Below, piece by piece: positions 1 to 64,000 of a stretch of DNA of 64,000 nt (its first letter is position 1; each line of letters begins with the position of its first letter). Origin of the DNA: an uncultured Chloroflexia bacterium (GTDB lineage: Bacteria > Chloroflexota > Anaerolineae > CG2-30-64-16); contig CAVZDU010000007.1 in the NCBI GenBank assembly GCA_963774265.1, positions 320,001-384,000 of the forward strand. Direction: 5' to 3'. The notes below the pieces were generated by a model. The model was not told the origin of the DNA. It saw only the letters and a list, made by a program, of their open reading frames with translations, and did no database searches. The position numbers were made by a program, and so were the translations under genes.

Positions 1-1476
1 GTAACCCACGGGCAAGCGCTCGATGAACGGGTGTGCGTTGGCGAGCTGGCTTGCCTCTTCGACCTCGTCGTCGGTTGCCTCAGGGCGGCCAAAGCGAATA
101 TTGTCCGCGATAGTCCCGCTGAACAAGAACGCATCCTGTGGCACGAGGCCGAACTGCCGCCGCAGCGATGCCTGGGTCACTGTGCGAACGTCGATCCCAT
201 CGATCAGCACCACACCCTCCGTCGCGTCGTATAATCGCGCGACCAGATTGGCGATGGAGGTCTTTCCCGCACCTGTTGGGCCCACCAGCGCGACTGTCTG
301 CCCGGGTTCAATTTGCAGGTTCACCTCGTGTAGTACATACTCATCGCCCCGGTAGGCGAAGGATACATCCCGCAACTCGATCTCCCCCTTGATGGCCGGC
401 ATCTCTTCCCCGGTGAGGGGATCGCTTACCAGCGGCGTCGCATCGAGCAATTCCAGGACACGTTCACCCCCCGCCATGGCTGCCTGCATCGTAGTATAAA
501 GTTGACTGAGCTCCTGTATGGGCTGGAAGAAGCGTGCAACGTACGCCAGGAATGCGACAATCACGCCTAGCGTCAACGCTTCCTCCGCCACCGCGCGCCC
601 TCCGAACCACAGCACGATCGCAGTCGCCAGCATTCCCAGGAATTCCACTGCGGGCAAGAACACGAAGGACAGGGTCATTGCCCCGATATTCGCATCACGC
701 GAAGCGGCGTTGACCCGGTCGAACCGCTCCTCGGACGCTGACTCCTGCGCGAAGGCCTGTATCACCCGTATGCCGGTGATGTCCTCTGCCAGGTCGCCGA
801 TGACCGCCGCGACCCGGGTGCGTGTCTCGCGAAATGCCGTCTGGGCGCGCCGGGTGAAGAGCCATGTGGCCATTACCATCAGGGGCAGCACTGAAAACGC
901 CAGAAGCGCCAGCTTCGGGCTCATTTGCAGCATTACGACGACGATACCGATCAGCACCAGAGAGTCGCCGATGAGGGTCACCATCCCTTGTGAAAGCAGC
1001 TCGTTGATGACGCTGACATCACTGATGACGCGTGAGATTGTCACGCCTACGATGTGTGTATCGTGATAACCCAGGTGCAGCACCTGCAAATGGCGGAAGA
1101 GCTGTCCTCGCAGGGTTGTCAGCACCCGCTGCCCGACCCAACTTAACAAATACTGCTGCCCCTGCGATACACCGAAGAGCGCGACGAAGGTCAGCGCGAG
1201 CTGACCTGCGGTGCGCCACAAGCCGGGCAGGTCACCGCCGTTGATATTTGTGTCAATGGCGACTTTGATGAGGTAGGGCGCGAGGATCGACAGCCCTGAT
1301 CCAACCAGCATGAGAACCAGCGCGAGCAACATCCGCCGCCGGTGAGGTTTGAGATACGCGAGCAAGCGCAGCGCGATGCGCCGGTCGAAGGGTTTCCCTC
1401 CTGAATTCCCGCCGAAGCTTTCCAGAACCCCTGCCGGCCCCATTCCGGGACCGGTCGAACCGATCGATACGGTCAT
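1..1476 (-). CDS. ABC exporter, fused permease/ATPase (heterodimer half), runs off the window edge
   Basis: Manual translation from ATG at 1476 (ATGA overlap with upstream gene) gives MTVSIGSTGPGMG..., TM helices, then Walker A region LVGPTGAGKT and VPQDAFLF near the left edge. Confidence 0.85.
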   Translation of the reverse strand, partial: MTVSIGSTGPGMGPAGVLESFGGNSGGKPFDRRIALRLLAYLKPHRRRMLLALVLMLVGSGLSILAPYLIKVAIDTNINGGDLPGLWRTAGQLALTFVALFGVSQGQQYLLSWVGQRVLTTLRGQLFRHLQVLHLGYHDTHIVGVTISRVISDVSVINELLSQGMVTLIGDSLVLIGIVVVMLQMSPKLALLAFSVLPLMVMATWLFTRRAQTAFRETRTRVAAVIGDLAEDITGIRVIQAFAQESASEERFDRVNAASRDANIGAMTLSFVFLPAVEFLGMLATAIVLWFGGRAVAEEALTLGVIVAFLAYVARFFQPIQELSQLYTTMQAAMAGGERVLELLDATPLVSDPLTGEEMPAIKGEIELRDVSFAYRGDEYVLHEVNLQIEPGQTVALVGPTGAGKTSIANLVARLYDATEGVVLIDGIDVRTVTQASLRRQFGLVPQDAFLFSGTIADNIRFGRPEATDDEVEEASQLANAHPFIERLPVGY

Positions 1477-3240
1477 TTCCGCTCTTCTGCCACCTGATGT
1501 TGATAGACTTCGGCATACAGCCCCGATGTCTGCAGCAGCTCGGCGTGCGTGCCACGCGCCACGATACGGCCGCTGTCCAGCACGAGGATCAGATCAGCGC
1601 TGCGAAGCGTACTGAGTCGCTGGGCAATGACAAATGACGTTCGACTTGTCATCAGAGTTGTGAGCGCCTCCTGGATCAGCTGTTCGGTCTCAGTGTCAAC
1701 GCTCGACGTCGCGTCGTCCAGAATCAGGATGCGCGGATCCTTCAACAGGGCCCGCGCGATGGCCACGCGCTGTCGTTGTCCGCCCGATAATGTAACGCCG
1801 CGCTCTCCCACCGTAGTGTCGTAGCCCTGCGGCATGGCCATAACAAACTCATGCGCTTGCGCCGCTTGTGCGGCTGCGATTACCTCATCCAGCGTAGCCC
1901 CTGGCCGGCCAAACGCGATATTCTCCCGCACGCTCCCGGCAAACAGCAGGGTCTCCTGCAACACGATGCCTACCTGGTCCCTGAGCGAGTTCAGGGTTAC
2001 CTTTCTGATGTCGTGCCCATCCACAGTGATGCGGCCTGCGGTTGGATCGTAGAACCGCGGGATCAGATTGATGATCGTTGACTTGCCAGAACCCGTTGCG
2101 CCGAGCAGCGCAATTACCTGTCCGGGTGACGCCTCGAAAGTTACATCGGAAAGCACCGCGTGCCGTCCGAAGTAAGCAAAATGCACCGCCTCGAACCGGA
2201 CCAGGCCTTTCACAGGCGGCAGCAGCGTGGCATCGGGATCATCACTTACCTCAGATTGTGCATCAAGTATCTCGAAGATGCGCTCGCCAGCAGCCGATGC
2301 CATCGCCAATGCCGGGATGATGTTGCCGATCCGCCTGACCGGCGACACAAGCTGGCTCAGGTACGTGGTAAAGGCGACCAGTTCGCCCAGGGTCAACCGT
2401 CCCTGAATAGCGAGCCATCCGCCTACGCCAATCGCGGCTGCTGTGCCCAGATTTGCGATGAGCGCAAGCTGGGGATCGTTGCGCGCCTGCAGCGCCGCCT
2501 GTTGCGCTGAGAGCTCAAACCAACGGTCGTTTTCCGCGTCGAAGCGGCGGATCTCAGCGTCCTCCTGGGCGAAGGCTTTGACGATGCGCCGCGCCGCGCA
2601 GATTCTGTTCCAACCGGGTCGTGATTTCCGCCAGTTGGCGTTGGATGCGCAATCCCAAGGGGCGTAATTGCCGCCCAAAGTGGAACGCGCTCAACGCCAG
2701 GAGGGGGATGATGAGCATGGTCAGCGCCGCGAGCTGAGTGTTCATGGTGAACAGGATGATGACAGTGGCCACTGCCAGGACGATGCCCTCGGCTAGCCGC
2801 AACACCGCGCGACCCGTGAGAAAGCGGATACGCTCGACGTCCTGCACAGCACGGGACAGCAGTTGCCCCGTTTCGGCCCGGTCGTGATAGGAGAATGAGA
2901 GCGCGGCCAGTTTGCGATGGATCTCGCGCCTCAGATCATACGCCACACCCTGGGACGCTATCTCGGTCCACCGGCCCTCAACGAAAAGGGCCGCGCCTTT
3001 GAGCAGGGTCAAGCCCAGCAGCACGAGCACCGTCTGCAGCAGGAGGGGTAGGTTGCGACCGCCGATGCCTTTGTCCACGATATATCGGATTAACTGGGGG
3101 ATGAGCACTGCCAGACCCGTTGCTGCGAGCATGCCCGCATACGCGCCCGCCGTGAGCCGCCAGTACGGTCGGAGGCGAGCAAGTGCGCGGACAAGGATCG
3201 GCGACTGCGGAGTTGTCAGTTCTGGCTGTCGGCTTGGCAT
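1473..3240 (-). CDS. ABC exporter, fused permease/ATPase, one frameshift near 2590
   Basis: ORF 2554..3372 (TM domain) plus ORF 1473..2678 (GATGSGKS, LSGGQRQR, ILILDD); frames join at LEQNLRG / RIVKAFAQE. Confidence 0.88.
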
Positions 3241-3480
3241 TGGAATCATGGGACGGGTATGGCGCAGCGTCTGCATGATGAGGTGCTGACCCTGGCGCGG
3301 GATGCGCTTTGCAGCAAGGACGCTCGTGGTGGGCGTGCCGGCAGAGCGCCGCCCGGTTGGGGGCGCGACCAAGGCCGCTGCCTTTCAGCATGCGCAGCGT
3401 GCTTTCACCGGCGATGTGACTTGCCGCCACCCCTAATTCCGGGCGCCCTTTGCGCTGATCGGGGACACGGCAAGCCTTTC

Positions 3481-4203
3481 CTACTCAAACGGATACATCT
3501 TCCCGATGAACGCCTTGTCCGTCTCCGACAGTTCGGTGTTCCACCCGACCGAGAAATCCCCCACCGTGATTTCCTCAGGCACCGGGTACATCATAATCGA
3601 CTTTGGGTCGAACTGGCTGTATTGCGTCGACGGCAGGTTGTAGTGCTGGAAGACCTGGAAGTCAACCTCTTCGCGGCTCCAGCCGTTCTGCGCATAATAG
3701 GCGTAGGCCTTCTCCTTATCCCAAGGCACGCCGCCCTGGGGATGCTGATGCTCATGGATGCAGCCCAGCGCGTGGCCGAACTCGTGCAAAACTACCCTGC
3801 TATACTCGGCATCGCCGGTCGAAGGGGTAAGCCAGCCGTAGTTCATTGTGGGCGCGTACTGGTTAAACCAGTGAATCAGGTTGCTCGTCCCCATGTACGA
3901 CCACGAGCCGGCGTCTTCGATGAACGCGATGCGCAGGAACGCCGGCCCCTCAGTGACGAACTTGAACTTGATGTTGGCGTACTGCTCCCACTGATGGGCA
4001 TAATGCTCCACGCGTTCCTGCACCGCCTTCTCGCCGCCGAGGAAGCGTATAGATAACGTGCTTCCTTTGCGCCAGGGACGCATCACCGCCATCTCGTAGG
4101 GATCTGGGTCTGCCAGGCCCATATCGACTGCCACGCGATTTGCCGCCACAATCATATCGGGCGGCAACACCTTGGTGTCGATGCACATTTTGATTGTACG
4201 CAT
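3481..4203 (-). CDS. Zinc metallopeptidase, astacin/M12-like metzincin
   Basis: HEFGHALGCIHEH zinc motif, SIMMY Met-turn, GSWSYMG; GGAGG RBS before ATG 4203. Confidence 0.85.
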   Translation of the reverse strand: MRTIKMCIDTKVLPPDMIVAANRVAVDMGLADPDPYEMAVMRPWRKGSTLSIRFLGGEKAVQERVEHYAHQWEQYANIKFKFVTEGPAFLRIAFIEDAGSWSYMGTSNLIHWFNQYAPTMNYGWLTPSTGDAEYSRVVLHEFGHALGCIHEHQHPQGGVPWDKEKAYAYYAQNGWSREEVDFQVFQHYNLPSTQYSQFDPKSIMMYPVPEEITVGDFSVGWNTELSETDKAFIGKMYPFE

Positions 4204-4223
4204 AGCTATGCCTCCCATCGTAA

Positions 4224-4270
4224 GGGCGGGTCTTGGATTGTGAAACATCCCTGTGGGATTCGACCCGCCC
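4224..4270. repeat. REP-like inverted repeat
   Basis: GGGCGGGTC (4224-4232) and GACCCGCCC (4262-4270), intergenic. Confidence 0.4.
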
Positions 4271-4304
4271 AAGCTAGAACGCGCCACAGGCTGTTCCAGG
4301 CCCG

Positions 4305-4514
4305 CTACTTCTGGCCGAATAGCCCGCCCAGCATCCCGCCAAGCCCCCCAAGCCCGTTCAAGTCGGTCTTGCCGGAGATCACCCCGTCAACCTGTGAGGC
4401 GAGAGCCGGTGGCAATTTCGCCTTCGTATAATCGATCACAGTGTCCACGGCGATGCGCGCCTGTGCCTCGGTGATGCCTGCCTTAGTGGAAACCTGCTTG
4501 ATCAATTCGTCCAC
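4305..4514 (-). CDS. Small DUF2267-like protein
   Basis: MDELIKQVSTKAGITEAQARIAVDTV...LPP, glycine-rich tail; GTG start with GGAGG RBS. Confidence 0.7.
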   Translation of the reverse strand: MDELIKQVSTKAGITEAQARIAVDTVIDYTKAKLPPALASQVDGVISGKTDLNGLGGLGGMLGGLFGQK

Positions 4515-4687
4515 GATTCAACCTCCCGAAAAAGTATGTTCACGGCTGCCGGTGCAGTTGGCACAGTATCGCGCCCAATGAGACGCAGCAGTGTATGTCG
4601 GGTTCCCAACAGGAGTAACGCAGCTCGAACACAGTCGGGGTCCTGTGCGGAATAGGGTGCAACCAGACCGGGGAGCGCCTGGAGGTA

Positions 4688-5731
4688 TTACGGCGCGGTC
4701 GTTGGCGCTGGCTGCGGAACCCTGAACCCAGGTGGTGGGGCCGGACACTTGCCTTTTGTTTTTCTAAGATCAACAAGCGGCCTGGCCGTGAACAGTTCGC
4801 CGAGGCGCTTGTTGAGGCTCTCCTGGTCCTTGATAACCAGCACCGACGCACCACCCTTGGTGACAAGTGGCTTGATGACATCCTGATCCAACGCTGCGCC
4901 ATGCACGTTTCCCGGCTCCAGGGACAAAGCGAGCCGGCTGAGGCCGATGACGTCCAGCACATTCAGATCGGTCTTGAATGAGCCGCTGAGAGCCTTCCAC
5001 AATTGGGGAATACGCGGGATAATGTCCAGATTCTTCGCGCGGTTGCGGATCGCCCAGATGAGCAACTGCTGCCGCTGGGCGCGACCGAAATCGCTCGTCA
5101 GATAACGATAGGTGGCAAATTTGCGCGCGTCTGCCCCGTTCAGCTTGACCTCACCGGCGGGCAGCGACCAATTCACCATCCGGTCGGGGTTTTTGGGGTC
5201 CGGCGTCTGCTCGTAGAGTGGGCAATCCAGCTTGACTGTGATTCCGTCCAGCGCGTTGACCAGTTGCTCCAGCCCGTCCATCTTGATCAACACCACGTGG
5301 CTGATGGGCACGCCCAGCGTTTTTTCGACCACTTGTTTGGCGAGAGCCGCGCCCCCGCCCTTGAGTTTCTTGTAGTCACCAACAAAGTACGCGTTGTTGA
5401 TGCGGTCGGCGCCCCAACCCGGGATATCCACCCACAGGTCGCGCGGGATGCTCAGCACGCCAATTTGCTGGGCGTCATGGTCAATCGCGACCAGCATGAT
5501 CGAGTCAGTGTGCATCATCCAGGGGCCCGGCCGCACGTCGGCGCCCAGCACCAGAAAGTTCTCGGTGCGGGCGAGGCGTGTGGGATCAGGAGTGGGCGAG
5601 GGCAATATCGGGACAGCCGTCGGCCCAGGAGGTGTAACGGTTTGTGCACCTGCGAGCGGCGCAAAAAACGAGCCGATCAGCAAGGCAAGCAGCGCTATGG
5701 GGAGGCCGAGCTTCGAAATGGGTCGAGACAT
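4688..5731 (-). CDS. LCP (LytR-CpsA-Psr) family glycopolymer transferase
   Basis: NFLVLGAD, TDSIML, LSIPRDLWV, RINNAY, DFGRAQRQQ; N-terminal TM/signal segment. Confidence 0.9.
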   Translation of the reverse strand: MSRPISKLGLPIALLALLIGSFFAPLAGAQTVTPPGPTAVPILPSPTPDPTRLARTENFLVLGADVRPGPWMMHTDSIMLVAIDHDAQQIGVLSIPRDLWVDIPGWGADRINNAYFVGDYKKLKGGGAALAKQVVEKTLGVPISHVVLIKMDGLEQLVNALDGITVKLDCPLYEQTPDPKNPDRMVNWSLPAGEVKLNGADARKFATYRYLTSDFGRAQRQQLLIWAIRNRAKNLDIIPRIPQLWKALSGSFKTDLNVLDVIGLSRLALSLEPGNVHGAALDQDVIKPLVTKGGASVLVIKDQESLNKRLGELFTARPLVDLRKTKGKCPAPPPGFRVPQPAPTTAP

Positions 5732-5781
5732 GGAATCACTTTTGCTGATGTTGATATATGATCCAATTATATCCCAAGAAG

Positions 5782-5816
5782 AACAAACCCGGTCTCTGTC
5801 GGAAACCGGGTTTGTT
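5782..5816 (-). terminator. Intrinsic terminator-like hairpin after gnd
   Basis: AACAAACCCGGT ... ACCGGGTTTGTT 12-bp stem about 30 nt past the gnd stop. Confidence 0.6.
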
Positions 5817-5847
5817 TCGCCATCCAGGTCGTTCGATATCGGGTGAT

Positions 5848-7308
<1,461 letters not shown>

Positions 7309-7375
7309 ACGAGTTCCTTTCTGATAACTGATAGCAGGGTGCCGAAGGATCCAAGAAGTCGGACCCCACCGCACG

Positions 7376-8641
7376 TCAGATGTGCGCGGTAGGGGGCTTT
7401 CGCAAGAAGGTATCCACCAGGAGCATGGCCGCACCCAACATGGACGTATATGGCTCGTAAGTGGCGCGTCGAATAACTGGCGGAGTAAGTCCCCGTGCCC
7501 GCAGTTGCCTGCGGACCGCTTCTGCAATGCTGAGATCAGCGATGTCCATGAGAGATTCCATTCGCTGCTGAAACGCCGTCGGTAAACCCACATTCGCAAA
7601 CCCAATGAGCACCAGTTCGGGATCGAAGAGATAGATCAGGTTGAGGATGCCGGGCGCGTGGCTCTGCGTGATGGTACTCTTGAACACCTCCGCCGCCAGC
7701 CGATCTCCCTCCAACGCCGCCTGGTGGATGATTCGATGATTCTGCCTTTCCTCGTCCGAAAGCCCCTGTAACACACTCGGCTCGCCGCTTGCCAGCCGCG
7801 CGCTGACGAGCGCAGCCTCGCGAGCCACGTCCGCCTGGGCCTGCCAGCAGCCGCGCTGCCCGCAAGAACACACTTCGCCATTGGGATCCAGGATCATATG
7901 CCCTGCATCTACCGCCAGCCCATGGGCGCCGCGAAACAGAGCGCCATCGATCATGACGGCCGCATCGAGGCTGGAGCCTATGTCTGTGCCCATGCTGACG
8001 TATACGAAGTCCTTGACACCCCTCGCTGCACCGCGGAGCGCTTCAGTCATCGCGGCCGAGCGCGCCTTGTTCTCCACCATGACGGGCAGCGAAAAGCGCG
8101 TCTCCCATCGCGGCTTGAGGAGGGTGTCCTTCCAGCCCAACGCGGACGCACGGATGATCATGCCCCGCTCGGAATCAACCATGCCCGGCGCTGCGACCCC
8201 GATCCCTAGCAGGGGCAGCGCGCGCAGGTGCGCCTGTTCGATCGCGGCGGCCAGCAGCGCTTCCGCCTGCCCCAGTATCGCTTCTTGCTCGAGCTCCGGG
8301 AGGGCGGGGACGGTCTGCCGCCACAATGCTTCGCCGCAAAGGTCGGCAAGGAGGACTGAGACGTAGTTTGTGCTGATCTCCAGTCCGATCGTGCCACGCC
8401 CCTGTGCGTTAAGCGCAAGCAGACTGCCCGGTCTACCGATGCTGGTGCGATCTTGCCCCGCATCACAAATCAGGTTCAGTGCGGTCAGTTCGTCGCAGAT
8501 TGCCGAGACTGTGGCCTTGGTCAGACCATTGCGGTGCGCGAGCATGGCCCTGGACAACGGCGCATTAAGCCAGAGGTCAAGTAGGAGCGCTGAAGTGTTG
8601 TGCTGTCGCGCATTGCGTTGTTGGGTGTACGGTGTCTTCAT
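7376..8641 (-). CDS. ROK family transcriptional repressor (XylR/NagC-like)
   Basis: N-terminal HTH (LSRAMLA..GLTKATVS), GRP, GIGVAAPG, GHM..CSCGQRGCW. Confidence 0.9.
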   Translation of the reverse strand: MKTPYTQQRNARQHNTSALLLDLWLNAPLSRAMLAHRNGLTKATVSAICDELTALNLICDAGQDRTSIGRPGSLLALNAQGRGTIGLEISTNYVSVLLADLCGEALWRQTVPALPELEQEAILGQAEALLAAAIEQAHLRALPLLGIGVAAPGMVDSERGMIIRASALGWKDTLLKPRWETRFSLPVMVENKARSAAMTEALRGAARGVKDFVYVSMGTDIGSSLDAAVMIDGALFRGAHGLAVDAGHMILDPNGEVCSCGQRGCWQAQADVAREAALVSARLASGEPSVLQGLSDEERQNHRIIHQAALEGDRLAAEVFKSTITQSHAPGILNLIYLFDPELVLIGFANVGLPTAFQQRMESLMDIADLSIAEAVRRQLRARGLTPPVIRRATYEPYTSMLGAAMLLVDTFLRKPPTAHI

Positions 8642-8735
8642 CGTGCGCTCTTCAGTTCATAAAGTGCCCTAAATTCAACCATACATACGGAACGTGGTCA
8701 AAGATGCGCGGCCGTAGCGGCTCAACCGCACGGCG

Positions 8736-9311
8736 TCAGGTCTCACGGTCTTGCGGCGGGACGGGCGGCTCTGTCTCGCTTTGGGAGTCATCCAGGTCGG
8801 ACTGGGAACCCTCCCCTTGGGATGCCGTCACTTCCGGACCCTCTGCGATCAATTTTGCAACCTGTCGTTCCCGGTATGATTGATAATCGGTAATCCACCG
8901 GTCATATTCGCCCGTCATCAGCGTCGATGAGATCAAGAAATCGGCGGTGGCGCGATTGCAGGCGGCCGGGATGTTCCAAACGACGGCGATACGCAGCAAA
9001 GCCTTCACGTCGGCGTCGTGGGGCTGCTCGGTGAGCGGATCCCAGAAGAAGATCATGAAGTCAATTGCGCCCTCGGCGATCTTGGCGCCGATCTGCTGAT
9101 CTCCGCCCAATGGACCGCTTTGGAACTTATGGATGGGGGTGTCCAGCACTTCCTCCAGCAGCTTACCTGTGGTGCCGGTGGCAAACAAGTCGTGTTCGAT
9201 CAGGAGAGTTCTGTTCCACTTCGCCCATTCCAGAAGATCCTGCTTCTTATTGTCATGGGCGACCAGGGCGATGCGTTTCTTCTGCCTTAACTTGATGATG
9301 CTCTGTTCCAT
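8736..9311 (-). CDS. mgsA: Methylglyoxal synthase
   Basis: [44 protein letters not shown]. Confidence 0.95.
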
Positions 9312-9341
9312 GCGCCTCCTTATTCTGTGGCCATGGGAAGG

Positions 9342-9382
9342 AAAAGACAGAAGGAAGAAGGAAGATCTTCCTTCTGTCTTTT
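9342..9382. repeat. 17-bp perfect hairpin built from purine-rich heptamers
   Basis: AAAAGACAGAAGGAAGA / TCTTCCTTCTGTCTTTT between gap and mgsA. Confidence 0.75.
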
Positions 9383-9402
9383 ATCTTTGGGTCCGGCAGG
9401 AC

Positions 9403-10399
9403 CTAGACGGCGATTAGCGCCGCGGTCTCGGCCAGGCGGGTCGAGTAGCCCATCTCGTTGTCGTACCAGGCGGCGACCGAAAGCAGTTCGCTCCTGCACC
9501 GCGGTCAGCGGCAGGTCGACGATCGACGAGTGCGGGTCGCCGACGATGCGCGACGAGGCCCACTCATCCTCCAGGACGCCCATCACGCCCTTGAGCGGCG
9601 CGGCCGCGGCCGCCTTGCGGAAGGCGTCGTTGACCTCTTCCACCGTCACCGGGCGCTCGGTGAGCAGGTTCAGCTCGGCGATGCTGCCGGTGCGGGTGGG
9701 CACGCGGTAGGCCTTGCCGGTGATCTTCAGGCCCTTCCAGATGAACGCCAGCGCGCGCGCCGCGCCCGACGAGGACGGGATGATGTTCTCGGCCGCGGCC
9801 CAGGAGTCGCGGCGATCCTTCATCGGCTGGTCGGTCAGCGACTGGGTGTTGGTGTAGGCGTGCACCGTCGAGAAGAGGCCGTACTTGATGCCGAAGTTCT
9901 CGATCACGACCTTGACCACCGGGGCCAGGGCGTTGGTGGTGCAGCTCGCCATGCTGACGATCTTGTGCTTCGCCGGGTCGAACGTGTCGAGGTTGATGCC
10001 CGGCAGCAGCACCGCGTCGCAGTCGTCCTGCTTCTTGCTCGGCGCGCTGACCAGCACCCGCTTGGCGCCCGCGTCGAGGTGGGCCTGTGCGCCCGGCCGC
10101 GTGGTGGCCCGGCCGGTGCAGTCGATCACCAGGTCGACGCCCAGCGCCTTCCAGTCGGGCAGGGCCTTCATCGAGTCGAAGTAGGGGATCTCGCGGCCGC
10201 CGATGACGAAGCCCTTGTCCGTGGCCTTGACCTCTTCGTGCCAGCGGCCGTAGTTGGAGTCGACCTCGAACAGCGCCGCCAGGGTCGGGACGTCCTTGAT
10301 GTCGGAGATGGAGACCGGCGTGAACAGATTGTTCTTGAGCGCCACCTTCATCAATGAGCGGCCGATGCGGCCAAAACCGTGAATTGCGATTCTAGCCAT
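9403..10399 (-). CDS. gap: Type I glyceraldehyde-3-phosphate dehydrogenase, frameshift near 9490
   Basis: [23 protein letters not shown]; the conserved [12 protein letters not shown] lies in the shifted frame ending at TAG 9403. Confidence 0.9.
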
Positions 10400-10423
10400 G
10401 ATAGTCTCCTTTCGTTTCAGCGA

Positions 10424-11711
10424 TCAGTCGACAATATCGACTACAGGTGCTTGCAAGACGATGGAACCGCCGCTCGGAACCTGCAGCTCGGGGTAGTCTC
10501 CGGCTGCGGTATTCGGGTCGATACGGCAGTTGCGGCCGATAACGGCGTTCTCTGGTATGTGGGCGCGTTTGCCGACAATCGTGATACCGGTGTCGAGGTT
10601 CGCCGGGCTCTAGTTGGTTGGGTGTCATGTCATCGCCAAAACCAACCTTGGCGCCGGCGCCTACCTCGATTTCCTTGTCCAGCACGCACTTGTCAACCAT
10701 AGCGCCGGAGCGGACCACGGTGTCGTTCATGATCACCGAGTTGCTTACCAGGGCGCCGCGCTCGACGCGAACACCGGGTGACAGGACGCTGTTGATAACC
10801 GTGCCGTCGATCACGCAGCCGTTGCAGACCAGGCTGTCGCGTGATTGTCCCGCTGGTCCCAGCTTCACTGCCGGGCGCTCTTCTGAACGCGTGTGGATCA
10901 CCCACTTTGGATCGTACAGATCGAGCTCCGGTTTCTCCGCCACCATCGCGAGGCTGGTTTCCCAGTATGCCTGGATCGTCCCCACATCCACCCAGTACCC
11001 CTCGAACGGATACGCGAACACCTCGTCGTTTTTCACCATCTTCGGGATCAGGTTCTTGCCGAAGTCGTGGGATGAGTTCAGATCCGCTCCGTCGTCTTCC
11101 AGATGCTTCAGCAGGAAGTCCATGTTGAAGACATAGATGCCCATCGACGCCAGGGTGCTCTCCGATTTCTTGGGTTTCTCGGTGAACTTGACGATGCGCT
11201 GGTCCTCGTCGGTGGTCATGATGCCGAAGCGGAAGGTTTCGTTCTCCGGCACATTCATAACAGAGACCGTCAGATCAGCCTTCTTTTCCTCGTGGAAGCG
11301 CAGCAGATCGCGGTAGTCCTGCTTGTAGATGTGGTCGCCCGACAGAATCAGCACAGTGTCACAGCCGCTCTCGGCCATGAAGTTGCGGTTCTGATAGAAC
11401 GCATCCGCGGTGCCTCGATACCAGTTCTGCTCCCCACGCCCGCGATAGGGCTGCCAGAGCTGGACGCCGTTGGGCCAGCGGCGGTTGAGATCCCACGGCT
11501 CGCCGATGCCGATATGCTGCATCAGCGAGTGCGGCCGGTATTGGGTCAACACGGCAACGCGGGAGATGCCCGAGTTGACGGTGTTGGATAACGGGAAATC
11601 GATGATGCGATATTTGCCGGCGAACGGAACCGCGGGCTTGGCCCGCTTCTCGCCCAGTATGCTCAACCGGCTGCCCTGGCCGCCTGCCAGGATCATGGCA
11701 AGTACGTTCAT
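10424..11711 (-). CDS. glgC: Glucose-1-phosphate adenylyltransferase, frameshift near 10600
   Basis: [47 protein letters not shown]; C-terminus [12 protein letters not shown] in another frame. Confidence 0.93.
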
Positions 11712-11729
11712 AGATCCTCCTTTGTGTCA

Positions 11730-11766
11730 TCAGGCGCCCGGCACCTCGCAAGTGCCGGGCGCCTGA
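11730..11766. repeat. AGGTGCCnGGCACCT-family double palindrome (REP-like)
   Basis: TCAGGCGCCCGGCAC-CTCGCAA-GTGCCGGGCGCCTGA; related copies at 31035-31049 and 32985-33017. Confidence 0.7.
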
Positions 11767-11777
11767 GTGCGCGGCGA

Positions 11778-15417
<3,640 letters not shown>

Positions 15418-15434
15418 TGCGTTCCTCCTTTGTT

Positions 15435-15500
15435 TCAAGGTTGGCAGGTTGAAGGTTGGCAGGTCTCCCGAGCTCAACCTATAACCTGCAACCTTCAACC
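15435..15500. repeat. Inverted heptamer-repeat element (AGGTTGA/AGGTTGG vs TCAACCT)
   Basis: caaggttggcaggttgaaggttggcagg ... tcaacctataacctgcaaccttcaacc between glgM and glgE. Confidence 0.75.
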
Positions 15501-15502
15501 CG

Positions 15503-16717
15503 CTAGGACACCAGCGAACGGTAGAGCTCCAGGGTCCGGTGTGCGACGGCCGTCCAGCTGAAGTGATCCTCGACGCGCTTGCGTCCGTTACGCTCATACT
15601 TCTCCCGCAGGGCAGGATTCAGCGCCACGGAATTGATCCCCTCAGCCAGCTCACGAGAGAATTTGGCCGGGTCCACCGGGTCGAAGGTGCCTGGCTTCAA
15701 CTCCAGAGGTATCAGCTCGCCCGTCTCCTTAGGCACGACCACCTCGGGGATGCCGCCGATGGCCGATGCGACCACCGCGGTTTCACAGGCCATGGCCTCC
15801 AGGTTGATGATGCCGAAGGGCTCGTAGACCGACGGACAGCAGAACACGGTCGCGTTCGAGTAGTACTGGATCACCTGGTCCTTCGGCAACATCTCCTGAA
15901 TCCAGATGACGCAGGGGCGGTTGGCGCTGACCTCGTTTACGCGGGCGGCCATTTCCCTGGCGATCTCGGGTGTGTCGGGCGCGCCCGCACATAACACCAC
16001 CTGGATGGACGGATCGATGCGAGGGATCGCGTTCACCAGGTGAATAATGCCTTTCTGGCGGGTGATGCGGCCGACAAACAACACGTAGGGCCGTTCGGGA
16101 TCAACTCCGTGCTTCACCAGCGCGTCCACAGCCGGGTTATGGCGGTATTGATTCAAGTCAATACCGTTGTGGATCACCTTGACCTTCTCCGGGTCGACAT
16201 CGAAGTGGTTCAGTACGTCGTTGCGTGTCTCCTGTGAGACTGCAATCACGGCATCAGCCTGCGTGATGCCGTTGTTTTCGATCCAGGCGCTCAGGTGGTA
16301 GGCGTTGCCGAGTTGTTCCACTTTCCAGGGCCGCAGCGGCTCCAGCGAGTGGGTGGTCAGTACGAGCGGGATGCCCCACAGTTTTTTGGCCAGGAAGCCG
16401 GCAAACTGCACGTACCACGTGTGCACATGCACGACGCTGGCGTCCAGGTTATCTTTGGCCATCCCCAGGCTGCGATACATGGCGTCCAGCGCTCCGCCGA
16501 ATCGGGGGTCGGTGTTCTTCTTGGCCTCAGACCACGGGCCATAGCCCTTGACGCGTAGATTTGGTTCCTGCACATCCTGGTCGCCGAAGCAGCGCACTTC
16601 CATCGGCACCAATTGCGCCAACTCTTTGCTGAGGTACTCAACGACGACCCCGGCGCCGCCGTAGACATACGGCGGATACTCATTGGTGAAGAAGGCGACT
16701 TTTTCTATGCCCGGCAT
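15503..16717 (-). CDS. glgM: GT4 actinobacterial-type 'glycogen synthase' GlgA/GlgM (maltose-1-phosphate synthase)
   Basis: TNEYPPYVYGGAGV, HTWY, HSLEPLRPWKVEQLG, VGRITRQKG, CPSVYEPFGIINLEAMAC; adjacent to glgE. Confidence 0.88.
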   Translation of the reverse strand: MPGIEKVAFFTNEYPPYVYGGAGVVVEYLSKELAQLVPMEVRCFGDQDVQEPNLRVKGYGPWSEAKKNTDPRFGGALDAMYRSLGMAKDNLDASVVHVHTWYVQFAGFLAKKLWGIPLVLTTHSLEPLRPWKVEQLGNAYHLSAWIENNGITQADAVIAVSQETRNDVLNHFDVDPEKVKVIHNGIDLNQYRHNPAVDALVKHGVDPERPYVLFVGRITRQKGIIHLVNAIPRIDPSIQVVLCAGAPDTPEIAREMAARVNEVSANRPCVIWIQEMLPKDQVIQYYSNATVFCCPSVYEPFGIINLEAMACETAVVASAIGGIPEVVVPKETGELIPLELKPGTFDPVDPAKFSRELAEGINSVALNPALREKYERNGRKRVEDHFSWTAVAHRTLELYRSLVS

Positions 16718-16742
16718 CGTATCTCTCCTATCCCTCTAACGA

Positions 16743-16815
16743 ATTGAAGATTGAAGATGAAAGATTGAAGATCGCAGTCTGCAATCTTCAATCTGCGATC
16801 TTCAATCTTTCATCG
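16743..16815. repeat. Inverted heptamer-repeat element (GATTGAA vs TTCAATC)
   Basis: attgaagattgaagatgaaagattgaag ... caatcttcaatctgcgatcttcaatctttcatc. Confidence 0.8.
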
Positions 16816-16816
16816 T

Positions 16817-19693
16817 TTACGCGAGCTCCATCATGGCCATCTGTGTGGTTTCGATCTTCTTGGCCCGTGCGCGCAGGTAGATCTTGGTCAGTTCGGCCGC
16901 GACCGAGGCCATCAACGCGAACGGAATCACCCACACCCAGTCGATGAAGGGCAGGGCCACCGTTCCGAAGACGAACTGCAGGAACGGCACGTAGATCACC
17001 GCGATCACCAAGACAATCGAGAAGATCACTGCCATGTTCATCGCCTTATTGGAGAAGAAGCCGAGCTTGAACACCGAGACGCGCTCGGAACGAGCCGTGA
17101 ACGCCCGCAGCAGCTCGGATAGGGTCAGGGTTGCGAACGCCACCGTCCGCCACGTGGGCAGGTCAGGATCGCTCAAGGATGCACCCGGATAAGCGCCCGC
17201 CATGAGGTAGGACGCGAGGATCGCGATTGTCATCACCACTGCCTGCACCGCGATGCCGATCATCATCTCCCGGTTGATGATTGGCTCCCCGGCGGGCCGC
17301 GGCGGCCGTTCCATGATGCCGGGTTCGCCCTTCTCCATGCCCAGCGCCAAGGCGGGCGCGCCATCGGAAACCAGGTTCAGGAACAGGAGCATCGTCGGCG
17401 ACAGCGGGGAAGGCAGGCCGGCCAGCATCGCCAGGAAGATGATCAGGATCTCGCCGATGTTGCACGAGATCAGATAGAACACGAACTTGCGGATGTTGGA
17501 GTAGATGATGCGGCCTTCTTCGATGGCCGAGACGATGCTGGCGAAGTTATCGTCGGTCAGCACCATATCCGCGGTCTGCTTGGTCACATCGGTGCCGGTG
17601 ATGCCCATGGCCACGCCGATGTCGGCGCGCTTCAACGCCGGCGCGTCGTTCACGCCATCGCCGGTCATGGCCACCACCTGGTGACGGCGCCTGAGGGAGT
17701 CGACGATGCGCATCTTGTGTTCCGGCGAGCTGCGCGCGCAGGTGTTGAGATGGAGCACCATGCTGTCCAGCTCGTCATCGTTCATCGCGTTGATGTCGGC
17801 GCCGGAGACGACCGCACCACCCTCGGTGAGCATGCCGATCTCGCCCGCAATCGCGGCGGCCGTGTCCTTGTAGTCGCCGGTGATCATGATGCAGCGCAGG
17901 CCCGCCCTCTTGGCCGTTTCCACGGCCACCTTGACCTCGGGCCGGGCCGGGTCGATCATGCCCTGGAGGCCCAGGAAGGTCATGTTGCGCTCCAGCTCTT
18001 CGGGCTTTGGCTCTTCAGGCACGGCCTTCAGCGTCTTGAAGCCCGCGCCCAGCACGCGCAACGCCGAGGTCGCCATGCCCTTGTTCGCGGCCAGGATCTC
18101 TTCGCGTAGTTCGGGGGTCAGCGGTACGATCTTGTCGCCCAACACGACATCGTCGCAGTAGCTCAGCACGAGGTCGGGCCCGCCTTTGACAAACGCCACG
18201 TAGGGATCCGGTACGGGCGCCGCGCTGCCGTTCTTCAAATTGTTGATGCGTTCACCCAGCTCACCCGCGTCGTGGATGGTGGTCATCATCTTGCGGTCGG
18301 AGTCGAAGGGGATTTCGGCGATGCGCGGGAAGGTTTTCTGCGTTTCTGCCAGGGCCAGGCCTGCCTTGGCCGCGGCCACTACCATCGCGCCTTCCGTGGG
18401 ATCGCCGATCATCTTCCAGACGTTCTTGCCGCTTTCGTCGGGCGCCAGTTCCAGCCTGGCGTCGTTACAGAGCATCATGCCGTGCAGGAGCAGGTTGGTG
18501 CCTGCGTCGCTGGTCGCGGTAAGCGGTGCACCTTTCTGGGAGAACTCGCCTACAGGCGCGTACCCTTCGCCAGTCACATCGAAAGTGTTTCCGCCGGCCC
18601 AGCCGCGCGTCACGGTCATCTGGTTCTGGGTGAGGGTGCCGGTCTTGTCGGAGCAGATCGTCGTGCAGGAGCCCAAGGTTTCCACCGCGGGCAGCTTGCG
18701 GATCAGTGCCTGCCGCTGCACCATGCGCCCCATGCCCAGCGCCAGACAGACGGTGACGACCGCAGACAGGCCTTCGGGCACTGCCGCGATTGCCAGGCTG
18801 ACGGCGGTCATCACGAGCTCGATGACTTGCTTGCCATGTGCGGCCCAGTAGGCGCCGATCCCCTCCGCGAAGATCATGCGGGGGCTCGTGTCACGGATCA
18901 AGCCGAACAGGAAGATGAAGGCACAGACGGAGAGCGCAACGATGCCCAGCGTCTTGCCGAGCTGATCCAGCTTGATCTGGAGCGGGGTTTGTTCGTCCTC
19001 GCTGCTCTGCAGCATCTCGGCGATCTGGCCGAGCTGCGTCTGCATGCCCGTCGCGGTGACGATGCCGGTGCCGCGGCCGTAGGTGACCAGCATGGAGCTG
19101 AACGCGCAGTTGTCGCGGTCGCCGATCGGCGCATCGGGCTCAAGGATGACTTTCGCATTCTTGTCGACGGGCACCGATTCGCCGGTGAGCGAAGCCTCTT
19201 CCGATTTCATGTTGACGGCTTCGATCAGGCGCAGATCAGCCGGCATGTAGTTCCCAGCCTCCACCATCACCAGGTCGCCGACCACCAGTTCGCGTGCGGG
19301 GATCGTCGTCTGCTGGCCATCACGGATGACCCGTGCATTGGGCGCGGACATCTTCTTCAACGCGGCCAGCGATGCTTCCGCCTTCGACTCCTGTACAACG
19401 CCGATGATGGAGTTGAGCGCGACGATGGCCAGGATTACGATCGCATCGATCCACTCGCCCAGCGCAATTGACAATATGGCGGATGCGATCAGGATGATGA
19501 TCAGGAAATCTTTGAATTGATCAAACAACAAGCTGAGAAAGCCGGGTCGCGGCTTCTCTTTCAGCTCATTGGGACCGTTCTTCTCGAGCCGGGCTCGGGC
19601 CTCCGCGTTGGTCAGGCCCTTCACCCGGTCTGTGCCCAGCTCTTTCGCCGTCTGTTCGATAGACCAGGCATGGGCGATGTTTTTATCTGCCAT
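16817..19693 (-). CDS. Cation-transporting P-type ATPase, P2A (Ca2+) type
   Basis: [51 protein letters not shown]. Confidence 0.93.
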
Positions 19694-19710
19694 GACTCTT
19701 CTCCTGCTAT

Positions 19711-19746
19711 TGGGGCGGCATACCTCACGGTGAAGGTCGCCCCTAC
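19711..19746 (-). repeat. Degenerate GTAG-type REP
   Basis: Minus strand GTAGGGGCGACCTTC...GCCGCCCCA just after the short gnd stop. Confidence 0.4.
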
Positions 19747-19750
19747 GATC

Positions 19751-20659
<909 letters not shown>

Positions 20660-20691
20660 AGTTGCAGGTCCTTTCCTCAGAAACGATAAGA

Positions 20692-21387
20692 CTATGCCGC
20701 TCGCTTCAGGCTTTTGATGCCCGAAGCCCCGGCAACGATCACTTCATCTGTCAGTCCCAGAAACAGCCCATGACATACGATGCCCGTGCGGGCATCCAAC
20801 CGGGCGCCCAGACCGACCGGATCTGCGATCGGCCCGAAGGCGCTGTCCAGGATGTAATTGCCCTGGTCCGTTTTGAACGGCGCTCCGTCTGCGCCTGGCC
20901 GCAGACGAGGCTGGGCGCCCAGGGACTCCAGGTAGGCCACTTGTGTGCGCCAGCCAAACGGGATGACCTCAACCGGCACAGCCCAATGCGTGCCCAGGGC
21001 CGGCGACAGCTTCGACTCGTCGACGATGATAATCTCGCGGCGGCTGGACTGCGCGACGAGTTTCTCGCGCAACAGGGCCCCGCCGCCGCCCTTGATCAGG
21101 TTCAAGTCCGGATCCACCTCGTCTGCGCCGTCGAAGGTGAAGTCGATCACCTGGTGCTCTTCCAGCGTCGTCAGCGGGATGCCCAGACGCCTGGCTTCAG
21201 CTTCGATCACACGTGAACAGGGAATCCCCTGGATGTCGGTCAGCTCGCCGCACGAGAGCTTCTCAGCCAGGCCGCGCACTGCCAGGATCGCCGTGCTGCC
21301 GGCGCCAAGGCCCACAATCATGCCCGACTCGATATATGTGAGCGCCTGGTCGGCGGCTTGCTGCTTCAAAGATCGTTCTGGGTTCAT
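20692..21387 (-). CDS. rpiA: Ribose-5-phosphate isomerase A
   Basis: GLGAGST, DGADEVD, IKGGGGALLREK, PVEV. Confidence 0.95.
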   Translation of the reverse strand: MNPERSLKQQAADQALTYIESGMIVGLGAGSTAILAVRGLAEKLSCGELTDIQGIPCSRVIEAEARRLGIPLTTLEEHQVIDFTFDGADEVDPDLNLIKGGGGALLREKLVAQSSRREIIIVDESKLSPALGTHWAVPVEVIPFGWRTQVAYLESLGAQPRLRPGADGAPFKTDQGNYILDSAFGPIADPVGLGARLDARTGIVCHGLFLGLTDEVIVAGASGIKSLKRAA

Positions 21388-21401
21388 ACTCACCTCTTGG
21401 A

Positions 21402-21476
21402 CAAAAGGAAGAGGGAAGAAGGAAGAGGCCCTGCATACTTCGTCGACGTTCCATCTTCCATTTTCCTTTTCCCTTC
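21402..21476. repeat. Inverted purine/pyrimidine heptamer-repeat element
   Basis: aaaaggaagagggaagaaggaagagg ... ccatcttccattttccttttccctt between tal and rpiA. Confidence 0.6.
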
Positions 21477-21478
21477 GG

Positions 21479-22606
21479 TTACTCTCCGACGACGGCTTTG
21501 CGGCTTGCTTCCATCGCGTCCATGAGGGCCTTCCAGGCACTGGCGAAGGATTTGACGCCTTCAGCCTCAAGTTCAGCCGTCACAGTGGCCATCGAGATTC
21601 CCAATGCCTCCAGCCTGGCGAGCGATTGATAGGCCCCCGCGAGGTTCTCTTCCAGGCTGTTGGCGCGCACGATCCCGTGATCCAGGAACGCCTTTAGGGT
21701 CGCAGGCGGGACGGTGTTGACCGTATCCACGCCGACGAGCTCTTCGATGTAGACCACGTCGCGGTACGCCGGGTTCTTGGTTCCGGTGGAAGCCCACAGC
21801 GGACGCTGCACCCGCGCGCCTTTGGCCTTGAGCCCGGCGAAGCGCTCCGAGCCAAAGATGATCTTGAAGTCGTTGTAGGCCAGCCGGGCATTGGCGACCG
21901 CGGCCTGGCCCAAGAACTTGGCTGCGGCCTCGGCCCGTGCTCCTCCGCGGTCGATCATGCCGTTCAGGTGTCCATCAATCTTGGTGTCGACGCGAGAGAC
22001 GAAGAACGACGCCACCGAGGCGATCGAGTCGATCGGCAGTCCCTTGGCCACGCGGTTCTCGAGGCCGGCGATATACGCCTCCATAACCGCGCAATGCCGC
22101 TCGCGTGAGAAGATCAGCGTGACGTTGACGTTGATGCCAGCCTCGATCGCATCCTTGATCGCAGGCAGTCCCTCCAGGGTGGCCGGGATCTTGACCATCA
22201 GGTTCGGCCGATTCACCCGCTTCCAGAGCCGCTTGGCCTCGGAAAGTGTGACGGCGGTGTCATGGGCCAGGTAGGGGTTGACCTCCAGGCTGACGTAGCC
22301 GTCACCCTTCTTGCTCTCGTCATAGAGCGGTCTTAGCAGGTCGGCGGCCGCCTGGATATCCTCGATCGCCAGGTCCCAGAAGATCTCCTCCCCGGTTTTG
22401 CCGGCCTTCGCCAGAGGCGCCAGCGCTGCATCGTAATCGTTCGACTTTGTAACCGCATTCATGAAGATCGTTGGGTTAGAGGTGACGCCGCGGATCTCCC
22501 CGCGCGCGATCATTCCCCCTAGTTCGCCGTTGTTCAGCAGGCGGCGCTCGACGTTGTCGTACCAGATCGACTGGCCTGCGGCACGTAGTTGTTGAGAGGT
22601 ATTCAT
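21479..22606 (-). CDS. tal: Transaldolase (actinobacterial/cyanobacterial type)
   Basis: GQSIWYD, GVTSNPTIF, VSLEV, MVKIPAT, NVTLIFS, ASFFVSRVD, RPLWASTGTK. Confidence 0.95.
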   Translation of the reverse strand: MNTSQQLRAAGQSIWYDNVERRLLNNGELGGMIARGEIRGVTSNPTIFMNAVTKSNDYDAALAPLAKAGKTGEEIFWDLAIEDIQAAADLLRPLYDESKKGDGYVSLEVNPYLAHDTAVTLSEAKRLWKRVNRPNLMVKIPATLEGLPAIKDAIEAGINVNVTLIFSRERHCAVMEAYIAGLENRVAKGLPIDSIASVASFFVSRVDTKIDGHLNGMIDRGGARAEAAAKFLGQAAVANARLAYNDFKIIFGSERFAGLKAKGARVQRPLWASTGTKNPAYRDVVYIEELVGVDTVNTVPPATLKAFLDHGIVRANSLEENLAGAYQSLARLEALGISMATVTAELEAEGVKSFASAWKALMDAMEASRKAVVGE

Positions 22607-22615
22607 GTGTTTCTC

Positions 22616-24624
22616 CTACAGCAATTCTTCCGCGATCTTCACGACGTTATCGGCCGTGAGGCCGAACTTCTCGAAGACCGTTGCGGCGGGCGCGGATGCA
22701 CCGTAGTGATCGATGCCGAGAATGCGGCCCTGCGAGCCGACGAATTTGTGCCAGCCCATGGTGATGGCGGCTTCGACGGCCACCCGGGCGGTGACGTCCG
22801 GCGGGAGGACGGAGTCCTTGTAGGCGGGGTCCTGTTCAGAGAAGAGCCGCCAGCTCGGAACGGATACGAGGCGGACCGCGACGCCCTTCTCGGCCAGGCG
22901 TTTCCCGGCCTCGACGATCAGGCCCACTTCGGAGCCGCTTGCCATCAGGATAATCTGCGGCTTGCCCTTTCCGTAGTCCTTGAGCACGTAAGCGCCCTTT
23001 TTCAGGTCCGATGCCGGCGCGTACGTGCCGGCGGTGCGGTCCAGGGTGGGCAGGTTCTGCCGCGTCAGCACCAGCGCGCTGGGGCGGTGGCTGCTCTCGA
23101 TCGCAACCTTCCATGCCTCGCGAACTTCATTGGCGTCCGCCGGCCGCAGGTCGATCACATCGGGGATCGACCGCAGCGCGGCCAGGTGCTCGATCGGCTG
23201 GTGTGTCGGACCATCCTCGCCGACACCGATACTGTCATGCGTGAAGACCGAGATCCTCCTTATGTGCGACAGCGCGGCCACGCGTAGGACCGGCCGCATG
23301 TAGTCGGAGAAGACGAAGAAGGTCGAGTCGAAGGGGATGATGCCGCCGTGGTAGGCGATACCATTGGTGATGGCGCCCATGCCATGCTCGCGCACGCCGA
23401 AGTGGATGTTGCGGCCTTCGCGGCAGTCAGGCGCGAAAGCCGGGCTGTTGTTCATCCAGGTGAGCGTCGAGGGCGCGAGGTCAGCCGAGCCGCCGACCAG
23501 GTCGGGGAGCTTTTCGGCGATGGCGTTGAGCACTTTGCCGGAGGATGCGCGTGAGGCGAGGCCCTTCGGGTCGGCCGGGAACTCGATGAGGCCATCAGCC
23601 CAGCCTTCCGGCAGCTTGCCGGCCAGCCGCCGCTCCAGTTCTGCGGCCAGCTCGGGGTATTCGGCCCGGTAGGCCTCGAACTTTTTCTGCCAGGCGGCTT
23701 CCAACTCGGCGCCGCGAGTGACGGCCTGCCGGAAGACGGCCAACGATTCATCGGGGATGTAGAAGCGCGGCTCGGCGGGCCAACCCATGGCCTCCTTGGC
23801 AGCGTTCAGCTCCTTGTCGCCCGGCGGCTCGCCGTGCGCCTTGGATGTCCCCTGGCGGGTGGGCAGGCCGTAACCGATAATGTTGTGCACCATAATGATC
23901 GATGGCCGCGGATCCTGCTTGCGCGACCCTGATCGCCTGGTCGATGGCTTCCACGTCCAGCCCGTCCGCGACCTTTTGTACGTGCCAGCCGTAGGCCTCG
24001 AAGCGCATGCCCCGATCTTCGGTGAACGCGAGACTCGGTGGAGCCTTCGATGGAGATGTGGTTGTCGTCGTACAGGTAGATGAGCTTGCCCAGTTGCAGG
24101 TGGCCGGCTAGCGAGGCCGCCTCGGACGCCACACCCTCCATCAAGTCACCGTCGGTGACGATGGCGTAGGTGTAGTGGTCGATGATATCGTGGCCCGGCC
24201 GGTTGTAGACCGCGGCCAGGTGTGCTTCGGCGATGGCCATGCCCACGCCGTTGCTCAAGCCCGCGCCCAAGGGGCCGGTGGTGGCTTCGACGCCGGGTGT
24301 CAGGCCAAATTCCGGGTGGCCGGGCGTCAGGCTGCCCCATTGGCGGAAGCGCTTCAGCTCTTCAAGGGGCAGGGCGTAACCCGTCAGGTGCAGCAGGGTG
24401 TACACCAGCATGGAGCCATGCCCGCCCGACAGGACGAAGCGGTCGCGGTTAGGCCATTTCGGATTGGCCGGGTTGTGCCGCAGATATTTGGTCCAGATGG
24501 TGTAGGCCGACGGGGCCGTGCCCATGGGCAGGCCCGGATGCCCCGAATTGGCCTGCTGCACGCCGTCCGCGGCCAGGAACCGGATGGTGTTGATGCACAA
24601 TTGCTCGAGTGATTGTTCGGGCAT
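22616..24624 (-). CDS. tkt: Transketolase, frameshifts at about 23900-24040
   Basis: [54 protein letters not shown] across two ORFs. Confidence 0.93.
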
Positions 24625-24665
24625 ACGAATCTCCTTTACGGATTTCAATCCTCTATCTTCAATCG

Positions 24666-25764
24666 CTAACGTTGGATGCGCGCCGAGCCGCCCTTGGCGA
24701 ACGCCCGCACCTGCTCTACCGTCGCCATCGTCGTGTCGCCGGGGAAGGTGGTCAGCAGCGCACCGTGCGCCCAGCCCAGGTTGACTGCTTCCTGCTCGGA
24801 GGCGCCGGACAACAGGCCGTAGAAGAAGCCTGCGGCATAGCCGTCGCCGCCGCCCACGCGATCCACCACGTCCAGCTCGCAGGTGGGCGACTGATAGGTC
24901 TTGCCGTTGATCCAGGCGACCGCGCCCCAGCTGTGGCGGTTGGTCGAGTGCACCTCGCGCAGGGTGGTCGCGACGACCTTGACGTTCGGGTACATCGCGG
25001 TCACCTTGTCGATCATGCCGAAGAAGGCGCTCGGGTCCAGCTTGGACTTGGCGCCGGCCGCACCTCGGCCCGGGGATGCCGAGACCCATCTGCAGGTCCT
25101 CTTCGTTGCCGACGATCACATCGACGTTCTCCACGATGCGCCGGAGCACCTTCAGGGCGACCTCGTGGCCGCCCCACAGGTTCCACAGCTTGGCGCGGTA
25201 GTTGAGGTCGAACGGAGGTGATGGCGCCGGCAGCCTTGGCCGCCTTCATGCCTTCGATGATGAGCTCGCCCGTGGTCTCGGACGAGCGCGGCGAAGATGC
25301 CGCCGCTGTGGAACCAGCGCACGCCGCCGGCCGGCGAAGATCTTGGCCCAGTCGAAGTCGCCCGGCTTGAGCTGCGCCGCGGCTTCGTTGCTGCGGTTGT
25401 AGAACACCACCGGCGCGCGCACGCCCTGGCCCCGGTCGCTGTAGACCGTGGCCATGTTCGGGCCGGTCACGCCGTTGTGCTCGAAGCGCTTGTAGAACGG
25501 GGTGACGCCCATGGCCCGCACGCGTTCGGCGATCAGGTCGCCGATCGGGTAGTCCACCATCGCGGTGGCGATGCCCGTCTTCAGGCCGAAGCAGTCGGCC
25601 AGGTTGGCGGCCACGTTGAACTCGCCGCCGCTCACGTGGATGTCGCAGTGGGTGGCTTTCCGAAAGGGGATGATCCCCGGGTCCAGGCGATGGACCAGCG
25701 CACCCAGCGACATCAGGTCCAGCGCGCCCTTCGCGACCTCGTTCAGGTTCATGCCGTACTTCAT
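24666..25764 (-). CDS. PfkB sugar kinase, 2-keto-3-deoxygluconate kinase-like, frameshifted
   Basis: [46 protein letters not shown] spread over several frames. Confidence 0.82.
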
Positions 25765-27035
25765 TTCTTGACCTCCTCACTTTGTACAGCATCTCGCCGG
25801 CCCTGGGCACGTAGAGGATGCCTTCATCCTCGCGATTCTGCCAGTCCGCCGGGTTGATCGTGGCCGGATCCAGGTAGCCCAGGTTCAGCCTGGCGCAGTC
25901 CTCGGGTGAGATCTTGCTCGCCAGCGTCACCCTGACGTTGGGCTTTCTCGATCCCCGTTCTCCATCACGCCCGAGCCGCGCACGTGCGTGCTGTGCGCCA
26001 GCACGCCCAGCGGCAGGTGCTTGTAACTGATCCCAGTCCGCCAGGAAGTAGGGCAGGATGTGGTAGCCCACCTCGTAGATGTACTTGCCGTGAACGTGGC
26101 TGACCACATCCAGGTGCGGGGCGTAGATGATGAGCTCGCCGCCCACTTCCACCGCGGACTCCATCTTGTACATGCATTTGCCCGCGGTCCAGAGCTCGTC
26201 GTACATGGGCGGGCAGCAGGACAGCACGCGCTTGTACGGGTGATCGCACCACTGGATGTGCCGCTGCGACGATACGTCCGCCGCCGCGCTCCAGGTCTCG
26301 TACACGTCGCCGATCAGCACGCCCGCCAGGTCGTGCCCTTCGACGATCAGGGCCGCCAGCGTGGCCGGCGTCTTCAGGCGGCGCGTTGCGGCGTGGATCA
26401 TGGCCCGCACCGGCGTATCCTTGATGCCGATCGTGCCGACGCACCGTCGCGAGCGCGCCCAGCCAGTGGGTGGCGTTGATCACGTCCGGCCCGGAGATGC
26501 CGGGGAAGAAGTACTTCGCGCCGCCGGAGAAGCCGACCACTTCATGCGGGAAGGTCGGGCCGAGGATGACGATGTGATCGTGCTCCAGCACGGCCTTGTT
26601 GATGCGGATGTTGATCTCGGTCGGCAGCGATGGGTGCTAGCTTGCGCCCGGCGAGCTGCTTGATCTCGTCCTGGTCCGATCACGCCGAGCGAGGCCAGCG
26701 CCGCCGGATCGTCCCAGGCATGGTTGAGCAGGCCGACGTGCTGGAAGGTCGTCGCACGTTCCTCGGCGGTGATGCCCACCAGGTGGTTCAGGCCCTCTTC
26801 GGAGTACCCCGGATGCGTTCCCAGCGCGACCATGAAGTTGAGCTCGCGCACATCGTGCAGCACCTCAACGATCATGCGGAACAGCTCGGGCAGCGGCAGC
26901 GAGCGGGTATGGTCGGGGATGAGCACCAGCACCTTCTGCCCGGTGAGCCTGCCGCCCAGCCCCTTGGTCAGGGTCTCCTTGACGCATCGTGCGTCAGGAT
27001 GGCCGGTTTCGGAGATTGTCTTGAGCGATAATCAT
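25765..27035 (-). CDS. LarA (lactate racemase/DUF2088) superfamily protein, probable mannonate/gluconate 2-epimerase, frameshifted
   Basis: VLIPDHTR, VALGTH, NHAWDD, FPHEVVGFSGGAKYFFPG, MYDELWTAGKCMYKME, LAHSTHVRG; exact ends uncertain. Confidence 0.8.
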
Positions 27036-27080
27036 GTGTTCGATCCGTCAATCTGTCAGGAGTGCCCCTTGCAATCGCCG

Positions 27081-27919
27081 TTACACGCCAGCGTACGCCG
27101 AGAACCCGCCATCCACCGGCACCGTGATGCCCGTGACGAACGAGGAGGCCGGCGAAAGCAGCCAGAGCACGCAGCCCAGCAGGTCTTCGGGCACGCCGAA
27201 GCGGCCCATGGGGGTGTGGTCGAGGATCTTCTGGCCGCGCGCGGTCAGCGCGCCGGTTTCCTTGTCGGTCAACAGGAAGCGGTTCTGCTCGCCCAGGAAG
27301 AAGCCGGGTGCGATCGCGTTGACGCGGATCTTGCCGGAGTAGTTCTGCGCCAGGTGCACGGCCAGCCAGGCGGTGAAGTTGGTGATGCGCGGCCTTGGAC
27401 GCCGAGTAGGCCGCGATATTGGTCAGCGGGCGATAGGCGTTCATGGATGAGTAGTTCAGGATCGACCCCTTCGCCGGCCTCGACCATCTGCTTGCCGAGG
27501 ATCTGGCAGGGCATGATGGTGCCGAGGAGGTTCAGGTCGAGCACGAACCGCAGTCGCCTCCTCCGGGATGTCGAAGAAGCTCATGGTCGGGGAGACCGGT
27601 GGCCTTCGGGCTGTTGCCGCCCGCGGCGTTGACCAGGCCGTAGAGGGTGCCGAAGCGCTTGTTGATCGCCTCGCCGGCCGCCTCCAGGCTGTCGCGGTTC
27701 ATCACGTCAACCTGGAACCCATCGACCTGGGCTCCAAGCGGGCCGAGGCTATCCTTAATGGCCGGGACGCCGGTCCAGGTTGCGGTCGAGGATCATGACG
27801 TTCGCGCCGCAGCCTGCCAGGGCGGTTACGACGTCGCCGCCCAGCGCGCCGGCGCCGCCGGTGACAGCGAAAGTCTTGCCGGTGAAGTCGTACATCTTCG
27901 TGAGGTCTGCAAGGTTCAT
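27081..27919 (-). CDS. SDR oxidoreductase, D-mannonate oxidoreductase (fructuronate reductase)-like, frameshifted
   Basis: AVTGGAGALG, VNAAGGN, SSMNAYRPLTNIAAYSASKAA, RVNAIAPGFF, HTPMGRFG, VPVDGGFSAY. Confidence 0.82.
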
Positions 27920-29478
27920 AAGAAGCTCTCCTTTAGATTATTCAGTGTTTCGCCCATGGCAGCCATCCCTCGGCGCAGGGCTCGATACTCCCGGTGGTGT
28001 TGTTTGTAGAACTCGTGGCGTTTCCGGTCAGGGGTGTAGATTGGGCCAGGACTCGCTTCGCTCGCCGTGCGCGCCATGCGCAGCGGGTCGGAGTCGACCA
28101 AGCCCAGCGCGTGCATGCCCAGGAGGCCCGCGCCCGTGGCCGAGGTGTCGGCGACTTCCAACGCCATCAGTTGGACCCCCAGCATGTCGGCCAGGATCTG
28201 GGACCACAGCGGTGTGCGGGTGATGCCGCCTGTTAGCCGCACCACCTCGCCGCCGGCCGTTTCTGAGCCATACAGCGCGTCCCATACGTCGGCCAGGCAG
28301 TTGGCCACCCCTTCCATCGCCGCCCGCGCGATGTGAACGCGGGTATGCTGCATCCCCAGGCCGTACAGCATCCCCTTGTCCTTGGGCGCCCAGTGCGGGC
28401 TGCGCTCGCCGGCAAAGTAGGGCAGCAGGAAGACGCCCTCCGCGCCGGGCGCCACGGATTCCGCGTCGGCCGCCAACTGGTCGAAGCCGGCGGCTCCGAC
28501 CAGCTCGGGGTAGAGTTTTTCCCGCACCCATTGCAGCGCCAGCCCGCCGTTGTTGATGGCCCCCCCGATGAACCAGAGCGGTTCTTCGGACTGGCCCTCA
28601 GGCCGTCCTGTGGATGACCCTGCAAGCCGGTCAGTAAGCAGGTAACAGAAAGTGCGCTCGCCCGGATCGAACCAGGGCTCGCCAACGACCTTGCGCACCG
28701 CGCCGCTGGTGCCCACCGTGATCACCGCCTGGCCGGGTCGGGCGATGCCGGTGCCGAAGCTGGCCATGGCGCCATCACTGCCACCCGCGATCACGGGCAG
28801 ACCCGCCGGCAACCCGGTCGCGGCCGCCGCAGCATCGGTCAACCCACCCACCACCGCCGACGGGGAAACCAGCCGCGGCAATTGATCGGGGAGCACCTCT
28901 GCCAACCGGAGGACGCCTGTGTCCCACGTCAAGGTCTTGAGATTGAGAAGTCCGGTGGTGGAAGCCAGGCTCAGATCGCTGGCCCAGACGCCGGTCAGCG
29001 CGTGCAGGATCCAGTCTTTGAGCCCCACCCACAGGTGCGCGCGCTGCGCCAGCTCAGGTTCGACCCTGTTCCACCAACGCAAGCGCTGGAGATGGTAGGT
29101 AGAATGCACCGGGCAGCCCGTGCGCCGGTAGAGCGCATGGGTGTCCGTGTCGGCGACCAGGCCTCGATACACGGCAGTCGCCCGGGCATCGGCCCAAGTC
29201 ATGGCATTTGACATGGGTGTGCCGGTATCATCCGCGATTGGGAACAGGCTGTGCATCGCGCCGCTGAAGCAGATGCCTTGCGGCGGCACGGGCGTTGTTT
29301 CTGCCACGGCGCGGAGCACCTTCTTCACGGCTTCCCAGACATCCCTGACGTCTTGCTCGGCCCAGCCTGGATGCGGGATCTGCAGCCTGTAGCCGTCAGA
29401 GGCCGCGGCCCGGACGCGGCCATCCGCATCCAGGACCACCGCTTTACAGTTCGTCGTGCCCAGATCCAGCCCGATCAT
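27916..29478 (-). CDS. gntK: FGGY-family carbohydrate kinase, gluconokinase-like
   Basis: GLDLGTT, FSGAMHSL, TWADARA, LYRRTGCPVH, GSDG, TVGTSGAVR, GGAINNGG, LPYFAGERSP. Confidence 0.8.
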   Translation of the reverse strand: MIGLDLGTTNCKAVVLDADGRVRAAASDGYRLQIPHPGWAEQDVRDVWEAVKKVLRAVAETTPVPPQGICFSGAMHSLFPIADDTGTPMSNAMTWADARATAVYRGLVADTDTHALYRRTGCPVHSTYHLQRLRWWNRVEPELAQRAHLWVGLKDWILHALTGVWASDLSLASTTGLLNLKTLTWDTGVLRLAEVLPDQLPRLVSPSAVVGGLTDAAAAATGLPAGLPVIAGGSDGAMASFGTGIARPGQAVITVGTSGAVRKVVGEPWFDPGERTFCYLLTDRLAGSSTGRPEGQSEEPLWFIGGAINNGGLALQWVREKLYPELVGAAGFDQLAADAESVAPGAEGVFLLPYFAGERSPHWAPKDKGMLYGLGMQHTRVHIARAAMEGVANCLADVWDALYGSETAGGEVVRLTGGITRTPLWSQILADMLGVQLMALEVADTSATGAGLLGMHALGLVDSDPLRMARTASEASPGPIYTPDRKRHEFYKQHHREYRALRRGMAAMGETLNNLKESFL

Positions 29479-29494
29479 CAAACCTCCTGAATAG

Positions 29495-29566
29495 CTACGG
29501 AGATCATAGAGATCACTGTGAATTTCATTTCCGAATGCTCTCTGCGTTCTCTGTGTCCTCTGTGGC
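29495..29566. repeat. 9-mer CTCTGnGTn repeat element
   Basis: ctctgcgttctctgtgtcctctgtggc plus a loosely opposed acggagatcatagagatc arm, between uxaC and gntK. Confidence 0.55.
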
Positions 29567-29573
29567 AAAACCT

Positions 29574-31004
29574 TTACAGTTTGAACGTCCGCCGGCCCAG
29601 ACCGTTCGCCAGCTCGGGCGCCATTTCGGCGGCATCCCCCATGTCGATCAGCCCGCGCACGACTAGCCCCGCAAGCCAGTTTGCAGACGCTCGGCGCCAG
29701 ACATCGTGTCGCGCCGGGATCGAGACGAAGGCACGCGTGTCGTCGATGAACCCGATGGTATTATACAACCCGGCGGTCTCCATCACCTGGTCAAAATAGC
29801 GCGCCATGCCGTTCAGACTATCCTGGAACCACCACGGCGGCCCCAGTTTGAGAGCGGGATAGTGCCCGGCCAGGGGCGCCATCTCGCGCGAATAGCCGGT
29901 CTCATCCATGGTGAAGAGGAGCATCGTGAGCCGCGGGTCGTTGCCGAAGCGGTCGGTCACCGGTTTGAGGTTCTGCACCCATTCGGTCTCGATAGGGATG
30001 TCGTGGCCCTTGTCCGCTCCGAACTTCTCAAACACGAGCGGATTGTGGTTGCGGTAGCAGCCCGCGTGGAACTGCATAACCAGACCGTCCTCGACGCTCA
30101 TGCGCGCCATCTCGAACGCGATGTAGCCGGTGAAGCGCCGCGCGTCCTCGGCTGTCGCCTTGCCGGCCAGTGCGCGGGCGAAGATCGCCTCGGAATCCGC
30201 GGAGGACATCGCCTCAGTATACGGCGTCTCCACGCCGCTGTCGGTGGAGGTGCAGCCCACGGTCTTGAAGAAGGCCCGCCGCTCCTCGAGCGCGGTGATG
30301 AGCGCCCTGGCCGTGGTGATCTCCCGACCGACGACCGCACTGAGCGCATCGAGATTCGCGCGCCAGGCAGGCAGCGCGAGGTTCGTGACCGCATCGGGAC
30401 GGAAAGTTGGCCGGACGACCCCCTTCCACCCCGATTTCTTGATCGCCTTGTGGTGTTCGAGTGAATCGGCGGCCCCATCGGTGGTGCACATGACTTCGAT
30501 TTTGAACCGCTCGAACAGCGCGCGTGGGCGGTACTCGGGCCGGGCCAGCTTCTCGGCCAGCTCGTCGTAGGTCGCCTGCGCGGTGGCGCCCGTCAGCTTC
30601 TGCTTGATGCCGAAGATCTCGTACAACTCATGGGCCAGCCAGACGCCGCTGGGGCAGCCGCGGAAGAGGTAGAAGTGCTCGGCAAAGGTCTGCCAGATCT
30701 TGCGATGATCCGTCTCTACCGGACCCCCGTCACGGGCGGCCTCCGGCCGCTTAGGGATGCCCAACGACTCCAGGGGGACGCCCTGGGAGTAAAGCATGCG
30801 GAACACGTAATGGTCGGGGATGATGAACAGGTCGGCGGGCGTGCCGAAGGTCGCATTCTCGTCGGCCAGCAGTGTGGGATCGACGTGGCCGTGCGGACTG
30901 ACGATGGGCAGACCCGCGATGCTATCATAGAGCTCGCGTGCCACGCGGCGCTGTCCAGGGTCAGGTGCGAAGAAACGATCCGGTGACAAAAGCGGTTCTG
31001 GCAT
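29574..31004 (-). CDS. uxaC: Glucuronate isomerase
   Basis: IVSPHGH, PDHYVFRMLYSQG, CTTD, PTFRPD, QFHAG, GPPWWF, FIDDTRAF, ARHDVWRR. Confidence 0.93.
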   Translation of the reverse strand: MPEPLLSPDRFFAPDPGQRRVARELYDSIAGLPIVSPHGHVDPTLLADENATFGTPADLFIIPDHYVFRMLYSQGVPLESLGIPKRPEAARDGGPVETDHRKIWQTFAEHFYLFRGCPSGVWLAHELYEIFGIKQKLTGATAQATYDELAEKLARPEYRPRALFERFKIEVMCTTDGAADSLEHHKAIKKSGWKGVVRPTFRPDAVTNLALPAWRANLDALSAVVGREITTARALITALEERRAFFKTVGCTSTDSGVETPYTEAMSSADSEAIFARALAGKATAEDARRFTGYIAFEMARMSVEDGLVMQFHAGCYRNHNPLVFEKFGADKGHDIPIETEWVQNLKPVTDRFGNDPRLTMLLFTMDETGYSREMAPLAGHYPALKLGPPWWFQDSLNGMARYFDQVMETAGLYNTIGFIDDTRAFVSIPARHDVWRRASANWLAGLVVRGLIDMGDAAEMAPELANGLGRRTFKL

Positions 31005-31060
31005 GTGTCCTCCTATACGATAACCTGGCTTGACAGGTGCCGGGCATCTCACTCCACCAT

Positions 31061-32851
31061 CTACTTCGTCCAGAATTCACGCAGCACGTGCGCGGCCATC
31101 TTCGGCGTGCGGACGCGGGTGAAAATGCCCTTATGGTTCAAACCACCGACGCGCATGAGGCCCTGCACCGCCGCGAAGTCCGCGAAGTTCCACACCTGCA
31201 TGCCTGCGACAAAGTCGCGGGTCTCCGCTACTTCCATATGGAAGCGGATGTACTGGGCCTGGTACTCTTCGGTCCACATGACGTCGGGTAGACCGTGATA
31301 CCCGGGCACGGTGTCGGCGCCGAACTCGGTCATGATGATCGGCTTGTGGAATCGATCCCAGACCTGGTCGAGCTCCTCCTCGAGCCGCTGCCGCGCCTTG
31401 TCCAACTGGCCGCCGAGCGAGTACCAGCCGTGGTAGCGGTTCATGCAGATGACGTCGCACTGCTCCATCCAGTTCTGCGGCCCGCCCCCCACGGTCACGA
31501 TCGTCACCAGACGCGTCGGATCCAACTCCCGCGCACGGGCCAGCTCCGTGTCGAGGAACTGTTTGCCCGGCAGGTTTGCTTCTTCGTAGGCCGGGTCATA
31601 CCCGCCCCCGCCTGAGGCGCCAACGCTGATGCCGCCGGGCATCGGCTCGTTGGCCACGCACCACATCACCACGGCCGGATGGTTCTTGTCGCGGGCGATC
31701 ATCTCTTCGATCTGCTGCAGGCACATGCGCAGTCGTTCGGGAAATCTGACTGTATCGCTCATCTGCAGGCTGACGGCGGGGATCTCGTCGATGATCAGGA
31801 AGCCCTCGCGGTCTGCCATCTGCATCTCTTCCTCGCTGTACGGGTAGTGCGAGGTGCGATAGGCATTGGCTCCTATCCAGCTTCATGAGCTGGTAGTCTT
31901 TGACGATCAGGGGGATGTTCAGTCCCTTCCCGCTGGCGGGGAAATCCTCGTGGCGGCCGAAGCCGTTCAGCTTCACCGGCTGGCCGTTGAGCAGGATCTT
32001 GCCGCCGTCCACCGCAATCGTGCGGATGCCGACCTTGAGGCTGTATTGATCGTCGCCGTTTTCGCGATCGATCTTGACGGTCAGGTTATAGAGGTACGGG
32101 TCCTTGTCCGACCACAGATGCGCGTTTGGCACGGCCAATACCGCCTCGGCCACGCCACCTACAAAAGTGAGGTCGGCCTCCATGTCGGTGACCCCGCCCT
32201 TGAGCTGCACCGAGCCCTTCCCGTCCATCGTCGCATTCAGCTTAACCTTGACCTTGACCTGGGCCTCGGGTTCGATGGTAGTGACGACGGTGACATCCTC
32301 GATGTAGGTCTGCGGGACGGTATACAGCACTACCGGGCGCTGCAGCCCGCAAAACGGGTAGAAGTCGAACGTGGTGCGCGGCGTGCTGGAGAGCGTGTCA
32401 AACGCAGTTTTCGTCGGCATGTTGCCGGAGGGGACGCGATCGGGCTTCAGCACATTCTCGACGCTGATGGCGATGATGTTCTCTTCGCCCCACTTGATCT
32501 GGTCGTTGATCTCGAACGCGAAGGGGAGATGCCCGCCTTCGTGCGAGCCGACCTTGATGCCGTTGACATAAACGGTCCCGAAGTAATTGGCCGAGCCGAC
32601 GCGGAGGAACACGCGGTCGCACTTCCAGCTCTTGGGGATGTAGGTCGCCTTGACGTACCAGGCAAGGTCCAGGTAGCCGAAGAGATCTTGTACTGCTCGT
32701 TCCAGCTGCCGGGAACGGCCATCGGCCGGGAGCCGATCAGCCCGTTGGCCCAACCTTCTTTCTCCCCAACCCAGTCGGGATCACACTTGAAATCCCAGAT
32801 GCCGGAGATGTCGAGCTTGTTGCGGAAATTGTTCTGAATCGGATACAGCAC
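31061..32851 (-). CDS. uidA: GH2 beta-glucuronidase, frameshifts near 32690 and 31870
   Basis: LYPIQN..R, DISGIWDF, VPGSWNEQ, HEGGHLPF, FGRHED, RTSHYPY, MWCVANEP, TEFGAD, WNFADF, NHKG (N-K motif). Confidence 0.9.
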
Positions 32852-32885
32852 CGTCGCCTCCTTGAGATGTGTCATGGCCTACGCA

Positions 32886-32948
32886 TTGCAAATCGCAGAT
32901 TGAAGATTGAAGACAAGCCTGTTGTTGTCGCCCTCAATCTGCAATCTC
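32886..32948. repeat. Inverted heptamer-repeat element (GATTGAA/GATTGCA)
   Basis: gcagattgaagattgaagac ... ctcaatctgcaatct. Confidence 0.65.
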
Positions 32949-32984
32949 CGCCCTGCAGGGCGTGTGGCGGATCGGGTTCTTTCC

Positions 32985-33017
32985 AGGTGCCCGGCACCTG
33001 CCAGGTGCCGGGCACCT
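32985..33017. repeat. AGGTGCCnGGCACCT double palindrome (REP-like)
   Basis: AGGTGCCCGGCACCTG-C-CAGGTGCCGGGCACCT, a 16-bp perfect inverted repeat. Confidence 0.75.
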
Positions 33018-33094
33018 TCGCCTACGGGTATGGCAGGAGCGGCAGGCTCCCATGCCATCCGACGTAGCTGCCGCCCCTCATGTCGTCAGATGGT

Positions 33095-34413
33095 CTACTT
33101 CATCTGGCCGGCAGATTGAGCGGCCATCCTGGCCCTCCGCTTTTGCACGTCCTTGGGATAGGTAAAGTAGAACAGCGTCCAGAAGACGGCGTTGACCGCG
33201 TACGGCAGGCAGACCATGAAGAGAAAGACCCTGTCGAGGCTCCCCAGCGCCTTGGACAGCGGCTTGATCAACAGCAGGTAGATGGCCGTGATCGCGCCCT
33301 GAATGAAGGAGAAGAGCAGGGCGAACGTGGTGGCCGCATACTGCGGCTCAACGATCTGCCCGACCATCGGCAGCACCGCGCCCGAGAAGCCCCACGAGCC
33401 GATCAGGCCGGTCAGGAAGGCTATGATATAGACCGGAATGCCCATGCCCCAGTCGATCTGCGTGAATAGGTAGGTCATGATCGCCCAGGACACCAGGTAG
33501 AGCTGCATGAACATGACGCGGCCCTTGTCCCCGAACCTCTTCTGGAACCAGTCGCCGATGGTGCCGCCAGTAAGGCCGCCAACCGCGAAGCCGGCCATGA
33601 AGACCGTGTAGAGCACGGCCGCCGCGGGGGTCGACCACCCGCGCACCTTCACGAAGTAGGTGACCATGAACGCGAAGAACACCATCGAGGTGACGAACAG
33701 CAGCATGACCGCCATGAGCCAGAACGACGGGATCTTGGCGATCTGTTTGATGTCAGACATCTTGAACTTGCCGGCGTCCGGATCGCCAACCACGATGCGG
33801 CGGGGCGGCTCCTTGAGGAAGATCTGCAGCAGGAGGCCGCTCACGAGGCTGATGATGCCCATGCCGTACATGCCATAGCGCCAGCCGTTCTCGACGTTGG
33901 CGAGCTGACCGATGAGGGGTGTCAGGATGAGGCCGGCGCCCACGCCGATGGTGCGGAGGGTGCCGTACGCCTTGCCGCGCTCATCTTCATCGAACATGTC
34001 CACCATGAGGCCGTTCTGGATAGGTTCCGCGGCCACAGTGCCGATCGCGCCGATCGTGTACAGGATCAACAACTGGGTGAAGTTCTGCGCGAGGCCGGCC
34101 GCGATGGTCCAGAGACCCCAGACGCCGGTCATCCAGACCATGACCTTCTTGCGGCCGAACTTGTCGCCCGACGATGGCCCACAAGGTGCCGAAGAGCATG
34201 CGGGCCCACTTGCTCATGCTGGACAGGGTGCCCAGCGCGCCGACGTCGAGGTTCAAGGCCTTCGAGATCACCGGGAACAGGGTGTTGATGAGGCCGCCCT
34301 CCATGCTGTCGCTCATCGTTGCCGACCGCGAAGGCGAACATGGCCCCTGGACGAGTCTTCTTATACTCCGGGGTGAGAACGGAAGGTGGTGCTTTGACTT
34401 CTTCTACTGCCAT
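33095..34413 (-). CDS. MFS transporter, frameshifts near 34170 and 34320
   Basis: About 12 hydrophobic helices, (A)DKFGRK motif A, DEDERGKAYG, GDWFQKRFG. Confidence 0.85.
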
Positions 34414-34567
34414 GAGACACTCTCCTTGGGTAAAATATGGTGAGCGGATGACCCGCTCCCTGGGCGTGATTTAGAGCCGCTGGCAAGGCGGACGGATGTT
34501 GCCACAGTGATACTCCTTCGGGCGACGCACCTCACGAGGTGGGAGAGGGTCGCGCCTACTGCGGGTG

Positions 34568-35854
34568 TCAATCCCCAACAACCGGCGGCGTCCGCAACAA
34601 TTCATCCACCAGGAGCGCGGCTGCGCCCAATCTGCAGGCCTCTGGGCCGTGCCCCGCATGAACGATCGTCGGGGGCGCCACCCCGCGCCGCGTCAACTGC
34701 CGGCGGACAGCCGCTGGCAGGTCGAGTTCCGCGCTCAAAGCGCGCATACGCGTGTGATACTCGTCCGAGAGCGCCACACTGGCCCAGCCGATGACCACCA
34801 GCTCTGGGTCGAAGAGGCGCACAAGATTGGTGATTCCGAGTGCGTGGTTCATCTGAACCGCGCGAATGACGTCCATCGCAAGCGTGTCACCCTCCACGGC
34901 TGCCTCCTGGATGGCAGAGTGATCGAGCGCCGCGCCACCCGGGTGGCGGCCGTTGGTGCGGCCCCGCAGAACGCTGGCCTCGCCAGCAGCGAGTCTTGCA
35001 GCGGCCAGCTCGACCTCGTGTTCCACGTTCACCGCGGCCTGCCAACAGCCCCGCTGGCCGCAACTGCAGAGCGGTCCGTTGGGGTCGAGGATCATATGAC
35101 CGACATCCACCGCCAGGCCCCGGGCGCCACGGTGCGGGTACCCGTCGGTGACCACGGCGGCGTCGACGCTGGCCCCTACATCCGTGCCGATGCTGACGTA
35201 GACAAAGCTGGCAACTCCCTGGGCGTTGCCGCTGAGCAGTTCGGCCATTGCCGCGGCTCGGGCCTTGTTCTCCAAGATCACCGGCAAAGCAAAGCGCTGC
35301 TCCAAGAACTGCCTGAGAGCCAGCTCCTTCCAGCCGAGGGCCGGCGCATTGACGAGGCCCTGGGGGCCCGGATCGACGATGCCAGGCACGCCTACCCCGA
35401 TGCCCAGGGGCGGAATATCGCGTTCTTGGGCCTGATCGATGGCTTCGGCGATCAATGCCTCCGTCTGGGCTAGAATCGCCTCCAGATCGCTGCCAACCGG
35501 CGTTAGCGTGGAGCGCTGCCACAACGGTTCTCCGCAGAGGTCGGTCAAGACGGCTGCTGAGTAGTTGGTGCTGATTTCTACGCCGATCGCGCAGCGTGCC
35601 AGCGGGTTGAGTTCGAGGAGCATGCCGGGTCTGCCGAGCCCCGTGCGGTCTTGGCCGGCCTCGCGGATCAGGCCCAGGGAGGCCAGGTCCGCGCAGATCG
35701 CCGACACCGTTGCTTTGGTCAGGCCGTTGCGCTGCGCCAGCATCGCCTGAGAAAGCGGCGCATGGCGCCAAAGGTCGCGCAGCAGAACTGAGGTGTTCTG
35801 CTGGCGAGCTTCTTTTTGTTGGGAGTACGGCGTCTTCGGCATGTGATAGCTCAT
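34568..35854 (-). CDS. ROK family transcriptional repressor, paralog of 7376..8641
   Basis: KTPYSQQ..ARQQNTS, GLTKATVS HTH, GIGVGVPG, GHMILDPNG..CSCGQRGCW. Confidence 0.9.
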   Translation of the reverse strand: MSYHMPKTPYSQQKEARQQNTSVLLRDLWRHAPLSQAMLAQRNGLTKATVSAICADLASLGLIREAGQDRTGLGRPGMLLELNPLARCAIGVEISTNYSAAVLTDLCGEPLWQRSTLTPVGSDLEAILAQTEALIAEAIDQAQERDIPPLGIGVGVPGIVDPGPQGLVNAPALGWKELALRQFLEQRFALPVILENKARAAAMAELLSGNAQGVASFVYVSIGTDVGASVDAAVVTDGYPHRGARGLAVDVGHMILDPNGPLCSCGQRGCWQAAVNVEHEVELAAARLAAGEASVLRGRTNGRHPGGAALDHSAIQEAAVEGDTLAMDVIRAVQMNHALGITNLVRLFDPELVVIGWASVALSDEYHTRMRALSAELDLPAAVRRQLTRRGVAPPTIVHAGHGPEACRLGAAALLVDELLRTPPVVGD

Positions 35855-35873
35855 CCTGCTATCTTAAGTTCGC

Positions 35874-37616
35874 CTACAGCTTCGCCTGCCACTTGCCGGC
35901 CCAAACGAGATCGTTCGGCTTGCCCTTGAACTCGGACTCGCCCATGATCTTATCGACGACCTGTTTGATGATCTCCGGGTTGCTGTGGTAGGCGTTGATG
36001 TAGCACTTCACCATCGTCGCATCATGCAGGTGGGTCGTGAAGTTCAGCGACACCATGACGGTCGGCACTTCCTGGACGTACCAGGGGCACTCGTTGCTCA
36101 TAGCGGTCTTCCACTGGATCCGGTAGTTGTTCTGCGCGCCGTAGCCGACGACGTCGGCAACGATGAGCGCCGCATCATAGTTCTTGCGATAGTCCAGCGT
36201 GCGGCCTTTCACGCGGGTGGTGCCATCGTTCACCGTGACTTCAAAGCCGCGCTTCTCCAGCTCGGCTACCACGGCCTCAAGGACTTTCGCCCCGGCTGCC
36301 GCGATGCCGCCGACTTCACCCTGCAGGTAGTACACGCGGATGCGCTTATGGGTCTCCGGCCGGATGGGAAGCTGGTTGAAGGTGTTTTTGACGAGCGTGA
36401 TCCCCTTATCCGCGGCATCGGCGCGCATCGCCAGGTGCTCCGCGCAGCCGACGACTTCCAGATCTTTCTCGGTTTTTAGCAGCGTGCCCGCTGCCCGTTT
36501 CTTGTGCAAGTTCAGCTTCGCCTTCAGCCCCAGGACTCTCCGAACGGCATCATTCATGCGTTCTTCCGTGATCACGCCCTTCTTGTACCCGTTCAGCATG
36601 AAGTTGAAGTCTTCTTCCATGTCATTGAAGAACAGGAACATGTCGCAGCCGGCCGCGATCGCGCCCGGCACGTAGTCTTCGCGACGCATTGCGGACGTCA
36701 TGCCCAGCATGTGGCTGGCGTCGGTGATCACCATCCCGTTGAAGCCCAGCTGCTCTTTTAACAGGCCCTGGATCAGTTCTTCCGCCAGCGTGGCCGGCAG
36801 GATATCCTTGTCTTCCAACTTGGGGTTGAGCTTCTGCTGATAGTAGGGCAGCGCGATGTGGCCAGCCATGAACATCTCTACGCCGTCCTCGATGTGGTGC
36901 TTGTAAACACGACCGAACGATGCATCCCACTCCTCGGGAGAAAGCTCGTTCACCCCCAGCACCAGGTGCTGATCGCGCTCTTCGGTGCCATCGCCGGGGA
37001 AGTGTTTGATGCAGGTGACCATATTGCAGCGGCCATCGTCGCCGGCGCCGGCGCGGTATCCTTCGATGTACGCACTGGTGTATTTGATCACATCGTCTGC
37101 ATTGGTGCCGTAGGCGCGGGTGTTGACGATTGTGTTGCGCCAGTTGATCAGGATATCCACGCAGGGGTCGAAGTTCACGTTGACGCCCAGGGCGCCAGCT
37201 TCCCGGGCGGACACATAGCCGGCGTTGTAGGCCACCTTCGGGTCGCCTGAGGCCTCACATTGGGCGCCGGAGGCGATATAAGTGCCGTCCGAGCACGCGC
37301 CGTTGCCGCCGGCATCACAGTTAGCTGCAATGAGCAAGGGGATTCTCGAGTCTGCTTGCAGGCTGTTCAACAGGTCCTGGCACATTTTTGCCTTGCCACC
37401 CTGCCACCGGGCGCCACCGATGTGATATTTCTCCAGAATCTGCGCGTTGGTCAGCTCATTGCCGCTGAAGGTGTCTTTCCCGAAAAAGAACAGGCTGGTG
37501 AAGAGCTGGCCTGCCTTTTCCTCGGCGGTCATCCGGGCCAGGGTCTCCTCCACCCATTGGATCTGTTCGGCCGACAGGTTGTAGGGTTTCGCTTTGAGGT
37601 TCACGAGTCTCGGCAT
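35874..37616 (-). CDS. Glycoside hydrolase family 3 (NagZ-like subgroup with C-terminal domain)
   Basis: EEKAGQLF, PLLIAANCDAGG, NTRAYG, KHFPGDG...DQH, LGFNGMVITDA, AGCDMFLF. Confidence 0.9.
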   Translation of the reverse strand: MPRLVNLKAKPYNLSAEQIQWVEETLARMTAEEKAGQLFTSLFFFGKDTFSGNELTNAQILEKYHIGGARWQGGKAKMCQDLLNSLQADSRIPLLIAANCDAGGNGACSDGTYIASGAQCEASGDPKVAYNAGYVSAREAGALGVNVNFDPCVDILINWRNTIVNTRAYGTNADDVIKYTSAYIEGYRAGAGDDGRCNMVTCIKHFPGDGTEERDQHLVLGVNELSPEEWDASFGRVYKHHIEDGVEMFMAGHIALPYYQQKLNPKLEDKDILPATLAEELIQGLLKEQLGFNGMVITDASHMLGMTSAMRREDYVPGAIAAGCDMFLFFNDMEEDFNFMLNGYKKGVITEERMNDAVRRVLGLKAKLNLHKKRAAGTLLKTEKDLEVVGCAEHLAMRADAADKGITLVKNTFNQLPIRPETHKRIRVYYLQGEVGGIAAAGAKVLEAVVAELEKRGFEVTVNDGTTRVKGRTLDYRKNYDAALIVADVVGYGAQNNYRIQWKTAMSNECPWYVQEVPTVMVSLNFTTHLHDATMVKCYINAYHSNPEIIKQVVDKIMGESEFKGKPNDLVWAGKWQAKL

Positions 37617-37649
37617 GGGTGTTTCCTCCTTTTGGGTTTCAGGTTACAA

Positions 37650-38579
37650 CTATTCCCACTCCATTTTCCCCAGCTTCTGCCACGGGGGCGTTTCGGGCAG
37701 CAGTTTTTCGAACTCAGCGATCAGCGCGGCCTCATAGTTGCCCTCATAGGTGCCGTCAAGGAATTTGCCTAGCGCCTCATCGTAGAAGCGTTTCCACGAC
37801 CGATCCTCACCGCCCGGGTTGATGGGGTAGTAGAGCACATCGACGCCCTTGGCGGAATCACGGTCGCCCGGCGCATCGCCAATCAAGAGGATATGGTCGT
37901 CGTCGTACTTCCCCTTAGCCGCGAACTGGAGATGCTGCTTCTTCGTGCCCATCTCTTGCCCGGCTATCACGCCCATGTATTGGGCGATCCCATGCTCGCC
38001 CCACTCGCGTTCGAGCGCCTCGACCGGCGTCGCCGAGACGACCATCAGGTCGACCTTGCCTTGCATCTTCTGCAGGCTTTCGCGCACCCACGGGAACGGC
38101 GGCACGCCGTGCACCATCTCAGCGATCGCTTCGTCGACGGTGAGCGACCACTGCACCGCTTGATCGAGCTCCGGGTCCGGGTGATCGGTCGCGTACTGGA
38201 CCATGCCCTTGTGGCTCAGTGGGTAGCCTGAGTCGATGAACTCCTTGAGCTTGTCGCCCTGGGGCACTTTCGCGTTGCGTGCCTTCACCTCAGGGCGCTC
38301 CCTCAACAGGTCGAAGACCCTGGTCAGCGCGATCCAGCGGTTCAGACCGCGGGTCTTCGAATACAGGTTCACGAATTCGCACGTCTCGCGCGCGTACTTC
38401 GAGACGGCCTGCAGCCCCCAGACTTTAACGATAGTGGGGGTGAAGCACTCTTTGTGCTTGAGCTCCATCGCATCGAACGCGCAGCCGTCCGAGTCAATCC
38501 CCACAAAGAAGGCTTGCTGGGGTTTGAAGTCGATCAACACGTGGGCCGCTTCCGGGACTTTTGCCGCTACTTTAGCCAT
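37650..38579 (-). CDS. HAD-superfamily hydrolase (copy 1)
   Basis: Motif I GIDSDG, motif II VVSAT, GTK, motif IV IGDAPGD. Confidence 0.85.
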   Translation of the reverse strand: MAKVAAKVPEAAHVLIDFKPQQAFFVGIDSDGCAFDAMELKHKECFTPTIVKVWGLQAVSKYARETCEFVNLYSKTRGLNRWIALTRVFDLLRERPEVKARNAKVPQGDKLKEFIDSGYPLSHKGMVQYATDHPDPELDQAVQWSLTVDEAIAEMVHGVPPFPWVRESLQKMQGKVDLMVVSATPVEALEREWGEHGIAQYMGVIAGQEMGTKKQHLQFAAKGKYDDDHILLIGDAPGDRDSAKGVDVLYYPINPGGEDRSWKRFYDEALGKFLDGTYEGNYEAALIAEFEKLLPETPPWQKLGKMEWE

Positions 38580-38618
38580 CGCGATCTCCTTTGAGTTGAC
38601 GGTTATTGGGAAGTAAAG

Positions 38619-38722
38619 TCGAAGATTGAAGGTTTTCGGGTGACAGGTTCCAGGTTTCAGGTTACAGGTTGCAGATTACATTACGGGTTACAATCTGCGA
38701 CCTTCAACCTCGAACCTTCAAA
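38619..38722. repeat. Long inverted heptamer-repeat element (CAGGTTn vs nAACCT)
   Basis: gaagattgaaggttt..caggttccaggtttcaggttacaggttgcagatt ... aatctgcgaccttcaacctcgaaccttc. Confidence 0.8.
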
Positions 38723-38751
38723 TAGTAGGGCTTCGCTTTCAGTTCTACTAT
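38719..38751 (-). pseudogene. 11-codon remnant of a GH3 gene start
   Basis: RBS GAAGGAGA then ATA GTA GAA CTG AAA GCG AAG CCC TAC TAT TTG = (I)VELKAKPYYL, matching LVNLKAKPYNL of the GH3 at 37616. Confidence 0.65.
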
Positions 38752-38921
38752 GATTTCTCCTTCGAGTGAATTGAAAAACAAAGGAAACGAAATTGAACAG
38801 GAAAAGGTGGAGTGGTGAGTGTCGCCAAGTGGGGCGCAAAAACGCGCAGCAGAGGTGTTCTGCTGAGCGCGTCTTCGTGTAAGGAGTGCGGCTTCTTCGT
38901 CATGGTATATTGGCGAATTGA

Positions 38922-38946
38922 TTAGTTTGTGTAGTGGATGAACGAT
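38922..38946. promoter_or_regulatory. Probable ROK/XylR-type operator
   Basis: TTAGTTTGT-N7-ATGAACGAT, similar to the XylR TTAGTTTGT-N7-ACAAACTAA layout; overlaps the -10 box and likely start site. Confidence 0.6.
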
Positions 38947-38970
38947 ATAATAAATCAGGGCCGTTGTCAA
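38942..38970 (-). promoter_or_regulatory. Sigma70 promoter of the sugar cluster
   Basis: TTGACA (38970-38965), 17-nt spacer, TATCGT (38947-38942), in an AT-rich patch. Confidence 0.75.
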
Positions 38971-39043
38971 GCAGGTAAACCTTAAAGATGTATGAATGAC
39001 GCAAATTGCTCTGCAAAACAGAAACTATGAGGGGGAGAAATGG

Positions 39044-39076
39044 ACGAGGCCCCTCAGATTATCTGAAGGACCTCGT
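39044..39076 (-). terminator. Hairpin, possible terminator
   Basis: ACGAGG-CCCC-TCAGAT-T-ATCTGA-AGGA-CCTCGT just past the 39100 stop. Confidence 0.4.
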
Positions 39077-39099
39077 AGTGCGTCAGGAGTTCAAGCCAG

Positions 39100-39402
39100 C
39101 TATTCTATGAAGTACAGCTCGGCCTGATTGCTCAGCACGATCCCGACCTGTTCGCTTCCCAGGGCCTGCCATTCGGGGTCTGCCAGCGCCTTCTCCAGGG
39201 TGGTCAGATAGGCCCCCAGGCTGCTCCAGTCACGTTCGATCACGCGCGTATTGGTATCCATTGAGCCGATGTAGGCGCGATACCGCCGCGACGGCGGGTA
39301 GCCCAACCGAGCCTCGATGACCTCGTAACGCTTCTCCATTGCGAGCTTCTTCGCCCAGCTGCTGCGATCCACCTTCTGGATCAACCGTTCCATGATTCTC
39401 AT
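39100..39402 (-). CDS. Small hypothetical protein, possibly NIPSNAP-like
   Basis: 100 aa, GGAGG RBS, ERDWSSLGAY..ADPEWQAL pattern. Confidence 0.65.
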   Translation of the reverse strand: MRIMERLIQKVDRSSWAKKLAMEKRYEVIEARLGYPPSRRYRAYIGSMDTNTRVIERDWSSLGAYLTTLEKALADPEWQALGSEQVGIVLSNQAELYFIE

Positions 39403-39432
39403 GAGCCATCCTCCTTCCAGAGATGTGATAGC

Positions 39433-40077
39433 CTACTTGGACTTGGCGGGCAGAAGGGCCAGCGCCTTGAGGATCAGATCGACCGCGGCCTCCGGCGTGA
39501 GCTTGGCCGTGTTGATGACCAGGTCGAAGAGCTGGGGATCGTGAGAGTCGAGGTCAAAGTAGCGCCTGATCCAGTCGACATCACTCAGATCACGCTCTTT
39601 TATCTTTTGCTGCGCCTCTTCTCGCGAACAATGTTCGCGCTCCATCAGGCGCTGGATTCGTACTTCCAGGGGCGCCATAATGCGCACGTGCAGCACGTCG
39701 GGCTTGTCCTGCAGTGCGGCCATCCCGCCGCGGCCCACGATCACCACGTTGCCTTTTTTGTAGCCGGCGTTGATGATATCCATGAGGCTCGCTATCGAGA
39801 GGTCCTGGAGGGCGTCGGCTCGAGCCGAAAAAGTCCAACTCGAAGGGTCACCGCCGGTGATCCTCTGGGTGCTGCCGAACCACTTCTCCAACACGTTCTT
39901 CGGTGGGGGTTGGTAGTCCGCAATGGCCTTGGCGACATTGGCCGCAAGACCCATCTCTTGGCCGACCTGTGCCATCATCTTCTTGTCAAAGCGCGGATAG
40001 CCCAGCTTCTCGCAAAGCAAGTTCGCCACATCGTCGCCCAGGCTTTCCAGTTGCCGAGAGATCGTGATTACAGCCAT
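39433..40077 (-). CDS. Cytidylate kinase-like family protein
   Basis: VITISRQLESLG, VVIVGRGG, LHVRIMAP, FDLVINT. Confidence 0.85.
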   Translation of the reverse strand: MAVITISRQLESLGDDVANLLCEKLGYPRFDKKMMAQVGQEMGLAANVAKAIADYQPPPKNVLEKWFGSTQRITGGDPSSWTFSARADALQDLSIASLMDIINAGYKKGNVVIVGRGGMAALQDKPDVLHVRIMAPLEVRIQRLMEREHCSREEAQQKIKERDLSDVDWIRRYFDLDSHDPQLFDLVINTAKLTPEAAVDLILKALALLPAKSK

Positions 40078-40218
40078 GATAAGTCTCCTTTTTGAAGATG
40101 TGTTCGCTGTTGAGCCTGACTCTTCAGGTCCTGTCAGAAGTATACGGCAGGCCGCGCTTCATAGGCGCTTCAGGAAGCCTATAGGCCACACCGATAAAAC
40201 ACCTGCATAGCGTAAAGG

Positions 40219-41118
40219 CTACTTCTTCCACGGGGGCGTGTCCGACAACAACTCGTCGAACTCGGCGATCAGCGCAGCCTCGTATGCGCCGGCATACGTG
40301 CCGCTGAGGAACTTCTCAGACGCCTCCTCGTGGAAGCGCTGCCAGGACTGCTCTTCGGCGCCCGGCATGATGGGATAAAACAGTGCACCCACCGCCTTCG
40401 CCGCGTCGTGGTCGCCGGGCGCATCGCCGAGCACGATGATGCGATCGTCCGGGTATTTCCCCTTGGCCGCCCACTCGAGGTGCTGCCGCTTCGCACCCAT
40501 GTCTTGGCCGGCAATCACGGCCATGTATTGGGCGATGCCGTGCTCGTCCCACTCGCGTCGCAACGTTTCAGAGGCTGTCACCGAAACCACGATCATATCG
40601 GCCTTGCCCTGGAGCTTTTGCAGGCTCTCGCGCACCAGGGGGAAGGGCGGCACGCCGTGTACCGTCTCCGAAACTAAGGCATCGATGGCCCGCGTCCACT
40701 CCAGTGCGCGCCACAGCTCCTCCTCTCCATGCCCGGCAGCGATGTAGGACTTCAGCCCCGGTTCGCTCAGCGAAAAGCCCGAGGCAAGGAACTCCTTGAG
40801 CGCTTCGCCCTCCGACACCTTGATCCCGCGCGCCTGCACTTCAGGGCGTTCGGCGAGCAGCTCGAACACCTTCACCAGGTTGGGCCAGCGGTTCGCGCCG
40901 CGCCATTTGGAGTAGAGGTTTACCCACTCGGCCGTCTCGCGTGCATATTTGGAAATCGGCTGCAGGCCCCAGGCCCGGATCGTGACGGGGGTGAAGCACT
41001 CTTTTTGCTTCAGCTCCATCACGTCGAACGCGCAGCCGTCCGAGTCGATTCCCACGAAGAAAGATTGCCGGGGCTTGAAATCGATCAGCACTTGAGCTGC
41101 CGGCGGGATCTTAGTCAT
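40219..41118 (-). CDS. HAD-superfamily hydrolase (copy 2)
   Basis: GIDSDG, LGDAPGD; tandem near-duplicate of 41148..42047. Confidence 0.85.
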   Translation of the reverse strand: MTKIPPAAQVLIDFKPRQSFFVGIDSDGCAFDVMELKQKECFTPVTIRAWGLQPISKYARETAEWVNLYSKWRGANRWPNLVKVFELLAERPEVQARGIKVSEGEALKEFLASGFSLSEPGLKSYIAAGHGEEELWRALEWTRAIDALVSETVHGVPPFPLVRESLQKLQGKADMIVVSVTASETLRREWDEHGIAQYMAVIAGQDMGAKRQHLEWAAKGKYPDDRIIVLGDAPGDHDAAKAVGALFYPIMPGAEEQSWQRFHEEASEKFLSGTYAGAYEAALIAEFDELLSDTPPWKK

Positions 41119-41147
41119 GTGGTGTCTCCTTTGACTTCAGACAAATG

Positions 41148-42047
41148 CTACTTCTTCCACGGGGGCGTGTCCGACAACAGCTCGTCGAACTCGGCGATCA
41201 GGGCAGCCTCGTATGCGCCGGCATACGTGCCGTTGAGGAACTTCTCAGATGCCTCATCGTGAAATCGCTGCCAGGACATCTCCTCGGCGCCCGGGTTGAT
41301 GGGGTAATACAACGCGTTCACCGCTTTTGCCGCGTCGCGGTCGCCCGGCGCGTCGCCGATCATCAAGATACGATCATCCGGGTATTTCCCCTTGGCAGCG
41401 TACTCGAGGTGCTGCCGCTTCGTGCCCATATCCTGGCCGGCCATCACGGCCATGTATTGGGCAAAACCGTGCTCGCCCCACTCGCGTTTCAGCGCATCAG
41501 AGGCTGTTGTTGAGATCACCATCAGATCGGCCTTGCCCTGCAGCTTTTGCAGGCTCTCGCGCACCAGGGGGAAGGGCGGCACCCCGCGCACCGTCGCCGC
41601 AACCAAGGCATCGATGGCCCGCGTCCACTCTAGCCCGCGCCACAATTCCTCATCCCCATGCCCGGCAGCGATGTAGGACTTCAGCCCCGCTTCGCTCGGC
41701 GAAAAGCCCGAGGCGATGAACTCCTTGAGCGCTTCGCCCTCAGGCACCTTCACCCCGCGCGCCTGCACTTCAGGGCGTTCGGCAAGCAGCTCGAACACCT
41801 TCACCAGTGCGGGCCAGCGGTTCGCGCCGCGCCATTTGGAGTAGAGGTTAACCCACTCGGCTGTCTCGCGCGCGTATTTGGAGATGGACTGTAGACCCCA
41901 GACCCTGATGGTGCTGGGAGTGAAGCACTCTTTTTGCTTCAACTCCATCGCGTCGAACGCGCAACCATCCGAGTCAATCCCCACGAAGAAGGATTGCTGT
42001 GGCTTGAAATCAATCAGCACTTGAGCCGACGGAGGAATTTTGGCCAT
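41148..42047 (-). CDS. HAD-superfamily hydrolase (copy 3)
   Basis: GIDSDG, IGDAPGD; same length (299 aa) and identical C-terminus to copy 2. Confidence 0.85.
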   Translation of the reverse strand: MAKIPPSAQVLIDFKPQQSFFVGIDSDGCAFDAMELKQKECFTPSTIRVWGLQSISKYARETAEWVNLYSKWRGANRWPALVKVFELLAERPEVQARGVKVPEGEALKEFIASGFSPSEAGLKSYIAAGHGDEELWRGLEWTRAIDALVAATVRGVPPFPLVRESLQKLQGKADLMVISTTASDALKREWGEHGFAQYMAVMAGQDMGTKRQHLEYAAKGKYPDDRILMIGDAPGDRDAAKAVNALYYPINPGAEEMSWQRFHDEASEKFLNGTYAGAYEAALIAEFDELLSDTPPWKK

Positions 42048-42075
42048 CTCGTGTCTCCTTCTGTAGTTACTTGAC

Positions 42076-45000
42076 TCAATAGTTGAAGGAAGTTTCCAAT
42101 TCGGCCAGCACGCGCGCCAGATCCAGGGCCCCCGGGTGGTCCGGGATCAGCTCCGAGACGTCCGGCAGCGGCGGTGGGTCAAGCAGGGTTTCGCCGGTCA
42201 GCTGCCGATACCTCTCCCGGCACTCTTCCGCGCCCGTCTCGGCGTGCTCCGAGCGATAGAATGCCGTCGTGGCGCTCCGTGAAGCATCATCTCCCGGCGC
42301 CAGCCGCCACAGTTCATAGTTCAGCTCAGCCTGCCGGTGTGGCGCGGTCTCATGGCGCAGCAGGTCCCGGAGCTCTGCGGCCGCCTCCGCCACCGAACTT
42401 TCGCCCAATGCACAGCGCAGTCGCACGCCCAGTAACCGCGCATCGAAGCGCGTGTCCTCGCCGGCCAGACGCTCACCCGCCACGCTGGAGATCTTGGCCA
42501 TCGCTTCGCCGTAGAAGTCGCGCGCCTCGGCGGCGCGGCCTCGCGTCAGCAACAGCCGCGCCAGGCTCACGAGCATCCCGGAGAGGTAGCTGGGAATTAC
42601 CAGGCGCTGTCCGAAGCCGATCGCCTTTCGATACAGCGATTCGGCCAGATCGACCCTCCCCAGGCGCTCGTTGACCGCAGCGAGTCCAGCGACGTTGAGG
42701 CAGGCGGTCCAGCGGTCGCCGATTTCCCAGGCGTTGCGCAGGCTGCGCTCGTATCCGGAGATGGCGCGCAGGTAGTCGCCGCGTTTCGCCAGGACCAGGG
42801 CGATGTTGGAGGCTGACCACGACAGAATCCGCCTGTCATCGATCTGCTTGGCAAGCACGCCTGCGTGCAGGTACCAGTACACGGCCTCGCCGAACCAGTG
42901 CTGCGAAGACCGGACATTCCCGAGGGTGATCGAGGCGCGCGTGATGATCTGCTGGTGCTCCAGCGGCCCGGCGATCCTGATGGCTTGCAGGCAACAGTCC
43001 GCGGACCGCTCCCAATCACCTTGGCTCCAATAAATCATGCCTGTGGTCTCCAGCGCCTCACAGATGCCGCGTTGGTCGCCGATCTCAGTGGCGATCTGTC
43101 GCTGTCGCTCCAACACGGCAAGTGCCTGTGGGTGGTCGCCTTTGAACCAGTAAATCTGGCCCATGGTCCAGAGCGCGCTGACCACGCCGCGCCACTCGCC
43201 TGTCGCCTTGAACCCTTGCTCAGCCCGGGCCAACCATTCCAACGCCTCATCATAGTACCCCAGAAGGTGCAGCACATCGGCCAAAGCGCGCTGGGCCTGC
43301 GCCAGTAAACGGGCGTCGTCCAAAACCTCGGCCTGGGCCATGACCTCCCGATTGAGGGTCTGCGCCCGGGCCCATCGCCCGGTCACCCGCCAGACCTCGG
43401 CTAGCGCTAGCCTCACCTCGCACGTGTCTGCGGCGGACAAGCCGGACCTGAGCTCGCCTTCCAGCAGGTGATGATATAGACGTACGGCCTCGTCGTTGGC
43501 ATAGATGCGTTGGGCGGCAGTCGCTGCCCGGCGATAGAACTTGATGGCCGGTTGCGTCTGACCAGCCTGCTCATAGTGGGCCGCGATCTGGCCGCTGAGC
43601 GCATCGAGGTCATTGTCGTGGAGCGACTCAAGAGCCTGAGCCACGCGCAAATGCACGCCGCGCCGGTGGATGGGGCTGATCTCGTCGCAGGCCACGGCGC
43701 GAATCCCGTCGTGGCTGAAGTCATACGAGTCGGCGCCTTGTTCGCGCACGAGCTGGCGTTGCCACAGTTCATCCAGGCCTTGGGCCACTGCTGTCGCGTC
43801 CTGGTCGCTGGCTTGGACCAACACGTCGAAGCTGAACCTGCGGCCGATCACCGCTGCTGTTTGCGCCAGCGTTTGTGCAACCGGCGAAAGCAGCGCCAGC
43901 CGCCACTGGATCATCGCGCGTACCTTGGGCGGCAGCCCCGAGGCGGGTCCCCCTGGCTCCGCGTCCCGCGCGAGTCCTGCCCGCGTCTCCCCACCCTGCG
44001 CGAGGCCTCCCAGCGTCTCCGCTTCTCCCTGTTGTCCCGCCTCTCTATCTCCCATGCCCGCGCGCACCATCTCGACCACGAACAGCGGATTGCCCTCGCT
44101 GTCGTGAAAAATCCGCTCTGCCTCCCCAGCCTCCACATTTCTCCCCGCGACACTGGCGGCCAGGCGAGCGGTATCCGTCGCGTCGAGCGGCACGAGGGGA
44201 ATCTCAGCCGACAGGCCGGCGCGCGTCAACGCCAATCGGGGCGCCGTCAGTGGGTGATCTGGACTCACTTCGTGCCCTCGCACCGTGGCCAGGATCAGCA
44301 AGGGCGCGTCATGGCTGTAGTGCAGGATGTAGCTGAGCCAATCCAGCGTCTCACGGTCGGCCCACTGCAAGTCATCGAGGAACAGCAGCCGCGGCGCACC
44401 TCTGCCTGGAGCAGGGCCGAGCATCGCGCGCGCCAATGCCTCGAACAAGCGCGTGCGCTGCCAGGGTTCGGTCAGCGGCCCGGGGGGTCTGAGGTGTGGA
44501 TGGTCGGTCAGCAGCGTAGGAAGGATGCGGGCGACTTCGACCAGCCAGACGTCATCCAGTCCGGCCAGGCTGGGCCGAAAGGACGGATCGCTCAACCACT
44601 CGGCGACCGGTGCATACGCCAGCCCGCCGATGCCAGCCTGGGGGTAGCAGTGCGCCGCGGCTGTTGTGGCGCCCTGCCGCGCCACCCAGGAATGCAATTC
44701 CTCGGCCAGGCGCGTCTTGCCGATGCCGGCTTCGCCCGTCAGCAGAAGCATCTGCGGACGGCCTGCAGCAGAGGCATGCCAGGCGTCAAGCAGGCGCGCC
44801 CACTCGGCCTTCCGTCCGACCAGCGGAAGATCCGCGGGCTGCGCTTGGGGCGATCGACCGGGGATTGCAAGACCAGGTCGGTCTTCCATGCTGATCAATC
44901 GCTCGTAAATGTTTCGTGTCGCGCGGCCGGGCGCGGCGTCGAACTCCCGTTTCAGCATCGTCTCGCAGGCGTTATAGACGCGCCGGGCATCCGCCCGCTC

Positions 45001-45633
45001 ACCCAGGGCCAGGTGGAGGCGCATCAGGTGGCGATAGGCGGGCTCGTGGAGCGGATCGTGTTGCAGCAGGCGCTTCGCGTATGGGATAGCTCGGCCGTAA
45101 TCGCGCTCTTCCTCAAGCAGCAGAACCAGTCGCTCGAGGGCATCGCCGCAGGTTTGATGCACACGCTCGCGTAGGGGAAGGGTCCAATCGTCGTAGCAAT
45201 CGGGAAGCAAATCACCCGTGTAAGCGGCGACCGCGGCCGCGAATGCGCTCACAGCCGCAGCGCGCTCACCACTTGCTTCCGCCTCGGCCGCCTGGTGCAT
45301 GGCTGCTTCGAACTCCGCCACATCCAGTGTCAAGGGCGCGTCCCGGCGCCACTGGATGGTCTGGGCTGTGATCTCGATTGAGTGGTCCGAATCCGGCAGC
45401 GCATGGCGGAGCCGGGTGAGCAGCGTGCGGAAGTTCTTGAGGGCCTGCTGGTCCGGAGAGTCCGGCCAGAAAACGAAGGCAAGTTGCTGCCGGGAGATCG
45501 GAGCAGCTCGATGTAGCACGAGATAAGCCAGCAACTGCTGGAGGCGCGCCTGGTCGAAGCCGGCGACGGGCTGGCCGCCCTGGCGCAGGTGAAATGGACC
45601 GAGCAGTTGGAGGTGAAGGCGCGCGTCTGGCAT
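42076..45633 (-). CDS. SARP/BTAD-AAA ATPase-TPR transcriptional regulator
   Basis: LQLLGPF, LLAYL, FWPD, DPLHEPAYRHLM (BTAD), LVGR, GEAGIGKT, LFLDDLQWAD, GNPLF, TPR-like C-terminus. Confidence 0.9.
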   Translation of the reverse strand: MPDARLHLQLLGPFHLRQGGQPVAGFDQARLQQLLAYLVLHRAAPISRQQLAFVFWPDSPDQQALKNFRTLLTRLRHALPDSDHSIEITAQTIQWRRDAPLTLDVAEFEAAMHQAAEAEASGERAAAVSAFAAAVAAYTGDLLPDCYDDWTLPLRERVHQTCGDALERLVLLLEEERDYGRAIPYAKRLLQHDPLHEPAYRHLMRLHLALGERADARRVYNACETMLKREFDAAPGRATRNIYERLISMEDRPGLAIPGRSPQAQPADLPLVGRKAEWARLLDAWHASAAGRPQMLLLTGEAGIGKTRLAEELHSWVARQGATTAAAHCYPQAGIGGLAYAPVAEWLSDPSFRPSLAGLDDVWLVEVARILPTLLTDHPHLRPPGPLTEPWQRTRLFEALARAMLGPAPGRGAPRLLFLDDLQWADRETLDWLSYILHYSHDAPLLILATVRGHEVSPDHPLTAPRLALTRAGLSAEIPLVPLDATDTARLAASVAGRNVEAGEAERIFHDSEGNPLFVVEMVRAGMGDREAGQQGEAETLGGLAQGGETRAGLARDAEPGGPASGLPPKVRAMIQWRLALLSPVAQTLAQTAAVIGRRFSFDVLVQASDQDATAVAQGLDELWQRQLVREQGADSYDFSHDGIRAVACDEISPIHRRGVHLRVAQALESLHDNDLDALSGQIAAHYEQAGQTQPAIKFYRRAATAAQRIYANDEAVRLYHHLLEGELRSGLSAADTCEVRLALAEVWRVTGRWARAQTLNREVMAQAEVLDDARLLAQAQRALADVLHLLGYYDEALEWLARAEQGFKATGEWRGVVSALWTMGQIYWFKGDHPQALAVLERQRQIATEIGDQRGICEALETTGMIYWSQGDWERSADCCLQAIRIAGPLEHQQIITRASITLGNVRSSQHWFGEAVYWYLHAGVLAKQIDDRRILSWSASNIALVLAKRGDYLRAISGYERSLRNAWEIGDRWTACLNVAGLAAVNERLGRVDLAESLYRKAIGFGQRLVIPSYLSGMLVSLARLLLTRGRAAEARDFYGEAMAKISSVAGERLAGEDTRFDARLLGVRLRCALGESSVAEAAAELRDLLRHETAPHRQAELNYELWRLAPGDDASRSATTAFYRSEHAETGAEECRERYRQLTGETLLDPPPLPDVSELIPDHPGALDLARVLAELETSFNY

Positions 45634-45830
45634 CTGTCTGCATCCGCAGTACGGCTCACCGCGCTGCGTGTTCCGATCTCTCACATTATCCCACGGAGAC
45701 GCCCGACTGACAAAGCGTCTTGTGATGAGGAGGATTTCGCGCTGGGGGCGGAAGCCGGTATACTAAACAAATCGCAGATTGGGAATAAAGTGCTGCGAGA
45801 TTTTTTTGTTCTTTGGGAAGGAAGAAGGCG

Positions 45831-46202
45831 ATGCGAGATGTCGCGTGGGTGCTTTCGATCGTATTGGCGGTTATCTTCCTGGTGGTTGGTTACATCATGG
45901 CCTACCGTTATGAGCAGGCCAAGAAGTCCCTCCCGTGGGTCAACGAGCTGCCGGAGATCATTGTCAAGATTCTTGGCGGCCTGCAGATCCTGAGCGCCAT
46001 CGGGCTCATCGCGCCGATGTTCTTCCCAGAGTACGCCTGGATGACGGCCCTGGTGGCCAGCGCAATGGCCATGCTCATGTCGATGGCGGTGGCCTTTCAT
46101 ATACGGCGGCACGATTCCGATACAGCCTGGCTGAGTGGGCTGCTGGCAGTCATGGCGCTAGTCGTGGCCTATGCCCGCTGGACGACGACCAGGATGCCGT
46201 AG
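45831..46202 (+). CDS. DoxX-like membrane protein
   Basis: Four TM helices, LPWV, ILGGLQILSAIGLIAP, AVAFHIRR. Confidence 0.8.
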   Translation: MRDVAWVLSIVLAVIFLVVGYIMAYRYEQAKKSLPWVNELPEIIVKILGGLQILSAIGLIAPMFFPEYAWMTALVASAMAMLMSMAVAFHIRRHDSDTAWLSGLLAVMALVVAYARWTTTRMP

Positions 46203-46343
46203 TGGATCTGTTGCGTTTTTCACCTGGCATATGTGTTTTAGACCGACCCCCCTTGAGTGCGGCCCGGGCCCGCGCCTCCGCGACGTGGGCGACCTTCCTG
46301 ATGCGCGGCCAGCCGTCCGACGGGCTGATCCAGGTGCAGGCGG

Positions 46344-46718
46344 TCAAGTTCGTCCTTTGCTACGCGTGCCTAACGGCGAGCCGACACCGACACTTGGGCG
46401 CGGCACGCAATGCGCTGTGATCCAATCCTCCAGCCGTGTGAGTGCCAATGGGTAGCGGCGCAGCAGGGGCGCGGCGTCGAAGGTTGTGTCGTGGGTGTCT
46501 TCATACAAGGCCAAGGCCATCACCTGGCTCAGGCCGGGGTGCAGCGGTCGGAGGAGCGGTGACATGACCCGCAGCAACCCGCGGGGGACGTGAGACACCT
46601 TCGCCGGTCGGCCGGCGACCCGCTCGAACAGCGCCACCACCTCGTTGTTGGTCAGCTTGTTCTCCGGCGGTCCGCCAATCTCAATCGTCTGGCCAACGGC
46701 CTGTGGGTCATCCCAGAC
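46344..46718 (-). pseudogene. C-terminal fragment of an NmrA/atypical SDR oxidoreductase
   Basis: DDPQAVGQTIEIGGP..LTNNEVV..GRPAKVSHVP..LTRLEDW, with no Rossmann N-terminus. Confidence 0.65.
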
Positions 46719-46720
46719 TA

Positions 46721-46783
46721 TCACAGCGCCAGGATGACCAGGGCAAACGCGCCCACCAGCTTGATGAAAAAGCTACGCGGCAC
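46721..46783 (-). pseudogene. N-terminal stub of a sensor histidine kinase
   Basis: GTG start overlapping the regulator stop; MPRSFFIKLVGAFALVILAL then TGA. Confidence 0.5.
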
Positions 46784-46969
46784 CGACTTCCCCCGCCAGC
46801 TTGTAGCCCACCCCGTAGATCGTGAGGATTAGCGCGGGTTCTTCGAATCGGGCTCGATCTTGGCCCTGATGTTGCGGATGTGCACGTCTAGGGTCCGGTC
46901 GAAGCCTTCCAGGGGGCTATCCTGGATCTGCTGGAGCAGTTGCGCCCGCGGAAAGGTGCGCCCCGGGGC
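46773..46969 (-). pseudogene. C-terminal winged-helix fragment of an OmpR/PhoB response regulator
   Basis: PGRTFPRAQLL..EGFDRTLDVHIRNIRAKIEPDSKNPR / ILTIYGVGYKL; no receiver domain. Confidence 0.75.
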
Positions 46970-47129
46970 GATACCGCCACTCTGCAATACTTCTGAGGCG
47001 GCGACTTCGCCATAGCGCCAGATTGTTAAGAAGTTGTTTGGATCTGCCCAAGAGGCCGTGAAAGTAAGGGTTGCCTTCGGGGCTGGTGCCAGGCGATTCA
47101 GATTCCCAGCGCCCGCTGCCTTGCCCCGC

Positions 47130-47507
47130 TCATTCGACGATCAGCTTGCCGCGCAGCATCCCCATCTGGCATTGGAAGCCATACTCGCCCGGCTTGTCCG
47201 GTGTGAACTCCACCGCGACCTCCTCGCCTTCGGGCAGCTTAGCGCTCTGGTTGAAGTCCGGGAAGAGCACCGTCTCGGAGCAGCTTGCGCTTTCTTGGCG
47301 GGTGAAGCGCAGACGCACCGGCTGCCCGGCCTTGACCACGATGACATCGGGCGTGTAGCCGCCCTTGACGGTGACCGCGACCTCTTGGACGCCACCCGCG
47401 CCGGCCGCGACGCGGGTCTGGCCTTTCGGCGCGAACCAGAAGAACCAGGCGATGAAGCCGCTGAGGGCAATCCCGGCCAACGTGACGATGATTTGACTTG
47501 CAGTCAT
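47130..47507 (-). CDS. Membrane-anchored cupredoxin (CupA-like copper chaperone)
   Basis: TM helix, VKGGYTPD, SCSE, FQCQMGMLRG; downstream of copA. Confidence 0.88.
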   Translation of the reverse strand: MTASQIIVTLAGIALSGFIAWFFWFAPKGQTRVAAGAGGVQEVAVTVKGGYTPDVIVVKAGQPVRLRFTRQESASCSETVLFPDFNQSAKLPEGEEVAVEFTPDKPGEYGFQCQMGMLRGKLIVE

Positions 47508-47527
47508 GATATGTATACTCCTTTGCC

Positions 47528-50211
47528 CTAGCGGGCGCTGAAGCGCGGCTTGAAGGCCCGCAGGCGGTTGGCGTTGCTCACCACGGTCACGCTGGAGAAG
47601 GCCATCGCGGCCCCGGCGATCAACGGGCTGAGCAAGATGCCGAAGAAGGGATAGAGCAGCCCCATCGCCACCGGCAGGCCCAACACGTTGTAGATGAACG
47701 CGCCGACCAGGTTCTGCTTGATGTTGCGCATGGTCGCCCGGCTGACCTCGATGGCCGTGACCACCCCGCGCAGGCTGCCTTTGATCAGGGTGATATCGGA
47801 CGCCTCGATGGCGACGTCCGTGCCGGTGCCGATCGCCAGGCCCACGTCGGCCTGCGCCAGCGCCGGCGCGTCGTTGATGCCGTCGCCCACCATCGCGACC
47901 TTCTTGCCTTCCGCCTGCAGCAGGTGGACGTTGTGCGCCTTGTCCTCCGGCAGCACCTCGGCCAGCACGCGATCCACGCCCACTTGCCGGGCGATGGCCT
48001 CGGCCGTGCGGCGGTTGTCGCCGGTGATCATCACCACCTCGATGCCCATGCGGTGCAGCGCCGCGATGGCTTCGGCTGAGTCGGCCTTCACGGTATCGGC
48101 CACGGCGACGATGCCGGCGGCCTGGCCGTCCACCGCGACGTACATCGGCGTCTTGCCCTCATCCGCCAACTCCGCGGCCTGGCTCTCCAGACTCCGTCCT
48201 GAGTCGCCGAGGCGTCCAGGGCGACCCTCGCGTTGCATCAGCTTGAGGTTGCCGATCGCCAGTTTGTGACCTTCGACGGTCGCCAGCACGCCATGGCCGG
48301 GGACAGCCTCGAACGCCGTCGGCTCGGTCAAGGTCAGGTTGCGCGCCTTGGCGCCTTCGACGATGGCCTCAGCCAGCGGGTGCTCCGACGACCGTTCCAC
48401 CGCCGCCACCAGGCGCAGCAGATCGTCGGCCAGCCATGCACCGGCCACAGCTACATCGGTCAGTTCCGGCTTGCCCTTGGTGATCGTGCCGGTCTTGTCC
48501 AACACCACGGTCTTGATCGCCTGGGCGGTCTGCAAGGCTTCACCGGAGCGGATCAGGATGCCATTTTCGGCGCCCTTGCCGATGCCGACCATCAGGCTCA
48601 TCGGCGTCGCCAGGCCCAGCGCGCAGGGGCAGGCGATGATCAGCACGGTCACGCTCGTGACCAGCGCGTACACCAACTGCGGCTGCGGGCCGAAGTTGAA
48701 CCAGACGACGAAGGTCAGCACGGCCAGGATCATCACGATGGGCACGAAGTAGCCGGAGATCGTGTCGGCCAGGCGGGCGATGGGCGCTTTGCTGTTCTGC
48801 GCGTCCTGCACCATCTTGACGATCTGCGCCAGGGCCGTGTCCTTGCCGACCTTGGTCGTGCGGAACTTGAACGCGCCGGTCTTGTTCAGCGTGGCGCCGA
48901 TCGACTTCATCGCCCGCCCTCTTGCTGACCGGCAGCGACTCGCCGGTGAGCATGGACTCGTCCACCGCCGAGCTGCCTTCCAGGATCACGCCGTCCACGG
49001 GCACCTTTTCGCCGGGGCGCACCTGCACCACATCGCCGACCAGCACTTCCTCGACCGGGATGTCAAGCTCCTGGCCGTCGCGGATCACGCGGGCGGTCTT
49101 GGCCTGCAGCCCCATCAGCTTCTTGATGGCCTCGCTGGTGCGGCCCTTGGCGCGCAATTCGAGCGCCTGGCCCAGCACCACCAGCGCGATCACCACGGCC
49201 ACCACGTCGTAGAACGGCTCCGAGGTGCCCTCGGGGAAGAGGCGTGGAAACAAGATGGCGACGGTCGAGTAGAGCCAGGCCGCGCCGGTGCCGAGCGCGA
49301 TCAGGGTGTTCATGTTGGCCGCGCGGTGCTTGAGCGCGGCCCACGCGCCGGTGAAGAAATGGCCGCCCGACCAGACCAGCACGGGCAGGGTCAGCAGCGC
49401 CGCAGCCAGCCACGCCAGGCGCAAGGTCGCCATGCTCCAGTCGCGCACGAACGGGATGTACTGCGGATAGGCCGTGATCAGCACCGGCAGCGAGATGATG
49501 GCGGCAAAAAGGAACTTACGGAACAGGCTGCGGTATTCGCGGTCATGCTCCGCCTCTTGCTTGTCGACCGGCTCCTCGCTCGCGGCCGGCCGGGCCTGGT
49601 AGCCCCAGTCCTCGATGACGTCGTGCAGTTGCGCCAGGGTGGTTTGCTGGGGCAGGTACGCGATAGTGGCTTCCTGGGTGCCGACGTTGACGGACGCGCT
49701 CGAGCACGCCCGGCGTCGCGCGCAGGTCGTCCTCGATGAAGCCGACGCACGAGGCGCAGCGCAGGTCCTCGATACCGATGCGGGTCTGCGCGCCGCCGGC
49801 CCGGAAACCGGCCGGCCGGAGGCCGCGGCCAGGGCCGCGGTGGTCGTGCGCTGCGGATCGTACTCGACCGTGACCACGCCCGCGCCGGCGTTCGCATGTG
49901 CGCTGCGCACGCCCGGTACGCCAGCCGCGGCGGCCTCCACGGCGCGGCCGTCGCCCTCCCGCTGTCAGCCCCAGCACCGGCAGCTCGATGCGCGCCAACG
50001 GCAGGTCGGGGTTGAAGCCGGTCGTGGCAGAGCCGGCCGGCAACGAGGCTTCCGTCACAGCCAGTTCTGCGTGGGTGTAGCGGTGCGGGTCGGCATCGAA
50101 CTTTTCGACGCAATTGGGTGAGCAAAAGTAAAACGTCTGTCCCATGCGCTCGCGGCTGGCGGCCGCGTCCCGGGGTTCGATATCCATGCCGCAAACAAGG
50201 TCTCTGACCAT
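47528..50211 (-). CDS. copA: Copper-translocating P1B ATPase with N-terminal YHS and HMA domains, several frameshifts
   Basis: [52 protein letters not shown] and MAFSS. Confidence 0.92.
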
Positions 50212-50379
50212 GGTACAAGTCCCTTTCTCAGCGCCTTTGCGCCCAATGCCATGATAGCAGATCCAGCCCCCCGGCACACGCGCAGATTTATGGGCATTGA
50301 CACGCGCCGAACGGCCTGTTATCGTTGGGCATACCAGAACTCCAGTCGTGCCGTCTGGACTCCGCGCCAACCCAGTAAC

Positions 50380-50413
50380 AAAAAAGGCGGGAGATCCACC
50401 GATCCCCCGCCTT
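50380..50413 (-). terminator. Intrinsic terminator after the YHS gene
   Basis: Minus strand AAGGCGGGGGATC-GGT-GGATCTCCCGCC-TTTTTT. Confidence 0.7.
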
Positions 50414-50436
50414 CACGGCACCTGCCTCCAGGCACG

Positions 50437-50610
50437 CTAGTGCTTGTGCGTGCCGTGTTCCTCTGCCTTGCCGGCGTACTTGGCCGGCTCCTTGTCGAAT
50501 GCCTTCTTGCAACCGGCCGAGCAGAAGTAGTACGTCTGCCCCTGGTAGTCGGACTGGCCGGCGGCCTGCTTGGGATCTACGTCCATGCCACACACGGGAT
50601 CTTTAACCAT
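50437..50610 (-). CDS. YHS/TRASH domain metal-binding protein
   Basis: MVKDPVCGMDVD..YQGQTYYFCSAGCKKAF..PAKY. Confidence 0.9.
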   Translation of the reverse strand: MVKDPVCGMDVDPKQAAGQSDYQGQTYYFCSAGCKKAFDKEPAKYAGKAEEHGTHKH

Positions 50611-50714
50611 GGGAACCTTCCTTTCCAGATTTGAACCTGCGTGTGAGGGCATTCGCTCTGGTGACCAAGCCAGCTCGAATACTTCACGCGCGCAAAGTCA
50701 TACTACCACGGGGA

Positions 50715-50981
50715 TCATCGTATGTGCAGCGCCAAATGCTGTGTCGTGAGCAAGCCCACGTCCAGGTTGGCCGAGCGCGCACGATGAGCGAGCGGGGGAT
50801 TGCACGCGCCCAGGATCACATAACGGCGGAAGTCCGCGTTGATTTTCTGCTTCAGTGTGGCCTTCACGTCAATCTGCGTCAACACGCCGAAGCCTTCTGC
50901 TTTGAGCGCATGGGTTGTTTTCCGGACGGCTTGCTCGTAGGGCAGGTTGATTCTAGCGCGCATACCAATATTAATCACCAT
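50715..50981 (-). pseudogene. DUF302 protein, apparently 3'-truncated
   Basis: LKAEGFGVLTQIDV, YVILGACNPPLAH, VGLL, then no LPC motif and similarity ends. Confidence 0.65.
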
Positions 50982-50996
50982 AGGGATTCTTCCTTA

Positions 50997-51554
50997 TCAG
51001 GGTAGTGTTTTGAGGTAGACGATCACGTCGGCCAGATCATCGTCGCTGATTGTCCAGCGCGGCATGTCCAATTTCAACTGCGTGCCGTCGGGATCTTGAC
51101 CCTTCACTACCGCCAGGCGGAACTTTTCGAGATCGAATTCGCCCTGCAAGACCGACCAGCGAATGTCCTTGGCGTCCATCACTTGATTCATGCCCATGCG
51201 GTGTACGCCGCCACGCCCATCCGTGCCGTGGCATGAGGCGCACGCCAGTTGCCCGCTCCCCATCATCCAGCCGCTCGACGCTGGGCCGCCCGAGTAGGTG
51301 ACGGCCGTACCGCGTTCACTCGTGGCGGTGAAATAGATGCGTTCACCGTTCGAACGAAAGGCCCCCGCCCCCCAGGCAGTTCCACCAGACATCATCCCCT
51401 GTCCCGCGCCTGCGCTAGGCCCCGGTGATCCAGTGGTTCCACCAAGCCCCACGCCAGGTCCCGTTGCCCCGTTGGATGGCGTACAGCCTGCGAGCCACAG
51501 AGCCGTCACGACGAGTAATACGATGGCAATCGCTGGTTTTGTGTTCATAGTCAC
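50997..51554 (-). CDS. Monoheme c-type cytochrome lipoprotein
   Basis: Lipobox LAGC, NGERIYF, CASCH, MPRW. Confidence 0.85.
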   Translation of the reverse strand: MTMNTKPAIAIVLLVVTALWLAGCTPSNGATGPGVGLGGTTGSPGPSAGAGQGMMSGGTAWGAGAFRSNGERIYFTATSERGTAVTYSGGPASSGWMMGSGQLACASCHGTDGRGGVHRMGMNQVMDAKDIRWSVLQGEFDLEKFRLAVVKGQDPDGTQLKLDMPRWTISDDDLADVIVYLKTLP

Positions 51555-51638
51555 AAATTCACCTCCATCACCCCTTCACGCTCGTCCAGCAGACCCACCG
51601 GAGTAGCCGCGCGCATCCTGGACACCCGCACACCTGCT

Positions 51639-51968
51639 TCAACCTCGCTCTAGACAGAGTGTTGTGGATAGTAACAGCATAGCCGAAGGGATCAGCCCTG
51701 TCATCAGCGCAAACGATAGACCCGGTATAGCAAAAAGGCCGCTTATCTTGGCGGCCCCTTCAACTTCTATCGTACGATGTTTGGCGCCGACCTGGTTGGC
51801 CGGCGGCGCCGCGATGAGCTGTGAGTAGGTGGCTATGGCGATGATGCCGAGCAGCATGCCCAGAAGCAACCACGCTACAGCGGTCCAACGCGGAGCAGAG
51901 ACTGACCCGGCTGGGGATGTGGATATCACGGTGTCCGATGCTGTCGAGACGGATTCTTCATCGGTCAT
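51639..51968 (-). other. Probable truncated membrane-anchored protein
   Basis: ATGA-coupled to the DUF2085 gene; one TM helix, then lower-GC sequence with no recognisable domain after ~51780. Confidence 0.35.
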
Positions 51969-52749
51969 GCGATTACCCATCCTTGAGGCTCGTCGTCTTC
52001 TAGCGTGAACGATCCAGCGCGGCGCAGCGACCTGTCCACGAAGGGCAGCAGCCAGAAGATCAGGCCGAACGCGGCCAGCAGGCCGGTGACCAGCCGCGCC
52101 AGGGAGTTGAAGGAACCCCAGGCATCCCCGGCGTAGAAAGTCGGCGGCAACAGGTTGCCGGTCAGGACGGCCAGCCAGGCGTTGCTCTGCCGAAAGCCGG
52201 CGGTCACGCCCCACAGATCGCTGAGCATGTGCGTGCCACCGTCCAGGGCCATCGGCAACATCAGCAACAGGGCTGCCTGCCAACGCAGTCCCCGGCCAAT
52301 CGGCCGCAACCTGCGCACCCGGCCGCGCAGCAGGCCGTAGAGCAGAGCGAACAGGAACCACCCGCCGTAGAAGCTTACCATCCGGTCACTCCAGGCGAGC
52401 TTCCAGCCCAGCCCCGGCGTGCCGAGGAAATGGCGCAATGCGAAAAAGTCGGCGCTCGGCGCCGCTCACCGCCCGGATCTCGGCCAGCGAGGGCGTGAAA
52501 CTCGGGCCGAACAGGAACCAGGAGCGCTGCGGCAGTTGGTGGCAGAACAGGCTATAGATGTAGTAGATCCACCAGGCTGGCCGGTACCAACCCAGGTGCA
52601 TCAAGACCGGCGCCAGCCAGGGCAGGAGCGTCCAGATGCCCAGAACCAGGCCGACAAAGAGCAACCAGTGCCGGAGCAATCCCTGGACGAAGCGATCTAC
52701 CCCTGCGGCCAGGGGGGAAGTTGGAGCTGGTGGAGGAGATAGCTGTCAT
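51965..52749 (-). CDS. DUF2085 membrane protein, frameshifted
   Basis: LPWLAPVLM, YSLFCHQLPQRSWF, GWKLAWSDRMVSFYGG, PMALDGGTH, ARLVTG. Confidence 0.78.
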
Positions 52750-52805
52750 CGTGTCACTCCTGTGTGCGTTCCGGCCAAGACTCCCTGATTTGGCCGGAAC
52801 GCTCT

Positions 52806-53265
52806 CTAATACACGGTGGCCGGAACAGCCCGCGCCGGGCTACGCTTGAGCCGTAGCACCCAGACGACCGCCACCAGGTAGCCGGCGTAGGCCAGGACTG
52901 CGGTCAGGGAAGGCACAGGGTCGTAGCCGAAGAGAGTCTTCAGTAACTGGCTGCGAGCGGAATTCGCGGGCAAGACGGCACCGAGGTTCCAGACCGGATC
53001 AACCCGGCCCGGCAGCACGGTCGCCTCCACCAATTCATGCACGCCGAGCGCCACCATCCCGGCGGCAAAGGCCAGTAGGAGGACGCCGCTGACACCGAAG
53101 GAACGCTTGAGGTCGCGACGCACAACCCCCGCGGAGCGCAGCACGCCCAACGCCACGGCCGCCTCCAGACCAGGGGCGGTCCCGATCAGCACCGAGGCCG
53201 TCCCAGTGTGGAAGGCGGCGGCGACCAACAGCAGGGCGAGCTCGATCCCTTCGCGCCTCCTGAAG
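52806..53265 (-). pseudogene. C-terminal half of an FTR1/EfeU iron permease
   Basis: REGIE motif, AAGMVALGVHELVEA, VWN, LLKTLFGY..PS; N-terminal half absent. Confidence 0.7.
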
Positions 53266-53277
53266 ATCCCTGATTTG

Positions 53278-54174
53278 TCATCGTTTGCCGGGCGTGCTGA
53301 CAGTACCCGAACCCGCCGTTGCGTTCGCATATTGCGGCCGCGTCAGCAAGTATGAGCTGAGTTTCTGGAGCTGCAACTGCCAGTCTGCCTGCCAGGCAAA
53401 GAGCTCATCGAGCAGGCGCAGCGCGTCCGGTCCGCGGTTGAGTTGATAGAAGATCAGGTCGCAGACCGACAGTCGGCACACCAGGTCCAGGCAGATCAGA
53501 TCGTCGAGCGCCTGTATGACCGCCGCCTCGCTGGCGCCGACTCGGTAGACCAGGTCGCTCAGCTCGACCGCCGACAACTTGAACCGGTACAAGTAGGCCA
53601 ACACGTCGCGCTTGACTGGCGAGTTGAGCGCATTGGCTGCCAGCGCAGCTACCGCCGGCTCCAGCCCCTCGAACACGTCGAAGGCGACTGGGTCTCGCGC
53701 CGTGAGCTGGCGGACGCCAGCCGCCAGGGCTTCAGGCGCGGCCGGCCCCGAGAAGCTGAGGACCACAGTGCGGCTGCCTTGCCGCACGAAGTAGGCGCTG
53801 GCGCCGGACGGCAGGGTCAGCCCCTGGAACGCATCGGGGCCGCTATCGTGCAGAGCCGCCACCATGCCCTTGGCGACCAGCTCTTCCAGGCGGTAATCGC
53901 CTTGTGTCTGCACGACCCGGCCAGCCTCATCGTAGGTGGCAGCGCCCAGGAGCCGAGCCTTAGGCTTCAGCCGACTCAGCACAACGATCGCGGCCGTCAT
54001 CGGGATGGCATACCAGAAATGGCTGGCGAACGCGGCCAGGCCGCCTTGCCAGTTCCCGTGCATCACCAGGAACATCCGCAGCGCATCCAGGCTCCACCCG
54101 GCCAACGCCAGGAAGGCGATCAGAAGCCAGGTGTCTGCCCGGAGGAGTTTCTCACGGATATCAATCCTCATCAC
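53278..54174 (-). CDS. Hypothetical protein: two TM helices, alpha/beta middle domain, winged-helix-like C-terminus
   Basis: 298-aa ORF with host-like codon use; hydrophobic N-terminus; KRDVLAYL..LSDLVYRVG..VIQALDDL..FYQL. Confidence 0.65.
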   Translation of the reverse strand: MMRIDIREKLLRADTWLLIAFLALAGWSLDALRMFLVMHGNWQGGLAAFASHFWYAIPMTAAIVVLSRLKPKARLLGAATYDEAGRVVQTQGDYRLEELVAKGMVAALHDSGPDAFQGLTLPSGASAYFVRQGSRTVVLSFSGPAAPEALAAGVRQLTARDPVAFDVFEGLEPAVAALAANALNSPVKRDVLAYLYRFKLSAVELSDLVYRVGASEAAVIQALDDLICLDLVCRLSVCDLIFYQLNRGPDALRLLDELFAWQADWQLQLQKLSSYLLTRPQYANATAGSGTVSTPGKR

Positions 54175-54251
54175 CAGTCCCTGCGAAGTTCGCCCGCCAG
54201 CGCCGCCAGTTACCCTCCCTCTTTCCCGGTTCCCAGATTGGCAGCGCGGCG

Positions 54252-54533
54252 TCAGTGACAGGCAGCGCTCCCCTTGCCGCCGGTTTGCCCGACGCCGGCC
54301 TCGGTGTCCGGTCGACTGGCGGCGTCCGCCGCGCGGTCATTCTGCCTGCGTCCCATCATCAGCACGTGGCTCAGCGGACAGAGCAAGATCAGGCCATAAG
54401 TTAACACCTGGGGCGCCGGGATCTTCAGCACAAAGATCGCGGCCAGGGCCACCGCTGGGACCAAGCAGCATAGGATCATCAGCAGCACATGCCGCTTGCC
54501 GTGTAACATACTGTGTTCCATGTGCACCCCCAT
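54252..54533 (-). CDS. DUF2933-like small membrane protein
   Basis: HVLLMILCCLVP, LILLCPLSHVLMMG, C-terminal CH. Confidence 0.75.
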   Translation of the reverse strand: MGVHMEHSMLHGKRHVLLMILCCLVPAVALAAIFVLKIPAPQVLTYGLILLCPLSHVLMMGRRQNDRAADAASRPDTEAGVGQTGGKGSAACH

Positions 54534-54641
54534 TCGGTCGGGCGAAGTGGCGTCTGGCGAGCAAATCCGCGCCGAATGGCCGCGGCATGCCAGAACGGTT
54601 CACGGTTAGCGAACGCCGCGTAAGCCAGCAGTCGAAAGCGT

Positions 54642-54860
54642 TCAGCGCGCAGGAAAATCGCGGGAAATGTCAGGCTCATCGTCAACGGCCAGCAGCGCCA
54701 TCAGCCGCCGGGCCAGTAGCACCAGCGCCAGCAGTCCGGTCGGGGCCACGAGCCACACCGGCGCGGCCAGGTAGAACACCGCGACGAGCGCCGCCAGCGG
54801 CACCAGGCAACACACGGCGAGCAGCAGGACGAGCGTCTTGGAAATGGTCTGGTTGTGCAT
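54642..54860 (-). CDS. Small membrane protein resembling the neighbouring DUF2933-like protein
   Basis: GAGGTG RBS; LLAVCCLVPLAALVAVF shares the CCLVP motif. Confidence 0.55.
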   Translation of the reverse strand: MHNQTISKTLVLLLAVCCLVPLAALVAVFYLAAPVWLVAPTGLLALVLLARRLMALLAVDDEPDISRDFPAR

Positions 54861-55057
54861 GGCCGTCTTCACCTCACCCCTGATATGCTCAGGCTTGTGA
54901 AGTCGATCATAGTACAAAGCTGGTGCGCTGTGCAGCGCCAGGCGGCGGGTCTTGTGCTCAGCCATTCGGCGCGGTTGTGGGAAGCGGAACGAGGGGGCCG
55001 TTGCGCTGCGGGAGGAGGTGCATTTGAGCGATGGCAGATGGGCGATCGGTGGGCAAT

Positions 55058-56779
55058 TCAACGGAGCAGCGGGAGCTGCGCTGTAATAGTGACGCCCTGA
55101 CCGGGGCTGGACGTAATCGTGAGCTGCCCACCGTAGAGTAGAACACGCTCGCGCATGCCCATCAGACCGAAGTGGCCCTGGTGGGCCAGGTCAGCCGGCT
55201 GCTCCGGCGGGGTAAAGCCGACGCCATCATCCCCTATGACCAGGGTGAGCGTAGCGGCTGCAAAGGTGACTTCCAACCAGGCTCGGCTGGCCTGGGCGTG
55301 AGCGGTCACGTTTGCCAGCGCCTGCTGCACGATGCGATAGGCGGCCAGTTCCAGATCGGAGGCCAGGCGAACCACCTGACCATGCACCGCTAGATGTACG
55401 CTCAGGCCATACCGCTCCTCGGTCTGGTGCGCCAGCATCTCGAGCGCGGGCACAAAGCCGAGATCTTCCAGGTAGATCGGTCGCAGGTCGCCGATGATCC
55501 GGCGCAGGCTCGCGACCTCCTCGTCAATCAGGCTGTTCAGCTCCTGGAGCCGGGCCTCGACACGGGCCGGGTCGCGGCCGAAGGCTTTCAACGCCATCTG
55601 GCCGCGCTGCTTGAGAGCGATGAGGCCCTGGATGGTGACGTCGTGCAGCTCGTGGGCCAGGCGGGTGCGCTCCGCCTCTTGGCCTTGGGTGATGGCGCTC
55701 AGGTAGTCCCGCATGCCACTCTGGTAGGACCGGATCCGCTCGGCCATCTGGGCCAGGGTGACGCGCAGGTCGTCTATTTCCTGCACGCCACCCACCGGCT
55801 GCTCGACTGCGTCGAAGTCCCCCCAGGCGACCCGCGCGGCCCGCCGATCCAGCTCCTGCAATGGCCGCACAACGCTGAGCACGCCGAAAGAGACAGCCAA
55901 CAGCGCGACCACTGCCACGAAGAGCAGGAGCAACGGCAGCACCTCGACCGCGCTCATGCCCATCGCGGTGATCGTGTGGACATCCTCGACGGTCGCCAAG
56001 GTCCAGCCCGGGGGTTCCACGTGCGCATAGGACACGAGCAGTTCCCGACCCTGGCGATCGCGCAGATAGGTCGAACCGGTGCTGGCCGGTGGCAAGCTGC
56101 CCAGCACCGCCGGATCCACAGCCAGACCGGCAGGGTCATGGTGGTGAACGCGCCGCCCGGTCTGGTCGAGGACGAACATGGCGCCCTGCATCTCGCCCTC
56201 TAGCAGCAGGTTGCTTTCGGCCAGGCTCAAGGCCTCCACCGGCAGCGCGCCGACCAAGACTTTCCCGCCGGACGCCGGCACGGCAATCAACAAGCGCGCG
56301 GCATCGTCACTTGACAGATCAGTCTCGTATTGCGTCTGGCCGACAGCCGCTGCGCGCGCGGCCAGGAGACGCGCCGTGTTGCTCGCCGCCCAAGCAGTTG
56401 CGGCCGGCGAAGCGGCCACGAGTGCGCCCTGGTCGTCCAGCCAGGCCAGACCACCGGTGAAACTGCCAATAGCATCAAGTGGTTGATCGGATAGGGTCGC
56501 AGGGAGCTCGGCAGCGGGTAATGTCGCCGCCAGGCGGGCCAGCACGGCAACCTGTTGCGCGATCTCGCGGCCTAAGCGGTTCGCTTCGGCGGCCGCCACG
56601 CCCCGGTCGCGATCTTCTACCAGGCGCGTCATCGCCTGCCGATGGCGCGTGACACCGGCGAGTGACAGTACGATCAACACCACTGCCAGCGGCAGGATGG
56701 TCCAGAGCAACAGTTGAGCGCGGAGACCGCGCAGGAGCCGATGGCGCCCGCGTGGCGGTCCGGTTGAATCAGGCGTCAT
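55058..56779 (-). CDS. Sensor histidine kinase (extracytoplasmic Cache-like domain, HAMP, HisKA_3)
   Basis: QEAERTRLAHELHD, LRPIYL, YRIVQQALAN, DDGVGF, GHFGLMGMRER. Confidence 0.92.
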   Translation of the reverse strand: MTPDSTGPPRGRHRLLRGLRAQLLLWTILPLAVVLIVLSLAGVTRHRQAMTRLVEDRDRGVAAAEANRLGREIAQQVAVLARLAATLPAAELPATLSDQPLDAIGSFTGGLAWLDDQGALVAASPAATAWAASNTARLLAARAAAVGQTQYETDLSSDDAARLLIAVPASGGKVLVGALPVEALSLAESNLLLEGEMQGAMFVLDQTGRRVHHHDPAGLAVDPAVLGSLPPASTGSTYLRDRQGRELLVSYAHVEPPGWTLATVEDVHTITAMGMSAVEVLPLLLLFVAVVALLAVSFGVLSVVRPLQELDRRAARVAWGDFDAVEQPVGGVQEIDDLRVTLAQMAERIRSYQSGMRDYLSAITQGQEAERTRLAHELHDVTIQGLIALKQRGQMALKAFGRDPARVEARLQELNSLIDEEVASLRRIIGDLRPIYLEDLGFVPALEMLAHQTEERYGLSVHLAVHGQVVRLASDLELAAYRIVQQALANVTAHAQASRAWLEVTFAAATLTLVIGDDGVGFTPPEQPADLAHQGHFGLMGMRERVLLYGGQLTITSSPGQGVTITAQLPLLR

Positions 56780-57437
56780 CCAACACTAGCCAGCCCAGCT
56801 TCAGCGCCTTCGTCACCGCCTCGGTGCGGCTGGCAACCGCCAGCTTGCCGTAGATGCTGGCTAGATGCCCCTGCACCGTGCGATCGCTGACGCCCAATTC
56901 GGCAGCAATTGCTTTGTTGGTCAGGCCGTGGGCGGCCAGGCGCAACACCTCCAGCTCGCGCTCGGACAGTGGCTCGACCTGCTCGGCGGCCGCCGCCGGT
57001 TTGCCGGAGGTCATCTGCGCAACCACCTTAGCAGCGATGTCTGGAGCCAACACCTTGCCGCCGCTCGCGACCGTCTTCACTGCCCGCACCAGGTCGTCAG
57101 GGTCGCTGTTCTTCAGCACGTAGCCGTCGGCGCCGGCGCGCAGCAGGGCGAAAACGTACGGATCCTCATCGTAGGCGGTGAGGATCAGCACCCGGATCTC
57201 AGGGTAGGCGGCCTTGATCTGGCGCGTGGCCTCGATCCCGTTCACGCCGGGCATCTGCACGTCGAGCACGGCCACGGCCGGCCGGTATTCGCCAGCCAGG
57301 CGCACAGCCTCGGCGCCGCCGGATGCCTCCGCCACCACCGTGACCTCGCCGTCCTCTTCCAGGAACTCACGGATGCCTTTGCGCACGATGGCGTGGTCAT
57401 CGGCGAGCAAGACACGCAACGGCACAGAACCCATCAT
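56769..57437 (-). CDS. NarL/LuxR family response regulator
   Basis: LADDH, LDVQMP, LTAY, GYVLK, LSERELEVL..GLTNKAIA. Confidence 0.95.
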   Translation of the reverse strand: MMGSVPLRVLLADDHAIVRKGIREFLEEDGEVTVVAEASGGAEAVRLAGEYRPAVAVLDVQMPGVNGIEATRQIKAAYPEIRVLILTAYDEDPYVFALLRAGADGYVLKNSDPDDLVRAVKTVASGGKVLAPDIAAKVVAQMTSGKPAAAAEQVEPLSERELEVLRLAAHGLTNKAIAAELGVSDRTVQGHLASIYGKLAVASRTEAVTKALKLGWLVLDDA

Positions 57438-57466
57438 GGCACACCGTCCTCTGTCACGCGACAGTA

Positions 57467-57895
57467 CTAACGTTGAACCAGGGAGCGTCCGCTGGCTTCC
57501 CAGGCGACCATGCCGCCGGTCAGGTCGTAGACGTGCGTGTAGCCCATCTCGACCAACCGCCGCGCGGCGATGTCGCTCATCCGTCCGCTGCGACAGTATA
57601 GCACGATCTTGGCGTCTTTGTCCGGCAGTTGCGCCAGGTGGGCGTCGATCTGATCGTAAGGGATCGAGAGATCGGTTCGCGGCAGGTCACCCTCAAAGGG
57701 AATGTGCACGTTGACCAGGGTGAAATCCTTCGGCCCCGCCAACATCCGAGCTAACTGGTCCGCGGTGAACCGGGTGATCTCTGCGCTGGCAGGGGTGGCA
57801 AGCCGCGCCGTGGTCTGCGGCAGTGGGGCCGCCGCACAGGCGCTCAAGATCACAGCTGCGGCGAGCCACAGCATGACAAGGTTCGGTATCTTCAT
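57467..57895 (-). CDS. Rhodanese-like lipoprotein
   Basis: Lipobox [22 protein letters not shown]. Confidence 0.88.
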
Positions 57896-57912
57896 GGCTA
57901 CACTCTAATCTT

Positions 57913-57959
57913 ACGAACGAAGCTGCGAGGATCCAACTCATCCTCGCAGCTTCATTCGT
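57913..57959. terminator. Strong hairpin between the SHOCT and rhodanese genes
   Basis: GAAGCTGCGAGGAT ... ATCCTCGCAGCTTC 14-bp stem. Confidence 0.5.
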
Positions 57960-57960
57960 T

Positions 57961-58200
57961 TCAGGCGCTAAGCTTCTGGCGCAGCGCATCGAACTCCTGC
58001 GCTGTGATCTCGCCGGCTGCCAGCCGGCGGCGCAGCGTTTCCAGCGCGGTGTCGGGCGGCGTGCTGCGGCTCGCTCCGCTCTGGCTCGAACGCGTCAGCG
58101 TCACGACCAGCCAGACCGCCAGGCCGATGATCAGCCCCCAGAACAGGAGCATACCCAAGCCGCCCAAGAGGCCCATACCCCAACCCCAACCACCCATCAT
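57961..58200 (-). CDS. SHOCT domain membrane protein
   Basis: MMGGWGWGM, TM helix, ALETLRRRLAAGEITAQEFD. Confidence 0.88.
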   Translation of the reverse strand: MMGGWGWGMGLLGGLGMLLFWGLIIGLAVWLVVTLTRSSQSGASRSTPPDTALETLRRRLAAGEITAQEFDALRQKLSA

Positions 58201-58408
58201 AAATCTACCCTCACTTTCTCCAAGAGAGGCGGCATCGTATCACGCGACGCTTCGCACTTTCACCCTATATCATCGCGCAGCCGGGGCGGGGTGCCAGGGC
58301 TTTTTGGCGTAGATCGACATTAGGCCATTCAGCGCGGTCACTGCATGTGTTCCGTGCGCAACGCTATCATCACGCCAAATGGCGCATTCCCATCACGCCG
58401 GACGGCGC

Positions 58409-58437
58409 TTACCAGCGCGACGCCCGGTTGGTATACT
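58409..58437 (+). promoter_or_regulatory. Sigma70 promoter of the redox/selenoprotein operon
   Basis: TTACCA, 17-nt spacer, extended -10 TG-G-TATACT. Confidence 0.6.
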
Positions 58438-58468
58438 ACCGCTGAATGTCCGTATCAGGAGTAACCCT

Positions 58469-58901
58469 TTGACAAAACGACTTTTCCTTCTGCTTCCGGT
58501 CCTGCTGATCAGCAGCCTTTTGCTGGCCGCCTGCGGCGGCGGGCAAGCGAATCCCCAGGTCAAGCTGGCCCCCGTCTCGGCGCTGCCTATGCAGATGCAG
58601 CAAGCTCCTGCCGCAGTCCGCACAGCCTACCAGTTCGCCGTCGACCAACCCGGACGCCCTGCGGAACGTGCCGTGCTACTGCGGCTGCGGCGCCATCGGG
58701 CACAAGAGCAACCTGGCCTGCTACATCAAAGAGTTCGGCGCGGACGGCAAGCCGGTTTTCGACGATCACGCCATGGGCTGCAGCATCTGCGTGGACATCG
58801 CCACCGATGTGATGCAGATGACCGGCGAAGGCAAGTCGCCAACCGATATCCGGCAGCAGATCGTGGATACCTACAGCAAGTTCGGGCCGGCGAACCAGTG
58901 A
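58469..58901 (+). CDS. PCYCGC motif lipoprotein, frameshift near 58650
   Basis: AGGAG RBS and TTG start, lipobox LAAC, VPCYCGC, GHKSNLACY, DHAMGCSICVD. Confidence 0.85.
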
Positions 58902-58927
58902 GCACGATGGCAAATGGCAGATAGCAG

Positions 58928-59388
58928 ATGGTGCTGAGCATGAGCCGAACACAATGGTGGGCGGGTGGCATTACCGTGTCACTCGTGCTGTTAACCTTGC
59001 TGGCGCCGCTGCCGGCGATGGGCGCGCCGCCGCAGGAGCGGCACATCACGATCTCGGCCCGCAGCTTTGCGTTCGAGCCAGGCACCGTGCGCGTGAACCG
59101 CGGCGATACGGTGATCGTCAACCTGGAATCAACCGATGTGGTGCACGGGTTGTACGTGGATGGCTACGGCGTCGCGACCCAGGCCGAGCCGGGCCGGCCG
59201 GGGCAAGCTCACCTTTCGTCGCCGACCGGAGCGGAGCCTTCCGCTTCCGCTGCAATGTGGCGTGCGGCAACTTGCACCCGTTCATGATCGGCAAGCTGGT
59301 CGTCGGCCCGAATCTGACCTGGCTGCGGGCGATCGCGGCCACGCTGATCACGGCGGTCGGCGCGCTGGCCGTCTTCTGGAAACGCTGA
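58928..59388 (+). CDS. CuA-type cupredoxin (Cox2-like domain) with TM anchors, frameshift near 59210
   Basis: FAFEPG, DVVHGLY, FRCNVACGNLHPFMIG (H..C-x3-C-x3-H-x2-M). Confidence 0.82.
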
Positions 59389-60750
59389 TGCGCTACGCCA
59401 TTTCGGAGATCCCGGTCATCAAGCGCGTGCTCCGCGTCGCGCTGGCTCCAGTGGAGTCTGACCGCGCTCACGCTGCTTTTCTTCGTGCTGGCGATCATCG
59501 CGGGGCTGGTCGGCACGCCAGCCGGCAACCGCAACTTCGGCATCGTCTTCGTCTGGATCGTCTGGTGGGCGCTGCTGATCCTGCTGCTGGTGCCGTTCGC
59601 GGGCCGGCTGTGGTGCGGCGTCTGTCCCATCCCGGCGCCGGGCGAATGGCTCCAGCGCCGCGCCCTGGTCCAGCCGCGGCCGGGCGGCAAGCTCTACACG
59701 CTGGGCAAGAAGTGGCCCAAGGCCTTGCGCAACATCTGGCTGCAAAACGCCGGCTTCCTGGGTGTGGCGCTCTTTTCCAGCGTCATCCTGACGACGCCCA
59801 TGGCCACGGCGCTGGTGTTGCTCGGCTTCATGATCGTGGCCATCGGCACGAGCCTGGTCTTCGAGCGGCGCACCTTCTGCCGCTACCTCTGCCCGGTCGG
59901 CGGCTTCATCGGGCTGTACAGCCAGGTCGCGCCGATCGAGCTGCGGGTGAAGGACACCGATGTCTGCGCCAGCCACACCGAGAAGACCTGCTACACCGGC
60001 AGCGACGAGGGCTACGGCTGCCCCTGGCTGGTCTTCCCCGGCGGCCTGACGAACAACACCTACTGCGGGCTGTGCACCGAGTGTCTGAAGACCTGCACGC
60101 GCGACAACATCGCCATCTTCGTGCGCCAGCCCGGCGCCGACCTGCTGAAGACCACCGGCCACAAGCTCGATGAAGCCTACAAGGGTCTGATCATGCTGGC
60201 CTGCGCGTTCATCTACTCGACGGTGCTGATCGGGCCGTGGGGCGTGCTGAAGGAAACTGCACGGGCGGTGGGCACGCCGGGCTGGTTTGCCTACGCCGGT
60301 ATCTTCCTGGCGCTGAACCTGGCGATCCTGCCCGGTCTGTTCTGGCTGGCTGTGCGCGGCGGACAACTGATCGGCAGCCCAGCCAAGACCTCCATCCGTA
60401 AGCTTTTCGCCGATTACGCGGCCGTGTTGGTGCCGTTGGGCCTGACCGCCTGGGTCGCGTTCTCGCTGTCGTTCGTGTTGATCAACTTCTCCTATGCCTG
60501 GTCGGTGCTCTCCGACCCGCTGGGCTGGGGCTGGAACCTGCTGGGCACGGTCGGTCTGAAATGGACGCCCTACATCCCAGGGCTCGTGCCCTATCTGCAA
60601 GTGCCGGTGCTGCTGCTCGGCCTGACTGCCGCGCTCGCGTTGGCGCTGCGCACGGCCCGCCAACACGGCCAATCGCCGTGGGCCGCGACGCCAGTGGCGG
60701 TCTTCTGCACCGCCGCGACACTGGGGCTGTTGGGCCTCTACCTGGCCTGA
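59388..60750 (+). CDS. 4Fe-4S binding polytopic membrane protein (NapH/NosR-C-terminal-like), frameshift near 59435
   Basis: GRLWCGVCP, RTFCRYLCPVGG, GCPW, YCGLCTECLKTC; many TM helices. Confidence 0.85.
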
Positions 60751-60787
60751 GGTCGGGCAACGCATAGACAGGGGCATAAGGAAAACG

Positions 60788-61800
60788 ATGGCACGCGGTA
60801 GATCACGGGGCAAGGGAGAGCTTTTTGCGCTGGGCGTTGTCCTGCTGGTGCTCGTGGCCTTCCCGGCCGGCATCTTCGGCTACCAGGCGTGGCGGGTGGC
60901 CTCGGCTGGCGTCAAGGCTGTGGACATCATGGCCCGCGCGCCGGAACAAGGCGGGTTCAGCCCGGATCGGCTGAGCCTCCGGGTGGGTGAGACGGTCGGC
61001 TGCGCATCAGCTCGCCGGACGTGGTGCACGGGTTGACCATCCCTGGCCTGGGCGTCAATGTCGATGAGATCTACCCCGGCAAGGTGGTTGAGGTGGACGT
61101 GACGCCGGACAAGCCGGGGCGTTATGCCTTCGCCTGCACCCGCTGGTGCAGCGTTGATCACTGGCGCATGCGCGGGGTCATCGAGGTGACAGGCGATGGC
61201 CGGCGCGGTCCTGCCGACGGAACAGCCGCCCCTGTTCCAGCAGCTCGGCATCGACATCGACGCCATGCGGCCTGCGGCGCAGGCCACGCCCGAACGCCCG
61301 GCCCTCGATCGCTGCGGGTGCAGCGTTGAACGCGAAGCTGCCGCAGGATCTGACCGACCCGGCCAAGCGCCGCACGCTGACACCCGCCGACGCGTTCCAT
61401 AATCTGCGGGCCGATCCCGCCAACGCCGCGCTGAGCGACGCCGACGTGTGGAACCTGGTGGCCTGGGCCTGGCTCAAGGATGTGCCGCCCGACCGCGCTG
61501 GCGCGCGCCGAGACGCTCTACGCCCGCGACTGCGCGGCCTGCCACGGCCCGGATGGCAAGGGGCAGGGGCCGGCCGGGGTGAATCTGCCCGGCAAGGCCA
61601 AGATGGACCCAGCCATGCCCAAAGGCCCGGCGGACTTCACCGAGGCCGGTGCGATGCTGGCGGCCAGCGACGTGCTGCTCCAGGGCAAGCTGCTGCGCGG
61701 CGGCATGGGCACCGGCATGCCGGAGTTCGGCTCGCTGTATTCCGATGAAGAGCAGTGGGCGATGATCGCCTATCTGCGTACATTTCTGTTCGAGAAATAA
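60788..61800 (+). CDS. CuA-type cupredoxin fused to c-type cytochrome, several frameshifts
   Basis: TM helix, DVVHGL, FACTRWCSVDHWRMRG, then LYARDCAACHG..GMGTGMPEFG. Confidence 0.8.
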
Positions 61801-61828
61801 CACCACGGCTGACAAGAAGGAGGAATGG

Positions 61829-62345
61829 ATGCCTAGTAAGACCAATCAACTACCGAAGGGCGGGAAGGTCAATACCCCGCCCGCGAAGCGCAACGTTCTG
61901 CCGCTCTATCTGGGCGGCGGCGCGCTGCTGGTGATCATCATCGGCGTCGTGCTGATGGCAAATGCCGGGCGCGGTTCGTCCGGTTCGAGCGTTCCGGCAC
62001 AGGTGACCGGCAAGCCAAGCCTGCCTTGTCGATCGAGAGCAGATCGACTTCGGCAAGGTGCCGCTTGACATACCGGTCAAGGCCACCTTCAAGCTCAGCA
62101 ACGTCGGCGATCAGCCGCTGCAGATCCTGAGCCAGCCGGTCGTCGAAGTCAAGCAGGGCTGCTGACCGCCCAAAGCTGTCGTCGGTTCGACGACCATCAA
62201 GCCCGGTCAGAGCACGGAGCTCTCGATGGAATTCATGATGCACAAGGGCATGGAAGGCGCACACGATTTCCGAGTTAAGGTAAAGACTAACGATCCGGTC
62301 AATCCGGAGCAGGAACTGGTCGTGCTATCGGATTGGGGGAAGTGA
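61829..62345 (+). CDS. Membrane-anchored Ig-like (DUF1573-like) protein, candidate selenoprotein (UGA at 62163), frameshift near 62025
   Basis: IDFGKV..ATFKLSNVGDQPLQI..EVKQGC-TGA-PPKAVVGSTTIKPGQSTEL..MMHKGMEGAHDF..KTNDP; frame stays open to TGA 62343. Confidence 0.78.
62178..62194 (+). promoter_or_regulatory. Putative bacterial SECIS hairpin
   Basis: GTCGTCG-GTT-CGACGAC, starting 12 nt after the in-frame UGA, with G at the start of the apical loop. Confidence 0.6.
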
Positions 62346-62503
62346 TCAAACGGGACGATAAACATGGCTGACGAGCAGACGCGCGTAGAAATGCGGATCA
62401 ACTGACACACGAGAAGCGGCGGGGTCGGCGGTCGTTCTCGGTTAGCGGCCTGGCCCAGCGACCACCACTCGATAATATTATCACTTGGCTTGACACGATC
62501 TGG

Positions 62504-62562
62504 GGTGAGACGTGAAACGTGATTACGCAGCACGCAGCACGCATCACCCATCACGCATCACG
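62504..62562. repeat. Heptamer-repeat element (CGTGAnA vs nCACGCA)
   Basis: gtgagacgtgaaacgtgattacgcagcacgcagcacgcatcacccatcacgcatcacgc between convergent genes. Confidence 0.65.
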
Positions 62563-63502
62563 CCCCACACACCTTCACCCACGGCTCGCTCAAGTCATAC
62601 TCCGTGAAGCCCAGGCTGGCGTATAGCGAGCCGGCGGCCTCCGAGTAGGAGCCGACCGCGCAGAGGGTGGCGCCCAGGTCGGCCACGCGGCGCAGCCCTT
62701 CGGCCATCAGCGCCCGGCCCACGCCGCGGCGACGGTGGTCGGGATGCGTGCCCACCGGCTCGAACGCGGCCGTGCGGGTCACGTCGTCGAACCAGAGCGT
62801 GCAGAACGCGGCCAGCTCGCCATCGGGTGCGACGGCCACCAGGTCGAGATCGCGGCGGTAGAGCGGCGCGTGCTGCACGTTGCGATACCAGGTCCAGCCC
62901 TCGTACTTCTCATCCGGTTCGTCGGGGTGGAACGCCCGCCACGAGACCCAACTGCGTGCCGGGTGCTCATCCACGTCGCCCAGCGCGCGCACCGTGTAAC
63001 CGGCGGGCGGGGCGAGGTCGGGGATGGCCGCCGCAGCCATGCGGCGGCGCTGATATTCAGGGTAGTCGCCGCGCGTGTAGCCGCGGCGGGCCAGCAGATC
63101 CTGCCGCACCGCATCCGCCTCATGCGCCCAAATGACCAGCCGCCGGCTGTCGTCGGCCTGGGTGACGGCGAACTGCGTCTCGGCGGCCGAGATCATCACC
63201 TCTTCCAGCTCGGCCGAGCGGAAGGCGGGGTGGACCTGCAAGACCGCCTCGCCCGCGCCCTCGGGATGGAGCACGGCCGCCAGCCGGCCCTCGCCGGTCT
63301 CCCACAGGAACACGGCCGCGCCCAGGTCGAACCGGAAGATGTTCTCGTTGACGTGCCAGCGCCAATAGTCCCAGCGGTACAGCGGCCAGCTCGCCTCGCG
63401 GCGACCGTTCAGCAAGAAAACCTCGCGCAGGAACGCGCGGATCGCCCAATAATCATCCTCCGAACGGTATTTGCGGCGGCCTGGGCGCGGCTGGACGCGC
63501 AA
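62558..63502 (-). CDS. GNAT family N-acetyltransferase
   Basis: DLDLVAVAPDG, FEPVGTHPDHRRRGVGRALM, LYASLGF; start uncertain. Confidence 0.88.
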   Translation of the reverse strand: MRVQPRPGRRKYRSEDDYWAIRAFLREVFLLNGRREASWPLYRWDYWRWHVNENIFRFDLGAAVFLWETGEGRLAAVLHPEGAGEAVLQVHPAFRSAELEEVMISAAETQFAVTQADDSRRLVIWAHEADAVRQDLLARRGYTRGDYPEYQRRRMAAAAIPDLAPPAGYTVRALGDVDEHPARSWVSWRAFHPDEPDEKYEGWTWYRNVQHAPLYRRDLDLVAVAPDGELAAFCTLWFDDVTRTAAFEPVGTHPDHRRRGVGRALMAEGLRRVADLGATLCAVGSYSEAAGSLYASLGFTEYDLSEPWVKVCGA

Positions 63503-64000
63503 TCATGGTCAGGCCATGTTGGCCGGCTTGTGTAAGTTGCACAGCGGATGCTTTGAGCATGCCTGGCACCAGCTCGCTAACAACTGAAGAGTCACCGACA
63601 GTTCTGCGCTATACTCATAACTTGAGCGGCGGGTTTTGCCTTCTCACCGCAGGCAGGCATAATAGGCTGGCCGAAGGGGGCGTCCGCCGCAGCGAGGCGC
63701 CGAGCACATCACGCTCAGGAAGTGATCAATGACGTTACCGTTGCGACCCGTGGTCCCAGGTCTATCAGGCGAGCGCTTCAAAGTCCACTACCAGATTGCT
63801 GGTGCCGAGGCTGAGGCGCGGTCACTGGCCGAAACAGCCCGAGTTGAGCAGAGCGTCGAATTCCCCGCAGAGCTCGTGCCCGATGGCGACATCCGGGATC
63901 GCATCATGGGCCAACTGGAAGCGTTCGAGCCATGCGGCGAGGGGCGCTTCCGAGCGACGATCAGCTTCGCGGTGGAGAGCGCGGGTACCGAGCTGACTCA

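Follow-up and report, generated by a model that had tools for sequence, protein, structure and literature searches.

Five co-oriented genes were read from the sequence at 58469-62345 on the plus strand of the window (the whole 64-kb stretch of DNA that was analysed, from source genome G000), and all their reading frames were found (Table 1). The spacing from gene 1 to gene 5 was tight, with 26 nt, a 1-nt overlap (TGATG), 37 nt and 28 nt between successive genes. An earlier note on this DNA had described five tightly spaced genes and quoted their motifs; these were all present, and the genes proved to be strongly syntenic in relatives.

The same note had placed one promoter ahead of the genes. 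A site was found there, but a scan of 57900-62700 produced two sites against 0.7 expected from shuffles, and this candidate is a weak one, a consensus match only. The two-component system on the opposite strand likely regulates the operon, and regulation by copper may run through it. The window also holds a YHS/HMA P-type ATPase and a DUF2933 protein (Pfam). Neither cox1 nor nosZ was found in the 64 kb, as the earlier note had stated. The only COX1 of the genome lies on another contig, C3, and a profile search of the genome gave no NosZ match above the family cut-off.

Table 1. Coordinates of the operon and neighbouring features in the window
Feature	Position	Strand	Remarks
Two-component system: HisKA_3 kinase (55058-56779), NarL/LuxR-type regulator (56769-57437)	55058..57437	-	Pfam
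Sigma-70-like promoter candidate	58409..58437	+	TTACCA-17-TATACT, TG ahead of -10; 9/12 matches
Gene 1, PCYCGC / CYCXC-family lipoprotein, Cys form	58469..58901	+	PF13798; extra base ~58642
Gene 2, CuA-type cupredoxin, N-terminal signal and C-terminal membrane helix	58928..59388	+	PF00116; extra bases ~59205, ~59214
Gene 3, NapH-like polytopic Fe-S membrane protein	59388..60750	+	PF12801; start overlaps gene 2 stop; extra base ~59436
Gene 4, membrane-anchored CuA cupredoxin fused to mono-haem cytochrome c	60788..61800	+	PF00116, PF00034, PF13442; four single-base indels ~60998, 61196, 61292, 61492
Gene 5, membrane-anchored DUF1573 selenoprotein, motif G-C-U-P-P	61829..62345	+	PF07610; Sec TGA 62163-62165; extra base ~62017
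SECIS-type hairpin GTCGTCG, GTT, CGACGAC	62178..62194	+	starts 12 nt past TGA
Multicopper oxidase 5'-end remnant	62365..62430	+	homology to G004 and G023 stops at 62430

Interruptions of the reading frames

All five genes were interrupted by frame-breaking indels in the window sequence; the earlier note had mentioned frameshift correction only in passing. Compared with the 90%-identical ortholog in G004, the window carried 12 single-base indels and one 6-nt gap, and nine single-base indels fell in coding sequence (Table 1). Contigs from four other metagenome runs shared 11 differences from the window, and G004 and G023 were likewise without its indels. With the indels set aside, the Sec TGA of gene 5 was the sole in-frame stop in the operon genes, and the dN/dS ratios against G004 were 0.09-0.24 for all five.

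Because the indels were missing from the relatives and from the contigs of four other metagenomes, and because of these dN/dS values, they are most likely assembly errors. Other genes of G000 were broken as well: COX1 was matched in five pieces and contained an in-frame stop, selA was split over two frames and copA over three. The assembly, in 10 contigs and 84% complete, fits an unpolished long-read assembly.

Decay of the operon into a pseudogene cluster, with real frameshifts that came after the loss of a multicopper oxidase gene, is very improbable on these data, even with the oxidase and YtkA genes deleted from the window and with nine frame-breaking indels in 3.9 kb next to an intact kinase and regulator (2.4 kb). 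Against decay, the contigs of the four other runs, G004 and G023 all differ from the window at the indel sites, only the Sec TGA remains in frame after removal of the indels, and the dN/dS ratios and the assembly statistics are as given above. COX1, selA and copA, other essential genes, are broken in like manner.

Conservation of the module and its Cys/Sec proteins

The locus survey covered the best 80 loci out of 560 relatives found in public genomes. The core order of PCYCGC lipoprotein, CuA cupredoxin, NapH-like Fe-S protein and CuA-cytochrome c was kept in the loci of 10 out of 10 relatives. A gene-order search across Chloroflexota had been proposed in the earlier note; it found all four core genes in 50 of the 59 loci with room on both sides, and a DUF1573 gene stood alongside the core, at varying positions, in 37 of these 50. 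Among the best 80 loci of the 560 relatives, the cupredoxin was present in 76, the PCYCGC protein in 71, the CuA-cytochrome c in 66 and the DUF1573 protein in 49. The cupredoxin and gene 3 were joined in one reading frame in 7 of the 76 loci (e.g. G036).

The neighbours in these best 80 loci included a CopA-type ATPase (18 loci), a multicopper oxidase (10), a NarL-type regulator (43) and a kinase (31). No member of the COX1 or NosZ families was found among them.

In the two nearest relatives (G004 and G023), the operon is extended by genes for a two-domain multicopper oxidase and, last, a YtkA/FixH-like lipoprotein. The window retains approximately 66 nt of the 5' end of the oxidase gene, where the ATG at 62365 opens a frame that stops after 13 codons; the intact ortholog begins with MAEEQMAL. 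No ortholog of the oxidase was found elsewhere in G000, where the best match had 35% identity. The earlier claim that the operon has no catalytic oxidase subunit holds for the window as it stands, but the oxidase of the nearest relatives and the remnant here show that it is only partly true, and partly an accident of this genome. On the other hand, the multicopper oxidase cannot be the general partner of the module, because it occurs in only 10 of the 80 loci (7 of the 34 flanked by over 6 kb at each end) and is missing from G000.

The gene 1 frame contained the PCYCGC motif, and its window fragment matched PF13798 (7.7e-25). The intact ortholog scored 97.7 bits against a cut-off of 25 for this family, and 72.6 bits, just under the cut-off of 90, for NF041379 (OS_HP4_CYCXC). 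Sequence and alignment placed the start at a TTG 7 nt past AGGAG, followed by a lipobox (LLAAC). The window carries the Cys form (HAMGCSIC), and an in-frame TGA at HAxG-U-xxC was found in 15 of 71 orthologs. PMC9312934 and PMC13188914 list OS_HP4 (CYCXC / PF13798) as having Sec in UxxC, the leading residue of the CxxC being either Sec or Cys. The gene 1 family swaps Sec and Cys at this same position.

Gene 5 contained an in-frame TGA with open, conserved frames on both sides. When the TGA was read as U, the product matched PF07610 (DUF1573; 8.6e-11), with 39-42 bits against a cut-off of 26.1. The TGA was at the same codon in six out of six close orthologs, and the 59 codons downstream were conserved. 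In 49 orthologs, this codon was TGA in 39 and Cys in 10 (TGC in eight, TGT in two). Protein databases end the gene 5 product prematurely, at the TGA.

The 7-bp helix of the SECIS-type hairpin was paired in 94.5% of cells in 40 sequences. Three of the seven pairs had changed on both sides, in 28 cells, and none of 500 shuffles reached the observed counts. The mean hairpin energy was -11.2 kcal/mol in the 39 Sec forms vs -5.8 kcal/mol in the 10 Cys forms, most of which had lost the hairpin. The single-sequence fold energy by itself was not unusual (z = -0.91). The genome encodes tRNA-Sec (C2:93922-94017), and selD (382 bits), selA (506 bits) and selB (293 bits) were all above their cut-offs; selD itself carries an in-frame TGA. 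On these sequence signals gene 5, the Sec candidate of the earlier note, is a real selenoprotein, because TGA and Cys alternate, the SECIS hairpin shows compensatory changes, and selA, selB, selD and tRNA-Sec are in the genome.

PMC9312934 and PMC13188914 give OS_HP2 as DUF1573 selenoproteins with Sec in U-G-C. Gene 5 is likewise a DUF1573 protein with Sec, but its Sec directly follows a Cys (C-U-P-P) and falls opposite the Gly of the canonical C-G-C in the alignment, rather than opposite the first Cys. Its score with the OS_HP2 model NF041425 was 31.8 bits against a cut-off of 100. Gene 5 is a DUF1573 member, but its Sec form is apparently different from that of OS_HP2. The alternating Sec/Cys sites of genes 1 and 5 both lie within Cys-pair motifs. 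Literature searches found no printed report that linked OS_HP2 or OS_HP4 to CuA or NapH-like genes.

The CuA proteins and their membrane partner

Both CuA motifs of the earlier note were borne out by full ligand sets. In gene 2, the motif CNVACGNLHPFM was in the frame ending at 59388, the intact ortholog matched PF00116 (COX2; 7.6e-10), and the closest solved relative was the CuA domain of Thermus ba3 (5.9e-14). The ligands H73, C108, C112, H116 and M119 were invariant in 24 sequences. In gene 4, the motif CTRWCSVDHWRM was at ~61130-61170 and a CAACH at ~61530, and the window fragments matched PF00116 (7.7e-10) and PF00034 (cytochrome c; 3.5e-14). Its CuA ligands C117, C121, H125 and M128 and its haem CxxCH (C248, C251, H252) were invariant in all 38 sequences, and H81 was at least 90% conserved.

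Genes 2 and 4 share the cupredoxin fold and the full H...CxxxCxxxHxxM motif with subunit II of haem-copper oxidases (Thermus ba3 CbaB; caa3). Gene 4 has the same fusion of CuA and cytochrome c as caa3 subunit II. Among solved structures, both genes are closest to the Thermus ba3 CuA domains, and gene 4 is also related to the caa3 chain 2yev_B. On the other hand, genes 2 and 4 scored only 44.4 and 51.2 bits with CoxB (TIGR02866) against a cut-off of 147.7, and each was read as having one membrane helix, where subunit II has two. Unlike subunit II, the module had no adjoining subunit I in the best 80 loci, and gene 2 is anchored C-terminally and docks on the Fe-S protein in the model described below. 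With the NosZ models, the genes matched only the C-terminal CuA part, and the CuZ beta-propeller was not found.

The gene 3 frame, read at 59389-60750, encodes a polytopic protein of 421-453 aa with the motifs CGVCP, CRYLCP and CGLCTECLKTC. Fer4_5 (PF12801) was matched by the window frame (5.5e-11) and by the intact ortholog (2.7e-10), both above the cut-off of 22. Eleven Cys were invariant in 59 sequences, and no conserved haem-binding His or other membrane-spanning cofactor site was found in the helices of these 59. The predicted structure had approximately nine helices (pLDDT 84.2). Gene 3 fell well short of the models for NapH proper, with 24.1 and 24.2 bits for NF007013 and TIGR02163 against cut-offs of 234 and 213. 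It had no sequence match in the PDB, and no solved relative was found.

All three modelling runs on the complex of genes 3 and 2 scored 0.86; among three controls, the highest score was 0.00. The runs agreed in at least 94% of contacts, with partner pLDDT of at least 83. When the tool was calibrated, 58 of 80 solved complexes passed the mark, as did 2 of 110 mismatched pairs; these figures are only a rough guide here since custom alignments were used. A memorised structure is an unlikely source of the result, because gene 3 has no PDB sequence match. In the modelled interface, the C-terminal helix of the cupredoxin packs with gene 3 helices 397-453, and the copper loop (residues 102-122) with gene 3 loops 44-48, 131-136, 280-292 and 392-394. 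The controlled model supports binding of gene 2 to gene 3. The Fe-S domain of gene 3 is predicted on the cytoplasmic side because of the fusion topology and this interface. The fusions and the model indicate association, not electron transfer.

A preprint (bioRxiv 10.1101/2021.01.07.425746) presents PF12801 as defining "NapH-like" transmembrane electron-transfer systems, which it describes as joined in modular fashion to extracytosolic redox domains and oxidoreductases. Gene 3 shares with NosR/NirI, PceC/RdhC, NapH and NosH a polytopic layout, motifs of the type CX(2-3)CP and a ferredoxin-like Cys domain on the cytoplasmic side. As in NapH-like systems, an extracytoplasmic redox domain plus one helix precedes the membrane protein or is fused to it, and periplasmic redox proteins are encoded alongside. 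The outer domain of the module is a CuA cupredoxin, whereas theirs is a flavinylated FMN-binding domain; Pfam found no FMN_bind match, the domain flavinylated by ApbE, in any of the five proteins. Gene 3 further differs in an extra C-terminal block of approximately five helices, and the module lacks a NapG, NosZ or PceA partner.

Possible roles of the module

The earlier note had proposed a NapH/NosR-type electron conduit, and the fusions and the complex model make this the best reading. We give an even chance to the operon being a membrane-bound, NapH-like extracytoplasmic electron-transfer complex in which CuA replaces the usual flavin domain. We infer the following about its cofactors, the way electrons flow through it, its link to quinol and its partner. 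Gene 3, with its nine or so helices, would carry a Cys-rich, presumably [4Fe-4S]-binding domain toward the cytoplasm. The C-terminal helix of the gene 2 cupredoxin would pack onto the final two helices of gene 3 and keep the cupredoxin in place, its copper loop would rest against the conserved outer surface of gene 3, and its CuA domain would take the place of the flavin (FMN) domain in the NosR/PceC-type relatives. Electrons would pass between the quinone pool or the cytoplasm and this CuA, and then to the CuA-cytochrome c of gene 4. They may cross the membrane or, alternatively, a quinol site close to the outer face may feed CuA directly. To be complete, the path would need a donor or acceptor from outside the operon; the two-domain multicopper oxidase (in the nearest relatives), the aa3-type oxidase of the genome and copper ions are candidates.

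Gene 1, a lipoprotein with CxxC in the window and UxxC in other loci, and gene 5, with its adjacent Cys-Sec pair, are most likely accessory, and may bind Cu(I) or keep the CuA or haem cysteines reduced. The earlier note had drawn them as the last step of the path, after CuA and haem. By textbook potentials, reduction of Cys/Sec partners by CuA or haem is uphill, and this step was not supported; the two proteins are more likely copper or thiol handlers than final electron acceptors. Since G000 has genes for canonical Sco and PCuAC chaperones at other sites, the two proteins would not be needed as the only CuA chaperones.

A role of the module in copper handling instead of respiration, to which we give roughly one chance in four, was also raised in the earlier note. 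The module has copper genes as neighbours in the window, as that note had pointed out, and in the surveyed loci, with their CopA-type ATPases and multicopper oxidases, but the gene neighbourhood is the only thing that suggests the copper link. As a copper-handling or copper-centre-assembly device, the operon would use gene 3 as a CcoG-like cupric reductase that makes Cu(I) for export by the neighbouring P-type ATPase; the PCYCGC and DUF1573 proteins would be Cu(I) chaperones comparable to Cox11, PCuAC or Sco, with the CuA proteins or the multicopper oxidase either receiving the copper as clients or buffering it. As is well established, Sec/Cys pairs bind Cu(I) well, which favours such a use. 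Gene 3 resembles CcoG/FixG as a membrane Fe-S protein with Fer4_5 in a copper context. The cox-ACIII cluster of G000 contains a gene 3 paralog together with a YtkA-like gene, an arrangement that recalls ccoG-ccoH beside cbb3 oxidase genes, and a FixH/YtkA-like lipoprotein also closes the operon in G004 and G023, as in CcoH/FixH. PMC7558416 further favours this role in describing CcoG as having two [4Fe-4S] clusters and reducing Cu(II), with homologs lacking the Ig domain, and Cox11 as a membrane-anchored Ig-fold protein with a Cys pair. On the other hand, gene 3 fails the CcoG family model: TIGR02745 was not among its NCBIfam matches at E<=0.01, a search of G000 with this model gave three weak matches elsewhere and none at gene 3 of the window, and Pfam found Fer4_5 only, with no FixG_C or Fer4_18. 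A cytoplasmic cupric reductase has no evident need for a fused or docked periplasmic CuA domain, and to our knowledge CcoG does not pair with CuA domains. Two CuA domains and a haem c resemble carriers rather than clients, and Sco and PCuAC are already present.

It is less probable still that the module offers electrons another way into the aa3 oxidase of the genome, as a duplicated caa3-type subunit II with an Fe-S helper. Gene 4 does share the caa3 architecture, and the gene 3 paralog, 27% identical along its whole length, is 2-4 kb away from COX1 in G000, G020 and G031, the three genomes that could be cross-checked. COX1 was found in 20 of 23 module-bearing genomes of the class vs 78 of 121 overall, a weak comparison since the relatives are not independent. 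However, G044, G128 and G129 (93-96% complete) carry the module with no COX1 detected. The module never adjoins COX1 in the best 80 loci, and the CoxB scores and single membrane helices of genes 2 and 4 also argue against such a unit.

The electron-transfer complex remains the preferred reading. Literature searches found no published description of the five-gene module, in agreement with the earlier note, which had recognized no characterized system in it. Conserved in Chloroflexota, the five-gene operon seems to form a hitherto undescribed transmembrane electron-moving device within a copper-handling gene island.

Operon structure, frame breaks and conservation

The earlier note had placed a five-gene operon at 58409-62345, and five co-oriented genes were indeed present there on the plus strand, with intergenic gaps of 26, -1, 37 and 28 nt. 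No terminator-like site was found 3' of gene 5 in a site scan of the operon region. In G004 and G023, the nearest relatives of the genome holding the window (G000), a gene for a FIMAH-domain secreted protein separated the promoter region from the PCYCGC gene. In the window, similarity to this region was reduced to about 28 codons' worth upstream of gene 1.

Features of the operon, its surroundings and related sites (window numbering unless a contig, C, of G000 or a related locus, L, is named)
Feature	Position	Strand	Description
Small cupredoxin-like gene	47130-47510	-	membrane-anchored; …FQCQMGMLRGKLIVE; just after the copper ATPase
copA	47528-50370	-	YHS/HMA copper ATPase
Rhodanese lipoprotein and small SHOCT membrane protein	57467-58200	-	transcribed divergently from the operon
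FIMAH-region similarity	58375-58458
Promoter candidate	from 58409		sigma-70-like; weak consensus match
Gene 1	58469-58901	+	lipoprotein with PCYCGC domain; PF13798 7.7e-25 (fragment), 97.7 bits (intact ortholog)
Gene 2	58928-59388	+	cupredoxin, CuA motif CNVACGNLHPFM, C-terminal membrane helix
Gene 3	59388-60750	+	polytopic membrane protein, PF12801 Fer4_5, 11 invariant cysteines
Gene 4	60788-61800	+	membrane-anchored; second CuA domain (CTRWCSVDHWRM) joined to cytochrome c (CAACH)
Gene 5	61829-62345	+	membrane-anchored DUF1573 domain
In-frame TGA of gene 5	62163-62165	+
Hairpin	62178-62194		7 bp, 12 nt 3' of the TGA
Multicopper-oxidase 5' remnant	62365-62430	+	homology to G004/G023 ends at 62430, 66 nt into the oxidase gene
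FIMAH gene	L013 9669-10028	-	secreted protein
Met/Gly-rich protein gene	L044 4459-5136	+	membrane protein without Pfam family
selD	C1:464620-465552		one in-frame TGA
tRNA-Pyl call	C1:1112899-1112990		ARAGORN; 92 nt, anticodon CTA
selA	C1:1423592-1424922		split over two frames
Haem-copper oxidase cluster	C3:96000-109700	-	SURF1-like, COX2, COX1, COX3; then YtkA-like gene, gene 3 paralog and alternative complex III genes
COX1	C3:106288-107567		five separate matched pieces, one in-frame stop

All five genes were interrupted in the window, and all five were intact in the G004 ortholog (90% nucleotide identity). The two sequences differed by 12 single-base indels, of which 10 were extra bases and nine lay in coding sequence. 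In four further sediment metagenome runs, contigs 90-99% alike showed 11 of the same differences from the window; the sequencing runs matched to the locus shared at most 0.25 of words and represent relatives instead of the strain itself. Once the indels were discounted, gene 5 had the sole in-frame stop, its TGA, and the five genes gave dN/dS values of 0.09-0.24 against G004. Frame breaks also occurred outside the operon in G000 (10 contigs, 84% complete), in COX1, in selA and in copA, the last split over three frames. This genome-wide pattern fitted an unpolished long-read assembly.

Because the four runs differed from the window alike, no other stop was present, dN/dS was low and other genes were broken alike, we interpreted the nine coding indels as very probably errors of assembly. 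That the frameshifts are real and the cluster is decaying into pseudogenes was considered unlikely and was rejected on the metagenome contigs without the same indels, the dN/dS values and the similar breaks elsewhere in G000.

The order PCYCGC, cupredoxin, Fe-S protein, CuA-cytochrome c was kept in the loci of 10/10 relatives, and the DUF1573 gene came next in five of these. A scan of one genome per species confirmed 560 relatives of gene 3. Neighbourhood counts rest on the best 80 loci from these 560, nearly all from Chloroflexota MAGs (Anaerolineae, Caldilineae, Thermoflexus, Ardenticatenales); the contigs of several loci from those 10 relatives recur in this set. The cupredoxin was immediately 5' of gene 3 in 76 of the 80 loci, and PCYCGC was found in 71, CuA-cytochrome c in 66 and DUF1573 in 49. 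Synteny of the five genes across Chloroflexota had been set as a test beforehand; all four core genes were present in 50 of the 59 loci with room on both sides, and 37 also had DUF1573. The DUF1573 gene stood 3' of gene 4, 5' of gene 1, or in the interval from gene 2 to gene 3. This shift in position within a constant gene set argues for a functional link. A gene 3 ortholog was present in 23 of the 121 genomes of a class-wide sample.

Selenocysteine and cysteine forms of genes 5 and 1

The TGA of gene 5 was at the same codon in 6/6 close orthologs, with 59 conserved codons downstream. Over 49 orthologs, this codon was TGA (39), TGC (8) or TGT (2). In an alignment of the 3' hairpin from 40 Sec forms, 94.5% of the cells were paired and three pairs varied on both sides (GC/AU, UA/CG and GC/AU; 28 cells). 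The observed counts were matched by 0/500 shuffles, a test inflated by kinship among the aligned sequences; the paired changes nevertheless entail correlated amino-acid changes (VVGSTT vs TIGSMV). The mean hairpin energy was -11.2 kcal/mol in 39 Sec forms versus -5.8 in 10 Cys forms, where the hairpin was weaker or missing. A single-sequence RNA fold of the SECIS region was not unusual (z = -0.91), and covariation was used instead.

G000 encodes tRNA-Sec, selA, selB and selD. From its own in-frame TGA, the selD product probably contains Sec itself. The tRNA-Pyl call in this genome may be false.

Of the protein-database homologs of gene 5, 100/104 covered exactly 66% of the protein, that is, they ended at the TGA, and all source-given names were "hypothetical protein". 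A DUF1573 selenoprotein whose Sec lies in U-G-C is listed in reviews (PMC9312934, PMC13188914). In gene 5, by contrast, Sec comes directly after Cys (G-C-U-P-P) and aligns to the Gly of the canonical C-G-C. It looks like a Sec form distinct from the listed one.

Gene 1 is a member of the CYCXC/OS_HP4 family. At the first Cys position of HAxGCxxC, where the window encodes Cys, TGA occurred in 15 of 71 orthologs (loci L046, L048, L049, L054, L056, L057, L064, L067, L069, L076, L079, L086, L094, L095 and L098), which are predicted to be a UxxC selenoprotein form. The same reviews list both Cys/Sec families, DUF1573 and PCYCGC/CYCXC, as uncharacterised (PMC9312934, PMC13188914), and no functional study of PCYCGC was found in the literature. 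Foldseek gave no match to the PCYCGC model at E<=0.001. In the wide VIA-align search, the periplasmic domain of CcmH (Z 5.1, with 68 residues at rmsd 3.3) came out level with a designed protein; this possible resemblance is a lead only.

Predicted docking of the CuA cupredoxin on the Fe-S membrane protein

"NapH-like" modules (PF12801) are described as moving electrons between a pool in the membrane or cytosol and redox domains outside the cytosol; their usual partner is a flavinylated FMN domain fused N-terminally, and they are combined with diverse oxidoreductases (bioRxiv 10.1101/2021.01.07.425746). The operon, in contrast, has a CuA cupredoxin where those systems have the FMN domain. Genes 2 and 3 formed a single reading frame in 7/76 loci, and the gene 2 stop overlaps the gene 3 start in the window. 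From the topology of the fusion, the N-terminus and the Cys-rich domain of gene 3 are predicted to be cytoplasmic.

The modelled complex of genes 2 and 3 scored 0.86 in each of three runs, whereas three controls scored at most 0.00. The mark used was reached by 58/80 solved complexes and 2/110 mismatched pairs, a calibration only roughly valid with our own alignments. At least 94% of the contacts were common to the runs, and the pLDDT of the partners was at least 83. In the model, the cupredoxin helix packed against gene 3 helices 397-453, and the copper loop of gene 2 rested on conserved outer loops of gene 3. The listed model contacts included none between the cupredoxin and the Fe-S domain. 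The model thus supported binding of gene 2 to gene 3.

A search of solved structures gave no relative of gene 3 by sequence at E<=1. With the gene 3 model, Foldseek found no match in the PDB at E<=0.001 (best 0.047, TM 0.12), the best hits of the wide VIA-align search (Z up to 7.8) were unrelated helical proteins, and the ESM Atlas search returned nothing but Fer4_5 clusters whose automatic names were uninformative.

Gene 2 had a fully invariant set of CuA ligands. Over 38 sequences of gene 4, the haem motif and every CuA ligand but one were invariant; the exception, the first His (H81), was kept in at least 90%. On the CuA in the FMN position, the gene 2-gene 3 fusions, the complex model and the conserved ligands, we put at roughly even chances that the operon is a NapH-like extracytoplasmic electron-transfer system using CuA instead of FMN; its direction, donor and acceptor we infer. 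Gene 4 would be the next carrier after the gene 2-gene 3 pair. No conserved haem ligands that would mark a route across the membrane were found in the gene 3 helices. The potentials of CuA and cytochrome c lie far above those of thiol/selenol couples. On such potentials, the last step drawn in the earlier note, in which CuA/haem reduces the Cys/Sec proteins, is unlikely.

No description of the operon was found in the article texts searched, nor was literature joining "NapH-like" with cupredoxin; supplementary tables on NapH-like gene clusters or selenoproteomes may already list the C-U DUF1573 form or the cluster. The apparent novelty would be CuA in the place of FMN in a NapH-like system, together with an overlooked selenoprotein form.

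Copper neighbourhood, alternative readings and significance

In G004 and G023, the operon extended into a two-domain multicopper oxidase (369 aa), followed by a YtkA/FixH-like lipoprotein. A minus-strand GNAT acetyltransferase gene adjoins the oxidase remnant of the window beyond 62430, and no ortholog of this oxidase was found elsewhere in G000. A multicopper oxidase was within 9 kb in 10/80 loci, and in 7 of the 34 flanked by over 6 kb on each side; it is a recurrent, not a general, partner. The operon had been said to have no catalytic oxidase subunit. This held for COX1 and NosZ, neither family being among the neighbours shared by the 80 loci, but not for the multicopper oxidase that ends the operon in G004 and G023.

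The window at about 47-58 kb held a YHS/HMA P-type ATPase, a small cupredoxin, a cytochrome c, an FTR1 fragment and DUF2933. The small cupredoxin, which had a weak match to the NosZ CuA region, is probably a separate copper protein of this island. Near the module, the 80 loci had a NarL-type regulator (43) and its kinase (31), CopA-type ATPases (18), SHOCT proteins (16) and rhodanese lipoproteins (11). The Met/Gly-rich membrane protein was near it in 8/80 loci, and its composition suggests copper binding. A link of the operon to copper is indicated by neighbourhood only.

A role in copper handling, with a CcoG-like cupric reductase (PMC7558416) and Cys/Sec chaperones, would fit these copper genes and the YtkA/FixH gene. 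The sole haem-copper oxidase cluster of G000 continues into a YtkA-like lipoprotein, a full-length gene 3 paralog (27% identity) beside it, and alternative complex III genes, an arrangement that would fit this role as well. However, gene 3 falls outside the CcoG family, its predicted docking with CuA would be left unexplained, and Sco and PCuAC are encoded elsewhere in the genome. We consider this role possible but rather unlikely. Still more improbable is an alternative entry of electrons to the aa3 oxidase of the genome. Gene 4 is built like caa3, and COX1 was found in 20/23 module-bearing genomes versus 78/121 overall; yet no COX1 was found in the other three, and the module was never beside COX1. 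The gene 3 paralog was also 2-4 kb from COX1 in two related genomes (G020, G031).

Known CuA centres are, to our knowledge, essentially confined to haem-copper oxidases and nitrous-oxide reductase. A bolder form of the CuA-based electron-transfer reading, which we hold doubtful, is that the operon encodes a new respiratory enzyme class, a quinol:CuA oxidoreductase, with the Sec protein as a partner in catalysis or in the handling of Cu(I). The Fe-S membrane protein would pass electrons straight to the docked CuA domain and CuA-cytochrome c, and the CuA proteins would feed periplasmic acceptors, for example a multicopper oxidase as terminal oxidase. If this were true, CuA would gain a biological home beyond those two enzymes, and Chloroflexota would possess a copper-based route around complex III.

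For annotation, the DUF1573 selenoprotein family is cut off at the Sec codon in public databases. Two unstudied selenoprotein families, DUF1573 and PCYCGC, gain a concrete, testable operon context, in which PCYCGC alternates between Sec and Cys. A stand-alone CuA pair bound to a NapH-type Fe-S membrane protein and conserved across hundreds of Chloroflexota genomes would represent a new wiring of the membrane to the cell exterior. The module could partly account for how the Chloroflexota abundant in sediment and wastewater respire or tolerate copper.

What the first reader, a model, noticed from the sequence alone, without database searches (positions are those of the whole stretch)
61829..62345. 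Hidden candidate selenoprotein: Ig-like domain with a vicinal Cys-Sec pair and a SECIS-like hairpin
Seen: the last gene of the plus-strand operon reads ...EVKQG-C-TGA-PPKAVVGSTTIKPGQSTEL... and stays open, with host-like codons, for 59 more codons. The parts before (DFGKV, FKLSNVGDQPLQI) and after (TIKPGQS, KTNDP) the UGA look like two halves of one DUF1573-like Ig fold, and the UGA sits where that family has its Cys-x-Cys motif. A 7-bp stem with a G-led loop starts 12 nt downstream. Established: bacterial SECIS elements are hairpins just 3' of the UGA with a G early in the apical loop. Inference: a membrane-anchored extracytoplasmic CU-motif selenoprotein whose MMHKGMEGAH segment could bind Cu(I). 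The ORF track misses it, and ordinary annotation would cut it at 'GC*'. I cannot tell whether the family is already catalogued.
Basis: partly seen in the sequence, partly recalled or inferred. Interest (0 to 1): 0.88.

Follow-up and report, generated by a model that had tools for sequence, protein, structure and literature searches.

The report
Cys-Sec selenoprotein in copper gene cluster
A membrane-anchored Ig-fold protein of Anaerolineae bacteria carries a selenocysteine right after a cysteine, is cut short by ordinary gene calling, and sits among copper-handling genes, which points to an uncatalogued link between selenium and copper.

Summary
TGA at 62163-62165 lies in frame inside a DUF1573/HYDIN-type Ig domain, 59 sense codons follow it, and a 6-7 bp hairpin starts 12 nt downstream. 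It puts the membrane anchor (ATG 61829) and the Ig domain in different frames, and it is probably an assembly indel.

The TGA is a real selenocysteine codon:
- 78 orthologous loci in 70 of 401 sampled genomes of the class read G-C-TGA-P-P/S. One reads TGT.
- 47 of 47 aligned Cys-form proteins read GCCPP.
- The protein is more conserved after the TGA (58% identity) than before it (48%).
- The hairpin meets the published bacterial SECIS rules and covaries (5 of 6 pairs with double changes; 99.3% of cells paired).
- It is complete in 75 of 76 and 17 of 17 distinct Sec forms, and in 0 of 23 metagenomic Cys forms.
- The genome has selA, selB, selC and selD.

The Sec sits three residues after the Sec of the known DUF1573 "UGC" (OS_HP2) selenoproteins. 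No NCBIfam model captures the family, and a 2026 catalogue of 119 families does not list it.

In 59 of 79 loci the gene lies beside CuA cupredoxin-cytochrome c, polyferredoxin, PCYCGC, multicopper oxidase or P1B-ATPase genes. A copper-handling role is therefore likely (about 45%) but untested.

The parts
61819..61823 (+). Shine-Dalgarno-like GGAGG, 5 nt before the start codon
   Evidence: read from the sequence
61829..62022 (+). N-terminal part in the frame of ATG 61829: basic tail, then a hydrophobic signal-anchor segment (L24-A44, bases 61898-61960), then a Gly/Ser-rich linker
   Evidence: relatives have the same N-terminus joined in frame to the Ig domain
62021..62025 (+). One extra base relative to relatives, which breaks the frame between anchor and Ig domain; probably an assembly indel
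   Evidence: alignment with L012; the other 29 loci read in one frame; a contig of a relative has one gap within 61979-62115 (record 8)
62025..62162 (+). First half of the Ig (DUF1573/HYDIN-like) domain, ending in invariant Gly46-Cys47
62163..62165 (+). In-frame TGA read as selenocysteine (Sec48 of the domain), in the motif G-C-U-P-P
62178..62194 (+). SECIS hairpin: 6-bp stem GUCGUC/GACGAC and loop GGUUC, 12 nt after the UGA; it also encodes VVGSTT
62166..62342 (+). Second half of the Ig domain (59 codons), ending ...LSDWGK
62238..62264 (+). Met/His loop M73-H-x-G-M77-x-G-x-H81. In 82 aligned sequences M77 and H81 are invariant, M73 is kept in 81 and H74 in 70. Candidate metal ligands.
   Evidence: the loop lies between strands 6 and 7 of the model
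62343..62345 (+). Real stop codon (TGA)
   Evidence: relatives stop at the same place with TGA, TAA or TAG
60788..61800 (+). Upstream partner gene: CuA-type cupredoxin (HG...C-x3-C-x3-H-x2-M) fused to a c-type cytochrome (CAACH); broken by several 1-nt indels in this assembly
   Evidence: indels against relatives at 60996, 61196, 61292 and 61491-61495
59262..60750 (+). Fer4_5 polyferredoxin membrane protein of the same operon (two frames in this assembly)
58937..59385 (+). Second CuA-type cupredoxin of the operon (two frames in this assembly)
58371..58898 (+). PCYCGC-motif protein (PF13798), Cys form, first recognisable gene of the operon

Best explanation
This is a real selenoprotein gene, and the UGA is decoded as selenocysteine.

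Decoding (inferred from the standard bacterial mechanism). The 17-nt hairpin that starts 12 nt after the UGA acts as a bacterial SECIS. It recruits SelB carrying Sec-tRNA(Sec), so the ribosome inserts Sec at 62163-62165 instead of stopping. The product is a protein of about 171 residues: a short basic cytoplasmic tail, one membrane-spanning anchor, and an extracytoplasmic PapD/HYDIN-like Ig domain of the DUF1573 superfamily. An invariant Gly-Cys-Sec-Pro-Pro/Ser loop between strands 4 and 5 carries a vicinal thiol-selenol pair.

This copy. The one-base frame break near 62023 is most likely an assembly error in an indel-rich assembly.

Function (inferred, about 45%). The Cys-Sec pair, together with the conserved Met/His loop (M73, M77, H81), forms a soft-metal site, most likely for Cu(I). 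It would hold, pass on or redox-cycle copper for the electron-transfer module encoded with it: two CuA-type cupredoxins, a c-type cytochrome and a Fer4_5 polyferredoxin. That module sits inside metal-homeostasis clusters.

I put the selenoprotein part at about 95% and the copper role at about 45%.
For: Sec codon.
- In a sample of 401 genomes of the class, 78 loci in 70 genomes (23 families) read G-C-TGA-P-P/S, each with exactly one TGA.
- One congener pair differs only by TGT versus TGA, with identical downstream bases.
- 47 of 47 aligned Cys-form proteins read GCCPP.
- All 6 fetched of the 36 listed short database proteins (110-117 aa) end exactly at ...KQGC.
- Over 72 loci, identity to the window is 48% before and 58% after the TGA.
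- A phylum sample adds 13 matches in 10 genomes of other classes, each with one TGA; its position was not checked.

SECIS.
- On 76 distinct sequences 99.3% of cells pair, 5 of 6 pairs show changes on both sides (57 cells), and 0 of 500 shuffles reach this.
- The peptide itself changes (VVGSTT to TIGSMV) while pairing is kept.
- The stem is complete in 75 of 76 distinct genome Sec forms and 17 of 17 distinct metagenome Sec forms (mean local dG -10.7 kcal/mol for the latter). It is complete in 0 of 23 distinct metagenomic Cys forms (2-5 of 6 pairs, mean -2.8).
- It fits the published model: 3-9 nt loop, G in the first two loop positions, 16-37 nt from the UGA, MFE at most -7.5 (section 5 of PMC13188914).

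Machinery in this genome.
- tRNA-Sec 73.2 bits, SelA 421 bits, SelB 333 bits, SelD 382 bits with its own in-frame TGA.
- Of the 70 carrier genomes, 61 have a SelA match. Of the other 9, 7 have SelB over the cut-off and 2 have contig-end fragments.

Fold. AlphaFold model with pLDDT 94.4 and eight strands. Best Foldseek matches are 2qsv and HYDIN PapD-like domains.

Copper context.
- In the close relative G219 the cluster is P1B ATPase, PEMT-like, multicopper oxidase, ZIP-like, PCYCGC, CuA cupredoxin, Fer4_5, CuA-cytochrome c, then this gene. The window is syntenic from PCYCGC onwards.
- Of 79 loci, 35 have CuA-cytochrome c directly upstream, 9 have the gene directly upstream of PCYCGC/cupredoxin/Fer4_5, and 15 have a P1B ATPase, MCO or PCYCGC gene in the flank.
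- Two of the 20 remaining loci have NosL or DUF305 neighbours.
- The CuA ligands and the haem motif are invariant in 28 partner proteins.
- In one family the Sec domain is fused to a region rich in Met, His, Trp and Gly, plus a weak PepSY match.
Against: - There is no experimental evidence of selenium in the protein and no expression evidence.
- This copy is frameshifted as assembled. I could not see the source reads, so a real pseudogene in this strain is not excluded.
- The copper role rests on neighbourhood and residue chemistry only. Twenty of 79 loci showed none of the query neighbours.
- The ATPase of the G219 cluster scores higher on the Zn/Cd-type model (TIGR01512, 531.5 bits) than on the Cu-type model (TIGR01511, 406.6 bits), though it passes both cut-offs.
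- H74 of the Met/His loop is not invariant (70 of 82).
- I could not measure distances in the model, so the nearness of the Cys-Sec loop to the Met/His loop is inferred from strand order alone.
- Foldseek found no metal chaperone among the top hits.
- Carrier genomes are related species, so covariation cell counts overstate the number of independent events.
- SelA is near-universal in the class (354 of 401), so its presence in carriers does not discriminate.
Confidence: 0.78

Rival explanations
1. Same selenoprotein, different chemistry. The vicinal Cys-Sec pair cycles between selenol/thiol and an eight-membered selenylsulfide ring. It would act as an extracytoplasmic oxidoreductase, for example keeping the CuA or haem-binding cysteines of the partner proteins reduced in the manner of TlpA or Sco, rather than binding copper itself.
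For: Most catalogued bacterial selenoproteins are thought to be redox proteins (PMC13188914, section 7). The partner proteins carry invariant Cys pairs: CuA C101/C105 and haem CAACH. One of the loci without copper genes has a CcmE haem-chaperone gene next to it. The GCUG end of thioredoxin reductase works this way (recalled).
Against: The fold is an Ig sandwich, not thioredoxin-like. The invariant Met and His residues are typical of metal sites, not of disulfide exchange. Neighbours include efflux ATPase, multicopper oxidase and NosL genes. The CU motifs listed in the catalogue are mostly in metal or organometal proteins.
Confidence: 0.25
2. The family is real, but the copy in this window is a dead gene: the one-base insertion near 62023 is genuine and separates the anchor from the domain.
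For: As assembled, the frames differ. No run holding this strain could be laid.
Against: Frame breaks are everywhere in this assembly. The neighbouring CuA-cytochrome c, cupredoxin, Fer4_5 and PCYCGC genes, a P1B ATPase gene and even selA are all split. The genome has 10 contigs but only 84% completeness. Contigs of relatives differ by single-base indels exactly at the window's frame breaks. The rest of the gene shows no decay and is 95% identical in protein to L012.
Confidence: 0.1
3. It is just a member of the already catalogued DUF1573 (OS_HP2, UGC-motif) selenoprotein family, so nothing is new.
For: It has the same Pfam domain and weak matches to NF041425 in 65 of 82 members. The catalogue lists a DUF1573 selenoprotein. 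Supplements and databases that I could not open may already list these genes under that name.
Against: Scores are far under the model's 100-bit cut-off: 36 bits for the window, best E 9e-11. The Sec is at a different residue. By profile alignment the UGC-type Sec matches Glu45 here, Cys47 matches the second Cys, and Sec48 matches the Thr after CGC, with PP as an insertion. The catalogue counts different Sec positions as distinct subfamilies. A true UGC-type gene exists separately in the same class (L096).
Confidence: 0.1
4. The TGA is an ordinary stop, a sequencing error or a recoded sense codon, and the downstream frame is open by chance.
For: An open frame of 59 codons in G+C-rich DNA is not rare in itself (many spurious ORFs).
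Against: There are 78 independent loci with the same TGA and conserved downstream protein, Cys forms, a covarying hairpin tied to the TGA and the Sec machinery. The same genes end with TGA, TAA or TAG as true stops, so TGA is not a general sense codon.
Confidence: 0.02

Closest known systems
DUF1573 domain selenoprotein (OS_HP2; motif UxC/UGC; NCBIfam NF041425)
   Same: Same Ig-like DUF1573 superfamily. The Sec lies in the same loop that carries the family's Cys-Gly-Cys. It is also a predicted extracytoplasmic protein of unknown function.
   Different: There the Sec replaces the first Cys of CGC. Here that position is Glu, Gln or Lys, the second Cys is kept, and Sec follows it directly (G-C-U-P-P). 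Scores are far below the family cut-off. The copper and CuA neighbourhood is described here for the first time as far as I could read. In the class sample the Sec form far outnumbers the Cys form (78 to 1), whereas GOS listed 2 Sec and 354 Cys sequences for OS_HP2.
Bacterial selenoproteins with a vicinal CU motif linked to metals (HgcA, SaoL, SaoC, MbdU, Csac_0668-type; Table 1 of PMC13188914)
   Same: Adjacent Cys-Sec pair, and a metal or organometal context.
   Different: Unrelated folds and organisms. None is an Ig-fold membrane-anchored protein and none is tied to CuA/cytochrome c modules.
Mammalian thioredoxin reductase C-terminal Gly-Cys-Sec-Gly (recalled, not tested here)
   Same: A Gly-Cys-Sec tripeptide able to form a selenylsulfide ring.
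   Different: There it lies on a flexible C-terminal tail of a flavoenzyme and uses a eukaryotic 3'-UTR SECIS. Here it lies in an internal loop of an Ig domain, is followed by Pro-Pro, and uses a bacterial in-frame SECIS.
Extracytoplasmic copper chaperones for CuA assembly: PCuAC (PcuC) and Sco (PMC6669012: listing and abstract seen)
   Same: Small membrane-tethered or periplasmic beta-sandwich or thiol proteins that hand Cu to CuA centres, with Met/His or Cys ligands, encoded near their clients.
   Different: No sequence match to their families (Pfam list). The ligand set here would include selenium. Binding to the CuA partner is not shown.
CcoG cupric reductase (Fer4_5-type polyferredoxin with a periplasmic Ig-like domain of unknown function; PMC7558416, passages read)
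   Same: A polyferredoxin membrane protein combined with an extracytoplasmic Ig-like domain in a copper-handling role. Here the two are separate genes of one operon.
   Different: The operon's Fer4_5 protein matches no NCBIfam family, CcoG models included. The Ig domain is not of the FixG_C type (not among the hits). The parallel is one of architecture only.
E. coli fdhF-type bacterial SECIS and the bSECIS consensus model
   Same: An in-frame hairpin just after the UGA, with a small apical loop that has G then G/U in its first positions, and a UGA-to-loop spacing within 16-37 nt.
   Different: A very short 17-nt element whose stem is nearly invariant across a phylum. No Rfam family matches it.

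Membership tests
Bacterial selenoprotein gene | In-frame UGA aligned with Cys in homologues | tested here: met
   TGA in 78 loci, TGT in L061, GCCPP in 47 of 47 Cys-form proteins
Bacterial selenoprotein gene | Protein conserved downstream of the UGA in the same frame | tested here: met
   58% mean identity after the TGA against 48% before it over 72 loci; invariant M77, G79, H81, F83
Bacterial selenoprotein gene | bSECIS: 4-16 bp stem, 3-9 nt loop, G in the first two loop positions, 16-37 nt from UGA to loop, MFE at most -7.5 kcal/mol | tested here: met
   6-7 bp stem, loop GGUUC, 18-19 nt from the UGA; mean local dG -10.7 against the criteria; covariation
Bacterial selenoprotein gene | selA, selB, selC and selD in the genome | tested here: met
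   (selA is split by a frame break in this assembly)
Bacterial selenoprotein gene | Selenium shown in the protein | not testable with these tools
   needs 75Se labelling or mass spectrometry
Pfam DUF1573 (PF07610) / HYDIN_VesB_CFA65-like Ig (PF22544) | Score above the gathering cut-off | tested here: met
   42.4 bits (cut-off 26.1) and 39.9 bits (cut-off 25.5) on the read-through; the fold agrees
OS_HP2 family (seleno)protein, NF041425 | Score at or above the curated 100-bit cut-off | tested here: not met
   36 bits for the window; 65 of 82 members match, with best E 9e-11
OS_HP2 / DUF1573 UGC selenoproteins | Sec at the first Cys of the Cys-x-Cys motif (UxC) | tested here: not met
   hhalign puts the UGC-type Sec opposite Glu45 and Sec48 opposite the Thr after CGC
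PCuAC / Sco copper chaperones | Match to their sequence families | tested here: not met
   neither family is among the Pfam hits down to E = 1
Copper-binding protein (functional class) | Measured Cu(I) binding or a copper phenotype | not testable with these tools
   only context and conserved Cys, Sec, Met and His
CcoG (for the neighbouring Fer4_5 protein) | Match to curated CcoG/FixG models | tested here: not met
   no NCBIfam family at E <= 1e-5; Pfam gives Fer4_5 only

The most novel reading that the evidence does not exclude
A selenium-dependent copper-handling protein. The Gly-Cys-Sec-Pro-Pro loop and the Met/His loop of this membrane-tethered Ig domain would form a Cu(I) site with a selenolate ligand. 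It would serve a so-far undescribed extracytoplasmic electron-transfer module (two CuA cupredoxins, a cytochrome c and a polyferredoxin) found widely in Chloroflexota. It would be the first selenoprotein copper chaperone or cuprous redox site. It would also be a family in which the Sec form, not the Cys form, is the rule, so that selenium supply would condition copper tolerance or CuA assembly in these bacteria.
Probability: 0.35. Interest if true: 0.75.

Novelty: new variant of a known kind. Interest (0 to 1): 0.62.

Why it matters
- Annotation. Current gene calls cut the gene at ...GC* (36 listed proteins of 110-117 aa; the 6 fetched end there). The truncated call loses the half of the domain that holds the conserved Met/His loop. 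A family model with the Sec position would repair the annotation in the sampled Chloroflexota: 70 of 401 genomes of the class, and more in other classes.
- Selenoprotein biology. It adds a family whose Sec sits next to Cys in an Ig fold. Most known bacterial selenoproteins are thioredoxin-like. Here the Sec form dominates over the Cys form in its clade.
- Metal biology. It ties selenium to a conserved CuA/cytochrome c/polyferredoxin module in metal-homeostasis clusters. That makes a testable question of what the module does and why it needs a selenol.
- A clean natural experiment. The very short, phylum-wide, covarying SECIS, and a congener pair that differs only by TGA versus TGT, allow study of Sec-to-Cys conversion.

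Tried and rejected
- Sequencing error or plain stop: rejected (see rival explanations).
- Alternative code with TGA as a sense codon: rejected. Each orthologue has exactly one internal TGA, and many end on TGA as the true stop.
- Hairpin conserved only because it encodes VVGSTT: rejected. The peptide changes while pairing is kept, and Cys forms encoding similar peptides lose the pairing.
- The one Sec-form exception without a hairpin (L088, 3 of 6 pairs) is a chimera. The first half of the gene runs straight into a cupredoxin, and an intact copy exists in the same genome (L040).
- Complex prediction of the natural Cys form of G233 with its CuA-cytochrome c neighbour: no support, no verdict. 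It is not used as evidence either way.
- The look-up of sequencing runs: no run held half of the words, so the source reads could not be seen. No RNA holder was listed. One run guessed to be RNA holds contigs of a relative over the gene, which I do not count as expression evidence.
- Rfam scan of 61800-62400: no SECIS family matched.
- Foldseek against the PDB: only generic PapD/HYDIN/ASH Ig domains, no metal chaperone.
- Literature. Searches for OS_HP2, DUF1573 with selenocysteine, selenoprotein with Anaerolineae, selenoprotein with Chloroflexi and SECIS, and Amarolinea with selenocysteine found no description of this family. Nor did Table 1 and section 5 of PMC13188914 or passages of PMC9312934, PMC2398784, PMC13326102 and PMC12013277. 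Supplementary tables were closed, and BSepDB itself could not be opened; they may list such genes.
- Phyletic link to SelA: uninformative, because SelA is found in 354 of 401 genomes of the class. That tally includes the two unpublished genomes G346 and G389. No other claim rests on them.
- My first pair count on the metagenome loci used wrong offsets. It is replaced.
Full report
What is in the window

The window is G000:C7:320001-384000. At 62160-62165 the plus strand reads TGC TGA. The frame that holds them is open from 62022 to the stop TGA at 62343-62345, with 59 sense codons after the internal TGA. Ordinary ORF calling yields three pieces: 61829-62068, 62058-62165 and 62226-62345. With the TGA read through, the stretch gives one DUF1573 domain (42.4 bits, cut-off 26.1) and one HYDIN/VesB-like Ig domain (39.9 bits, cut-off 25.5), both spanning the TGA. 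Twelve bases after the TGA lies GTCGTC-GGTTC-GACGAC (62178-62194).

Against a relative that is 95% identical in protein (L012), the window has one extra base near 62023. The other 29 loci carry anchor and domain in one frame.

The frame break is probably an assembly error

- The upstream CuA-cytochrome c gene changes frame about four times.
- The cupredoxin, Fer4_5 and PCYCGC genes and a P1B ATPase gene are also split, and so is selA.
- The assembly has 10 contigs but only 84% completeness.
- I laid contigs of relatives from four other metagenomes on the region. They differ from the window by single-base indels at 60996, 61196, 61292 and 61491-61495, and one contig has a single gap within 61979-62115.
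- No run holding this strain itself was found, so a real pseudogene in this strain stays possible. I put that at about 10%.

The TGA is a conserved selenocysteine codon

A protein search gave two kinds of relatives. The first kind is mostly full-length proteins of about 155-165 residues at about 45-57% identity. The second kind, 36 listed, is proteins of 110-117 residues at 85-98% identity that cover only the first 42-44% of the query.

- I fetched 13 of the first kind: 11 read GCCPP, one GCSPP and one GCWPP.
- I fetched 6 of the second kind, and all 6 end at ...KQGC.

A six-frame search of 401 genomes of the class found 86 with a match. I extracted the loci.

- 78 loci in 70 genomes, from 23 families of the sample, read G-C-TGA-P-P or G-C-TGA-P-S.
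- One locus (L061, genome G233) reads TGT. Its congener G257 (L066) has TGA with the same 51 bases after the codon.
- Eleven weaker matches are ordinary DUF1573 paralogues. Ten have Cys-x-Cys. One (L096) reads U-G-C, the catalogued type.

A phylum sample added 13 matches in 10 genomes of other classes, each with one internal TGA. I did not check the TGA's position there.

Over 72 loci, identity to the window is 48% before the TGA and 58% after it. In 47 aligned Cys-form proteins both cysteines are invariant. Named relatives are Anaerolineae MAGs and Candidatus Amarolinea aalborgensis, at 87% identity.

The hairpin is a SECIS

On the alignment of 78 sequences (76 distinct) the six-pair stem forms in 99.3% of cells. 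Five of six pairs show changes on both sides (57 cells), and none of 500 column shuffles reaches these values. Sliding one arm by one or two columns cuts pairing to 5-33%; sliding by a whole codon (three columns) leaves 59-72%, still well below 99.3%.

The variants include GTCGTC/GACGAC, ACCATC/GATGGT, GTCATC/GATGAC, GCCATC/GATGGC, ACCGTC/GACGGT and ATCGTC/GACGAT, plus a pair of synonymous changes that turns C-G into A-U (L082). The encoded peptide changes from VVGSTT to TIGSMV while pairing is kept. In four loci a one-codon insertion moves the stem to 15 nt from the TGA.

The stem is tied to the TGA:
- complete in 75 of 76 distinct genome Sec forms;
- complete in 17 of 17 distinct metagenome Sec forms (mean local dG -10.7 kcal/mol);
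- complete in 0 of 23 distinct metagenomic Cys forms (2-5 of 6 pairs, mean -2.8).

The single Sec-form exception (L088) is a chimera that runs from GCUPPR straight into a cupredoxin. The element fits the published bacterial model: 3-9 nt loop, G in one of the first two loop positions with the pattern N1-G-[G/U]-N-N2, 16-37 nt from the UGA to the loop, and MFE at most -7.5 (section 5 of PMC13188914, read). No Rfam family matches it.

Sec machinery

The genome has tRNA-Sec (73.2 bits), SelA, SelB (333 bits) and SelD with its own in-frame TGA. SelA is found in 354 of 401 genomes of the class (this tally includes the unpublished genomes G346 and G389). By my reading of that table, 61 of the 70 carrier genomes have it. 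Of the other nine, all fragmented MAGs, seven have SelB over the cut-off and two have contig-end fragments. No carrier lacks all trace of the machinery.

The protein

The AlphaFold model of the domain is confident (pLDDT 94.4) and has eight strands. G-C-U-P-P lies between strands 4 and 5, and M73-H81 between strands 6 and 7. By the alternation of loops in a sandwich, these two loops and the invariant N27/G29 loop should lie at the same pole. I could not measure this.

In 82 sequences G46, C47, P49, M77, G79, H81 and F83 are invariant. The Sec/Cys column holds Sec or Cys in 81, M73 is kept in 81, and H74 in 70. The nearest solved folds are 2qsv and HYDIN, VesB and PapD-like Ig domains.

Context

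In the close relative G219 the same strand carries, in order: a P1B heavy-metal ATPase with an HMA domain, a PEMT/ICMT-like protein, a multicopper oxidase, a ZIP-like protein, a PCYCGC protein, a CuA-type cupredoxin, a Fer4_5 polyferredoxin, a CuA cupredoxin-cytochrome c fusion, and then this gene. The window is syntenic from PCYCGC onwards.

In 28 partner proteins the CuA ligands (His, C-x3-C-x3-H-x2-M) and the haem motif are invariant.

Across 79 loci:
- 35 have the CuA-cytochrome c gene directly upstream;
- 9 have this gene directly upstream of PCYCGC/cupredoxin/Fer4_5;
- 15 have an ATPase, multicopper oxidase or PCYCGC gene in the flank;
- 20 show none of these.

From seven of those 20 loci I scanned ten neighbouring proteins. 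They include one with a NosL domain and one with DUF305, besides unrelated genes. In G233 the cupredoxin and the polyferredoxin are one protein. In one family (four genomes) the Sec domain is fused to a region rich in Met, His, Trp and Gly plus a weak PepSY match. The association survives rearrangement, which argues for a shared function.

How it most likely works

- Shown by sequence: a conserved Sec codon with its SECIS and the decoding machinery.
- Inferred from the established bacterial mechanism: SelB binds the loop and delivers Sec-tRNA(Sec) at the UGA, giving a protein of about 171 residues whose Ig domain faces outward.
- Inferred from context and chemistry (about 45%): the Cys-Sec pair with M73, M77 and H81 binds Cu(I), and holds, transfers or redox-cycles it for the CuA/cytochrome c/polyferredoxin module.
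- Main rival (about 25%): a selenylsulfide oxidoreductase that keeps the partners' cysteines reduced.

The architecture recalls CcoG, a polyferredoxin cupric reductase with a periplasmic Ig-like domain of unknown function (PMC7558416, passages read). It also recalls the PcuC/Sco system for CuA (PMC6669012, abstract seen). Membership in those families was tested and not met.

Known or new

A DUF1573 selenoprotein (OS_HP2, motif UxC/UGC) has been known since 2007-2008 and is in the 2026 catalogue of 119 families and subfamilies. That catalogue counts different Sec positions as distinct subfamilies.

Here the Sec is three residues further on. Profile alignment puts the UGC-type Sec opposite Glu45, Cys47 opposite the second Cys, and Sec48 opposite the Thr of CGCT, with Pro-Pro inserted. 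The NCBIfam model scores 36 bits against a cut-off of 100, and no other model captures the 82 members. Database proteins of close relatives, some from NCBI, are the truncated forms.

My literature searches and the passages I read show no description of this family. Supplements and BSepDB itself were not open to me. I file it as a new variant of a known kind.

Verdict

It is a real, widespread and mis-annotated selenoprotein family with a vicinal Cys-Sec pair, in a copper-related operon. The copy in this window carries a probable assembly frameshift. Interest 0.62.

Noticed in passing
window 58371-62025; also G000:C1:1423808-1424886 (selA): Many single-base frame breaks in conserved genes (PCYCGC, cupredoxin, Fer4_5, CuA-cytochrome c, the Sec gene, a P1B ATPase at 47543-49172, selA). 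The assembly looks indel-rich, and gene calls anywhere in this genome should be read with that in mind.
   Followed up: partly
window 58371-58898 (+): The PCYCGC-motif protein (PF13798; NF041379 OS_HP4 CYCXC family, 69.6 bits in the G219 orthologue) belongs to a family that is itself a selenoprotein in other organisms. Here it is the Cys form (PCYCGCG), in the same operon as the Sec gene.
   Followed up: partly
L096 (G253:C16), minus strand, locus 2971-3636: A separate DUF1573 gene in the same class reads ...KST-TGA-GCT..., the catalogued UGC-type Sec position, with its own hairpin downstream. It scores 77.8 bits on NF041425, under the 100-bit cut-off.
   Followed up: partly
L061 (G233) 2863-3321 versus L066 (G257): Two species of one genus differ at the Sec codon only (TGT versus TGA). 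The SECIS is still intact in the Cys form, so this is a very recent Sec/Cys switch.
   Followed up: yes
L052, L053, L064, L070 (four genomes of one family): The Sec Ig domain is fused to a ~270-residue N-terminal region with repeated HMGGWG/MGMMGG-like Met/His/Trp/Gly runs and a weak PepSY match. In the same four loci the hairpin sits one codon further from the TGA.
   Followed up: partly
L088 (G400:C535): The first half of the gene, up to GC-TGA-PPR, runs straight into a CuA cupredoxin with no SECIS. It is a deletion remnant or an assembly chimera. An intact copy is in L040 of the same genome.
   Followed up: partly
L061 117-1919 (G233): The CuA cupredoxin and the Fer4_5 polyferredoxin are one 600-residue protein here but two genes in the window and in G219. 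This gene fusion links the two.
   Followed up: partly
G000:C1:464620-465552: SelD of this genome has one in-frame TGA, so the selenophosphate synthetase is probably itself a selenoprotein.
   Followed up: no
window 55058-56779 (-): A histidine kinase (dCache, HAMP, HisKA_3) lies divergent from the operon. A similar kinase plus a LuxR-type regulator lies next to the Sec gene in L054. It may be the operon's sensor.
   Followed up: no
proteins P0002 and P0048: Two database relatives read GCSPP and GCWPP at the Sec position (TCA and TGG would each be one base from TGA). P0048 also goes out of frame later. These could be real variants, errors or a caller's recoding; this is undecided.
   Followed up: no
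L045 4120-5439 (-) and L089 2101-2814 (+): In loci without the CuA module, the Sec gene has a NosL-domain protein or a DUF305 protein as a neighbour.
   Followed up: no
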